The notes under the pieces: model-generated
What the model was told of the DNA's origin: nothing
The model's database searches: none
Seen by the model: only the letters and a program-made list of their open reading frames with translations
Shown here: piece after piece, positions 1 through 13,984 of the stretch
Layout of the letters: every line of letters begins with the position of its first letter
Position numbering within the stretch: the stretch's first letter is position 1
Origin: a virus
Lineage: Duplodnaviria; Heunggongvirae; Uroviricota; Caudoviricetes
IMG/VR virus record: IMGVR_UViG_2703718856_000007
Span: 1-13,984 of that record
Reading direction: 5' to 3' (one strand)
DNA length: 13,984 bases
Made by a program: the position numbers and the translations under genes

Positions 1-1194
1 ATGATCACCGACACAAAGCTCAGGAAGGCGCTCGGCAAGAAAAGAGATGATATCGAGATTATTTCTGATTCGCACGGGCTCAACGCCAGAATCAGCCAGG
101 CCGGAAAAATATCATTTTTCTATCGGTATCGCTGGGCCGGTAAAGCGGTAAAACTCAATGTTGGTGATTATCCTGCAATGAGTATCACCCAGGCAAGAGA
201 GCGTCGCCAACAATTCAGAAACTGGTTAACTGAGGGACTGGATCCGCGAGAGCAGGTGAAGCTGGATAAGCAGACCCGACAGGAAGCGATGTCCGTTGCC
301 GAAGCGTTCAATTACTGGATTGAAAGGCACTGTATCGCTAACGGGCTAGTTAAAGTCGATTACTATCGCCAGGTGTTTGAGAAACATATCGCCGAACCGA
401 TGAAGAATGTCAAAGTCGATAACACAGCGAAAATGCACTGGATCAACGTCTTCGATTCTATAGAAAGCAGGGTGATGGCTCATTACATGCTTTCGCTGTG
501 CAAACGGGCGTTTAGGTTCTGCGTTAACAGAAGTGTGATCGCCTCAAACCCACTCGAGGGATTACTGCCATCTGATGTCGGGCAAAAGCCTAAAAAGAGA
601 ACTCGCAGGATGGACGATGACGATCTGCGCAAAATCTATCAGTGGTTGAAAAGCCATATGTCGATAGAGTCCGTTTTCCTGGTGAAATTTATTATGCTTA
701 CCGGATGCCGTACGGCTGAGATTCGACTTAGTGAGAGATCATGGTTTCGATTGGATGATAATGAGTGGGTCGTGCCTGCGGGCAGTTATAAAACTCGGGT
801 ACATATTAGAAGGGGACTCTCAGACGCCGCCGTTAACCTGGTCAGAAATCACCTCAAGAAAATAAACACCAATCACCTGGTGACTTCACAACGTAAAATT
901 GATGGCGGGATCAAAGATTCGCCCGTTCATTCACCTGTGGCATCCAATTACGCCCGTTCTATTTGGAATGGAACAGGTATGGCAGAGTGGTCGCTTCATG
1001 ATATGAGGCGGACGATAGCCACAAATCTCTCTGAGTTAGGTTGCCCGCCGCACGTAATTGAAAAGCTGCTCGGGCATCAGATGGTGGGGGTTATGGCGCA
1101 TTACAACCTTCATGACTATATCGATGATCAGAAACACTGGCTCCGCGTTTGGCAGAGCCATCTTGAAGAGATCATCGGAGAGCCCTTCAGTTAA
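1..1194 (+). CDS. int: Tyrosine recombinase / phage integrase (P4-type)
   Basis: 397-aa track ORF. N-terminus MITDTKLRK...FFYRYRW resembles the P4-type integrase N-terminal domain; C-terminus has the catalytic box [15 protein letters not shown]...LLGH...AHYNLHDY (H-x-x-R, H, Y) and TGCRTAE (box I Arg). The window starts at its ATG, so the true start could lie upstream. Confidence 0.85.
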
Positions 1195-1388
1195 TTTATC
1201 TTCTTTTTATCCTCCCACTCTTTGATTGACTCAGAGCGCCAGCGGTTAGGGTTGCCGGGCCAGTCAGGGGGTGGGAACGGGCATACGAAGCCCCGAGGCA
1301 TTGTGTCTGCACTTTGCCATGACCAAAGGGTTTTGCGTGAAATTTTGTAGCGACTGGTCAGGTCTGACGTTACCAAAATATCATCCAT
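1191..1388 (-). CDS. xis: Excisionase (lambda Xis-like)
   Basis: Motif TLWSW...[19 protein letters not shown] resembles the lambda Xis RWVRECRIFPPPVKDGREY region as I recall it. The ATG at 1388 (MDDILVTS...) is preceded by GGAGAGAG; the track ORF extends to a TTG at 1433. Stop codon overlaps the int stop, convergently. Confidence 0.6.
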
Positions 1389-1429
1389 AGCTCTCTCCAG
1401 TTGCCCGTTCGGGCCATTCAAAATCTTTT

Positions 1430-1672
1430 TCAACCAACCTGCCCGGGCAGGGAGCGGAGACGGCGCATGCCGGTCATCGCTGTGGCCACGTAGCTCGCCT
1501 TTCGGTTCACCACCTCCACCCAGACTTTCACGCCTTCAACCTTCACCGTATAAGTCTCTTTCATCTTGCTTCGCCCATAGTCGCCATATGTTTGCAAGTG
1601 AGCTGCCAGCGCGATGTCGCATGCTTGGCGAGCTAAAGGTGATTGCTTACTTCCTCGATTGATCAGTCGCAT
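1430..1672 (-). CDS. Hypothetical phage protein
   Basis: 80-aa ORF with a strong SD (AAGGAG, 7 nt before ATG), co-oriented in the recE-recT operon; no family recognised. Confidence 0.5.
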   Translation of the reverse strand: MRLINRGSKQSPLARQACDIALAAHLQTYGDYGRSKMKETYTVKVEGVKVWVEVVNRKASYVATAMTGMRRLRSLPGQVG

Positions 1673-1710
1673 ATAATCTCCTTGAGGGAGGGTTACCCCT
1701 CCCGGTCTCG

Positions 1711-2829
1711 TCAGGCCACGTATTCCGGTTTCATATCCGCCAGGGTGATGCTGAATTGATCGTGCAGTTCATCGCCTAAGTGACGCTTTGAAGATGCAAG
1801 CATGCGCTCGGCTTCAGCGAACCGTTCGGCTGCATGCGGCTCGTCGGGCTGGGGCAGGGATTTAATAGCCTCCTCAACCTTGTTGCGTGCATCCACTAGG
1901 TAATAACGCTTTACGGCTTTGTTTTTCAGCTCGGTGAATAGTGCGGATCCCAGCGTAGCTTTCGCCGTTTCAATGTCGGCACGCAGCGATTTGGCGCTAT
2001 CCACGTCCTGAGCAGATTCGATGCGTTCGCGGAAATCATCGGCAAGAGAGTCGACATTTACCGACGATTCCTGTGCGCTTTGCGTGGTTGTGACGGTGTC
2101 ACCTGAGATATCAGCCAGGCTAACGCGTTGCGGCGTTGGGTTGATCTCTTTTTCTGTGCGCTGTTCAATCTCATCAGGGGTGTACACACCAAGAACAACT
2201 GCAGGGCAATATAGGCGCGCCCAGTATTTGAGTGCCAGATAAGCGATCTGCTGTTTCGGGTTTGATACCCAAAGTGGAGAATTACGTGTGATTACGCTGG
2301 AGAGGAAAACAGGCTCTCCCCAGGTGATATCACTTTCACCGCGAATAACGGCACCTACCCGTACCGACAGTCCTTGTTCATCAGCACTTTCCCAACCGCG
2401 TACCATTTCTTTCTTGTCGTACGTCCCGCCACCTTTCGCAGGCTTTTTAACGGTTATCTCGCGGCTGCTGGCACATTTCGACCAGTCGCCCTCGTACTCA
2501 TAGTGAAAGCGGCCAACGATGGCGTTTGAGCTGGAGATCACCGCATTAACCAGTTGCGCTTCGTATCCCAGGACACCGTTAACCAGGTGCGTCTTTTGCG
2601 CCACGGCGTAAGGGTTCATACCCCACTGCATCGCCTGCATGATGATGGCCATGCAGTCTGCCGGATTGCCGCGGAGGTGCTCAGGCACCGTTACGGCTGC
2701 CTGTGCCATCAACCCGGCGACAGACTGAAGCTGGGTTAAAGCCTGCACGTTGAAAATGGCATTGCTGGCTGAGATCGTGTTTGGAGTCTGCTGTTCAGCG
2801 GTTACGATATTCGTGTTTTCCATCATCAT
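1711..2829 (-). CDS. recT: RecT/Redbeta-family single-strand annealing protein with a long C-terminal extension
   Basis: 372-aa ORF immediately downstream of recE. N-terminal CMAIIMQAMQWGMNPY matches the RecT-type helix pattern (MSFVSAIVQCSQLGLEPG in E. coli RecT, from memory); IAYLALKYWARLYCPAVVLG parallels RecT AIRRLFKYLPVSIEI. Three consecutive ATGs at the start; the first is taken. Confidence 0.65.
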   Translation of the reverse strand: MMMENTNIVTAEQQTPNTISASNAIFNVQALTQLQSVAGLMAQAAVTVPEHLRGNPADCMAIIMQAMQWGMNPYAVAQKTHLVNGVLGYEAQLVNAVISSSNAIVGRFHYEYEGDWSKCASSREITVKKPAKGGGTYDKKEMVRGWESADEQGLSVRVGAVIRGESDITWGEPVFLSSVITRNSPLWVSNPKQQIAYLALKYWARLYCPAVVLGVYTPDEIEQRTEKEINPTPQRVSLADISGDTVTTTQSAQESSVNVDSLADDFRERIESAQDVDSAKSLRADIETAKATLGSALFTELKNKAVKRYYLVDARNKVEEAIKSLPQPDEPHAAERFAEAERMLASSKRHLGDELHDQFSITLADMKPEYVA

Positions 2830-2834
2830 TCCCC

Positions 2835-5800
2835 TTATGCCTGAGTACGCAGCGCTTCAAGGCGGCGCAGGTCGAAGTCGTTCAGTTCGTCGGTGTAGTC
2901 AGCAGTGATTGGCGCTGGCCATTCACCTGTGTCGAATCCGGTTGCGATATTGCGCATCGCTTTGCGGTACTCGAGCATACCCAGCTCCAGTAGTTCAGCG
3001 GATGCCTCGATGATGGCGATCCAGTGGTAGTTCTCGTCTTTGTTGACGAAAATCCAGAAGAACTGATCCAGCGCTGCGGTTTCGCAGTACATAGCCGCGC
3101 TCAGGTGATAATCACGTTCAATAATTTCCCGGTGTAGCCTGGCGCGCAGGCTTTCCTGCTTAACATTCCACATGCTGATGGTTTTCAGGTCTGCACCTAT
3201 ACGCACGCCATCCAGGTCGATCTCAAGGTCAGGGCGCACACGAACTTCCAAGCCCGTCTCCTCGTCAAAACCAAAGTAGCTCACCTCAACGGCTCGGCTA
3301 GGGTGGGTCAGCAGCATGCCGGCGGTCGGGTGTGCCAGAAGCGCTTTTTGAATATTCAGCGCGGTGCTCAGCTGCTGGCGGGTGACCAGCACTTTTCCTT
3401 CCGGGTTATCGCGCCAGGCATCCAGCAGTTCGTCGGCAAATACGGCATCTGGTTTGACTGCCTTCACGGCCTGGATCATGTCTGCTTTGGTACCGGACAC
3501 TTTCAGTGGTGCCGGTTTCTGTGCTTCCTGAGCCACAAGGTCAGGGTTGATGATTGCCAACTGCTCCAGCAGCGCGTCACGGCTGCCGCTGGTTTTAACC
3601 GGCGGCGGCAGGGTGGCGTTGTACTCTTTAATGCATGCCTTCATTGCCGTCGCCGTCTGCTTCTGGTCACCATCAATACGCTGGAAGTCAGCTGGCAGCG
3701 CCATATAGTTCTGTGCCGTTTCTTCCAGGTTAGCGCCAAGCGGAACCTGCGGCGGCAGGGTGGCGTTGTACTCTTCCAGTAACACCTTGATGTTGTCGGC
3801 AGACAGCAGCGCCGGCAGGCTGGCATTGTGCTCATCGATAAAGGCGCGCAGGGTCGCGGCCGTTGTGAATGCGCCTTCAGGGATCACCGGTTCAACGCTG
3901 AATTCTGCGTCCAGTAGTTCAGGCTGCAACGCCAGCGCATGCACCAAGTTGCCCATGTCCAGCACCGCTGAGCGCTCTTTGACGATGGTTTTCTCTACGT
4001 GGCGCGCATTGAAGTACATCAGCGAAACGCGCGCATCTTTCACCTGGGTTGAGCTGATGCCGTTGGCGGCGTGGTAAACCTCGTTTGGCAGCCCTTCATA
4101 GCGGCCTGGCTCGAAATAAGCGGGATAAACAACAGCTGGTTCGTCAGATTGCGCTTCTGGCTCGGTTTGTGCTGCAACTGGTTCGGTTTGGCTTACAGAA
4201 TCGCTATTTTTGGCGACAGAATCCGTATTCTGGTCTACATCGTCCTTCTGGCTGGTATCTGACTCTTCACCAGACTCCAGACTGCTTTCGCCTGGCTGTA
4301 CTTCATCACCAGCTTGTTTTTCATCACTGACAGTTTCTTGAACCTGCACATTGCTGGTGGTCTCCGTAGCCTTTTTCGTGCCATGAGTTGCTGAGTTCTG
4401 CAGCAAAGCCGTAACGTCGAATATTCCGTTGCCGACATTTTTAACCAGTTCTTGTTCGACTTTCTGCGGTTGTGCTGCCGCTTCCTCTGCGCGGCGGCGT
4501 GCTCCTTCTTCACGCACGCGTTGCAGGTTCTCTTCGTGAGTGCAGAAGGATTTGCGCGGAGACTCCTTACCTTCAGGTTGGGGAATTTCCTGTGCTGCGG
4601 GTTCAGTCTCATGCAACGGCAATAACTCGACCGCGGAATTGAACGCGGCTGTCATGGTCTGGTTAACAAATTCCAGGTGAGCGACAGGAGTTAAATGAAT
4701 ATTTTCCGGTGCGATACGTACCAGGTTAAAAATAGCCGTGCGGTTAACACCCAGAACGCCTGGCTGATTGCGCAGGATGTTGCTCCATGATTTCCATGGT
4801 TCTTCTTTTTTGGTCACGATTTCTTTAGCGCGACGAAGAATGCTGCCCGGGATCTCGAAGTGGTTGAAGTCCATAGGCAGAAGGGCACACGCAATCTCTA
4901 AATCGAGAGTGTCCAGTGTGTGGTGTGCGTCAGGTCCACGGTCAGTGACGTAACCGCCGTCGGCATTAGTGCCGGAATCAGTACGCTGCACACTACTGAT
5001 GCGATTACCGGCGGCCCATTCGCGAACGAGGATACCGCGGTCGATGTGATCTGTAGCGAACCACAATTTCAAAAACTGGATTAAGGTTGCGAGTTCAGGG
5101 ATTTTTCCATCGACAGGGAAGACTTTCTTAACGGCATTCACGACTTTATGAATATCGTGCTCAATGGCTTTTTTGAATGCTTCCACATTCTCAGCTGCCA
5201 GCAGCAGGTTCTGGACGTACGCGTCATCGGTGTCCATCTCAAGGCGGACAATCTCATTTTTCTGCCCTGCGTCGATGTGATAGAGATATTCACCATCACC
5301 GATGAACTGAGCCAGTACGCGCTGGCGGAATGGCAGGGTGGCAACAACGATCAGGTTCGGTTGCTGTGTCTGCTGGGATTGCTCTTCGGTATCGACTTCA
5401 CCATCAACGACGCCACCTTCTGCCCGGCCGTTCTCGTCGGTCTGGATACCGTCCTCAACAGTGAGATCTTGACCCGTTGTAACGTCAGCAGCGTTGCTGG
5501 TTTCAGTTTTGAGCAACTGCAACTTACCACTGCGCCAGTCTTCTACCAGTTGATTGCGGTCACCGGCATCGGTGTTCACCCAGTCAGACATGAATGCAGC
5601 GATCAATCTTGGTTCGTGCTCTTCGTCTGGTGTGAAAATGTCCTTAACCGCCCGAATCATTTTCCACTCAGCATTCAGGCTGAGTTTGGCGGTCGCGGGC
5701 ACATCGTTCCTTGCCACAAGCAGGCTATGGAGATATGTATTGCCTTCATCCAGTGACATTTCGCTGGCAGCCAACTGCTGCTCTTTAGTGACGTGGGTTT

Positions 5801-6224
5801 GGTATTTATCGTTCATCAGATGGACGGCAAAGCGGACCGCTGGAGTACGGTTTTCAACCGGGACAATTTCGGACGCAGTCGCATCTTCAACGATTACGGT
5901 CGGAGTAGGTGTGTAGGGGGCGTCAACGGAACCAGTAGACACACCAGCGGCTTTTGGCAGCCAGGTGCGCCCATCGTCCTGAAGCTCGTAGCGATCACAC
6001 CAGGTAAAATCAACTTCACCTTCTTTCGGCAGGCCGTCGACAACTGGGAAATCAGTGCGAATCGGTTTGGCGTAGTCCTTACCCCGACCTGTTTCGATAC
6101 CTGCATCTTCCAGCGCAACATCCAGCATCAGATTGGCGCGAGCCTCGGTTTTAGCAGTGAACCAGACCACTGCATCTTGCTTTCCGGATTTCTGAGTGGC
6201 TTTAACCACATTAAAGAATTCCAT
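2835..6224 (-). CDS. recE: Exonuclease VIII (RecE-like), large 1129-aa form
   Basis: N-terminal DFPVVDGLPKEGEVDFTWCDRYEL and REWAAGNRISSVQRTDSGTNADGGYVTDRG closely parallel E. coli Rac RecE motifs (NFPVVNDLPAEGEIDFTW..., [30 protein letters not shown]) as recalled. C-terminal nuclease-like region ends ...GEWP. RBS GAGGAT upstream of the ATG at 6224. Confidence 0.85.
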   Translation of the reverse strand: MEFFNVVKATQKSGKQDAVVWFTAKTEARANLMLDVALEDAGIETGRGKDYAKPIRTDFPVVDGLPKEGEVDFTWCDRYELQDDGRTWLPKAAGVSTGSVDAPYTPTPTVIVEDATASEIVPVENRTPAVRFAVHLMNDKYQTHVTKEQQLAASEMSLDEGNTYLHSLLVARNDVPATAKLSLNAEWKMIRAVKDIFTPDEEHEPRLIAAFMSDWVNTDAGDRNQLVEDWRSGKLQLLKTETSNAADVTTGQDLTVEDGIQTDENGRAEGGVVDGEVDTEEQSQQTQQPNLIVVATLPFRQRVLAQFIGDGEYLYHIDAGQKNEIVRLEMDTDDAYVQNLLLAAENVEAFKKAIEHDIHKVVNAVKKVFPVDGKIPELATLIQFLKLWFATDHIDRGILVREWAAGNRISSVQRTDSGTNADGGYVTDRGPDAHHTLDTLDLEIACALLPMDFNHFEIPGSILRRAKEIVTKKEEPWKSWSNILRNQPGVLGVNRTAIFNLVRIAPENIHLTPVAHLEFVNQTMTAAFNSAVELLPLHETEPAAQEIPQPEGKESPRKSFCTHEENLQRVREEGARRRAEEAAAQPQKVEQELVKNVGNGIFDVTALLQNSATHGTKKATETTSNVQVQETVSDEKQAGDEVQPGESSLESGEESDTSQKDDVDQNTDSVAKNSDSVSQTEPVAAQTEPEAQSDEPAVVYPAYFEPGRYEGLPNEVYHAANGISSTQVKDARVSLMYFNARHVEKTIVKERSAVLDMGNLVHALALQPELLDAEFSVEPVIPEGAFTTAATLRAFIDEHNASLPALLSADNIKVLLEEYNATLPPQVPLGANLEETAQNYMALPADFQRIDGDQKQTATAMKACIKEYNATLPPPVKTSGSRDALLEQLAIINPDLVAQEAQKPAPLKVSGTKADMIQAVKAVKPDAVFADELLDAWRDNPEGKVLVTRQQLSTALNIQKALLAHPTAGMLLTHPSRAVEVSYFGFDEETGLEVRVRPDLEIDLDGVRIGADLKTISMWNVKQESLRARLHREIIERDYHLSAAMYCETAALDQFFWIFVNKDENYHWIAIIEASAELLELGMLEYRKAMRNIATGFDTGEWPAPITADYTDELNDFDLRRLEALRTQA
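3604..3837. repeat. Internal 147-bp-period direct repeats within recE
   Basis: 26-bp identical segments at ~3604-3629 and ~3751-3776 (cggcggcagggtggcgttgtactctt), plus a degenerate third copy at ~3811-3837. On the minus strand they encode three EYNATLPP/EHNASLPA motifs spaced 49 codons apart. Confidence 0.6.
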
Positions 6225-6363
6225 GTGAGATCCTCATTTTTGGGTGTTAGAATCCCCGGACCATTGATAGCGCCCATTGGGTTAACTTTGGTTTTAATGT
6301 TGTTTCCGGTGTAACTTTGGTCGGTACCACCAGACGTAGATCCCGCCTTGCGCGGGTTTTACG

Positions 6364-6525
6364 TTAGCCTTCGTGAGCCATCTGGTCGTGCGAAGCGCAA
6401 CGTTTGGAGCAATACTCTTTTTCTTTGCGCGCCAGCTGTGAGCCGTTGCGATAGAGAAGGGTGCTCTTGATTACTTCCTCCGTTTTAACCGGCTTGCCGC
6501 AATATCCGCATTTCTTGTCTAACAT
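6364..6525 (-). CDS. Small zinc-ribbon-like protein (53 aa; CxxC...CxxxC), not in ORF track
   Basis: Manual translation: MLDKKCGYCGKPVKTEEVIKSTLLYRNGSQLARKEKEYCSKRCASHDQMAHEG. Strong SD GGAGGA 4-5 nt upstream of the ATG. Sits between the upstream small gene (stop 6537) and recE, co-oriented. Confidence 0.5.
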   Translation of the reverse strand: MLDKKCGYCGKPVKTEEVIKSTLLYRNGSQLARKEKEYCSKRCASHDQMAHEG

Positions 6526-6536
6526 GACATCCTCCG

Positions 6537-6743
6537 CTAGTGGCTGAGTCCATGCCCCAACCCGTTCAGATAAACTTCAACCAGCAAGTCGGTTGTGTAA
6601 GTCCGCTCAATCCCACGATGCAGATACAGGCGGCCGCGTTTATTTGCTGATGCTGTCCAGGTGCTTTCCCGATGCTTAACGAGCATCCCTGGGAGAACGG
6701 CGCCGCGGTTAACAGTCTGTGTCCCGTAATGATGACTAACCAT
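6537..6743 (-). CDS. Hypothetical small protein (about 68 aa)
   Basis: Track ORF 6537..6803 trimmed to the internal ATG at 6743 (MVSHHYGTQ...), which has a G-rich SD-like stretch and overlaps the stop of the upstream ORF (ATGGTTAG), suggesting translational coupling. Weak. Confidence 0.3.
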   Translation of the reverse strand: MVSHHYGTQTVNRGAVLPGMLVKHRESTWTASANKRGRLYLHRGIERTYTTDLLVEVYLNGLGHGLSH

Positions 6744-6924
6744 TGAACACCCCCGTGAAATGCATAATTTCGACAGCCAGGCCAGCCCAGAAAACCACAC
6801 CAATGGCCAGCGCGATAACCAGTGAGCGAATGCCGTTTCTGCTCATACCGCACCCCAGCACTGAACGCTTACGAATGCGACCAAAGCCAACAACAGAGCC
6901 ACCTTCACCTTGAATCTGTTCCAC
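6736..6924 (-). CDS. Hypothetical small membrane protein, first gene of the leftward operon
   Basis: 62-aa track ORF with a GTG start and GAGG about 7 nt upstream. Contains one hydrophobic segment (LVIALAIGVVFWAGLAVEI). An internal ATG at ~6846 would give a 36-aa version. Weak. Confidence 0.3.
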   Translation of the reverse strand: MEQIQGEGGSVVGFGRIRKRSVLGCGMSRNGIRSLVIALAIGVVFWAGLAVEIMHFTGVFNG

Positions 6925-7021
6925 GCAGGAACCTCATGTTCGCGGATCATCTCTTCACCTTTGCCTTATCGCGGCTAACGGGACGTTTTGACTTCACCCC
7001 GGCGTTGCCGGTGTTGTTTGG

Positions 7022-7110
7022 ATGAGATGATAATAGCAATGAGTATTAACCATAGCAATACGTATTGTTATTATTTGATAGCTATTGCTATTAAATCATT
7101 GATAGCTAAA
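7022..7110 (-). promoter_or_regulatory. OL/PL-like early-left promoter with repressor operator repeats
   Basis: AT-rich region with repeated TAGCAAT/ATTGCTA half-sites, including the perfect 12-bp palindrome CAATACGTATTG (~7054-7065). Minus-strand -35 TTGCTA (7053-7058), 17-bp spacer, -10 TATTAT (7030-7035). The same hexamers and operator motifs recur at the cI-cro intergenic region. Confidence 0.45.
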
Positions 7111-7170
7111 TGAATTTATTTTTTCCTATTGTGCTGTTATGCTCAAAAAAACGCCAAAAAGGGTAGCGCC

Positions 7171-7374
7171 ATGTCGAATGAGGATGAGTTTTTCGCAGAG
7201 ATGCACCCGCAGATTGCGCAGGTCATCGGGATAGCGGTTATGCAGCTGCTGGTTGAGAGGCGCGAGCCATCAAGAGAGGCGCTGATAGAGATGATTCAGG
7301 TGCTGTGGCAGGGTGACCAGGTAGATCTGGCAGTAGAGCTGGCACTGGATGTGCTGATGCTGAGGGAAGAGTAG
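7171..7374 (+). CDS. Small acidic hypothetical protein (67 aa)
   Basis: MSNEDEFFAEMHPQIAQVIGIAVMQLLVERREPSREALIEMIQVLWQGDQVDLAVELALDVLMLREE. GC-rich codon third positions typical of host-adapted coding sequence; AAGGG about 8 nt before the ATG. The track's TTG start at 7129 is less likely. Confidence 0.55.
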   Translation: MSNEDEFFAEMHPQIAQVIGIAVMQLLVERREPSREALIEMIQVLWQGDQVDLAVELALDVLMLREE

Positions 7375-7383
7375 GGCAGTAAC

Positions 7384-7405
7384 AACCCGGCGCGGTGGCC
7401 GGGTT
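7384..7405. terminator. Stem-loop between convergent genes (8-bp perfect stem AACCCGGC / GCCGGGTT, 6-nt loop)
   Basis: Seen directly in sequence. Lies between the stop of the 7171..7374 ORF (+) and the stop of the 7414..8331 ORF (-). No U-tract on either strand, so function as an intrinsic terminator is uncertain. Confidence 0.3.
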
Positions 7406-7413
7406 AACGTCTA

Positions 7414-8331
7414 CTACCAGTTCGGTAGCTCACGCAAAGAATACTTAGGCTTTCCATTACCTACCTGAGTGCAGAGGAATTTTGCAATAACTTTTTCTCC
7501 GCGGTGATCGTTGATAATGTCTGGATTGTCTATGTAATTACTGATTTTCGCTACAAAAATTGATTTAGATTCATCATGCTCCATAATAAACTCGCATTGA
7601 CGTTTATGAGGAAGAGCTCCCAAGAAGCTAACTTCTAATAACTGCAAATCTTCTTTAACACTATCTTTACTTAGCTTGAGGACCGCTCTTTCAATATCAT
7701 TGATATTGTTTGCAACAAGCGCTTGGTTGTTATGCCTTAAAGTAAAAGTTGCTTTGTTATCAAATAGTATTTGTATAAATCCACGTATTTTATCTAAAGC
7801 TCGGTCATCCAAATCACTAATCGCCTCAGCTAGACCATCATCGTCTCCCCTTATACTCATTTGCAGGATAGATTGAGTCTGGTTCAGAGCTTTTTGAACA
7901 GAAGATTCCTCATCAAAGTTAAGCGGGGCATCTGGCCTAAATTCCTCAAGTGTAAATCCAAAAGAACCTTTGGCTGTTCCAGTAATCATAAGCAAATTAT
8001 TTTCAAGATTTGGAATTTTACCTTTGGCCGGTAATTTCCCTGAAAATGAAGATGCAACATGAGAAACCGCATCATTAAAGGCGTTAACTATTTTGGTTCC
8101 GAAATTTGCAGCTATGCCATATGTACCAAGTACAGGGGCTCCTCTGAATGTTAAAGTGGCTTTAACTGGCGGATGCTCATCGATAACAATATGAGAAATC
8201 TCATCATTTAGCTCATGGAGCCTGCTTTCAAGGCTCATTTTGCCAATAATGTCATCATCAGTAGTGGTTTCTAAAAGAGACAGGATTGAGTCCCGCTCAC
8301 TTAGAACGAACAAGTAATCGTCGCGATTCAT
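7414..8331 (-). CDS. Hypothetical protein B of AT-rich cassette (305 aa), unknown family
   Basis: Long track ORF in a low-GC segment; start ATG overlaps the stop of upstream gene A by 4 nt (ATGA). Hydrophilic, no transmembrane segment, no Walker motif; no family recognised. Confidence 0.75.
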   Translation of the reverse strand: MNRDDYLFVLSERDSILSLLETTTDDDIIGKMSLESRLHELNDEISHIVIDEHPPVKATLTFRGAPVLGTYGIAANFGTKIVNAFNDAVSHVASSFSGKLPAKGKIPNLENNLLMITGTAKGSFGFTLEEFRPDAPLNFDEESSVQKALNQTQSILQMSIRGDDDGLAEAISDLDDRALDKIRGFIQILFDNKATFTLRHNNQALVANNINDIERAVLKLSKDSVKEDLQLLEVSFLGALPHKRQCEFIMEHDESKSIFVAKISNYIDNPDIINDHRGEKVIAKFLCTQVGNGKPKYSLRELPNW

Positions 8332-8915
8332 TGCTCACCTCCTTCTGATAGCATTGTTTCTAAAATGGTTAATGCCTGTTGATCCAGTGTAATATCTAGA
8401 GGAATCTGCAAGAATCCCTTCCATGTAAGATCCCTTCTATGAGACCACATACTGTACCAATATACAGTCCTTTCTACAAGCTGCTCCTTAGAAACGCCCA
8501 GTGACTGGAAGTAAGAATCAACTCTAAACTCTTGCTTTCTCCACTTACCCATATGTGGCACAAACAGATTCGGGTTACGCATAACGACATCTTGCTGCGT
8601 TTCGTTAAACGCCAAATTAAAAAAAGTCACAACATCAATGTCATTTGGCGGACGTTTTTCAATGAGTTCAACATCTTCTATGAAACTACCATCGATCCAT
8701 TGAAAACCATCCGTTAACCCAGTTTTATTAATTTCTTTACGAAATTTGATGAAACCGAGTAAGATCTCGATCCTTTGTGGGCTTGTAGCGTACCGCTCTA
8801 CAAATTTTAATATATCTGTCTTATATGGGGAGCGATAGGCGCTGGTTGGATGCTCCATATCCATTGGTGGGATTACACCAATTTCATTCCAGTTAGGAAT
8901 TTCCTGAATCACCAT
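8328..8915 (-). CDS. Hypothetical protein A of AT-rich cassette (195 aa), possible minimal nucleotidyltransferase-like motif
   Basis: Track ORF with AAGG about 8 nt before the ATG. Candidate own promoter on the minus strand: -35 TTGAAA (8963-8968), 17-bp spacer, -10 TACAAC (8940-8945). Motif WIDGSF-x14-DIDVV is reminiscent of the GS...DxD nucleotidyltransferase signature, though the spacing is atypical. Confidence 0.75.
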   Translation of the reverse strand: MVIQEIPNWNEIGVIPPMDMEHPTSAYRSPYKTDILKFVERYATSPQRIEILLGFIKFRKEINKTGLTDGFQWIDGSFIEDVELIEKRPPNDIDVVTFFNLAFNETQQDVVMRNPNLFVPHMGKWRKQEFRVDSYFQSLGVSKEQLVERTVYWYSMWSHRRDLTWKGFLQIPLDITLDQQALTILETMLSEGGEQ

Positions 8916-9187
8916 GCTGTGGCCTTAAATTTCTTATTGGTTGTAAGAAAAAATGTCATTATTTTCAATGGAGTCATTGATTTTTTTATCGCTTTATCAA
9001 TATGACTTCTCTCGCTCGCTTAATCAGAGCCTTTCTCTGAAATTTCATCAGGGATCGCATAAAATTATTGTTTGCCTCATTCACTGCGCGAGCGAAGCCT
9101 TTCCTTCATTTACTTCTCGTACATGTTATCTAGCCTTCCGCCTGAGTCGTAAATATACAATCATTCCCTGTTGTTTTAGGTGGCTTC

Positions 9188-9217
9188 TTATCCATGCTTC
9201 CTGTACGTCTTCGGCAT
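9188..9217 (-). repeat. Duplicated remnant of the cI 3' end (encodes MPKTYRKHG-stop)
   Basis: 9192-9217 matches 9395-9420 (the real cI terminus, MPQTYRKHG-stop) at 25 of 26 bp, with the stop codon conserved at the same offset; direct repeat 203 bp apart. Confidence 0.5.
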
Positions 9218-9248
9218 TACCAAAAACACATCGAACTACCGGTCTGGC

Positions 9249-9368
9249 TCACTCAAAGTCATCCCGCTCATCCTTCCGCTTGAAGAAAACTTTATCCAGC
9301 CTGAGCACTATCCCAACCAGTCCGATAATCAGCAAAGTAATGAGTATTGGGATAATCAGATCAGACAT
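9249..9368 (-). CDS. Small membrane peptide (39 aa), not in ORF track
   Basis: Manual translation: MSDLIIPILITLLIIGLVGIVLRLDKVFFKRKDERDDFE, an N-terminal hydrophobic helix followed by a charged tail. SD GAGGAAG just upstream of the ATG at 9368. An in-frame ATG at 9398 overlapping the cI stop would give 49 aa. Lies 23 bp downstream of cI, co-oriented. Confidence 0.4.
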   Translation of the reverse strand: MSDLIIPILITLLIIGLVGIVLRLDKVFFKRKDERDDFE

Positions 9369-9390
9369 GCTTCCTCTGCGTGCTAAGGCT

Positions 9391-10089
9391 TTACCCATGC
9401 TTCCTGTACGTCTGCGGCATGCTGCCGATCACCTTGCCGAACACGAAAACACGATTCATTTCGTCTTTCTCGATCGGGTCCCAGGCTGCATAGCTCTTGT
9501 TATCTGAGATAACCAGCAGCTTGTCCTTCATCTTCTGCAGGCGCTTGACGTGAGCAGTGTCGTCGTACAGGAAGGCGTATATCCCGTCGCCGTCGAAGCT
9601 CTTAACGCTGATGTCGACGAACAGCAGATCACCCGGCTCAATCGTGCCGGACATGCTGTCACCCCGGACGTTGATGATCCGGATGTTCTCAGCCTTACGC
9701 CCATCGAACATGTGCCGGGCTTCAGCTGGCTCATACTCAACAGAACGGAGAATCTCGACGAACTCCTGGTTCACGATGCCCGGCCCGGCACTAACCATAA
9801 GGTCCAGCACATCAATCCTGAATGCATCAGTATCCTGGCTTTTAACCTGGGCAGCGCGAGGGAGCTGGCCGTCATCGCGCATCGGTCCATTTCCGGTTGA
9901 TAACCATTCAGACCTGACGCCCAAAGCATTAGCTATCTCGACAATTTTTGTTGAACCCCTGGCGTTTCCACTCACCAGGCGCCAAATGGTTGGCTGAGCA
10001 ATACCTGAGGCCTTCGCAAGCGCCCCTTGTGACATTCCAGCCGAAGCCATGGCCTCGTTTAAACGATCTGCAAGAGTTTCTTTTTTCAT
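9391..10089 (-). CDS. cI: Phage repressor cI-like (HTH plus S24 LexA-type peptidase domain)
   Basis: N-terminal HTH (MSQGALAKASGIAQPTIWRLVSGN); C-terminal S24 autoprotease motifs (GDSM serine, HVKRL lysine; Ala-Gly site in MVSAGPG). Start taken at ATG 10089 (MKKETLADR...), with the candidate PRM -10 immediately upstream, i.e. near-leaderless like lambda cI; the track's 10152 start would overlap the operators. Confidence 0.9.
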   Translation of the reverse strand: MKKETLADRLNEAMASAGMSQGALAKASGIAQPTIWRLVSGNARGSTKIVEIANALGVRSEWLSTGNGPMRDDGQLPRAAQVKSQDTDAFRIDVLDLMVSAGPGIVNQEFVEILRSVEYEPAEARHMFDGRKAENIRIINVRGDSMSGTIEPGDLLFVDISVKSFDGDGIYAFLYDDTAHVKRLQKMKDKLLVISDNKSYAAWDPIEKDEMNRVFVFGKVIGSMPQTYRKHG

Positions 10090-10094
10090 AATCT

Positions 10095-10170
10095 CAAATT
10101 TATACGCTTGCGTATTACTGGTCAAAACACGTTTTGCTATTGCTAAAACCAATACGCATTGCTATTATCA
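10095..10170. promoter_or_regulatory. OR-like divergent promoter/operator region (PRM leftward, PR rightward)
   Basis: PR candidate on plus strand: -35 TTGCTA (10140-10145), 17-bp spacer, -10 TATTAT (10163-10168). PRM candidate on minus strand: -35 TTGACC (10120-10125), -10 TATAAA (10099-10104). Inverted repeats TACGCttGCGTA and CAATACGCATTGCTATT share half-sites with the 7022-7110 region. Confidence 0.5.
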
Positions 10171-10200
10171 TTTTGCACCAATACTTATAGGAATTGGAAC

Positions 10201-10428
10201 ATGACGAACAAAACCATCCAGAAGGCAATTGATATCGCTGGCAGTCAGAAAAAATTGGCCGATCTGTGTGGCGTAGCGCAGCCGACAGTTTGGCGCTGGC
10301 TGCATGGCGGCGGAATTGACGCTCGCTATGTAATGAAAATCGTGTCTGCGACCAACGGCAAGATTAAGGCGGCAGAGATCAGGCCTGACCTTGCTCAGTT
10401 GCTGAGCGCGCATTCACCGGCCGCCTAA
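10201..10428 (+). CDS. cro: Cro-like HTH transcriptional regulator
   Basis: Small ORF divergent from cI with HTH QKKLADLCGVAQPTVWRW. Start taken at ATG 10201 with AGGA about 9 nt upstream; the track's 10159 start lies inside the promoter. Confidence 0.75.
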   Translation: MTNKTIQKAIDIAGSQKKLADLCGVAQPTVWRWLHGGGIDARYVMKIVSATNGKIKAAEIRPDLAQLLSAHSPAA

Positions 10429-10468
10429 CCAGCGGCCATTCCAAACAACACCAGAGGAAGTATCACAA

Positions 10469-10690
10469 ATGGAGAGTTCAACGACACGCAACAAAGTGGA
10501 GGCTCGCAGGATAGAAAGCTGGTTACACAGCCAGATAGCTGAACTGGGAACCACGAATATCGCCAAAGTGGCCGGAGTGAATAAGTCGACGGTGAGTCGC
10601 TGGCGGGAAAGTCTGCTGCCGAACATGTCGCTGCTGCTGGCCATCCTGATTTCTAACAGGCCGGGAGAGAAAGGTGATTTTGAAGCATGA
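10469..10690 (+). CDS. cII: cII-like transcriptional activator
   Basis: RNKVEARRIESWLHSQIAELGTTNIAKVAGVNKSTVSRWRESLLPNMSLLLAIL parallels lambda cII (RNEALRIESALLNKIAMLGTEKTAEAVGVDKSQISRWKRDWIPKFSMLLAVL, from memory). SD AGAGGAAG upstream. Confidence 0.8.
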   Translation: MESSTTRNKVEARRIESWLHSQIAELGTTNIAKVAGVNKSTVSRWRESLLPNMSLLLAILISNRPGEKGDFEA

Positions 10691-10775
10691 GTGGGAACAG
10701 AAAGGCGAAAGCCGCAGTGCAGCAACACTAACGGCTTTCTACGCGAATTAACTGGATCAATTCACAGGAGTAATT

Positions 10776-11630
10776 ATGGCAAATACTGCCGAGGTAATCA
10801 ATTTCCCTGTGCCTGTCGTGGCACTACAGGAGCTGCGCGTGGCAGATCTCGACGATGGGTTTACGCGCATCGCCAATGAGCTCCTTGAAGCTGTCATGCG
10901 TGCGGGTCTGTCGCAGCATCAGCTTTTGGTGTTCATGGCTGTCATGCGCAAAACATACGGCTTCAACAAGAAATCTGACTGGGTCAGTAACGAGCAGCTC
11001 TCGGAGCTGACCGGCATTCTCCCGCATAAGTGCTCAGCTGCAAAAAGCGTCCTGGTTAAGCGGGGGATATTAACTCAAACCGGTCGTGTTATCGGGATTA
11101 ATAAAACGGTCAGCGAATGGTCATCTTTACCCGTAAAAGGTAAAGAAAAAAAACCTTACCTGAAAAAGGTAACATTACCCGAATCAGGTAAGAAAAGTTT
11201 ACCCGAATCAGGTAACGCCTATTACCCGAATCAGGTAAACACAAAAGACAAACATACAAAAGACAATAAAGACAATATTAATAACCCCCCTAAATCCCCC
11301 CGGGCGGTTTCGTTCGATGCGTTAGCTGTTCAGTTGCCTGACTGGCTTTCTGCAGAAATCTGGTCGTCATGGGTGGCATATCGTCGCGACCTGAAAAAGC
11401 CGATCAAGTCTCAGCAGACGGTCACCCAGGCTATCAACCTGCTGGACCGCTGCAGACTGAACGGTTACGCGCCCGAAGAAATTATCAACCGCAGCATCGC
11501 CAATGGCTGGCAAGGCCTGTTTGAGCCAAATGGTGCCAAGCCTCAACCAAGTCAACAGGTGCGAGTTGCCGAAAATTTCGCAGGGAAGGATTACGGGCAG
11601 ACTGAAATCCCATCATGGGCGAGGGACTGA
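10776..11630 (+). CDS. O: Replication initiation protein O-like
   Basis: N-terminal VADLDDGFTRIANELLEA...MRKTYGFNKK...NEQLSELTGILPHKCSAAKSVLVKRG...INKTVSEW parallels lambda O (VADLDDGYARLSNMLLEA...LRKTYGWNKP...). Iterons are embedded mid-gene, as in ori-lambda. Confidence 0.85.
   Translation: MANTAEVINFPVPVVALQELRVADLDDGFTRIANELLEAVMRAGLSQHQLLVFMAVMRKTYGFNKKSDWVSNEQLSELTGILPHKCSAAKSVLVKRGILTQTGRVIGINKTVSEWSSLPVKGKEKKPYLKKVTLPESGKKSLPESGNAYYPNQVNTKDKHTKDNKDNINNPPKSPRAVSFDALAVQLPDWLSAEIWSSWVAYRRDLKKPIKSQQTVTQAINLLDRCRLNGYAPEEIINRSIANGWQGLFEPNGAKPQPSQQVRVAENFAGKDYGQTEIPSWARD
11127..11285. repeat. Origin of replication: five 17-bp iterons (TTACC-N7-GGTAA) followed by an AT-rich tract
   Basis: Iterons at ~11127, 11156, 11175, 11199 and 11222; three are identical (TTACCCGAATCAGGTAA). 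An A-rich unwinding-like tract follows at 11239-11285 (acaaaagacaaacatacaaaagacaataaagacaatattaataa). Confidence 0.6.
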
Positions 11631-11632
11631 TC

Positions 11633-12484
11633 ATGGAACTGGAAGAAAAAATCACTGCCATTGAGCGGATGCTTGATCAGCTGAGTAAGCCACCGGAAGA
11701 CATCCCGAATTGCGAGGTGGTTATCGAGCGCGTCTGTTGTGAAAAGCATGGCGAGTATGAGCAGCGCAAGCGGATCCTGACCAGCAGCATCATCAATCTG
11801 CCATCACCGCCGACACGCTGCCCGGGCTGCCTGGAAGACGAACTGAATTTTCTGAAGGATGAAAAGGTTCGCTGGGATAAGCGAGTTCGCCAGCAAACTG
11901 CAGAAAGGCTGCTTCGCCAGCTGGATATACCAGAGCGATTCTCCACGTGCACTCTGGACAGCTACAAGCCTGTTGGGAAGGATTCTGAGCGAGCATTACG
12001 GGTCTGCCAGGCCTACGCATCGAAATGGACTGATCGCCTCCAGCAGGGAGGTGGGTTGGTTATGTGTGGCAAGCCTGGTACCGGTAAAAACCACCTTGCG
12101 CTGGCCATTGCCCGCCATGTGATTGAGCACCACCAAAGCTCAGTCATTTTCACGACGGCGCTCAAGATTGCCCGGGAGTTTAAATCGACCTGGTCAAAAA
12201 CAGCCACGCGCACTGAGGATGAGGTGATCAGCTACTTCACGAAGCCAGACCTTCTGATTGTCGATGAGGTTGGTGTGCAGTTTGGCAGCGAAGCCGAGAA
12301 GATGATCATGTTTGAAATCATCAACACCCGCTACGAGCGCCTGAAGCCGACGATCCTGATCAGCAACCTGCCGAAGGATGAGCTGACGCAGTTTATCGGC
12401 GAGCGCGTCATCGACCGCATGAACGACGGCGGAGGCTGCACGATTTCGTTTACCTGGGACAGCTATCGGGAGAACAGGTCATGA
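11633..12484 (+). CDS. dnaC: DnaC-like helicase loader (IstB-like AAA+ ATPase)
   Basis: Walker A GKPGTGKNHLALAIA and Walker B LLIVDEVG; sits in the P-equivalent position after O. Start taken at ATG 11633 (MELEEK...) with GAGGGA upstream; the track's 11615 start overlaps the O 3' end. Confidence 0.85.
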   Translation: MELEEKITAIERMLDQLSKPPEDIPNCEVVIERVCCEKHGEYEQRKRILTSSIINLPSPPTRCPGCLEDELNFLKDEKVRWDKRVRQQTAERLLRQLDIPERFSTCTLDSYKPVGKDSERALRVCQAYASKWTDRLQQGGGLVMCGKPGTGKNHLALAIARHVIEHHQSSVIFTTALKIAREFKSTWSKTATRTEDEVISYFTKPDLLIVDEVGVQFGSEAEKMIMFEIINTRYERLKPTILISNLPKDELTQFIGERVIDRMNDGGGCTISFTWDSYRENRS

Positions 12485-12774
12485 CAGGCAAAGACGCAAT
12501 TCTGAACTACCTGAAAACGCATAAAACCTGTAGCTCTCCAGATGTCGCCGCGGCTTCCGGGATGACGCATACCTGCATCAACCAGGCTGCAAATATCCTG
12601 GCAAAGCAAGGGGTGCTGGTAGCTGAAGCTCGGGTGTGGCGGACGGTTTACTACCGGCTGGCTACTGAAGAAGAAATTTCAGGCAGGAAGAGCACCAATC
12701 AGATTTTCAACGAGTGTCGGCAAAGCCCGGCGATGAAACGGGTACTGGCTGTTTACGGGAGAACATCAGCATGA
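12481..12774 (+). CDS. Hypothetical protein, Ren-like by position and size
   Basis: 97-aa ORF overlapping the dnaC-like stop by 4 nt (ATGA), as lambda ren overlaps P; size matches Ren (~96 aa). I cannot verify sequence identity from memory. Confidence 0.5.
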   Translation: MTGKDAILNYLKTHKTCSSPDVAAASGMTHTCINQAANILAKQGVLVAEARVWRTVYYRLATEEEISGRKSTNQIFNECRQSPAMKRVLAVYGRTSA

Positions 12775-13211
12775 CTATCACACTACAGGCAGTAAACGAG
12801 CTCATCGCCACCCTGGAGAGCGCAGGCGAGCTGTCGATCAGAGAGCAGAAGTTCCTGAAGCTGGCGAAAGCGTACCAGCAGCTGGCTGCGGAGAATGTGG
12901 AGGCAAAAAAAATAATCAGCGAATGCCGGGAGTATTTCATCGCTGGGGTGATGAACCGTATCAGACCAACGAATGAAGGATACCTGCATATGATTTGCGA
13001 CACGTTTGCAGACGAAACCCCAGCAACCGATCGCATCGTAGCCGGGATTAAGGCTGATGGGGTGGATGAGTTCGTATCCAACGCCGTGCATAAGATTTTT
13101 GATGAAAGCGGAGCAGTGTCAGCTTTGGCTTACCTTTCGCTCGCTAATTCATACGTGAAGCAACTGCGCGAGGGGGCGACAAATGACCAAGTCAACCATA
13201 ACCAGAGATGA
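12771..13211 (+). CDS. Hypothetical nin-region protein (146 aa)
   Basis: Start ATG 12771 (MTITLQAVNEL...) overlaps the upstream stop (ATGA), with GGGAGA about 9 nt upstream; the track's 12714 start is less likely. No family recognised. Confidence 0.5.
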   Translation: MTITLQAVNELIATLESAGELSIREQKFLKLAKAYQQLAAENVEAKKIISECREYFIAGVMNRIRPTNEGYLHMICDTFADETPATDRIVAGIKADGVDEFVSNAVHKIFDESGAVSALAYLSLANSYVKQLREGATNDQVNHNQR

Positions 13212-13752
13212 GCTTAACGAAGTGATTGCCACATACGGAAAGCACCACATTGCTCATCGAATGGCTAATGTATTGTTGGCCGCAATGGACAGCGAGCCAG
13301 ATTGCAAGGAAAGAAAACTTTTCTGTTCAACCGATACGACCAGAATGAGAAAGACAATCTCTGTCTCTGCTGGGACCGAGGATGCGCCGCTATATCGCCA
13401 CGCGCAGCAGCCGGTAAATAGCGAGCCAGTAGGATACCTTTTCCATAACGAATACGGTGTGGTTTTATACTCAATTTCCGATGATGCTACCGAGGGATTC
13501 TCGCTAATTGGGCCAATATACTCCGTACCGCAGCCAGCGCCGGTAGTGCCTGGTAAATGGATTCCGGTAAGCGAGCAGATGCCGGAAGACCGCACGCAGG
13601 TAATTCTATGGGATGCTGAAATTGGAGAAGTAACAAGCGGTCACTACAGCCATAAAACACATACTTTTTATCATTGCGGCGATGCCATCGAAAACGAGAT
13701 AACCCACTGGATGCCGACGCCAGCAGCTCCGCAGGAGATGAAAGGTGAATAA
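13183..13752 (+). CDS. DUF551-like phage protein
   Basis: C-terminal GKWIPVSEQMPEDRTQVILWD...GHYS...ITHWMPTPAAP resembles the DUF551 signature common in lambdoid nin regions (recalled). GAGGGGG about 7 nt before the ATG. Confidence 0.6.
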   Translation: MTKSTITRDELNEVIATYGKHHIAHRMANVLLAAMDSEPDCKERKLFCSTDTTRMRKTISVSAGTEDAPLYRHAQQPVNSEPVGYLFHNEYGVVLYSISDDATEGFSLIGPIYSVPQPAPVVPGKWIPVSEQMPEDRTQVILWDAEIGEVTSGHYSHKTHTFYHCGDAIENEITHWMPTPAAPQEMKGE

Positions 13753-13984
13753 AGCCGAACTATTGCAGAAGATATCAGCGCTCGCTACTGAATGCCACAC
13801 GCTGGCCTGTGATCTTGATATTGGTGATGAGCGAACCGAAATGTTCGAAATCTACGGCGTGCTGCACAATCTCGGTCGCCGCGGGTACGCCTGCCAGGTA
13901 GGGCGGCGCATGAATCCACTGCTCGCATCCTGCGATGACGACGAGGATGAGGAAGATGACGATTGGGATGAGGATGACGACTGA
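13745..13984 (+). CDS. Hypothetical protein with poly-acidic C-terminal tail
   Basis: 79-aa track ORF with GTG start overlapping the upstream stop; ends ...CDDDEDEEDDDWDEDDD-stop at the window edge. Confidence 0.45.
   Translation: MNKAELLQKISALATECHTLACDLDIGDERTEMFEIYGVLHNLGRRGYACQVGRRMNPLLASCDDDEDEEDDDWDEDDD

Follow-up and report, generated by a model that had tools for sequence, protein, structure and literature searches.

A lambdoid prophage ydaE gene between kil and recE, and the occurrence of the YdaE finger in phage recombination modules

The YdaE protein of E. coli K-12 reportedly holds one zinc ion by means of four cysteines. Its gene, ydaE (b4526), is part of the Rac prophage, with the gene order kilR - ydaE - racC - recE - recT, and carries the annotation 'zinc-binding protein'. 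A passage in PMC6892955 cites Blindauer et al. 2002 (Mol Microbiol 45:1421) for zinc binding by the K-12 protein. Silencing or displacement of RacR derepresses ydaE along with kilR, racC, recE and recT (bioRxiv 10.64898/2026.09.06.749655; PMC11014345), which agrees with a single leftward operon. Phenotypes of ydaE from high-throughput work are scattered: the gene appeared in screens of Tn-seq fitness under chemical stress (PMC5064937), of reduced susceptibility to T6SS attack (PMC7012810) and of kanamycin MIC shift (PMC12924614). Our literature search found no paper assigning a function to YdaE, and a search for work linking the racC/recE region with a RecBCD inhibitor returned nothing relevant.

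The protein described here is itself on record. WP_000884659.1, a 'YdaE family protein' of E. coli (RefSeq; ECCRA-119), is identical to it and has the same gene order; the label 'unannotated', attached to the gene in an earlier sequence-only reading, is therefore not supported as a general statement. Phage mEp237 encodes the same amino-acid sequence as gp32, named 'hypothetical protein' in its record, and has the order kil - ydaE - recE - recT in common with our locus; recE is 2910 nt long in mEp237 versus 3390 nt here. Since the gene, the family and zinc binding were recorded before, and the identical protein is named in public annotation, the gene as a finding adds little. What may be worth following is a comparative result: a finger of 50 residues travels with several unrelated nuclease/annealase families.

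The window, i.e. the whole stretch of 13 984 nt that was analyzed, represents the early region of a lambdoid prophage and shares 98% identity, in its left part, with phages mEp237 and HK225. The integrase gene is followed by DUF4060, recT, recE, ydaE, a kil-like gene, a small ORF and a two-gene cassette (7414..8915); beyond the cassette come an S24-type repressor gene and then cro/YdaS-like, cII, O, DnaC-like loader and ren genes. The ydaE gene belongs to the leftward early operon kil - ydaE - recE - recT. The main features are as follows.

1..1194, plus strand: integrase
1711..2829, minus strand: recT (single-strand annealing protein; Pfam RecT, 2.5e-36)
2835..6224, minus strand: recE (1129 aa; exonuclease VIII family; Pfam Exonuc_VIII, 3.4e-32, and DUF3799, PDDEXK-like, 7.7e-10)
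6225..6363, minus strand: conserved non-coding ydaE-recE spacer of 139 nt (from divergence comparison)
6364..6525, minus strand: ydaE CDS (53 codons plus stop, ATG start; from ORF listing, translation, family matches and pN/pS)
6530..6535, minus strand: Shine-Dalgarno sequence GGAGGA of ydaE (read from the sequence; the four nucleotides TGTC separate it from the ATG at 6525)
6537..6743, minus strand: kil-like gene (68 aa; relative of an FtsZ inhibitor; phrog_294 'Kil protein', 9.7e-34)

Translation of 6364..6525 (minus strand) gives the 53-aa protein MLDKKCGYCGKPVKTEEVIKSTLLYRNGSQLARKEKEYCSKRCASHDQMAHEG; the ORF and the strong GGAGGA Shine-Dalgarno sequence described earlier are both in place, and the translation matches. 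The description of the gene as tightly packed stood on the upstream side, where the kil-like gene is just 11 nt from the ydaE start, and failed on the downstream side, where the 139-nt spacer precedes recE. The kil-like protein scored 67 bits against NF008465, under the cut-off of 92.

The slot after kil and before recE is common to the window gene and K-12 ydaE; K-12 has racC in between, while the window has the non-coding spacer. The statement that Rac-like prophages carry a small gene upstream of recE was sound, though racC intervenes in K-12. The K-12 protein is 38% identical to the window protein and shares with it the four-cysteine scheme and the C-terminus 'YCSxxCAxxDQMAHE'. They differ at the first knuckle, which is C-x4-C (CAYHLC) in K-12 YdaE and C-x2-C in the window protein.

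The length of the ORF alone is not beyond chance, because 105 ORFs in the window reach at least 40 aa; as the size is unremarkable, the evidence for ydaE being a gene is comparative. Among 45 distinct 162-nt alleles, each compared with the window allele, pN/pS was 0.16 in the ydaE frame; it was 1.2-2.2 in four of the other five frames and 0.24 in the antisense frame with coinciding third positions. No internal stop was found in ydaE at any of 178 related loci. By these sequence comparisons, 6364..6525 (minus strand) is a real, conserved gene. The NCBIfam model NF041288 YdaE_coli matched the protein at 94 bits (cut-off 35), with residues 4-53 aligned to all 50 profile positions (1-50), and phrog_1520 matched it at 1.1e-27. 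A search of 5.8 billion proteins yielded 58 clusters, all with Pfam PF27493 (named YdaE) and many labelled 'YdaE family protein', from Citrobacter, Escherichia, Enterobacter, Klebsiella, Kosakonia, Erwinia and Salmonella; two of the 58 (P0054 and P0055) had an apparent frameshift near the C-terminus. Judged from these family matches, it is practically certain that the 53-aa ORF is YdaE, and the name that the sequence-only reading had offered was borne out.

Three short motifs stand out in the protein.

6499..6510, minus strand: first zinc knuckle C6-G-Y-C9 (C6, Y8 and C9 invariant in 50 diverse domain sequences)
6397..6414, minus strand: second zinc knuckle Y38-C39-S40-K-R-C43, FCS-type 'YCSxxC' (C39 and C43 invariant; Y38 at least 90% conserved)
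6367..6387, minus strand: C-terminal motif D47-Q-M-A-H-E-G53 (the very end of the protein; the stop codon follows G53)

The cysteine pattern CxxC...CxxxC noted from the sequence is C6-x2-C9 ... C39-x3-C43. All four cysteines are invariant in both family alignments (A2 and A4), and their placement to hold one zinc ion is well supported; some relatives, K-12 YdaE included, have C-x4-C in place of C-x2-C at the first knuckle. The proposal was open to refutation by a lack of homologs with conserved cysteines or by a disrupted frame in relatives; the cysteines proved conserved and the frame intact.

Conservation is also pronounced at the C-terminus, where the last cysteine is followed by 10 residues. 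In 50 distant domain sequences E52 is invariant, and conservation reaches 90% or more at D47, Q48, M49, A50 and H51. Exhaustive searching of 1.8 billion representatives with a profile turned up 165 clusters. Among 150 distant representatives listed, 103 have a DQMAHE-type end at the C-terminus or within one residue of it, most of them ending exactly in DQMAHEG; the remaining listed representatives include fragments. The conserved cysteines and DQMAHE(G) range from Enterobacteriaceae to Paenibacillus and Acidobacteria, and the genome matches include Paenibacillus, Cohnella, a Clostridiales MAG, a Paceibacterota MAG and Acidobacteria.

About half of the representatives listed are long forms of ∼190 aa, which dominate YdaE-domain diversity and have the YdaE domain at the extreme C-terminus, after an uncharacterized N-terminal domain. 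The N-terminal domain had no match in Pfam or PHROG, the AF2 model was confident (pLDDT 88.8), and the long-form neighborhoods were phage early/replication regions with no clear recombination genes. Considered as a Rosetta-stone clue to function, the long forms gave none by domain matches, model or neighborhoods. A relation to the N-terminal finger of lambda NinG/Rap was considered as well, since one of the long forms hit the NinG PHROG (6.9e-5); it was rejected because hhalign of the YdaE domain profile versus lambda NinG gave a probability of 2.7% and aligned the second knuckle only.

The sequence-only reading had called the protein zinc-ribbon-like; its structure model and its matches by fold point instead to a TRASH/FCS-type treble clef. 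The AF2 model of the window YdaE (pLDDT 81, a quality reached by just two of five models) comprises a knuckle followed by a long beta-hairpin (19-27 and 30-38) and by a helix at 41-50, with the DQMAHEG motif in and just beyond the helix. The fold is predicted to be closest to ribosomal protein eL24, with a layout of zinc knuckle, long beta-hairpin, second knuckle 'YCSxxC' and C-terminal helix. A kinship with TraR/DksA, the other comparison proposed at first, found no backing: there was no DksA/TraR Pfam match even at E ≤ 5, and the AF2 model has no coiled coil.

We take DUF329 to be YacG, and MerB2 and NosL presumably belong with the TRASH-clan group. Members of the clan listed in PMC4047054 are L24e, YHS, MYND, HIT, the MYM/zf-FCS type and DUF329; the zf-FCS consensus is given there as CX2CX14-30FCSX2C. 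The window protein follows this consensus, with Y in place of F (C6-X2-C9-X28-Y38-C39-S40-X2-C43). It is TRASH/FCS-like, yet it is not filed in any curated TRASH-clan family: the curated Pfam models of the clan all scored below cut-off, such as YacG (13.8 bits, cut-off 25.5), MYND (12.7, cut-off 22.7) and DUF2256 (12.3, cut-off 25). Compared with the fingers of the clan (eL24, YHS, MYM/zf-FCS, MYND and HIT), YdaE has a longer beta-hairpin, with a spacer of 29 residues between C9 and C39, and its DQMAHE(G) end has no counterpart in TRASH-clan families.

In a profile search against solved structures, alignment A4 gave eL24 matches spanning both knuckles at E 0.3-0.5, which is not significant; with A2 the best eL24 match had E 0.023, with individual aligned stretches not significant. 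Matches of A4 with lower E-values (such as Gfi-1, 2.4e-5) were set aside as C2H2 fingers matching the first 'CxYCGK' knuckle only. A Foldseek search of viral predicted structures returned uncharacterized proteins only, none at E ≤ 0.001. E. coli YacG, the DNA gyrase inhibitor, could be aligned to YdaE by hhalign over both knuckles (E 2.5e-4, probability 43%, YacG residues 6-36). YacG does not have the long hairpin of YdaE, and the alignment stops at residue 36 of its 65. The C-terminal tail of YacG binds GyrB. Membership of YdaE in the YacG gyrase-inhibitor family was rejected, as the Pfam match is below cut-off and YdaE has no equivalent C-terminal tail.

We compared gene neighborhoods at 131 unique YdaE loci. 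At 115 of the 122 loci with enough downstream sequence to be informative, recE lies downstream of ydaE on the same strand, a count that overstates independence because the Enterobacteriaceae loci are related mosaics. Between ydaE and recE there are 125-160 nt at 80 loci and 500-660 nt at 35. Upstream of ydaE, a kil-like gene occurs at only 56 of 128 informative loci. In many kil-less loci the slot directly upstream of ydaE is filled by an ORF of ∼40 aa (MIDFARKPGRQQAVKLNFFEVILRRLCYLLAQKGNPDV and variants), and in others by an ORF of ∼66 aa (MKTSNAVPNNGRAIPMRN...); loci with such upstream small ORFs are L080, L129, L141, L145, L149, L153, L155, L162, L171 and L175. One contig of 1.5 kb labelled as an Atopobium sp. 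MAG (L168; JAGZNE010000119.1) has a kil - ydaE - recE start of enterobacterial type with ∼90% protein identity and is probably a binning contaminant.

Short-form YdaE was also found inside recombination modules of unrelated phages, with GC content from 0.31 to 0.63. The gene orders at these loci are given below (the SSB-like ORF of L191 and the MBL-like ORF of L193 were called by sequence inspection only).

L188: RecE-like exonuclease, YdaE, RecT
L190: YdaE, exoVIII-like nuclease, RecT
L191: SbcC-like, YdaE, RecT/Bet-like annealase, MBL hydrolase, SSB-like ORF
L192: lambda-Exo-like, YdaE
L193: RecT, MBL-like ORF, YdaE
L194: SbcD, SbcC, small ORF, YdaE
L198: Erf, Exo, unknown ORF, YdaE
L177-L179 (Paenibacillus and Cohnella): annealase-like (phrog_10048), SbcD, YdaE, SbcC
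L169: YqaJ exonuclease, annealase-like, YdaE

The association of YdaE with recombination genes spans phages of Gram-negative and Gram-positive hosts. These neighborhoods point to the phage recombination module, a more specific context than the 'regulator or host-interaction factor' suggested at the outset.

Taken together, we consider it probable that the gene is the ydaE of a lambdoid prophage, coding for a single-zinc finger that would serve as an accessory factor of the exonuclease/annealase module. The accessory role in phage recombination as such, with gene neighborhood as its one basis, is held more tentatively, on the low side of an even chance. YdaE would probably act through the almost invariant surface formed by the C-terminal DQMAHE(G). 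Since partner nuclease and annealase families swap beside an unchanged YdaE, the finger likely has a target that all these systems share, and it is less likely to bind one given nuclease directly. Candidate targets are a DNA end, an intermediate of recombination or a host factor that is widely conserved. Several observations speak against the accessory role: the long forms have no clear recombination neighbors, the acidic, histidine-rich character of the invariant C-terminal motif is atypical for a DNA-binding surface, and two loci with fused Kil and YdaE suggest a different partner. Should YdaE have a role in recombination or DNA-end protection, it would supply a component so far missing from RecET-type systems, which are in wide use for genome engineering, and a K-12 gene that has been without a function for decades would have one.

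A broader form of the accessory role, in which the finger would be a widespread unrecognized third component of RecET, Exo/Bet-like and SbcCD-based systems, acting via DQMAHE(G) on a common target, appears somewhat unlikely. Such a component may, for example, protect or hand over DNA ends, and leaving it out of RecET recombineering cassettes would in that case cost function.

YdaE could instead be a functional analog of lambda Gam, blocking RecBCD, AddAB or SbcCD or capping linear phage DNA against them. The analogy is one of position only: in lambda the order is cIII-kil-gam-bet-exo, and here the slot of gam, after kil and before the exonuclease/annealase genes, is taken by ydaE. The independence of the association from the nuclease/annealase family present would fit such a role. 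So would the finding that none of the 131 unique YdaE loci has a relative of lambda gam, bet or exo within the fetched flanks, a count confounded by the fact that gam travels with exo/bet and ydaE with recE. Gam and T7 gp5.9 are acidic DNA mimics, whereas YdaE has a net charge of about +4 (counted from sequence), the opposite character. There is also no similarity to Gam in sequence or fold, with no YdaE match to Gam in Pfam or PHROG, YdaE is unlike any inhibitor known, and the C-terminal motif stays invariant although the end-processing nucleases of the hosts differ. We regard a Gam-like role as improbable, though a rival to be taken seriously.

The ydaE-recE spacer bears on a further possibility, that YdaE is a nucleic-acid-binding regulator of its operon which, for example, binds the spacer and tunes recE/recT. 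At the same 40 loci the spacer had a mean divergence of 0.063 versus 0.129 at ydaE third codon positions; it is therefore about half as divergent as these and about as conserved as constrained codon positions. Nearly identical spacer blocks persist even in the most divergent locus (L120), and the recE Shine-Dalgarno sequence falls within a predicted pairing. eL24 is an rRNA-binding protein, and YdaE is basic by count. Some FCS/TRASH fingers bind RNA or DNA (PMC4047054). Against regulation through the spacer, relatives in other phyla keep the motif despite entirely different flanks, and the predicted RNA structure has no covariation behind it. An RNA element in the spacer was in fact rejected: the window had no Rfam match, the folding z-score of the spacer was −1.4, and a search for covariation or compensatory changes found none. 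A role of YdaE as an operon regulator is very unlikely.

Two other features of this region were considered. A G+C-rich hairpin, CCCGC-GCAAG-GCGGG, is located at 6342..6356, directly after the ydaE stop codon; as the T-run after it is present on the plus strand only, it would be an intrinsic terminator only for transcription against the operon. A −1 frameshift joining a 49-aa ORF (6128..6277) to recE was rejected, since the sequence lacks a canonical slippery site and the recE frame has a TGA four codons ahead of the ATG.

That YdaE is a partner or modulator of the cell-division inhibitor Kil has a still slighter chance. Besides the closeness of the kil-like gene, natural Kil-YdaE fusions argue for it: in-frame fusions of 124 aa occur at L117 (4791..5165) and L147 (4791..5165), two contigs differing in sequence, and the representative protein P0062 has the same architecture. 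However, loss of a single stop codon can fuse genes 11 nt apart, Kil is a less constant neighbor than RecE in the counts given above, and relatives outside Enterobacteriaceae have no Kil. A role as zinc buffer or chaperone of metallothionein kind, a label used in some papers (YdaE is termed a putative zinc chaperone in PMC6892955) and echoed by a weak Metallothio_Pro Pfam match (15 bits versus a cut-off of 33, residues 31-47 only), is scarcely credible, given that the four cysteines suffice for just one structural site, ydaE belongs to a prophage operon under repression, conservation centers on the non-cysteine C-terminal motif and the presence of ydaE did not track zinc tolerance (PMC6892955). 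Membership among the bacterial metallothioneins (SmtA/BmtA) was rejected for the same below-cut-off match and cysteine number.

Other parts of the window vary among relatives or carry accessory genes. Among loci L004-L083 the C-terminal nuclease part of RecE shows 87-99% identity in most cases and around 57% in a minority, while identity over the first 300 residues spans 31% to 100% and the total length varies; the N-terminal region of RecE is a hot spot of mosaicism. The two genes of the cassette (7414..8331 and 8328..8915, both on the minus strand) overlap and lie between the kil region and the repressor gene. The 195-aa cassette protein matches DUF6932 (6e-29) and the PADLOC candidate defense family PDC-M63A (2.7e-11); its 305-aa partner belongs to no family. 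The cassette occupies the region where lambdoid phages often carry exclusion or defense genes.

Follow-up and report, generated by a model that had tools for sequence, protein, structure and literature searches.

The 13,984-nucleotide stretch of viral DNA analyzed here, to which we refer as the window, contains two AT-rich control regions (7022-7115 and 10097-10194) that flank a gene for a cI-like protein. An initial annotation had proposed that this one repressor governs both early operons, as in lambda OL/OR, which raises the question of whether the two regions carry operators for a single protein and what those operators are. Based on the comparisons reported below, we consider it highly probable that the regions are OL/PL (left) and OR/PR/PRM (right) of a lambdoid prophage, at which cI would act on 14-bp operators of the form ATAS-N6-STAT. 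The sites are present, exceed chance by far, are conserved, and co-vary with the DNA-binding domain of the repressor.

Gene map and mirrored early promoters

Read from its sequence, the whole window is the early and immunity region of a lambdoid (Klebsiella-type) prophage, and the phage records nearest to it are those of Klebsiella temperate phages. An integrase gene (1-1194, plus strand) is followed by a leftward block that encodes RecT (1711-2829) and a RecE-like exonuclease of 1129 aa (2835-6224), with several small ORFs after it. The exonuclease is unusually long and features an N-terminal Exonuc_VIII match and a C-terminal PDDEXK-like domain (DUF3799). Close relatives have exo/bet/gam at the recE/recT position, which indicates that the left arm is mosaic. 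In the right half of the window, cI (232 aa; 9391-10089, minus strand) and cro (75 aa; 10201-10428, plus strand) diverge around a 111-bp intergenic control region, as is characteristic of lambdoid phages, and downstream of cro lie cII (10469-10690) and then replication genes for an O-type protein and a DnaC-like loader. A related prophage of E. coli W21 contains a cI-cro segment identical to that of the window and cassette genes of the same length, and it exhibits the complete lambdoid gene order from int to Q and lysis. A search of the window against Rfam returned no known RNA families.

The cI product contains HTH_3 and Peptidase_S24 domains (7.6e-18 for the latter; residues 98-221), and the recognition helix of its N-terminal HTH reads AQPTIWR. 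The residues for self-cleavage are apparent in the translation (VSA101-G102PG, GDS145M and VK182RL), as in lambdoid repressors, and the Ser-Lys distance of 37 residues is that of LexA. Cro is of the YdaS/Cro type (YdaS_toxin, 4.7e-17; P22_Cro, weak), and its recognition helix, AQPTVWR, is a near-match to that of cI. Such a shared helix would be expected of two proteins that compete for one set of sites, and common sites are in turn expected from it.

Between OL and cI lie a small plus-strand ORF (7171-7374), which is discussed below, and a two-gene cassette (7414-8915) at the position of lambda rexAB. The cassette encodes, on the minus strand, a 305-aa protein of family phrog_18731 with no Pfam match (7414-8331) and a 195-aa DUF6932 protein (8328-8915) that matches the PADLOC defence candidate PDC-M63A (2.7e-11). 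In relatives, the same slot holds RexAB, a ParA-like gene, a 161-aa gene, others, or nothing, and the slot is therefore best seen as a hotspot of variable accessory or defence genes. The adjoining ~475 bp (8916-9390) are without a convincing gene, and the W21 RefSeq annotation is likewise empty there; a 184-aa plus-strand ORF (8953-9507) that runs antisense into cI and lacks a family match is unlikely to be a gene. The 30 nt that end cI (9391-9420) recur at 9188-9217 with 93% identity, and a third, partial copy lies at 9366-9381. The repeats border a segment of 200 bp (9189-9390), which phages of the window's immunity type and of another type share at 91-98% and which contains a 49-aa ORF (9249-9398) listed as "hypothetical" in the annotation of one phage. 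The segment with its flanking repeats has the appearance of a linker or scar of recombination in cassette exchange.

Each control region contains a candidate early promoter. The leftward promoter PL (7058..7030, minus strand) consists of a -35 hexamer TTGCTA (7058-7053), a 17-nt spacer and a -10 hexamer TATTAT (7035-7030), with a predicted transcription start at ~7023. The rightward promoter PR (10140..10168, plus strand) has the same hexamers at 10140-10145 and 10163-10168. Exactly two copies of TTGCTA-N17-TATTAT occur in the window, and these are PL and PR, mirrored; with up to one mismatch allowed, 0.02 are expected by chance, and none of 200 shuffles contained two copies. A generic promoter scan also detected both. 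The sequences around the two promoters are inverted copies of each other over 34 nt (7027-7060 and 10138-10171), with 82% complementarity, and an exact 15-mer, CATTGCTATTATCAT, is common to both arms. Several elements of the initial annotation are thus confirmed outright, namely the identity of the hexamers in the two promoters, the cI-like nature of the protein at 9391-10089, and the position of the small ORF and the cassette between the two operator sets.

Both promoters are conserved. The -10 and -35 hexamers of PL are kept in 19 distinct relatives, the PR -10 is nearly invariant (TATCAT in locus L011 alone), and the PR -35 follows TTGCnn. A PL-like CATnGCTATTAT is found on the leftward strand beyond cI in every same-immunity locus, and the leftward gene block of these loci is always headed by the PL/OL copy. 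The first ORFs of the PL transcript, one of 35 aa at 6843-6950 and one of ~36 aa from near 6845, are very small and hydrophobic. A GC hairpin, CCGGCAACGCCGG, occupies 6999-7011, or approximately +13 to +25 of the predicted PL transcript, and is kept across immunity types. The first leftward ORFs, which are small and mostly hydrophobic, gave no Pfam or PHROG match to an N-type antiterminator, and neither such a gene nor a nut site was identified in the PL leader, such that the left operon may depart from lambda in some respects. In the related W21 prophage, the Q antiterminator is annotated and N is not.

Definition and placement of the operators

To define the operators, we aligned 19 loci of the same immunity over the region between cI and cro; the loci derive from Raoultella, Citrobacter, Enterobacter, Kluyvera, Huaxiibacter, Yokenella, Scandinavium and Pseudescherichia, from Klebsiella phages and from an E. 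coli phage. These loci, from ~12 genera, keep both operator sets. The OR alignment revealed conserved blocks between freely varying spacers, and the blocks correspond to 14-bp sites with conserved 4-bp arms around a looser 6-bp centre, ATAS-N6-STAT, or 16 bp with flanks, AATAS-N6-STATT. Among 17 distinct OR sequences, the operator arms are 99.6% conserved, compared with 78% at non-element positions. Five exact matches occur in the 14 kb (7033-7046, 7052-7065, 7078-7091, 10102-10115 and 10152-10165), all of them in OL or OR, where 0.39 are expected and none of 200 shuffles gave five, a statistic that is partly circular in that the pattern was derived from the same sequences. Allowing one mismatch adds OR2, 7058-7071, 7102-7115 and 10181-10194.

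Since the pattern had been read off these sequences, we tested it on phage ST160 and locus L017, neither of which was used to derive it; these tests lessen the circularity and do not remove it. All four matches in ST160 (7.2 kb; 0.20 expected) fall in OR or OL, as do four of the six in L017. The OL sites of both are paired at 25 bp, like OR1, OR2 and OR3 of the window. We also built a weight matrix from the OR sites of relatives only, leaving out the window and two near-identical phages. Outside OR, its best matches in the window are 7052-7065 (19.1 bits), 7033-7046 (17.4 bits) and 7058-7071 (15.2 bits), against a comparison level of 15.3 bits, the 95th percentile of shuffle maxima. Across ~250 kb of relatives, nearly all matches of at least 13 bits lie in OR or OL. 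An OL1-like 14-mer at 9334-9347 was rejected as an operator because its score of 10.5 bits is below the shuffle range.

Three operators are placed in OR, with centres at 10108.5, 10133.5 and 10158.5, which corresponds to a spacing of 25 + 25 bp. OR3 (10102-10115) is the palindrome ATACGCTTGCGTAT, an exact match to the pattern that lies within the PRM spacer; it is identical in the window and 15 of the 16 tabulated relatives, with one substitution in L015 alone. OR2 (10127-10140, minus strand; ACACGTTTTGCTAT, or ATAGCAAAACGTGT on the minus strand) scores 19.5 bits and is kept in relatives, its single mismatch being an arm that reads GTGT in place of STAT. It abuts the -35 hexamers of both PRM and PR, with its centre at approximately -43 from the predicted PRM start. 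OR1 (10152-10165, minus strand; ATACGCATTGCTAT, or ATAGCAATGCGTAT on the minus strand) is an exact match, likewise kept in relatives, that lies in the PR spacer and overlaps the PR -10. A possible weak fourth site, OR4 (10181-10194, plus strand; ATACTTATAGGAAT), has one mismatch and 10.3 bits and is located downstream of the PR start, where it overlaps the cro ribosome-binding site; its conservation may reflect only constraint on the cro leader and Shine-Dalgarno sequence.

The candidate maintenance promoter PRM (10125..10097, minus strand) has a -35 of TTGACC (10125-10120) and a -10 of TAAATT (10102-10097). Both hexamers are invariant in the 17 distinct OR sequences, and positions 10090-10096 vary. 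The start of PRM is predicted at, or 1 nt before, the cI ATG (10089). Only these seven variable bases separate the -10 from the ATG, which leaves no room for a ribosome-binding site, and we therefore predict a leaderless cI mRNA. The lambda PRM transcript is leaderless. As far as the DNA itself can tell, the window thus exhibits the lambdoid arrangement of several operators overlapping PR and a back-to-back maintenance promoter.

On the left, a second operator cluster covers the leftward early promoter beyond cI (7030-7071), which is a further lambdoid trait. OL1 (7033-7046, plus strand; ATAGCAATGAGTAT) is an exact match of 17.4 bits that overlaps the PL -10 and spacer and occurs at the same offset in relatives. 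OL2 (7052-7071) is a composite of two overlapping candidate 14-mers around the perfect palindrome CAATACGTATTG (7056-7067). The register at 7052-7065 is exact, covers the PL -35, lies 19 bp from OL1 and is the higher-scoring one in the window. The register at 7058-7071 has one mismatch and lies 25 bp from OL1; no other register reaches 13 bits in L012 and L014, and at OL2 of ST160 it alone matches ATAS-N6-STAT exactly. OL3 (7078-7091; ATAGCTATTGCTAT) fits the pattern exactly and scores 10.4 bits with the matrix; in many relatives it is the palindrome AATAGCAATTGCTATT, the right arm of which is well conserved and the left arm moderately. A possible weak fourth site, OL4 (7102-7115, plus strand; ATAGCTAAATGAAT), has one mismatch and 9.5 bits and lies inside a block, TTGATAGCTAAAnGAATTTA, that is conserved in same-immunity loci. 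With the OR-derived matrix, OL3, OL4 and OR4 are individually not significant (9.5-10.4 bits); OL3 is weak by this measure, and the case for OL4 and OR4 as operators is suggestive. The distance of OL from the end of cI ranges from 225 to 2576 bp across same-immunity loci because the intervening genes differ.

Co-variation with the repressor and a possible second role for OL

Relatives with a different repressor specificity provide a comparison at the same genomic position. In phage KPC2phi6.1 (L003), the flanks on both sides of OL are identical to those of the window, and the segment corresponding to 7027-7112 is replaced; also replaced are the cI HTH (SQAAIQK instead of AQPTIWR), OR and cro. 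L018 likewise has the same flanks and a different OL, cI HTH, OR and cro. In each of these two loci, the best match to its own OR outside OR is a 30-nt inverted copy of PR at its own OL. Such mirroring of a heteroimmune PR at the corresponding OL indicates that the same design recurs with unrelated sequence. As in lambdoid phages, OL and OR change together with the DNA-binding domain of the repressor. Locus L017 (Superficieibacter electus) combines the window's cI recognition helix with an unrelated Cro (KQPSVSR), and its OR contains an OR1-like site only, plus a different palindrome, ATAGCCTCCGCTAT, at the OR3 position; L017 could serve as a natural test of cI- versus Cro-specific sites.

The initial annotation had based its proposal on repeated TAGCAAT half-sites and palindromes, which are indeed present in both regions, displaced by 1-2 nt from where they had been placed. 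If these elements were themselves the operators, as 12-bp palindromes or half-sites of the form CAAT-N4-ATTG, then the 14-bp form would be over-fit and the OL/OR biology would be unchanged. The half-site ATTGCTAT is confined to the two regions, with four copies (7033, 7052, 7084 and 10158) where 0.43 are expected in the window, and one of 200 shuffles reached four. The 12-mer at 7056-7067 is a perfect palindrome, its counterpart CAATACGCATTG at 10150-10161, within the palindrome CAATACGCATTGCTATT (10150-10166), differs by one base, and yAATAC at OR1 is conserved one or two bases past the 14-mer. However, the 12-mer with three mismatches is not enriched (8 matches compared with 5.0 expected; 20 of 200 shuffles reach 8), and it misses both OL3 and the most conserved block of OR, the invariant ATACGCTTGCGTAT in the PRM spacer. 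Furthermore, the sites of L017 and ST160 (ATAGATAATGCTAT and ATAGCGGAGGCTAT) conform to ATAS-N6-STAT, the centre of which varies, whereas the 12-mer does not describe them. We consequently prefer the 14-bp model and regard a 12-bp operator as unlikely; the TAGCAAT elements are better understood as parts of ATAS-N6-STAT operators, and the ATACGCTTGCGTAT site at PRM is to be added to the OL and OR sites that were listed initially. The broader proposal of one cI-type repressor for both early operons is supported by the OR-only matrix, conservation, co-variation and the near-identity of the cI and Cro recognition helices.

Two other readings concern which protein, if any, uses the sites on the left. 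OL could be a relic copy of PR or a recombination scar that lacks operator function, such that the left operon would be controlled from elsewhere or by something other than cI, and the mosaic nature of the immunity region, with its copies of the cI 3' end (9188-9217 and 9391-9420) and variable cassette, lends this idea some plausibility. Yet 19 distinct sequences, drawn from many genera, retain the copy, with arms and hexamers conserved and spacers variable; it always heads the leftward gene block; and heteroimmune relatives carry at this position other sequence that matches their own OR, all of which makes a relic very improbable. We assign a similarly slight chance to the idea that the shared sites serve mainly Cro or another regulator and that cI uses only a subset, for example in OR. 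L017, in which the same cI helix is paired with a different Cro, lacks the window's OR2 (ACACGTTTTGCTAT) and OR3 (ATACGCTTGCGTAT), as this idea would have it, but L017 does contain ATAS-N6-STAT in both OR and OL despite its unrelated Cro, which suggests that the sites follow cI and not Cro. In the window, shared sites are in any case expected from the helix that cI and Cro have in common.

Under the preferred reading, in which cI acts on 14-bp operators in both regions, we infer, by analogy with lambda, cI binding, activation of PRM, cooperativity, any looping between OL and OR over 3.1 kb, and the transcription start sites. In a lysogen, cI dimers would occupy the operators. Those at OR1 and OR2 would cover the PR spacer, -10 and -35 and thereby keep transcription of cro, cII and the replication genes off, and cI at OR2, which abuts the -35 of the divergent PRM, could activate its own transcription. 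High levels of cI, or Cro, could turn PRM off through OR3 in the PRM spacer. On the left, cI at OL1 and OL2 would cover the PL -10 and -35 and keep the leftward recE/recT early operon off, with OL3 and perhaps OL4 located upstream. Cro, with nearly the same recognition helix, would be expected on the same sites. With Ala101-Gly102, Ser145 and Lys182 in the S24 domain, cI should undergo RecA-stimulated self-cleavage in the SOS response, which would release PL and PR at once and thus both operons together.

Immediately to the right of OL lies the small ORF, which encodes 67 aa of family phrog_3946, function unknown (7171-7374, plus strand). A diverged but alignable family of such ORFs occupies the same position in the window, in ten relatives (L002, L003, L005, L007, L008, L011, L012, L014, L019 and L022) and in ST160. 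The ORF is present at this position in heteroimmune relatives as well, and in ST160 it is unannotated. It adjoins OL in two immunity types, beside several different cassettes. Upstream of it is a candidate extended -10 promoter, TGtTATGCT (7135-7143, plus strand), within a conserved TGnTATGCTCAAAAAAAC (7135-7152) that is kept, amid variable surrounding sequence, in nearly all of the 12 loci examined, which represent two immunity types; in L018, which is more divergent, CATGCTCAAGAAAAC alone remains. A rightward promoter inside OL (TTAACC-N17-TATTAT, 7046-7074) might also drive the ORF, but its -35 is unconserved, its TGnTATTAA overlaps OL2, and the candidate at 7135-7143 is the better conserved of the two. 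We also dropped a leftward terminator at 7150-7170, which would be the equivalent of lambda tIMM, because the hairpin is weak (-9.1 kcal/mol, z -1.4), its stem is unconserved in relatives, and a rightward promoter is the better reading of the conserved TATGCTCAAAAAAAC.

The OL4 block, TTGATAGC..GAAT (7099-7115), lies upstream of the -10 of the small-ORF promoter at a constant distance of 37-38 nt, and the sequence in between varies. The centre of OL4 is at approximately -41.5 relative to this promoter, which is the position of lambda cI when it activates PRM from OR2. It is conceivable, although on balance doubtful, that OL is a two-way control region like OR, in which OL4 regulates the conserved rightward promoter of the small ORF. 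If so, the repressor would switch a conserved small gene on or off from OL, and the cassette would be bracketed by two inward-facing, repressor-controlled promoters, PRM on the right and the small-ORF promoter on the left.

Comparison with known immunity systems

The immunity (immC) type of the window is that of the C2 repressors of the Salmonella P22-like phages ST104, SE1 and ST160 and of E. coli lambdoids such as PhiR30_1, Perceval and Lambda_4C10. Residues 1-74 of the repressor are 86.5% identical to the ST104/SE1/ST160 type, and the HTH matches except for one Ile/Val difference (MSQGALAKASG[I/V]AQPTIWRL), with the recognition helix AQPTIWR identical. An N-terminal identity of 92% serves as a rule of thumb for the same immunity specificity (PMC2629481); because 86.5% falls below this value, homoimmunity with these phages is no more than likely. 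ST160 shares the OR3, OR2, OR1, PRM and PR elements of the window, its OR containing ATACGCTTGCGTAT, ACACGTTTTGCTAT and ATACTCATTGCTAT, and its OL consists of two sites 25 bp apart followed by a TTGATAGC..GAATTTATTTTT block and a small plus-strand ORF, as in the window. In the window, by contrast, this immunity type belongs to a lambdoid genome of Klebsiella type, and the cassette, the left arm, the C-terminal half of cI and the flanking genes are different from those of ST104, SE1 and ST160.

The ST104 repressor has been listed as a specificity type of its own, without experimental study (Villafane et al., 2008, PMC2629481). Our literature search for the operator strings of this type returned unrelated papers only, and searches on Klebsiella lambdoid operators and on ST64T/SE1/ST160 immunity found no experimental work on it. 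The type occurs widely in Klebsiella, Enterobacter, Citrobacter and P22-like phages of Salmonella, and 719 of 5426 complete E. coli genomes (~13%) contain a cI-cro version with ~75% DNA identity. The immunity type thus appears to be very common and experimentally unstudied. What is new here is the likely binding-site sequence for this type, given as a concrete operator definition (ATAS-N6-STAT, sites 25 bp apart) together with a map of its promoters. In addition, the analysis delimits the variable slot for accessory genes that separates OL from cI, which makes candidate defence cassettes, the DUF6932 pair among them, easier to interpret.

Among solved structures, 434 repressor DNA-binding domains come nearest to the N-terminal domain of cI (E 9e-5), and the resemblance extends to the inferred operator, which like that of 434 (14 bp, ACAA-N6-TTGT) has 4-bp arms and a variable 6-bp centre, and to a recognition helix common to cI and Cro. 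However, the arms (ATAS compared with ACAA in 434) and the helix (QPTIWR compared with QQSIEQ) differ, and sequence similarity is weak. These differences indicate that the likeness is one of design and fold, and that the window does not belong to the 434 immunity type.

The closest parallel in overall layout is lambda. As in lambda, cI and cro diverge around an intergenic region of ~110 bp; three OR operators lie over PR and a back-to-back PRM, with a leaderless cI message predicted; a second set of operators lies over a leftward promoter on the far side of cI, at a distance of kilobases; accessory genes separate cI from OL; the repressor carries a LexA-type domain for self-cleavage; and cII and O/P-type replication genes are located downstream of cro. 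The window differs in that its operators are 14-16 bp ATAS-N6-STAT sites with 25-bp spacing, whereas lambda sites are 17 bp; in that OL and OR are 3.1 kb apart, compared with 2.3 kb in lambda; and in a left operon with recE/recT in place of exo/bet, in which no N or nutL was identified. Taken together, the design is that of the textbook lambda switch, such that no concept is changed, and the one feature that departs from lambda is a conserved small rightward gene beside OL with a candidate promoter of its own.

Follow-up and report, generated by a model that had tools for sequence, protein, structure and literature searches.

A conserved small gene flanks the cargo slot of prophage immunity regions and encodes an acidic protein with a predicted AriR/YmgB-like fold

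YmgB and, less strongly, YmgA activate the Rcs phosphorelay, with colanic acid going up and curli going down (PMC3509220). Independently of Rcs, YmgB (AriR) also binds SpoT and raises ppGpp, and most loss-of-binding mutations in AriR/YmgB, including R74G, lie in helix 3 (PMC10704370). YcgZ, a substrate of Lon, lowers ompF transcription (PMC5491885). In prophages, genes that have their own promoter and run antisense to lytic genes are typical accessory loci and are transcribed in lysogens (PMC7067206).

The literature searched holds no mention of the phage protein family PHROG_3946, nor of a phage-borne AriR/YmgB-like protein. Here we describe a PHROG_3946 gene whose product is predicted to adopt such a fold. 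AriR is encoded in the BluR/BluF-controlled ycgZ–ymgABC operon, whereas the PHROG_3946 gene is phage-borne and has a promoter-like motif of its own. The window, that is, the whole stretch of 13,984 nucleotides that was analysed, is the early and immunity region of a Klebsiella-type lambdoid prophage, and its features are as follows.

1711–2829, − strand: RecT.
2835–6224, − strand: RecE-like exonuclease of 1129 aa.
7030–7108: OL-like operator cluster with a leftward PL-like promoter; left boundary, outside the unit.
7115–7120, + strand: weak −35-like hexamer TTTATT in a T-rich tract, agreeing with the consensus at 3 of 6 positions and lying 17 bp before the −10 hexamer.
7135–7143, + strand: extended −10 promoter-like motif TGtTATGCT (hexamer 7138–7143), with a predicted transcript start near 7150.
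7159–7163, + strand: Shine–Dalgarno-like AAGGG, 7 nt upstream of the ATG, within an A-rich leader predicted to be unstructured.
7171–7374, + strand: gene for a 67-aa acidic three-helix protein of PHROG_3946, with a predicted AriR/YmgB-like fold.
7384–7405, both strands: GC-rich hairpin AACCCGGC-GCGGTG-GCCGGGTT, with an 8-bp stem, between the convergent genes.
7414–8915, − strand: convergent low-GC two-gene cargo in the rexAB position downstream of cI; right boundary of the unit.
9391–10152 as listed, from an upstream TTG: S24-peptidase/HTH repressor (cI).
Right of the repressor, + strand: Cro-like YdaS-type protein, CII and replication genes.

At the left boundary, a promoter scan places the leftward PL-like promoter at −35 TTGCTA (7058–7053) and −10 TATTAT (7035–7030). 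Operator-like repeats (ATAGCAATnnGTATT...) lie at 7033–7049, 7052–7068 and 7078–7094, and copies of TTGATAGCTA at 7075–7084 and 7099–7108. The operator words of 7033–7108 recur in the cI–cro intergenic region (10123–10195) as one operator type, ATAGCAATnnGTATTG.... We placed the start of the repressor at ATG 10089, which agrees with a 699-nt gene annotated in E. coli W21. At the right boundary, the cargo encodes a 305-aa protein (PHROG_18731) and a 195-aa DUF6932 protein (PADLOC candidate PDC-M63A), with a GC content of 0.39–0.40 as against 0.54 in the backbone.

The gene runs on the + strand from ATG 7171 to the TAG at 7372–7374 and encodes 67 residues (MSNEDEFFAEMHPQ...LMLREE), just as a first-pass annotation of the bare sequence had it. 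That annotation had estimated about 15 Asp/Glu against about 4 Arg/Lys; counting gives 14 and 4, a pI of 4.18 and a net charge of −10.4. It had also put the gene about 60 bp from the OL-like operators on the strand opposite PL, and indeed the start is 63 bp from the last operator-like repeat, with the gene pointing away from PL. The hairpin at 7384–7405 follows 9 nt after the stop; it had been described as a stem-loop common to the convergent cassette and does lie between both genes, the convergent 305-aa cargo gene ending at 7414. In composition (GC 0.55, GC3 0.69), the gene resembles the phage backbone, for which the corresponding values are 0.54 and 0.64 in cI and 0.54 and 0.58 in RecT/RecE. 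A longer frame of 81 aa from TTG 7129 was rejected: the start codons of homologues align with ATG 7171 (GTG or ATG in Salmonella copies), and the sequence upstream is promoter-like and non-coding.

Could the frame be a chance ORF or a gene-caller artefact? The window holds 105 ORFs of at least 40 aa, so that an ORF of 67 aa is, by size alone, within chance; Pfam and NCBIfam have no match to the protein, and phages epsilon34 and ST104 carry the gene un-annotated. It is because of its conservation, not its size, that the ORF stands beyond chance. The protein matches PHROG_3946, a phage family of no assigned function, over its full length (residues 1–67 on profile positions 1–67 of 67; E = 2e-39, 134 bits), and it is represented by 526 database clusters. 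An exhaustive search of 1.8 billion representatives yielded a narrow family in which length and frame are kept down to 30–40% identity. Between Klebsiella-type and Salmonella-type copies, dN/dS is 0.09–0.15 (dS 1.2–2.3, dN 0.17–0.21), and the differences fall 16, 8 and 31 times on codon positions 1, 2 and 3. Klebsiella, Salmonella, Cedecea and metagenomic relatives all keep frame, length and start position, and the fold prediction is confident. The substitution pattern already excludes an artefact, and we regard the probability of a chance ORF as negligible. The check on conservation and synteny that the first-pass annotation had proposed came out in favour of the gene, with the full-length family match, a dN/dS of about 0.1 at dS above 1 and a reading frame kept across homologues. 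We conclude that the ORF is a genuine gene, conserved among prophages.

The anatomy of the unit was derived from an alignment of the window with Klebsiella phages RAH1 and ST101-KPC2phi6.1, E. coli W21, Salmonella phages SPN9CC, ST104 and S107 and a metagenomic prophage, phages whose operators are unrelated. The block common to the aligned copies begins about 60 nt 5′ of the start codon. A '(G/A)TTTATTTTT' tract is kept in the Klebsiella, Salmonella and metagenomic immunity-region copies despite their unrelated operators. Downstream of this, about 85 of 94 loci have the sequence TGn(T/C/G)A(T/A)(G/A)CT 35–40 nt upstream of the start codon, the variants of the extended −10 including TGGTAAGCT, TGTTATGCT, TGAGATACT and TGCCATACT. 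The site at 7135–7143 was not called in a generic consensus promoter scan of the window. In all five immunity types examined, the words shared with OR end upstream of the −35 and do not overlap the promoter-like motif, which thus adjoins the operators rather than lying under them. At the Shine–Dalgarno position, homologues have GAGGG or GAGGAA, and the leader and start region (7144–7200) folds worse than its shuffles (z = +1.66). A terminator-like call on the − strand at 7170–7150 was discarded, since it folds like shuffled sequence (z = −0.15) and is not kept in the Salmonella copies.

The hairpin at 7384–7405 has a predicted folding energy of −19.5 kcal/mol on the + strand (matched by 3 of 200 shuffles) and of −19.3 kcal/mol on the − strand (matched by none of 200). 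Among homologous loci the stem is kept and the loop varies, and in most contexts a hairpin lies 3′ of the stop. The T-run is clearer on the − strand, that of the cI operon, in several immunity-region copies (L002, L004); it lies on the gene's own + strand, as in a classical terminator, in L008, L014, L018 and L020; and in the window neither strand has a good one (TTAACGT and TTGTTAC). The hairpin is likely to be a terminator or 3′ stabiliser for both convergent genes. An Rfam scan of 6800–7600 returned only one sub-threshold chance match. These sequence features give the gene a putative promoter and a putative terminator of its own.

We then looked at where the gene occurs. It is present in 42 of 50,697 phage records and, in the immunity-region position, in 57 of 5426 complete E. 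coli genomes. Most commonly it lies on the opposite strand, with N or PL on one side and the cI operon on the other, an arrangement seen in Klebsiella phages and prophages, in E. coli and in the Salmonella P22-like phages ST104, epsilon34, SPN9CC and g341c; the records of epsilon34 and ST104 contain the gene un-annotated, and the epsilon34 genome paper leaves the ORF without annotation. Many Klebsiella phages have the PL-side flank in common and lack the ORF. The gene had been taken for an extra element that lambda lacks at this place, a view borne out by its variable presence among related phages and by its own promoter-like motif and hairpin.

Modularity was assessed in 94 loci with an ORF at least 92% identical. 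These contain about 15 operator-segment types and about 45 downstream cargo types in 66 combinations. The sampled cargo includes RexAB, PDC-M63A/B, PDC-M66A/B (HipA-like and DUF3037), PDC-M24B, ParA-like ATPases and, in ST104, a gene annotated in the record as similar to a phage 933W gene; in the L008 prophage, there is no cargo and the gene is immediately adjacent to cI. Because the ORF stays constant across these operator and cargo types, it is not linked to any single repressor or defence system. A role as cassette-specific antitoxin or immunity protein was rejected, given some 45 cargo versions and the direct abutment on cI. Distant members lie at prophage ends, after tail-fibre and tail-fibre-assembly genes and near DinI, PLD-like and BssS-like genes. 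One member, in the Cedecea davisae chromosome, is downstream of icd and beside a GGDEF gene, with a DUF2767 gene two genes away; a genome scan with this member as query gave matches in Cedecea davisae only. Like a moron, then, the gene is variably present and occupies different accessory positions (immunity region, prophage ends and chromosome). Together, these results show that the PHROG_3946 gene is a constant flank of a hypervariable cargo slot and behaves as a mobile accessory gene, not as part of one repressor circuit or defence system.

Structure prediction, which the first-pass annotation had also proposed, gave a confident AlphaFold2 (AF2) model from a 15-sequence alignment (pLDDT 87, pTM 0.74), with predicted helices at residues 3–28, 35–45 and 53–63. 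The best structural match of this model is AriR/YmgB (2OXL), a signalling connector that is itself acidic, and the model reproduces the three-helix fold of the YmgB crystal structure. YmgB itself crystallises as a dimer. For a lower-quality single-sequence model, Foldseek against the PDB ranked 2oxl_A eighth (E = 2.7) and returned nothing significant, and the AF2 model found nothing significant among the viral structures of BFVD. Three-helix bundles are a common fold, which limits the weight of the likeness to AriR.

Scans of the 67-aa protein against Pfam, NCBIfam and PADLOC gave no match. The PF10798 (YmgB) model matched neither the window protein (E up to 1) nor any of 15 diverse members (E up to 10), and the same model scores K-12 AriR at 90 bits and YcgZ at 25 bits; with 0 of 15 members matching, we do not file the protein under PF10798. 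A Pfam scan of the 15 members produced scattered sub-threshold matches only, one of them to PF10965 at E = 0.032. The family profile found nothing among all PDB sequences at E up to 10, and tblastn of K-12 AriR and YcgZ found nothing in the 50,697 phage records. In a directed hmmsearch, the family profile scored YcgZ at 10.0, YmgA at 9.7, the Cedecea DUF2767 protein at 8.2 and AriR at 4.1 bits. All of these matches fall in one register, comprising the helix-1 'hhGxAV', a short loop and the start of helix 2, and the controls (YmgC and two unrelated neighbours) scored negative. Composition-matched shuffles reached the respective scores 0, 1, 2 and 27 times in 2000. An hhalign comparison of the family with an AriR-family alignment returned the same register, at E = 0.02 but a probability of 2.3%. 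The argument for homology to AriR thus combines a structure predicted from a shallow alignment of 15 sequences with weak directed sequence scores, and it supports the view that the protein may be a distant phage-borne relative, or a structural analogue, of the YcgZ/YmgA/AriR group.

The family alignment also shows how the members differ from that group. The N-terminal segment EDEFF is conserved, and helix 3 reads as an acidic DLAVELAxDVL with no conserved Arg or Lys in any register. Eight positions (E4, E29, E32, E36, E40, D52, E56 and D60) are acidic in at least 11 of the 15 sequences, and most phage members have a net charge of −8 to −11, two others being P0150 (−1.5) and P0170 (−4.2).

On this evidence we propose, with a probability of roughly one half, that the locus is an accessory gene of the moron type, whose small product binds a host regulator. 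Carried by lambdoid and P22-like prophages of Klebsiella, E. coli and Salmonella, it would form its own small transcription unit (T-rich −35, extended −10, short leader, Shine–Dalgarno sequence, 67 codons and hairpin), with OL/PL on one side and the terminator end of the cI–cargo operon on the other. The anatomy of this unit, its independence from immunity type and cargo and the match of the predicted fold come directly from the analysis above. Promoter activity and expression in the lysogen are our working assumption, made from the promoter-like motif outside the operators and the antisense layout (PMC7067206). The product would be a three-helix acidic protein without enzymatic activity that binds a conserved host regulatory protein. 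That it acts by protein binding we infer by analogy with the predicted relatives. The ORF does not co-vary with repressor or cargo and is kept across Klebsiella, Escherichia, Salmonella and beyond, which makes a conserved host protein a more likely partner than a phage one. Such binding would most plausibly change envelope or stress physiology, that is, capsule or colanic acid, porins or ppGpp, and the roles of the relatives suggest the Rcs phosphorelay, SpoT (ppGpp) and porin control as candidate targets, although the host pathway affected is a matter of speculation. Since helix 3 has no conserved basic residue, contact with the partner probably differs from the contact of AriR with SpoT, and the function of AriR is not directly transferable.

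The main competing readings concern what the acidic surface, the position and the DNA block itself might do. Ocr and Arn are small acidic phage DNA mimics, and the 67-aa protein can be set beside them by description only, being small and strongly negative. If it were such a mimic, its surface would imitate DNA and, soon after infection or induction begins, block a restriction, defence or DNA-binding protein of the host. Its pI of 4.18 and charge of −10.4, the similar charge of most phage members with their eight acidic columns and the place of this small phage-borne gene next to a defence-cargo hotspot all fit. However, some members are nearly neutral, the libraries searched gave no sequence or fold match to a known DNA-mimic or anti-restriction family, and the best match of the predicted structure is a signalling connector that is acidic as well. 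Moreover, the operators do not overlap the promoter-like motif, and members occur in a bacterial chromosome and in accessory positions at prophage ends. The suggestion of a DNA mimic or anti-defence factor in the first-pass annotation accordingly found no support, the gene being independent of cargo (about 45 types, and none in L008) and also present outside immunity regions, and we consider it distinctly unlikely; by analogy with its predicted relatives, the protein would more likely adjust the activity of a host regulator than imitate DNA. The 'regulatory factor' that the same annotation had offered as another option is the one towards which the results lean.

A role in the lysis–lysogeny decision, with the protein acting on CI, Cro, N or RecA-mediated induction or convergent transcription modulating the cI–cargo operon, would explain the constant place beside OL, most loci having the gene on the opposite strand and flanked by OL/PL and by the cI operon. 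In several immunity types the operator-like words end only a few nucleotides before the −35, which could allow repressor-dependent control. Yet the identity of the ORF stays at or above 92% among about 15 operator types whose repressors are unrelated, so that it shows no co-variation with immunity type, the hairpin separates it from the convergent operon, and the gene also occurs far from immunity regions and in a chromosome; we think this role unlikely. A mainly cis-acting function is less probable again, and indeed very unlikely: the block would serve as a recombination or insulation flank that delimits the cargo slot and ends the immunity transcript, the protein being minor. It does border a slot with some 45 cargo types, loci cease to resemble one another about 60 nt before the start and about 30 nt beyond the stop, and the T-run of the hairpin is, at several loci, on the strand of the cI operon. 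Against this, purifying selection acts on the amino acids (dN/dS about 0.1, with third-position changes dominating), and the protein is kept to 30–40% identity where no cargo slot exists. A cis role may coexist with a protein function but cannot by itself explain the purifying selection.

A more specific version of the host-regulator reading, which we hold to be a long shot, is that the gene encodes a phage-adapted AriR/YcgZ-like connector, made in lysogens from the operator-adjacent promoter, that switches on a host envelope or stress programme as a general, receptor-level barrier to superinfection. Such a programme could be Rcs-driven capsule, porin shut-down or ppGpp, and it would work alongside whichever defence cassette fills the adjacent hotspot. 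If so, the connector class would gain its first member from a phage, and prophage carriage would be linked directly to capsule or stress signalling in Klebsiella, E. coli and Salmonella. If the protein is a version of YcgZ/YmgA/AriR, prophages would tap directly into Rcs, stringent-response or porin control, and in Klebsiella this would bear on capsule, phage susceptibility and virulence.

The gene is annotated as 'hypothetical' everywhere and was missed in epsilon34 and ST104, yet few features of the immunity region are more constant across many prophages of Klebsiella, E. coli and Salmonella. The block of promoter-like motif, ORF and hairpin brackets, together with cI, a hypervariable slot with many candidate defence systems and can thus serve as an anchor for mining new ones. 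We infer a connector function from the predicted structure and weak sequence signals. On that basis, the family would be a phage-adapted, more acidic and N-terminally different branch of the small connector fold that forms the fixed flank of a defence-cargo hotspot, and the connector family, itself poorly understood, would gain a second branch open to experiment.

Set against known systems, the 67-aa protein resembles the two-component-system connector AriR/YmgB (2OXL; PF10798) in being small, acidic and, as predicted, all-helical, and hhalign and hmmsearch align the family with it in the same register, from the helix-1 hhGxAV through a short loop to an S/N-x-x-hh start of helix 2. The two differ in that identity is about 12–19% and the Pfam model has no match, and in that AriR has an N-terminal extension of about 25 residues where the PHROG_3946 family has its EDEFF start. 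R74 of AriR is needed for SpoT binding (PMC10704370), whereas helix 3 of PHROG_3946 is acidic and has no conserved Arg/Lys. The bluR–bluF–ycgZ–ymgAB setting is absent from the window, a prophage immunity region, and neither bluR nor bluF was seen near the Cedecea member. YcgZ and YmgA, regulators without known enzymatic activity (PMC5491885, PMC3509220), are of similar size, helical and give the best directed profile scores; their match is limited to helix 1 and the start of helix 2, and YcgZ is near neutral and YmgA basic. The unit also recalls phage morons, which are promoter–gene–terminator units antisense to neighbouring operons and variable in presence (PMC7067206, PMC2629481).

The likeness to DUF2767 (PF10965) is a weak sequence link (E = 0.032 for one member, 8.2 bits for the Cedecea neighbour), from a comparison by sequence alone. 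The remaining parallel is with the rexAB/tImm region of lambda. In lambda, the cI–rex transcript ends at a terminator, and no gene lies between that terminator and OL. The hairpin at 7384–7405 holds the position of that terminator; here, by contrast with lambda, a conserved small gene forms the fixed border of the variable cargo slot.

The slot bounded by cI and the hairpin that follows the 67-aa acidic-protein gene is a hypervariable cargo hotspot, corresponding to positions 7414–8915 in the window and to the equivalent segment in L021–L100, loci that carry members of the protein family. Among 94 loci with a near-identical copy of the gene, about 45 different types of downstream sequence were found. 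The cargo sampled between the hairpin and cI, in which PDC-M names denote PADLOC candidate defence families, was as follows:

PDC-M63A/B
PDC-M66A/B (HipA-like and DUF3037)
PDC-M24B
a ParA-like AAA_31 protein
RexAB
a gene similar to a phage 933W gene, according to the annotation of the ST104 record

The GC content of the window's cargo was 0.39–0.40, compared with 0.54 for the backbone. PADLOC scanning returned no match for the 305-aa protein of this cargo; its positional counterpart at locus L039, 310 aa in length, matched PDC-M63B at 4e-47. The 475 bp that separate the cargo from the cI stop codon (8916–9390) gave no family match, and the sole long ORF in them, 8953–9507 (+), is probably spurious, overlapping cI by approximately 117 nt. 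The corresponding gap in E. coli W21 likewise lacks annotation. This interval could provide room for a cargo promoter or an RNA.

The operator words ATAGCAAT..GTATTG are common to the window (7033–7108 and 10123–10195) and Salmonella phage ST104, in which they lie upstream of the ORF, as is the segment TTGATAGC(A/T)AAATGAATTTAT adjoining the −35 element of the ORF. These shared features point to the same immunity type in the Klebsiella-type phage of the window and the P22-like ST104. Positions 6939–7037, which comprise the PL leader and the 5′ end of the first leftward gene, are 97–100% conserved in many Klebsiella phages that have neither the window's operators nor the 67-aa ORF, which argues that the operator segment is itself a swappable module flanked by two conserved stretches. 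Further to the left, the RecE-like protein (2835–6224, −) is unusually long (1,129 aa); it matches Exonuc_VIII at its N terminus and carries a PDDEXK-like DUF3799 domain at its C terminus. The protein in the Cro position (10201–10428, +) is of the YdaS type (PF15943) and differs in this from lambda Cro.

A second typical accessory-gene position for the family is the prophage end behind the tail-fibre genes: distant members (L011–L013, L016 and L018–L019) lie there after tail-fibre and Caudo_TAP genes, next to DinI, PLD-like, ORF6N and BssS-like genes.

In Salmonella-type copies (L004 and ST104, likewise L006 and L008), a −10 region reading TGcCATACT or TGcGATACT precedes the ORF by about 40 nt and presumably resembles the sigma-S-type extended −10 consensus. 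The ycgZ operon of E. coli is sigma-S dependent (PMC3509220). On the chromosome of Cedecea davisae DSM 4568 (L014 2523–5048; L101), a homologue with 40% identity is located downstream of icd and clusters with genes for GGDEF and DUF7661 proteins, for a protein of 89 aa and for a DUF2767 protein of 71 aa. The DUF2767 protein, too, matches the family profile. This setting downstream of icd loosely recalls the icd–e14–bluRF–ycgZ–ymgAB neighbourhood of E. coli K-12.

Follow-up and report, generated by a model that had tools for sequence, protein, structure and literature searches.

Exchange of modules between lambdoid phages by way of short conserved flanking sequences is an accepted idea, and the boundary 'linker' sequences described in these phages are short, common to different phages at one map position, and placed where homology ends abruptly (PMC2327257). 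The element that we describe here is likewise short, shared at one map position and followed by an abrupt end of homology. It also resembles the linkers in that a given cargo occurs together with more than one repressor, and a given repressor with more than one cargo. It differs from them in that the linker is made of the last nine codons of the repressor gene and is not intergenic, and in that one cassette has a second copy of it, so that direct repeats enclose the module.

Genes expressed in the lysogen are found between cI and PL in several lambdoid phages, as with rexAB of lambda and nun of HK022. The small-peptide gene carried by our cassette lies in the same place, downstream of cI, on the same strand and upstream of OL/PL, but its product has no sequence similarity to Rex, Nun or the described exclusion proteins. 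It shares with the morons of HK97 and HK022 the property of being an extra AT-rich gene between genes that are adjacent in relatives; unlike them, it has no predicted promoter or terminator of its own and appears to ride on the repressor transcript. Finally, its size, its hydrophobic helix with Pro and Gly, its charged tail and the repeated motifs near its ribosome-binding site recall the Fst/Ldr-like type I toxins, from which it differs by the lack of a family match and of antisense RNA signals, and by the presence of a co-oriented cI directly upstream.

Results

Gene content of the window

The window, i.e. the whole stretch of 13,984 nucleotides that was analysed, is a segment of a lambdoid, Rac-like prophage. 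Its features are as follows.

1 to 1194: integrase.
1711 to 2829: RecT.
2835 to 6224: RecE-like exonuclease.
7030 to 7095, no strand: OL/PL region, with operator/promoter words in common with OR/PR at 10136 to 10171.
7414 to 8915, minus strand: two-gene cargo between cI and PL, made of a DUF6932 protein (8328 to 8915) and a 305-aa partner (7414 to 8331).
8916 to 9187, minus strand: leader of the DUF6932 module, 272 nt, the left flank common to cassette-free relatives.
9188 to 9217, minus strand: E_L, the left copy of element E, non-coding here, where the cassette meets the DUF6932 module.
9218 to 9248, minus strand: 3' tail of the cassette, 31 nt, between the peptide stop and E_L.
9249 to 9368, minus strand: small-peptide gene, 39 aa, with one transmembrane helix.
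9369 to 9390, minus strand: leader of 22 nt between the cI stop and the peptide ATG, holding the Shine-Dalgarno (SD) sequence of the peptide gene.
9391 to 9420, minus strand: E_R, the right copy of element E, corresponding to the last nine cI codons and TAA.
9391 to 10089, minus strand: cI-type repressor gene, 232 aa, HTH and Peptidase_S24, ending in ...VIGSMPQTYRKHG and the stop.
10201 to 10428: cro, followed by cII and the replication genes.

Coliphages HK225 and mEp237 match the left arm (1 to 6743) with about 97-98% identity, and the immunity region finds its matches in Klebsiella phages. Positions 8900 to 10100 are identical in E. coli W21, where the RefSeq CDS agrees with our cI coordinates. 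The cI product matches the Pfam families HTH_3, Phage_CI_repr and Peptidase_S24. It has the organization of S24 phage repressors, with an N-terminal HTH, a C-terminal Peptidase_S24 domain and a gene divergent from cro across the operator region, and its HTH domain resembles that of the 434 repressor. The S24 match stops at residue 221, so that the protein continues past the domain with a tail of 11 residues.

The OL/PL region is the left limit of the immunity-region cargo slot; a consensus scan gave there a promoter-like site (7058 to 7030, minus strand) whose hexamers are identical to those of the PR-like site. The cargo at 7414 to 8915 has a GC content of 39-40%, compared with 50% for the window. 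It includes a match to Pfam DUF6932 (6e-29) and matches the PADLOC defence candidate PDC-M63A (3e-11) as well as PHROGs 9194 and 18731. The 272-nt leader of this module has a 99.4% match in E. coli prophages, where a single copy of E directly adjoins it.

A direct repeat at the 3' end of cI

A repeat finder gave a 30-nt direct repeat, 9188 to 9217 against 9391 to 9420, with 28 of 30 identical positions (93%); the mismatches are found at 9191 versus 9394 (T/C) and 9210 versus 9413 (T/G). An earlier note on this DNA had described 9192 to 9217 as a copy of 9395 to 9420 identical at 25 of 26 positions, with the stop codon at the same offset. Our search agrees on the 26-mer as on the stop, as both copies open with TTA (9188 to 9190 and 9391 to 9393), which is a TAA on the minus strand. 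E_R ends the ORF 9391 to 10089, and the right copy is indeed the true cI terminus, as had been proposed. When the 26-mer was searched with up to three mismatches, these two sites and no others were found in the window, and dinucleotide-preserving shuffles gave no match (0 of 200). The 30-nt repeat is real and not due to chance. Its right copy holds AGGAAG and then an ATG (9398 to 9396), and the symmetry of E is limited to 5 bp (CATGC...GCATG).

A weak third copy, E', is present at 9361 to 9390, where it directly abuts E_R. It is composed of the 22-nt leader and of positions 9361 to 9368, and its ungapped identity to E is 19/30; in the cI frame it reads SLSTQRKHV-stop, compared with SMPQTYRKHG-stop for E. 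The exact 10-mer CATGCTTCCT, or AGGAAGCATG on the minus strand, is found in E' at 9366 to 9375, and its ATG (9368 to 9366) is the start of the 39-codon ORF. The third copy thus provides the SD and the ATG of the peptide gene, which bears out the earlier proposal, and the SD+ATG motif is present in three copies inside 233 bp. The motif GCAGAGGAAGC-ATG was found 5' of the peptide ORF in all three upstream architectures, and it was still there in 13 loci and a Citrobacter genome in which the ORF lies at least 50 nt from the repressor stop. Because the motif precedes the ORF in all three architectures, we assign E', on the basis of these comparisons, to the peptide gene as its ribosome-binding site and not to a scar of the event that gave the 30-nt repeat. 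E' could also descend from a far more ancient repressor terminus; outside the SD and ATG, the likeness is too slight to settle this.

Element E marks the repressor end in many phages

E is the 30-nt 3' end (MPQTYRKHG and stop) of a widespread family of S24 cI repressors. We surveyed its position in 120 loci from a pattern scan of IMG/VR, together with GenBank phages, E. coli genomes and 21 species-level genomes. Copies with at most two mismatches were counted, which gave 159 evaluable copies in more than 150 loci. E was the in-frame end of a long repressor ORF in 103 cases and lay directly past the peptide gene, in the E_L position, in 39. In another 15 it was found 2-12 nt past the repressor stop in three other allele families, whose proteins end in ...ETKLRLV, ...MFWSSMLW and ...AYKRFG; the placement of the last two copies was unclear. 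In total, 157 of 159 copies were at the end of a repressor or at the distal border of the cassette. Spread of the repeat to unrelated positions had been named beforehand as the observation that would speak against a junction, and none of the 159 evaluable copies was at such a position. One and the same element thus occupies an equivalent map position in many phages whose flanks are unrelated, as expected of a mosaic junction.

The cassette is a recurrent unit with empty sites

The cassette measures 203 bp, is made of E_L (30 nt), the 31-nt tail, the 39-codon ORF and the 22-nt leader, and returns with little change from one locus to another. The tail accompanies the cassette in every context that has E_L, and no terminator was predicted in it. 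The DNA to the left of E fell into 46 clusters, and the cassette adjoins about 20 of them in Klebsiella and E. coli prophages. It is known with two different repressor alleles (the second in E. coli XYEH3314 and others), and one cargo flank is known with differing repressors. About nine flank families, eight of which were tabulated, are known in two states, one with the cassette and one with a single E. Family by family, gain and loss of the cassette are indistinguishable from these sequences.

The DUF6932 flank is one of these families. It carries the cassette in the window, in E. coli W21 and in the IMG/VR locus L010 (the loci of this group include L001). In E. coli NRZ96606 and SUISSEKPC3NDM5 and in the IMG/VR locus L088 (the loci of this group include L002 and L003) it is followed by one E, with no peptide gene. 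A single copy is also present in L155 and L007. The empty sites that the earlier note had suggested looking for are therefore found in relatives with the same flank. They are also found with nearly the same repressor: in Klebsiella phage 6 LV-2017, whose cI is 98.6% identical, there is one E and homology ends exactly at the cI stop. Such a presence/absence polymorphism, with one E at the empty sites, again is what a mosaic junction gives.

The same note had taken the segment with the peptide gene for a piece of DNA inserted or recombined at the cI 3' end, and had spoken of moron acquisition. The mosaic junction stands. The insertion in this genome does not: the comparisons describe the cassette as an old recurrent 203-bp unit that has moved among at least 20 flank contexts. 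As for the moron, the peptide gene is an extra gene of deviant composition (the accessory DNA has a GC content of 43-46%, compared with 54% for cI) between genes that are adjacent in relatives. A promoter and a terminator of its own, which belong to the strict definition, were not found by a consensus scan of 9188 to 9390, so that the term holds loosely. The version of phage 2 LV-2017, which is without E_L, is the sole one with a terminator past the peptide gene.

A probable joint inside E_L

BLAST comparisons with phages and E. coli genomes placed the breaks in homology at 9189, 9217 and 9390/9391, and the breaks are abrupt at the element, as at other mosaic junctions. Identity to the window is 97.9% in phage RAH1, from 9189 rightwards, and 99.4% in the E. 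coli prophages with DUF6932, whose match extends from the left as far as 9217. Since the first two breakpoints fall on E_L, this copy separates the peptide-plus-cI module from the cargo module at 7414 to 8915 and lies where the boundary of the accessory region had been expected.

Sequence variation within E_L narrows the position further. In the eight families with both states, its first 5 nt (the stop and two bases) follow the flank family, and E_L of the window starts with TTATC as do the single-copy relatives that have the same flank. The T at 9210 is, in these eight families, confined to E_L copies of the cassette and absent from the tabulated single copies. E_L is thus of the flank type on its left (TTATC) and of the cassette type on its right (T at 9210), and we place the joint between 9192 and 9210. 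This T was seen once elsewhere, in the single-copy locus L072, where cI ends in MPKTYRKHG (the E_L-type T) and whose flank is also found with the cassette in L049. The state of L072 is exactly what a deletion between E_L and E_R would give, and this locus is a possible excision product.

Discussion

A probable recombination joint at the repressor terminus

Our preferred reading, to which we give a probability of about 0.82 as a whole, is that the repeat is a recombination joint and that the peptide cassette is swapped by way of E. Homology between the lambdoid prophages of Klebsiella and E. coli would end past the repressor stop because unrelated cargo modules come next. The cassette probably has a single origin, in which a peptide gene located downstream of one repressor became linked to DNA that kept the repressor terminus of another phage. 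This founding event may have been an illegitimate joint between two phages that both had a repressor ending in E, and the repeat would be present because the repressor genes of both partners ended with the same 30 bases. The two copies could then act as short portable homologies: a crossover within E, or with the single E of another phage, would add, remove or move the cassette. The window itself would be a recombinant, its DUF6932 cargo, of a single-E lineage, being joined inside E_L to a cassette-plus-cI module of the Klebsiella-phage type.

Candidate catalysts are the RecE/RecT pair, a Red system or the host RecA. The window does encode RecT and a RecE-like exonuclease, and enzymes of the Red or RecET type recombine short or diverged sequences. 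A length of 30 bp is short for efficient homologous recombination, which counts against a joint at E. Overall, the junction is a clean but ordinary case of phage mosaicism, a fresh instance that leaves the understanding of mosaicism unchanged.

Is E kept for its nucleotide sequence?

A different reading is that E is kept twice because it works as a port: with its AGGAAG and an ATG overlapping the repressor stop, it would couple the translation of the cargo to that of the repressor or protect its transcription, and E_L would be selected for and no scar. We consider this improbable. The SD-like AGGAAG is located 3 nt before the ATG, which is itself 5 nt upstream of the stop, the ribosome-binding site and ATG of the peptide gene are the same 10-mer as in E, and a frame that starts at the ATG of E_R runs on into that of the peptide. 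The ORFs that begin at the ATG of E are however different in every flank and have 4-21 codons; the 21-codon ORF opened by E_L ends 215 nt before the DUF6932 start.

The conservation of E had to be measured with care. In loci selected by pattern it is circular, E being the search pattern, and we used two protein-based samples instead. The first consisted of 21 cI homologues from different species retrieved with peptide patterns outside E. MPQTYRKHG was kept in all but two of them (L146 and L154, with MPQAYRKHG), and its codons varied. Two observations favour the port: the Arg229 codon is a rare one, AGG or AGA, in 19 of the 21 species, and, when divergent alleles of E. coli and Klebsiella are compared, synonymous changes occur in the codons before E but not in E. 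On the other hand, an Enterobacter clade, which reads ACA TAC AGA AAA CAC GGT, has neither the SD nor the ATG and retains MPQTYRKHG. In the second sample, 80 homologues of the allele-2 repressor, E was found downstream of the repressor in the closest group alone, and these non-coding copies had 0-5 mismatches, some being clearly decayed. From these comparisons E seems to be conserved as protein in the main family and to drift elsewhere, and we find no evidence for an independent role at the nucleotide level.

Nor was a significant RNA structure obtained. Folding of 9150 to 9440 gave z = +0.45 and +0.47 for the two strands, and Rfam gave no credible match in 6900 to 10300 or in four related loci. 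A local 12-bp hairpin between the tail and E_L was rejected (five G-U pairs, z = -0.6, weakened in natural variants). So was a long-range pairing with the 11-nt perfect complement of the E core in cI at 9564 to 9574, whose codons are no more conserved than their neighbours in 69 alleles. A flank containing CTGATGAG resembled the hammerhead ribozyme motif and was also discarded, Rfam giving no match.

One observation that favours the port also bears on our own reading. Non-coding positions of the cassette vary less than synonymous sites (12/80 versus 16/39, Fisher p = 0.003), with two variable positions in the 22-nt leader among 22 cassette haplotypes, in which the first 12 codons of the peptide ORF are invariant. 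A pure scar model does not account for this.

The two ideas can be combined. E might be a general docking port based on homology, at which phage single-strand-annealing recombinases swap E-flanked, lysogen-expressed cargo downstream of cI and which in addition couples translation to that of the repressor, E' being a fossil port. We give this broader version the same low credence as the port alone.

Other explanations for the repeat

The founding duplication could also be local, by a tandem or unequal crossover of the cI terminus in one lineage, with the peptide gene arising or being captured between the copies. The position of E' against E_R and its reading in the cI frame suggest a repeated layering of repressor termini and would fit this explanation, which we nevertheless find decidedly unlikely. 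E' stays with the peptide gene even at 50 nt or more from the repressor end, and the 173 bp between the copies are unlike anything to the left of E_L in the window. Moreover, the TGGTA just before E_L is shared with the context of another repressor allele (...SSMLW and stop, L127), the cI context at the same place being GGCAGC, and this also argues against a local origin. The 31-nt tail was likewise considered as a relic of the 3' end of another repressor; its local alignment with that end was no better than with shuffled sequence, and the idea was dropped.

Direct repeats at the par locus of pAD1 are sites of RNA-RNA pairing, and the cassette might by analogy be a type I toxin-antitoxin module of the par/Fst kind, its repeat being the site where an antisense RNA pairs at the toxin ribosome-binding site. 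The 39-aa product, whose one transmembrane helix includes Pro and Gly and whose tail is charged, the three SD+ATG motifs in 233 bp, and the invariance of the 5' third of the ORF and the leader could be accounted for in this way. Such modules are recognized by a toxin from one of the described families and by an antisense RNA gene that has its promoter and terminator. No promoter or terminator was predicted on the plus strand of the cassette; the DNA to the left of E_L differs between loci, and an antisense promoter would thus need to be inside. Rfam gave no match, and neither Pfam nor NCBIfam gave a toxin family even at an E-value of 10. The gene is moreover 22 nt downstream of cI on the same strand, meaning that constant expression would be expected in lysogens. 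Altogether a toxin-antitoxin module appears very improbable.

It is hardly credible that a transposable or site-specific element carrying the peptide gene left the repeat as its target-site duplication or att-like site: direct repeats do surround a short insert that is present or absent at one site, but 30 bp is too long (known target-site duplications are far shorter, and 2-14 bp is usual), the insert has neither terminal inverted repeats nor a recombinase gene, and the 'target' is always identical and exists as a coding terminus in cassette-free phages.

The peptide gene and its possible role

Returning to the cassette, the gene that it carries is a real one and is under purifying selection. 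Of 63 loci, 60 have an intact ORF; there are 29 nucleotide alleles, the variable sites are distributed 9/5/25 over the three codon positions, and pN/pS is 0.13. The product, MSDLIIPILITLLIIGLVGIVLRLDKVFFKRKDERDDFE, has one transmembrane helix that contains Pro and Gly (mean hydropathy 3.1 over residues 4-22), followed by a C-terminal tail with charged residues. Translation from the ATG of E_R (9398) could give a 49-aa form. Its frame is present in the commonest architecture alone, and the 39-aa form is therefore the conserved product.

The homologues found come from Klebsiella pneumoniae, K. aerogenes or E. coli and are all annotated as 'hypothetical protein'. No family was found for the peptide in Pfam or NCBIfam (to an E-value of 10) or in PADLOC, and its one PHROG match is weak (E-value about 0.03) and of unknown function. 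The literature gave nothing on DUF6932, nor on a small membrane protein downstream of cI in such phages.

The peptide gene and the DUF6932 pair are located between cI and PL, that is, in the rex position. Given this location, and as no terminator is predicted in between, the lysogen most likely transcribes them together with cI, from PRM/PRE. The peptide would be translated from its own SD and ATG as a single-pass inner-membrane protein and would presumably act at the inner membrane of the lysogen. From its position and composition, our best guess is that it is an exclusion or conversion factor expressed by the lysogen.

The locus is of interest as an unusually clean and countable example of lambdoid prophages reshuffling the lysogen-expressed slot beside the repressor by means of a 30-nt coding terminus. 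Across Klebsiella and E. coli, a single small cassette can be traced through about 20 cargo contexts, with two repressor alleles. The locus also draws attention to a 39-aa membrane peptide that is conserved and sits in the usual exclusion/defence slot, beside a candidate defence pair (DUF6932, PADLOC PDC-M63A), which makes it a reasonable target for phenotype tests. The E. coli RefSeq annotation (NCBI PGAP) mostly leaves this peptide out: the cassette is present in 10 of 5,426 complete E. coli genomes, and in 8 of these 10 there is no annotated feature under the match. The cassette of Klebsiella phage ST101-KPC2phi6.1 has cI on one side and the annotated rexA and rexB genes on the other.

The cI 3' end in other repressor alleles

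Looking at the repressor genes of the compared loci, we found E, the 30-nt 3' end of cI, a short way 3' of the gene's own stop codon in three other allele families (L002:3289-3330; L127, with E at 5399; and the repressor 3' ends of L148 and L149). In one of these families a TGA stop lies within GTGATCGGCA, in another the stop overlaps TGGTAATG, and in one a TAA replaces the Lys of the main-family motif FGKVIGS. It seems that the three families lost the C-terminal tail independently, by way of a frameshift, an insertion and a nonsense mutation.

At L134:2197-2235, in L147 and in more than 20 IMG/VR loci, E is immediately followed by another conserved, linker-like flank (…CCAGTGGCCTGATGAGGTGTTTGGGTGA), and the cargo beyond it varies between phages. 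This flank holds CTGATGAG and a series of overlapping mini-ORFs; an Rfam search of it returned neither a hammerhead nor any other match.

Within cI itself, 11 nt at window 9564-9574 form a perfect inverted complement of the E core (CGTACAGGAAG), the latter lying at 9400-9410 and 9197-9207. This stretch could pair in the mRNA with the Shine-Dalgarno-like part of E. The codons of this complement showed no unusual conservation among the 69 alleles compared.

The peptide cassette and its neighbours

In locus L072, cI ends with a lone E copy (at 8100, minus orientation) that carries the cassette-type T variant, so that the tail reads MPKTYRKHG. This locus may be the product of excision of the 203-bp cassette through recombination between its two E copies.

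Across 22 cassette haplotypes, the first 12 codons of the membrane-peptide ORF, third positions included, showed zero variation, as did most of its leader (window 9334-9390); in the remainder of the ORF synonymous sites vary freely. Klebsiella phage 2 LV-2017, whose version is devoid of the left E copy, has a canonical hairpin-plus-T terminator (CCGGCCACCGCGCCGGATTTTT) 3' of the peptide gene (L009:2540-2600). The cassette bearing the left copy is without this terminator and may therefore permit read-through into downstream cargo. In the window, the rex position is occupied by:

7414-8915, minus strand, two-gene AT-rich cargo (DUF6932 protein and 305-aa partner)

The stop and start of these two genes overlap by 4 nt. 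The DUF6932 protein matched the PADLOC defence candidate PDC-M63A (3e-11), and no mention of DUF6932 was found in the literature searched.

The left E copy also opens a short reading frame:

9130-9195, minus strand, 21-codon ORF (MDKKPPKTTGNDCIFTTQAEG) whose ATG start codon lies within the left E copy

This frame is unlikely to be a gene, since each flank context has a different ORF at the corresponding place.

Mosaic composition of the prophage

The int-recET arm (window 1-6743) shares 97-98% identity with coliphages HK225 and mEp237, and the immunity and replication region (window 6900-13984) matches Klebsiella phages at 92-98%. The prophage is a cross-genus mosaic. An enterobacterial-type cI, 80% identical to that of the window, was also found on a very short contig (L142, JBKEAL010000003.1, 1,652 bp) of a MAG labelled Parachlamydiaceae, where its presence is probably due to binning contamination.

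Follow-up and report, generated by a model that had tools for sequence, protein, structure and literature searches.

A conserved 39-codon gene for a predicted membrane micropeptide directly behind the cI-type repressor of lambdoid prophages

Does the short open reading frame (ORF) that directly follows the cI-type repressor gene of the viral record IMGVR_UViG_2703718856_000007 encode a protein, and if it does, to which genetic unit does it belong and what might its product do? We addressed this question in positions 1 to 13,984 of the record (hereafter the window, i.e., the whole stretch of DNA that was analysed, 13,984 nucleotides), where an original prediction, made from the letters alone, had pointed to a 39-aa membrane peptide gene with a GAGGAAG Shine-Dalgarno sequence, located 23 bp behind cI on the same strand. 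Translation of the minus strand and the sequence itself bore out the ORF and its ribosome-binding site exactly: the 39 codons at 9249-9368 read MSDLIIPILITLLIIGLVGIVLRLDKVFFKRKDERDDFE*, from an ATG at 9368-9366 to a TGA at 9251-9249 (Table 1). The location 3' of cI on the same strand also stood, while the spacing had to be corrected, as the cI stop codon occupies 9393-9391 and the spacer between it and the peptide ORF is 22 nt. Since 150 ORFs of 30 aa or longer can be counted in the window, an ORF of this size is unremarkable when taken alone; what raises it above chance is its conservation across related loci.

Table 1 Features of the repressor-proximal region in the window, with the evidence for each.
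Feature	Position	Strand	Evidence or remark
PRM-like promoter candidate, TTGACC-17-TAAATT	10097..10125	-	upstream of cI; consensus scan only
cI-type repressor, 232 aa	9391..10089	-	HTH and Peptidase_S24 (Pfam); identical region in E. coli W21 (RefSeq)
Boundary repeat copy 1, ATGCCGCAGACGTACAGGAAGCATGGGTAA	9391..9420	-	last nine cI codons (MPQTYRKHG) and stop
Degenerate third repeat copy	9361..9390	-	63% identity; in tandem with copy 1; supplies AGGAAGCATG
Ribosome-binding site, GAGGAAG	9370..9376	-	1 nt before the ATG; GAGG core 4 nt from the ATG
Micropeptide gene	9249..9368	-	translation; intact copies; third-position bias; dN/dS; hydropathy; predicted helix 5-34
Boundary repeat copy 2, ATGCCGAAGACGTACAGGAAGCATGGATAA	9188..9217	-	matches copy 1 at 28/30 positions; variable cargo follows directly
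Window cargo: DUF6932 protein (8915-8328) and 305-aa partner (8331-7414)	7414..8915	-	Pfam DUF6932, PADLOC PDC-M63A, phrog_9194, phrog_18731

Related loci were collected by searching IMG/VR contigs with an 18-mer from the end of cI (GACGTACAGGAAGCATGG), which returned at least 120 stretches, and the final comparison set consisted of 126 loci (18-mer matches plus annotated loci) in addition to the window. The peptide gene was found in 42 of these 127 loci (the matches listed, the annotated loci and the window), and the 41 complete copies, which represent 21 distinct DNA sequences, were all open and exactly 120 nt long. A lack of conservation in related prophages had been named beforehand as an outcome that would speak against the gene, and this outcome did not occur. 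Polymorphic sites among the 41 loci were concentrated at third codon positions, with 21 sites compared to five at first and four at second positions (binomial p = 4.4e-5), and the variants comprised 21 synonymous and 12 non-synonymous changes on 28.3 synonymous and 88.7 non-synonymous sites, respectively, which corresponds to a ratio of ~0.18. The copy from K. variicola, which shares 78% nucleotide and 74% amino-acid identity with the window gene, has diverged at 54% of its synonymous sites (dS 0.94, dN 0.14 and dN/dS 0.15 between the two) and retains the GCAGAGGAAG-N-ATG start context. At the other end of the ORF, in four locus classes, the replaced downstream DNA starts precisely at the peptide stop codon. 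Taken together, these features show a true accessory gene that codes for protein and on which purifying selection acts. Most members of the family are at least 85% identical, so it has little depth, and its conservation is owed partly to recent common descent.

Substitution counts alone cannot pick the coding strand, because the wobble positions of the peptide frame are also those of a plus-strand ORF at 8953-9507 (184 aa), for which the counts are much the same (22 synonymous and 12 non-synonymous). The sense assignment is instead based on a start codon, a ribosome-binding site and a stop codon that stay in place, on the hydrophobic product and on the instability of the antisense ORF. The latter varies between 35 and 218 aa with N-termini that differ among loci, and as a gene it would overlap the 3' end of cI; it was therefore rejected as a shadow ORF.

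The first 35 nt of the peptide ORF are identical in 21 of 21 alleles, synonymous sites included (p ~2e-5), and the K. variicola copy differs within this stretch. This suggests either a nucleotide-level constraint on the initiation region or recombinational homogenisation beside the boundary repeat. An additional in-frame ATG at 9398, overlapping the cI stop (ATGGGTAA), would yield a 49-aa form of the peptide, which we rejected as the conserved product since the K. variicola copy lacks an upstream ATG in this frame and yet has kept GAGGAAG-N-ATG. The comparison of start regions favours the 39-aa product as the conserved form, with the 49-aa form being possible in the repeat-bearing loci. The longer form would have a basic N-terminus and a different topology. 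A structured RNA or riboswitch-like element at 8700-10300 was likewise tried and discarded: the Rfam search of this interval gave no match, the fold z-score of the mRNA region was 0.18 (i.e., its structure is not unusual), and the repeats and motifs folded no better than shuffles.

At the protein level, the layout consists of a short MSD N-terminus, a predicted transmembrane (TM) helix at residues ~4-24 and a charged tail (DKVFFKRKDERDDFE). The mean Kyte-Doolittle hydropathy of residues 4-22 is 3.14, with the hydrophobic segment covering 19-21 residues, and AlphaFold2 (with the family alignment as input) returned a single helix over residues 5-34, with a pLDDT of 97 at residues 11-20. The one hydrophobic helix with a charged tail that had been proposed is borne out as a prediction, and with it a putative single-pass membrane peptide of 39 aa. 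In the 25 family members compared, Pro7, Gly19 and the majority of the helix residues are invariant and Gly16 is nearly so, and variation in the tail is conservative, e.g., K/R and D/E exchanges. Because the basic residues (R23, K26, K30, R31, K32 and R35) are all C-terminal to the TM segment, the positive-inside rule indicates an N-out/C-in orientation, and we infer that the peptide inserts in this manner into the inner membrane.

In the identical segment of E. coli W21, the repressor is annotated as a helix-turn-helix regulator and is flanked by cro/cII-like genes. A simple consensus scan retrieved the PRM-like candidate as the sole minus-strand promoter-like site in 8700-10400, and found no promoter-like or terminator-like site either between cI and the peptide gene or between the peptide gene and the cargo. 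On the opposite strand, the scan gave no promoter-like site within 9186-9420; as it is consensus-based, a weak promoter could escape it. Since the peptide gene lies on the cI strand and the scan detected no promoter- or terminator-like site between the two, the proposed co-transcription with the repressor is plausible, and by analogy with phages of similar organisation the peptide is probably made in lysogens. It would share a transcript with cI that starts at the maintenance promoter or, while lysogeny is being set up, at the establishment promoter, with production in the lysogen as for lambda rexAB or BTP1 bstA, genes in the equivalent position. The cI-N interval has been described as a mosaic hotspot whose genes are presumably under the repressor promoter, and BTP1 bstA presumably uses this promoter as well (PMC8585504). 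In the window, the DUF6932 cargo may share a transcript with the peptide.

The peptide gene is bracketed by 30-nt direct repeats that are derived from the 3' end of cI. Copy 2 still reads MPKTYRKHG*, and the distance between copies 1 and 2 (203 nt start-to-start) recurs in 27 independent viral contigs among the matches listed. The ribosome-binding site and start codon of the peptide are formed by AGGAAGCATG, contributed by the degenerate third copy. Some other repressor alleles stop 27-34 nt upstream, and the repeat motif is non-coding behind them, so the repeat acts as a conserved boundary sequence and not just as a coding end. Lambdoid modules are joined by linkers, i.e., short conserved junction sequences followed by mosaic gene content, which are the presumed substrate for homologous exchange. 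The repeat resembles such linkers in being a short conserved junction sequence with highly mosaic content beyond it, but in this case two copies of it enclose a single micropeptide gene, whose start region comes from a degenerate third copy.

Empty sites were also observed, in E. coli KFu024 and SUISSEKPC3NDM5, where one repeat copy is directly followed by the DUF6932 cargo. This single repeat is a hybrid, with a 5' part similar to copy 1 and a 3' end and downstream flank equal to copy 2, and the empty site would be either the product of a crossover between copies 1 and 2 or the ancestral state. The gene is present and absent between otherwise collinear phage genomes, with filled and empty sites sharing the same flanks. 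Morons in the strict sense have their own promoter and terminator, and the consensus scan found neither around this ORF.

We then considered whether the peptide gene belongs with what surrounds it. By clustering at 90% identity, it stands behind at least eight repressor clusters, and within a cluster it is polymorphic, being present at 11 of the 21 loci in the window's own cluster (among the matches listed). Downstream, at least 45 different sequences start after the repeat, and the first large cargo ORFs fall into at least 38 clusters, at least 17 of which can be preceded by the peptide gene and many of which come in both forms, with the peptide gene present or absent. Among the cargo at this site are RexAB, BstA, PDC-M63A/DUF6932, an HEC-04-like AAA ATPase, a HipA-like kinase and DUF7946/7947 proteins, and in the Klebsiella phage ST101-KPC2phi6.1 the peptide gene sits between cI and rexA. 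The gene order in the Rac-like prophage of K. variicola is a 128-aa RacR-like HTH repressor, a YoaK-family 32-aa ORF, the peptide gene and a 478-aa AAA_15/21 ATPase; this repressor is unrelated to cI, and the post-repressor position is still kept. Its distribution over these loci shows that the peptide gene has come and gone, and has recombined, without following either the repressor allele or the defence cargo downstream of it. What is conserved in this comparison is its place next to the repressor, where a variable defence hotspot begins, and not a partnership with any cargo.

This pattern bears directly on the suggestion in the original prediction that the peptide belongs to the low-GC accessory module, as a subunit of the downstream cassette formed by the DUF6932 protein and its 305-aa partner. 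The two are adjacent, and the G+C content of the peptide gene (0.43) is intermediate between that of cI (0.54) and that of the cassette (0.39-0.40). However, the DUF6932-type cargo cluster is split evenly in the viral-contig set, with three loci carrying the peptide and three without it (among the matches listed), and obligate co-occurrence fails elsewhere too, as the cassette stands without the peptide in the loci L004, L006 and others and at the empty sites of E. coli KFu024 and SUISSEKPC3NDM5. Moreover, the peptide precedes rexAB and many unrelated cargos, and in the window a repeat copy and a further 272 nt (8916-9187) separate it from the cassette. Because the peptide is tied to the repressor-adjacent position and not to any cargo, we rejected its membership in the cassette, a reading that now seems scarcely credible; in terms of sequence organisation, the DUF6932 cargo is a module independent of the peptide unit.

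The family itself is a narrow orphan by sequence comparison. An exhaustive profile search against 1.84 billion representative proteins returned nine matches, all of which were the same family or partial versions of it, and a word-indexed search gave 45 clusters, all at least 77% identical, from K. pneumoniae, K. aerogenes and E. coli. Pfam returned only noise, even at E <= 10 (DUF808, Endomucin and DUF3377), NCBIfam gave no match at E <= 1 for the 39-aa form, and PHROG, PADLOC and PDB sequence profiles had no meaningful match to the peptide. Among 185,579 species-representative genomes (GTDB), neither an exact 26-mer search nor a scan with a degenerate peptide found a carrier; since these genomes are without it, the gene appears confined to strain-specific prophages. 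Many Klebsiella prophages carry it, as do a few of E. coli.

The exact peptide is nevertheless present on at least 1000 contigs, where it is named only as a "hypothetical" or "uncharacterised" protein. Its UniRef entry is A0A2H4TYS8_ECOLX, and one member of the cluster comes from K. michiganensis. Among complete E. coli genomes, 10 of 5426 carry the gene, and none of the ten annotates it (RefSeq). The eight Klebsiella phage records with the gene comprise four that call it a hypothetical protein, two in which it is unannotated and two that lack any annotation, and there are a further five Klebsiella "plasmid" records with the gene. The description of the gene as unannotated is hence correct for all ten RefSeq E. 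coli carriers but not for several GenBank records, in which it is called "hypothetical protein" (e.g., XRT76168.1 and QBP28361.1). A full-text literature search with the peptide sequence retrieved no paper, and keyword searches gave general context only.

What, then, might the peptide do? It is a new orphan among a known kind, namely the accessory small membrane proteins that prophages carry at a repressor-proximal hotspot. We favour its interpretation as an autonomous membrane micropeptide of the repressor operon, most likely a superinfection-exclusion factor, a speculative reading to which we would give somewhat less than an even chance. The peptide would protect the lysogen at a membrane step of infection, where it would disturb DNA entry or an inner-membrane host factor that incoming phages require, in the manner of HK97 gp15, and it would act alone, without the neighbouring cassette. 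This reading draws on the defence cargo at the site (RexAB, BstA, PDC-M63A and the HEC-04-like ATPase). It also draws on the other tiny single-TM ORFs, including those of the YoaK family, that recur at the same spot. A sequence link to any exclusion protein, inner-membrane members such as HK97 gp15/YebO, P22 SieA and T4 Imm included, was sought in Pfam, NCBIfam, PHROG, PADLOC, the PDB profiles and the search of 1.84 billion proteins, and none was found.

HK97 gp15 (YebO-like) is a small, prophage-expressed inner-membrane protein; it keeps phage genomes from entering and shields the lysogen while leaving the outer-membrane receptors alone, and like the peptide gene it is an accessory gene variably present among related lambdoid phages (PMC3594210). 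The two have no sequence relationship. They also differ in genetic setting, as gp15 is an independent transcription unit in the tail operon, whereas the peptide gene appears to be embedded in the repressor operon and has no promoter- or terminator-like sites of its own. Lambda rexAB and BTP1 bstA share the niche of the peptide gene directly 3' of cI, and presumably the same promoter (PMC8585504), but RexA, RexB and BstA are large proteins with a sensor/effector logic, while the peptide, a single helix of 39 aa, is found both at sites with these proteins and at sites that lack them. In its predicted build the peptide resembles the enterobacterial small membrane proteins of the YoaK family (NF033821) and regulatory micropeptides, which are 30-50 aa long and combine a single TM helix with a short polar tail. 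YoaK-family genes moreover occupy the same post-repressor position in related prophages, one of them directly upstream of the K. variicola homologue. The peptide differs from them in matching neither NF033821 nor any other model. In its boldest form, which we think rather unlikely, the proposal would be that a new micropeptide family excludes superinfecting phages alone at the inner membrane and is at the same time one element of an undescribed array of tiny single-TM genes and larger defence cargos, shuffled behind cI via short boundary repeats.

The most serious rival to exclusion is regulation, in which the small peptide would act on a membrane protein of the host or of a phage, such as a transporter, a sensor kinase or FtsH/HflKC, and so serve lysogenic conversion or the tuning of the lysis-lysogeny decision. 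Known micropeptides of this type in E. coli include MgrB, AcrZ, MgtS and SgrT, and the peptide shares the architecture of regulatory micropeptides, i.e., one TM helix with a short cytoplasmic tail. The invariance of Pro7 and Gly19 and near-invariance of Gly16 suggest helix-helix packing, the peptide would be expressed whenever cI is, and a named family of small membrane proteins, YoaK, holds the same position in related loci. On the other side, NCBIfam, Pfam, the PDB profiles and the 1.84-billion-protein search revealed no homology to characterised micropeptides, no partner is identifiable, and the surrounding hotspot contains mostly anti-phage cargo. We consider a regulator rather unlikely. 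Another rival is a membrane-damaging toxin, either type I-like or an abortive-infection effector, that would depolarise the membrane when over-produced or released from control. Toxins of the Fst/Ldr/Hok type and TisB are small, with a hydrophobic helix and a charged tail, and the size and layout of the peptide (N-terminal TM helix, charged C-tail) recall the Fst/Ldr/Hok type, a likeness of architecture only; the region also hosts the abortive-infection systems RexAB and BstA. Yet Pfam and NCBIfam, where type I toxin families would be expected, gave no match, the consensus scan found no opposite-strand promoter-like site in the conserved module, and the 3' flank, in which a cis-antisense RNA would be expected to start, is replaced in four locus classes. 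In addition, the mRNA structure is ordinary (z = 0.18) with no Rfam match, no gene accompanies the peptide constantly as a potential sensor or antidote, and the gene has no promoter of its own, lying instead in a lysogen operon that is apparently constitutive. Together with the accessible ribosome-binding site, this is a poor fit to a potent toxin. The peptide thus differs from Hok/Gef, Ldr, Fst, TisB, Ibs and ShoB in family membership, antisense RNA signal, promoter and the variability of its flanks, and the comparison with type I toxins made in the original prediction found no support; we consider a toxin quite improbable. The parallel drawn there with holins found none either, given that there is no family match and that the identical prophage segment in E. 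coli W21 has its own holin. The peptide gene sits in the immunity region, while the HP1-family holin, lysozyme and Rz/Rz1 of E. coli W21 are located elsewhere.

It is also conceivable that the peptide has no function as such, and that what matters is translation of the ORF (e.g., by preventing Rho-dependent polarity on the cargo), or that the gene has recently been carried along on a boundary segment that recombines. The family has little depth and is limited to Klebsiella-type lambdoid prophages, no GTDB species representative carries it, recombination-prone repeats flank it, and the invariance of its first 35 nt even at synonymous positions (p = 2e-5) points to nucleotide constraint or homogenisation over selection on the protein. 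Against this, a dN/dS of 0.15-0.18 with nearly invariant TM residues argues that the amino-acid sequence is selected and not merely the open frame, as does the K. variicola copy, in which 54% synonymous divergence is accompanied by 74% amino-acid identity. Identical cargo is furthermore present without the peptide in empty-site prophages. We accordingly hold a functionless peptide to be very unlikely.

If the peptide is made in lysogens, it would be a frequent lysogen-expressed prophage product of Klebsiella pneumoniae, considering that its exact sequence occurs on at least 1000 contigs, and one that standard annotation misses, as in all ten RefSeq E. coli carriers. Klebsiella is a priority pathogen whose susceptibility to phages is shaped by its prophages, and should the peptide be an exclusion or membrane-modulating factor, it would be relevant to host-range prediction in phage therapy. 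The natural filled and empty alleles, which have identical repressor and cargo, constitute ready isogenic comparisons. Beyond this one gene, the repeat-bounded layout and the recurring micropeptide ORFs suggest that small membrane proteins have a niche where the defence hotspot next to cI begins.

Several cargos begin with CUGAUGAG...CGAAAC, which we examined as a possible hammerhead ribozyme and rejected, as 15 loci gave no Rfam hammerhead at gathering score and the spacing is non-canonical by inspection. Directly after the repeat, related loci carry other tiny hydrophobic ORFs, namely the YoaK-family ORF of 32 aa and ORFs of 23, 25, 27 and 33 aa, sometimes three in tandem, and in two loci (L035 and L101) such ORFs follow the gene for the 39-aa peptide. 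The 32-aa ORFs, which are neighbours of or alternatives to the peptide gene, score 58.8-65.7 against NF033821 (YoaK family), for which the cut-off is 32. A second boundary motif, ...AGTGGCCTGATGAGGTGTTTGGGTGAT, which contains CUGAUGAG, is duplicated around the 23-aa ORF.

Across the 127 related loci (the window included), the 30-nt sequence at the end of cI, with its core GACGTACAGGAAGCATGG, forms a sharp boundary, seen in both copies of the repeat that brackets the peptide gene in the window as well as in loci L007-L126. Downstream of it lie at least 45 different sequences and 38 clusters of cargo proteins, including BstA, RexAB, PDC-M63A/DUF6932, HEC-04-like ATPase, HipA-like kinase and DUF7946/7947 proteins. 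With certain repressor alleles the motif is not part of a coding sequence. In the window, an ATG within repeat copy 2 opens a 21-codon ORF; in other cargos this start codon begins unrelated ORFs of ~10 codons, and the 21-codon ORF is therefore probably meaningless.

The low-GC cargo of the window consists of a DUF6932 protein (195 aa; PADLOC PDC-M63A, 2.7e-11; phrog_9194) and a 305-aa protein (phrog_18731, no Pfam match), whose genes overlap by 4 nt and which constitute a candidate defence pair. This cargo is also present in E. coli prophages that lack the peptide gene. In several relatives the variable cargo region ends at a conserved gene for a hypothetical protein (WP_019725100.1), encoded on the opposite strand, which may delimit the hotspot on its other side.

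Immediately behind the cI-end repeat, L017, L021, L025, L089, L096, L099 and other related loci have another conserved motif that marks a boundary, GYAGCCAGCNAGTGGCCTGATGAGGTGTTTGGGTGAT, which contains CUGAUGAG and is absent from the window. It begins ~20 cargo classes, and is duplicated on either side of the 23-aa ORF listed in the table below. An Rfam search for hammerhead ribozymes in this motif returned none above threshold, and its folding was no better than that of shuffled sequences.

Other tiny ORFs with a single transmembrane (TM) segment recur at the post-repressor position, within the first ~300 nt after the repeat (loci L021, L025, L089, L096, L035, L041, L056, L101, L027, L119, L010 and L042, with a further example in L128). 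They occur in tandem arrays of up to three members, and in L035 and L101 they are located after the 39-aa gene.

Within the peptide gene itself, the first 35 nt showed zero variation across 21 distinct alleles, while 21 of the 28 third positions beyond this stretch were variable (hypergeometric p = 1.9e-5), a pattern that could mean either that the initiation region is constrained at the nucleotide level or that recombination has homogenised it. A 184-aa plus-strand ORF has wobble positions in common with the peptide frame. We rejected this ORF as a gene and consider it a shadow ORF, since its length (35 to 218 aa) and its start vary among related loci. None of the ten complete E. coli RefSeq genomes that carry the peptide gene (H39-H48) has a PGAP annotation over it.

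The window starts with a tyrosine integrase and encodes a RecE-like exonuclease of unusual length (1129 aa; N-terminal Exonuc_VIII, C-terminal PDDEXK-like), followed by RecT (372 aa). E. coli W21 carries Bet/Exo/Gam instead, with an otherwise identical immunity region, and this is another module swap.

Locations of the features discussed (window positions unless another record is named)
Feature	Location	Strand	Details
Tyrosine integrase	1-1194	+	
RecE-like exonuclease and RecT region	1711-6224	-	
Conserved opposite-strand gene	7129-7374; L001 12127-12330	+ (window)	204 nt
Two-gene cargo	7414-8915	-	G+C 0.39-0.40
Plus-strand ORF	8953-9507	+	covers peptide gene, both repeats, cI 3' end
21-codon ORF	9130-9195	-	MDKKPPKTTGNDCIFTTQAEG
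cI-end repeat copies 1 and 2	9391-9420; 9188-9217	-	
Invariant 35 nt	9334-9368	-	
Unannotated peptide-gene site (example)	NZ_CP163122.1 2021140-2021281		E. coli RefSeq
Tiny single-TM ORF	L128 3813-3911		
YoaK-family ORF			32 aa; NF033821, 58.8-65.7 bits
Tiny single-TM ORF			23 aa; MREYLIVGVVTLLSVVAIVLMVA
Tiny single-TM ORF			25 aa; MKEHFFNGLVALISVMAISLLIFHW
Tiny single-TM ORF			33 aa; MRSLIFVLALIVIVAGICVFMLQDNALKGFSAW
Tiny single-TM ORF			about 27 aa; ...KYLVVIIAAILVALIVWQWVLDLG
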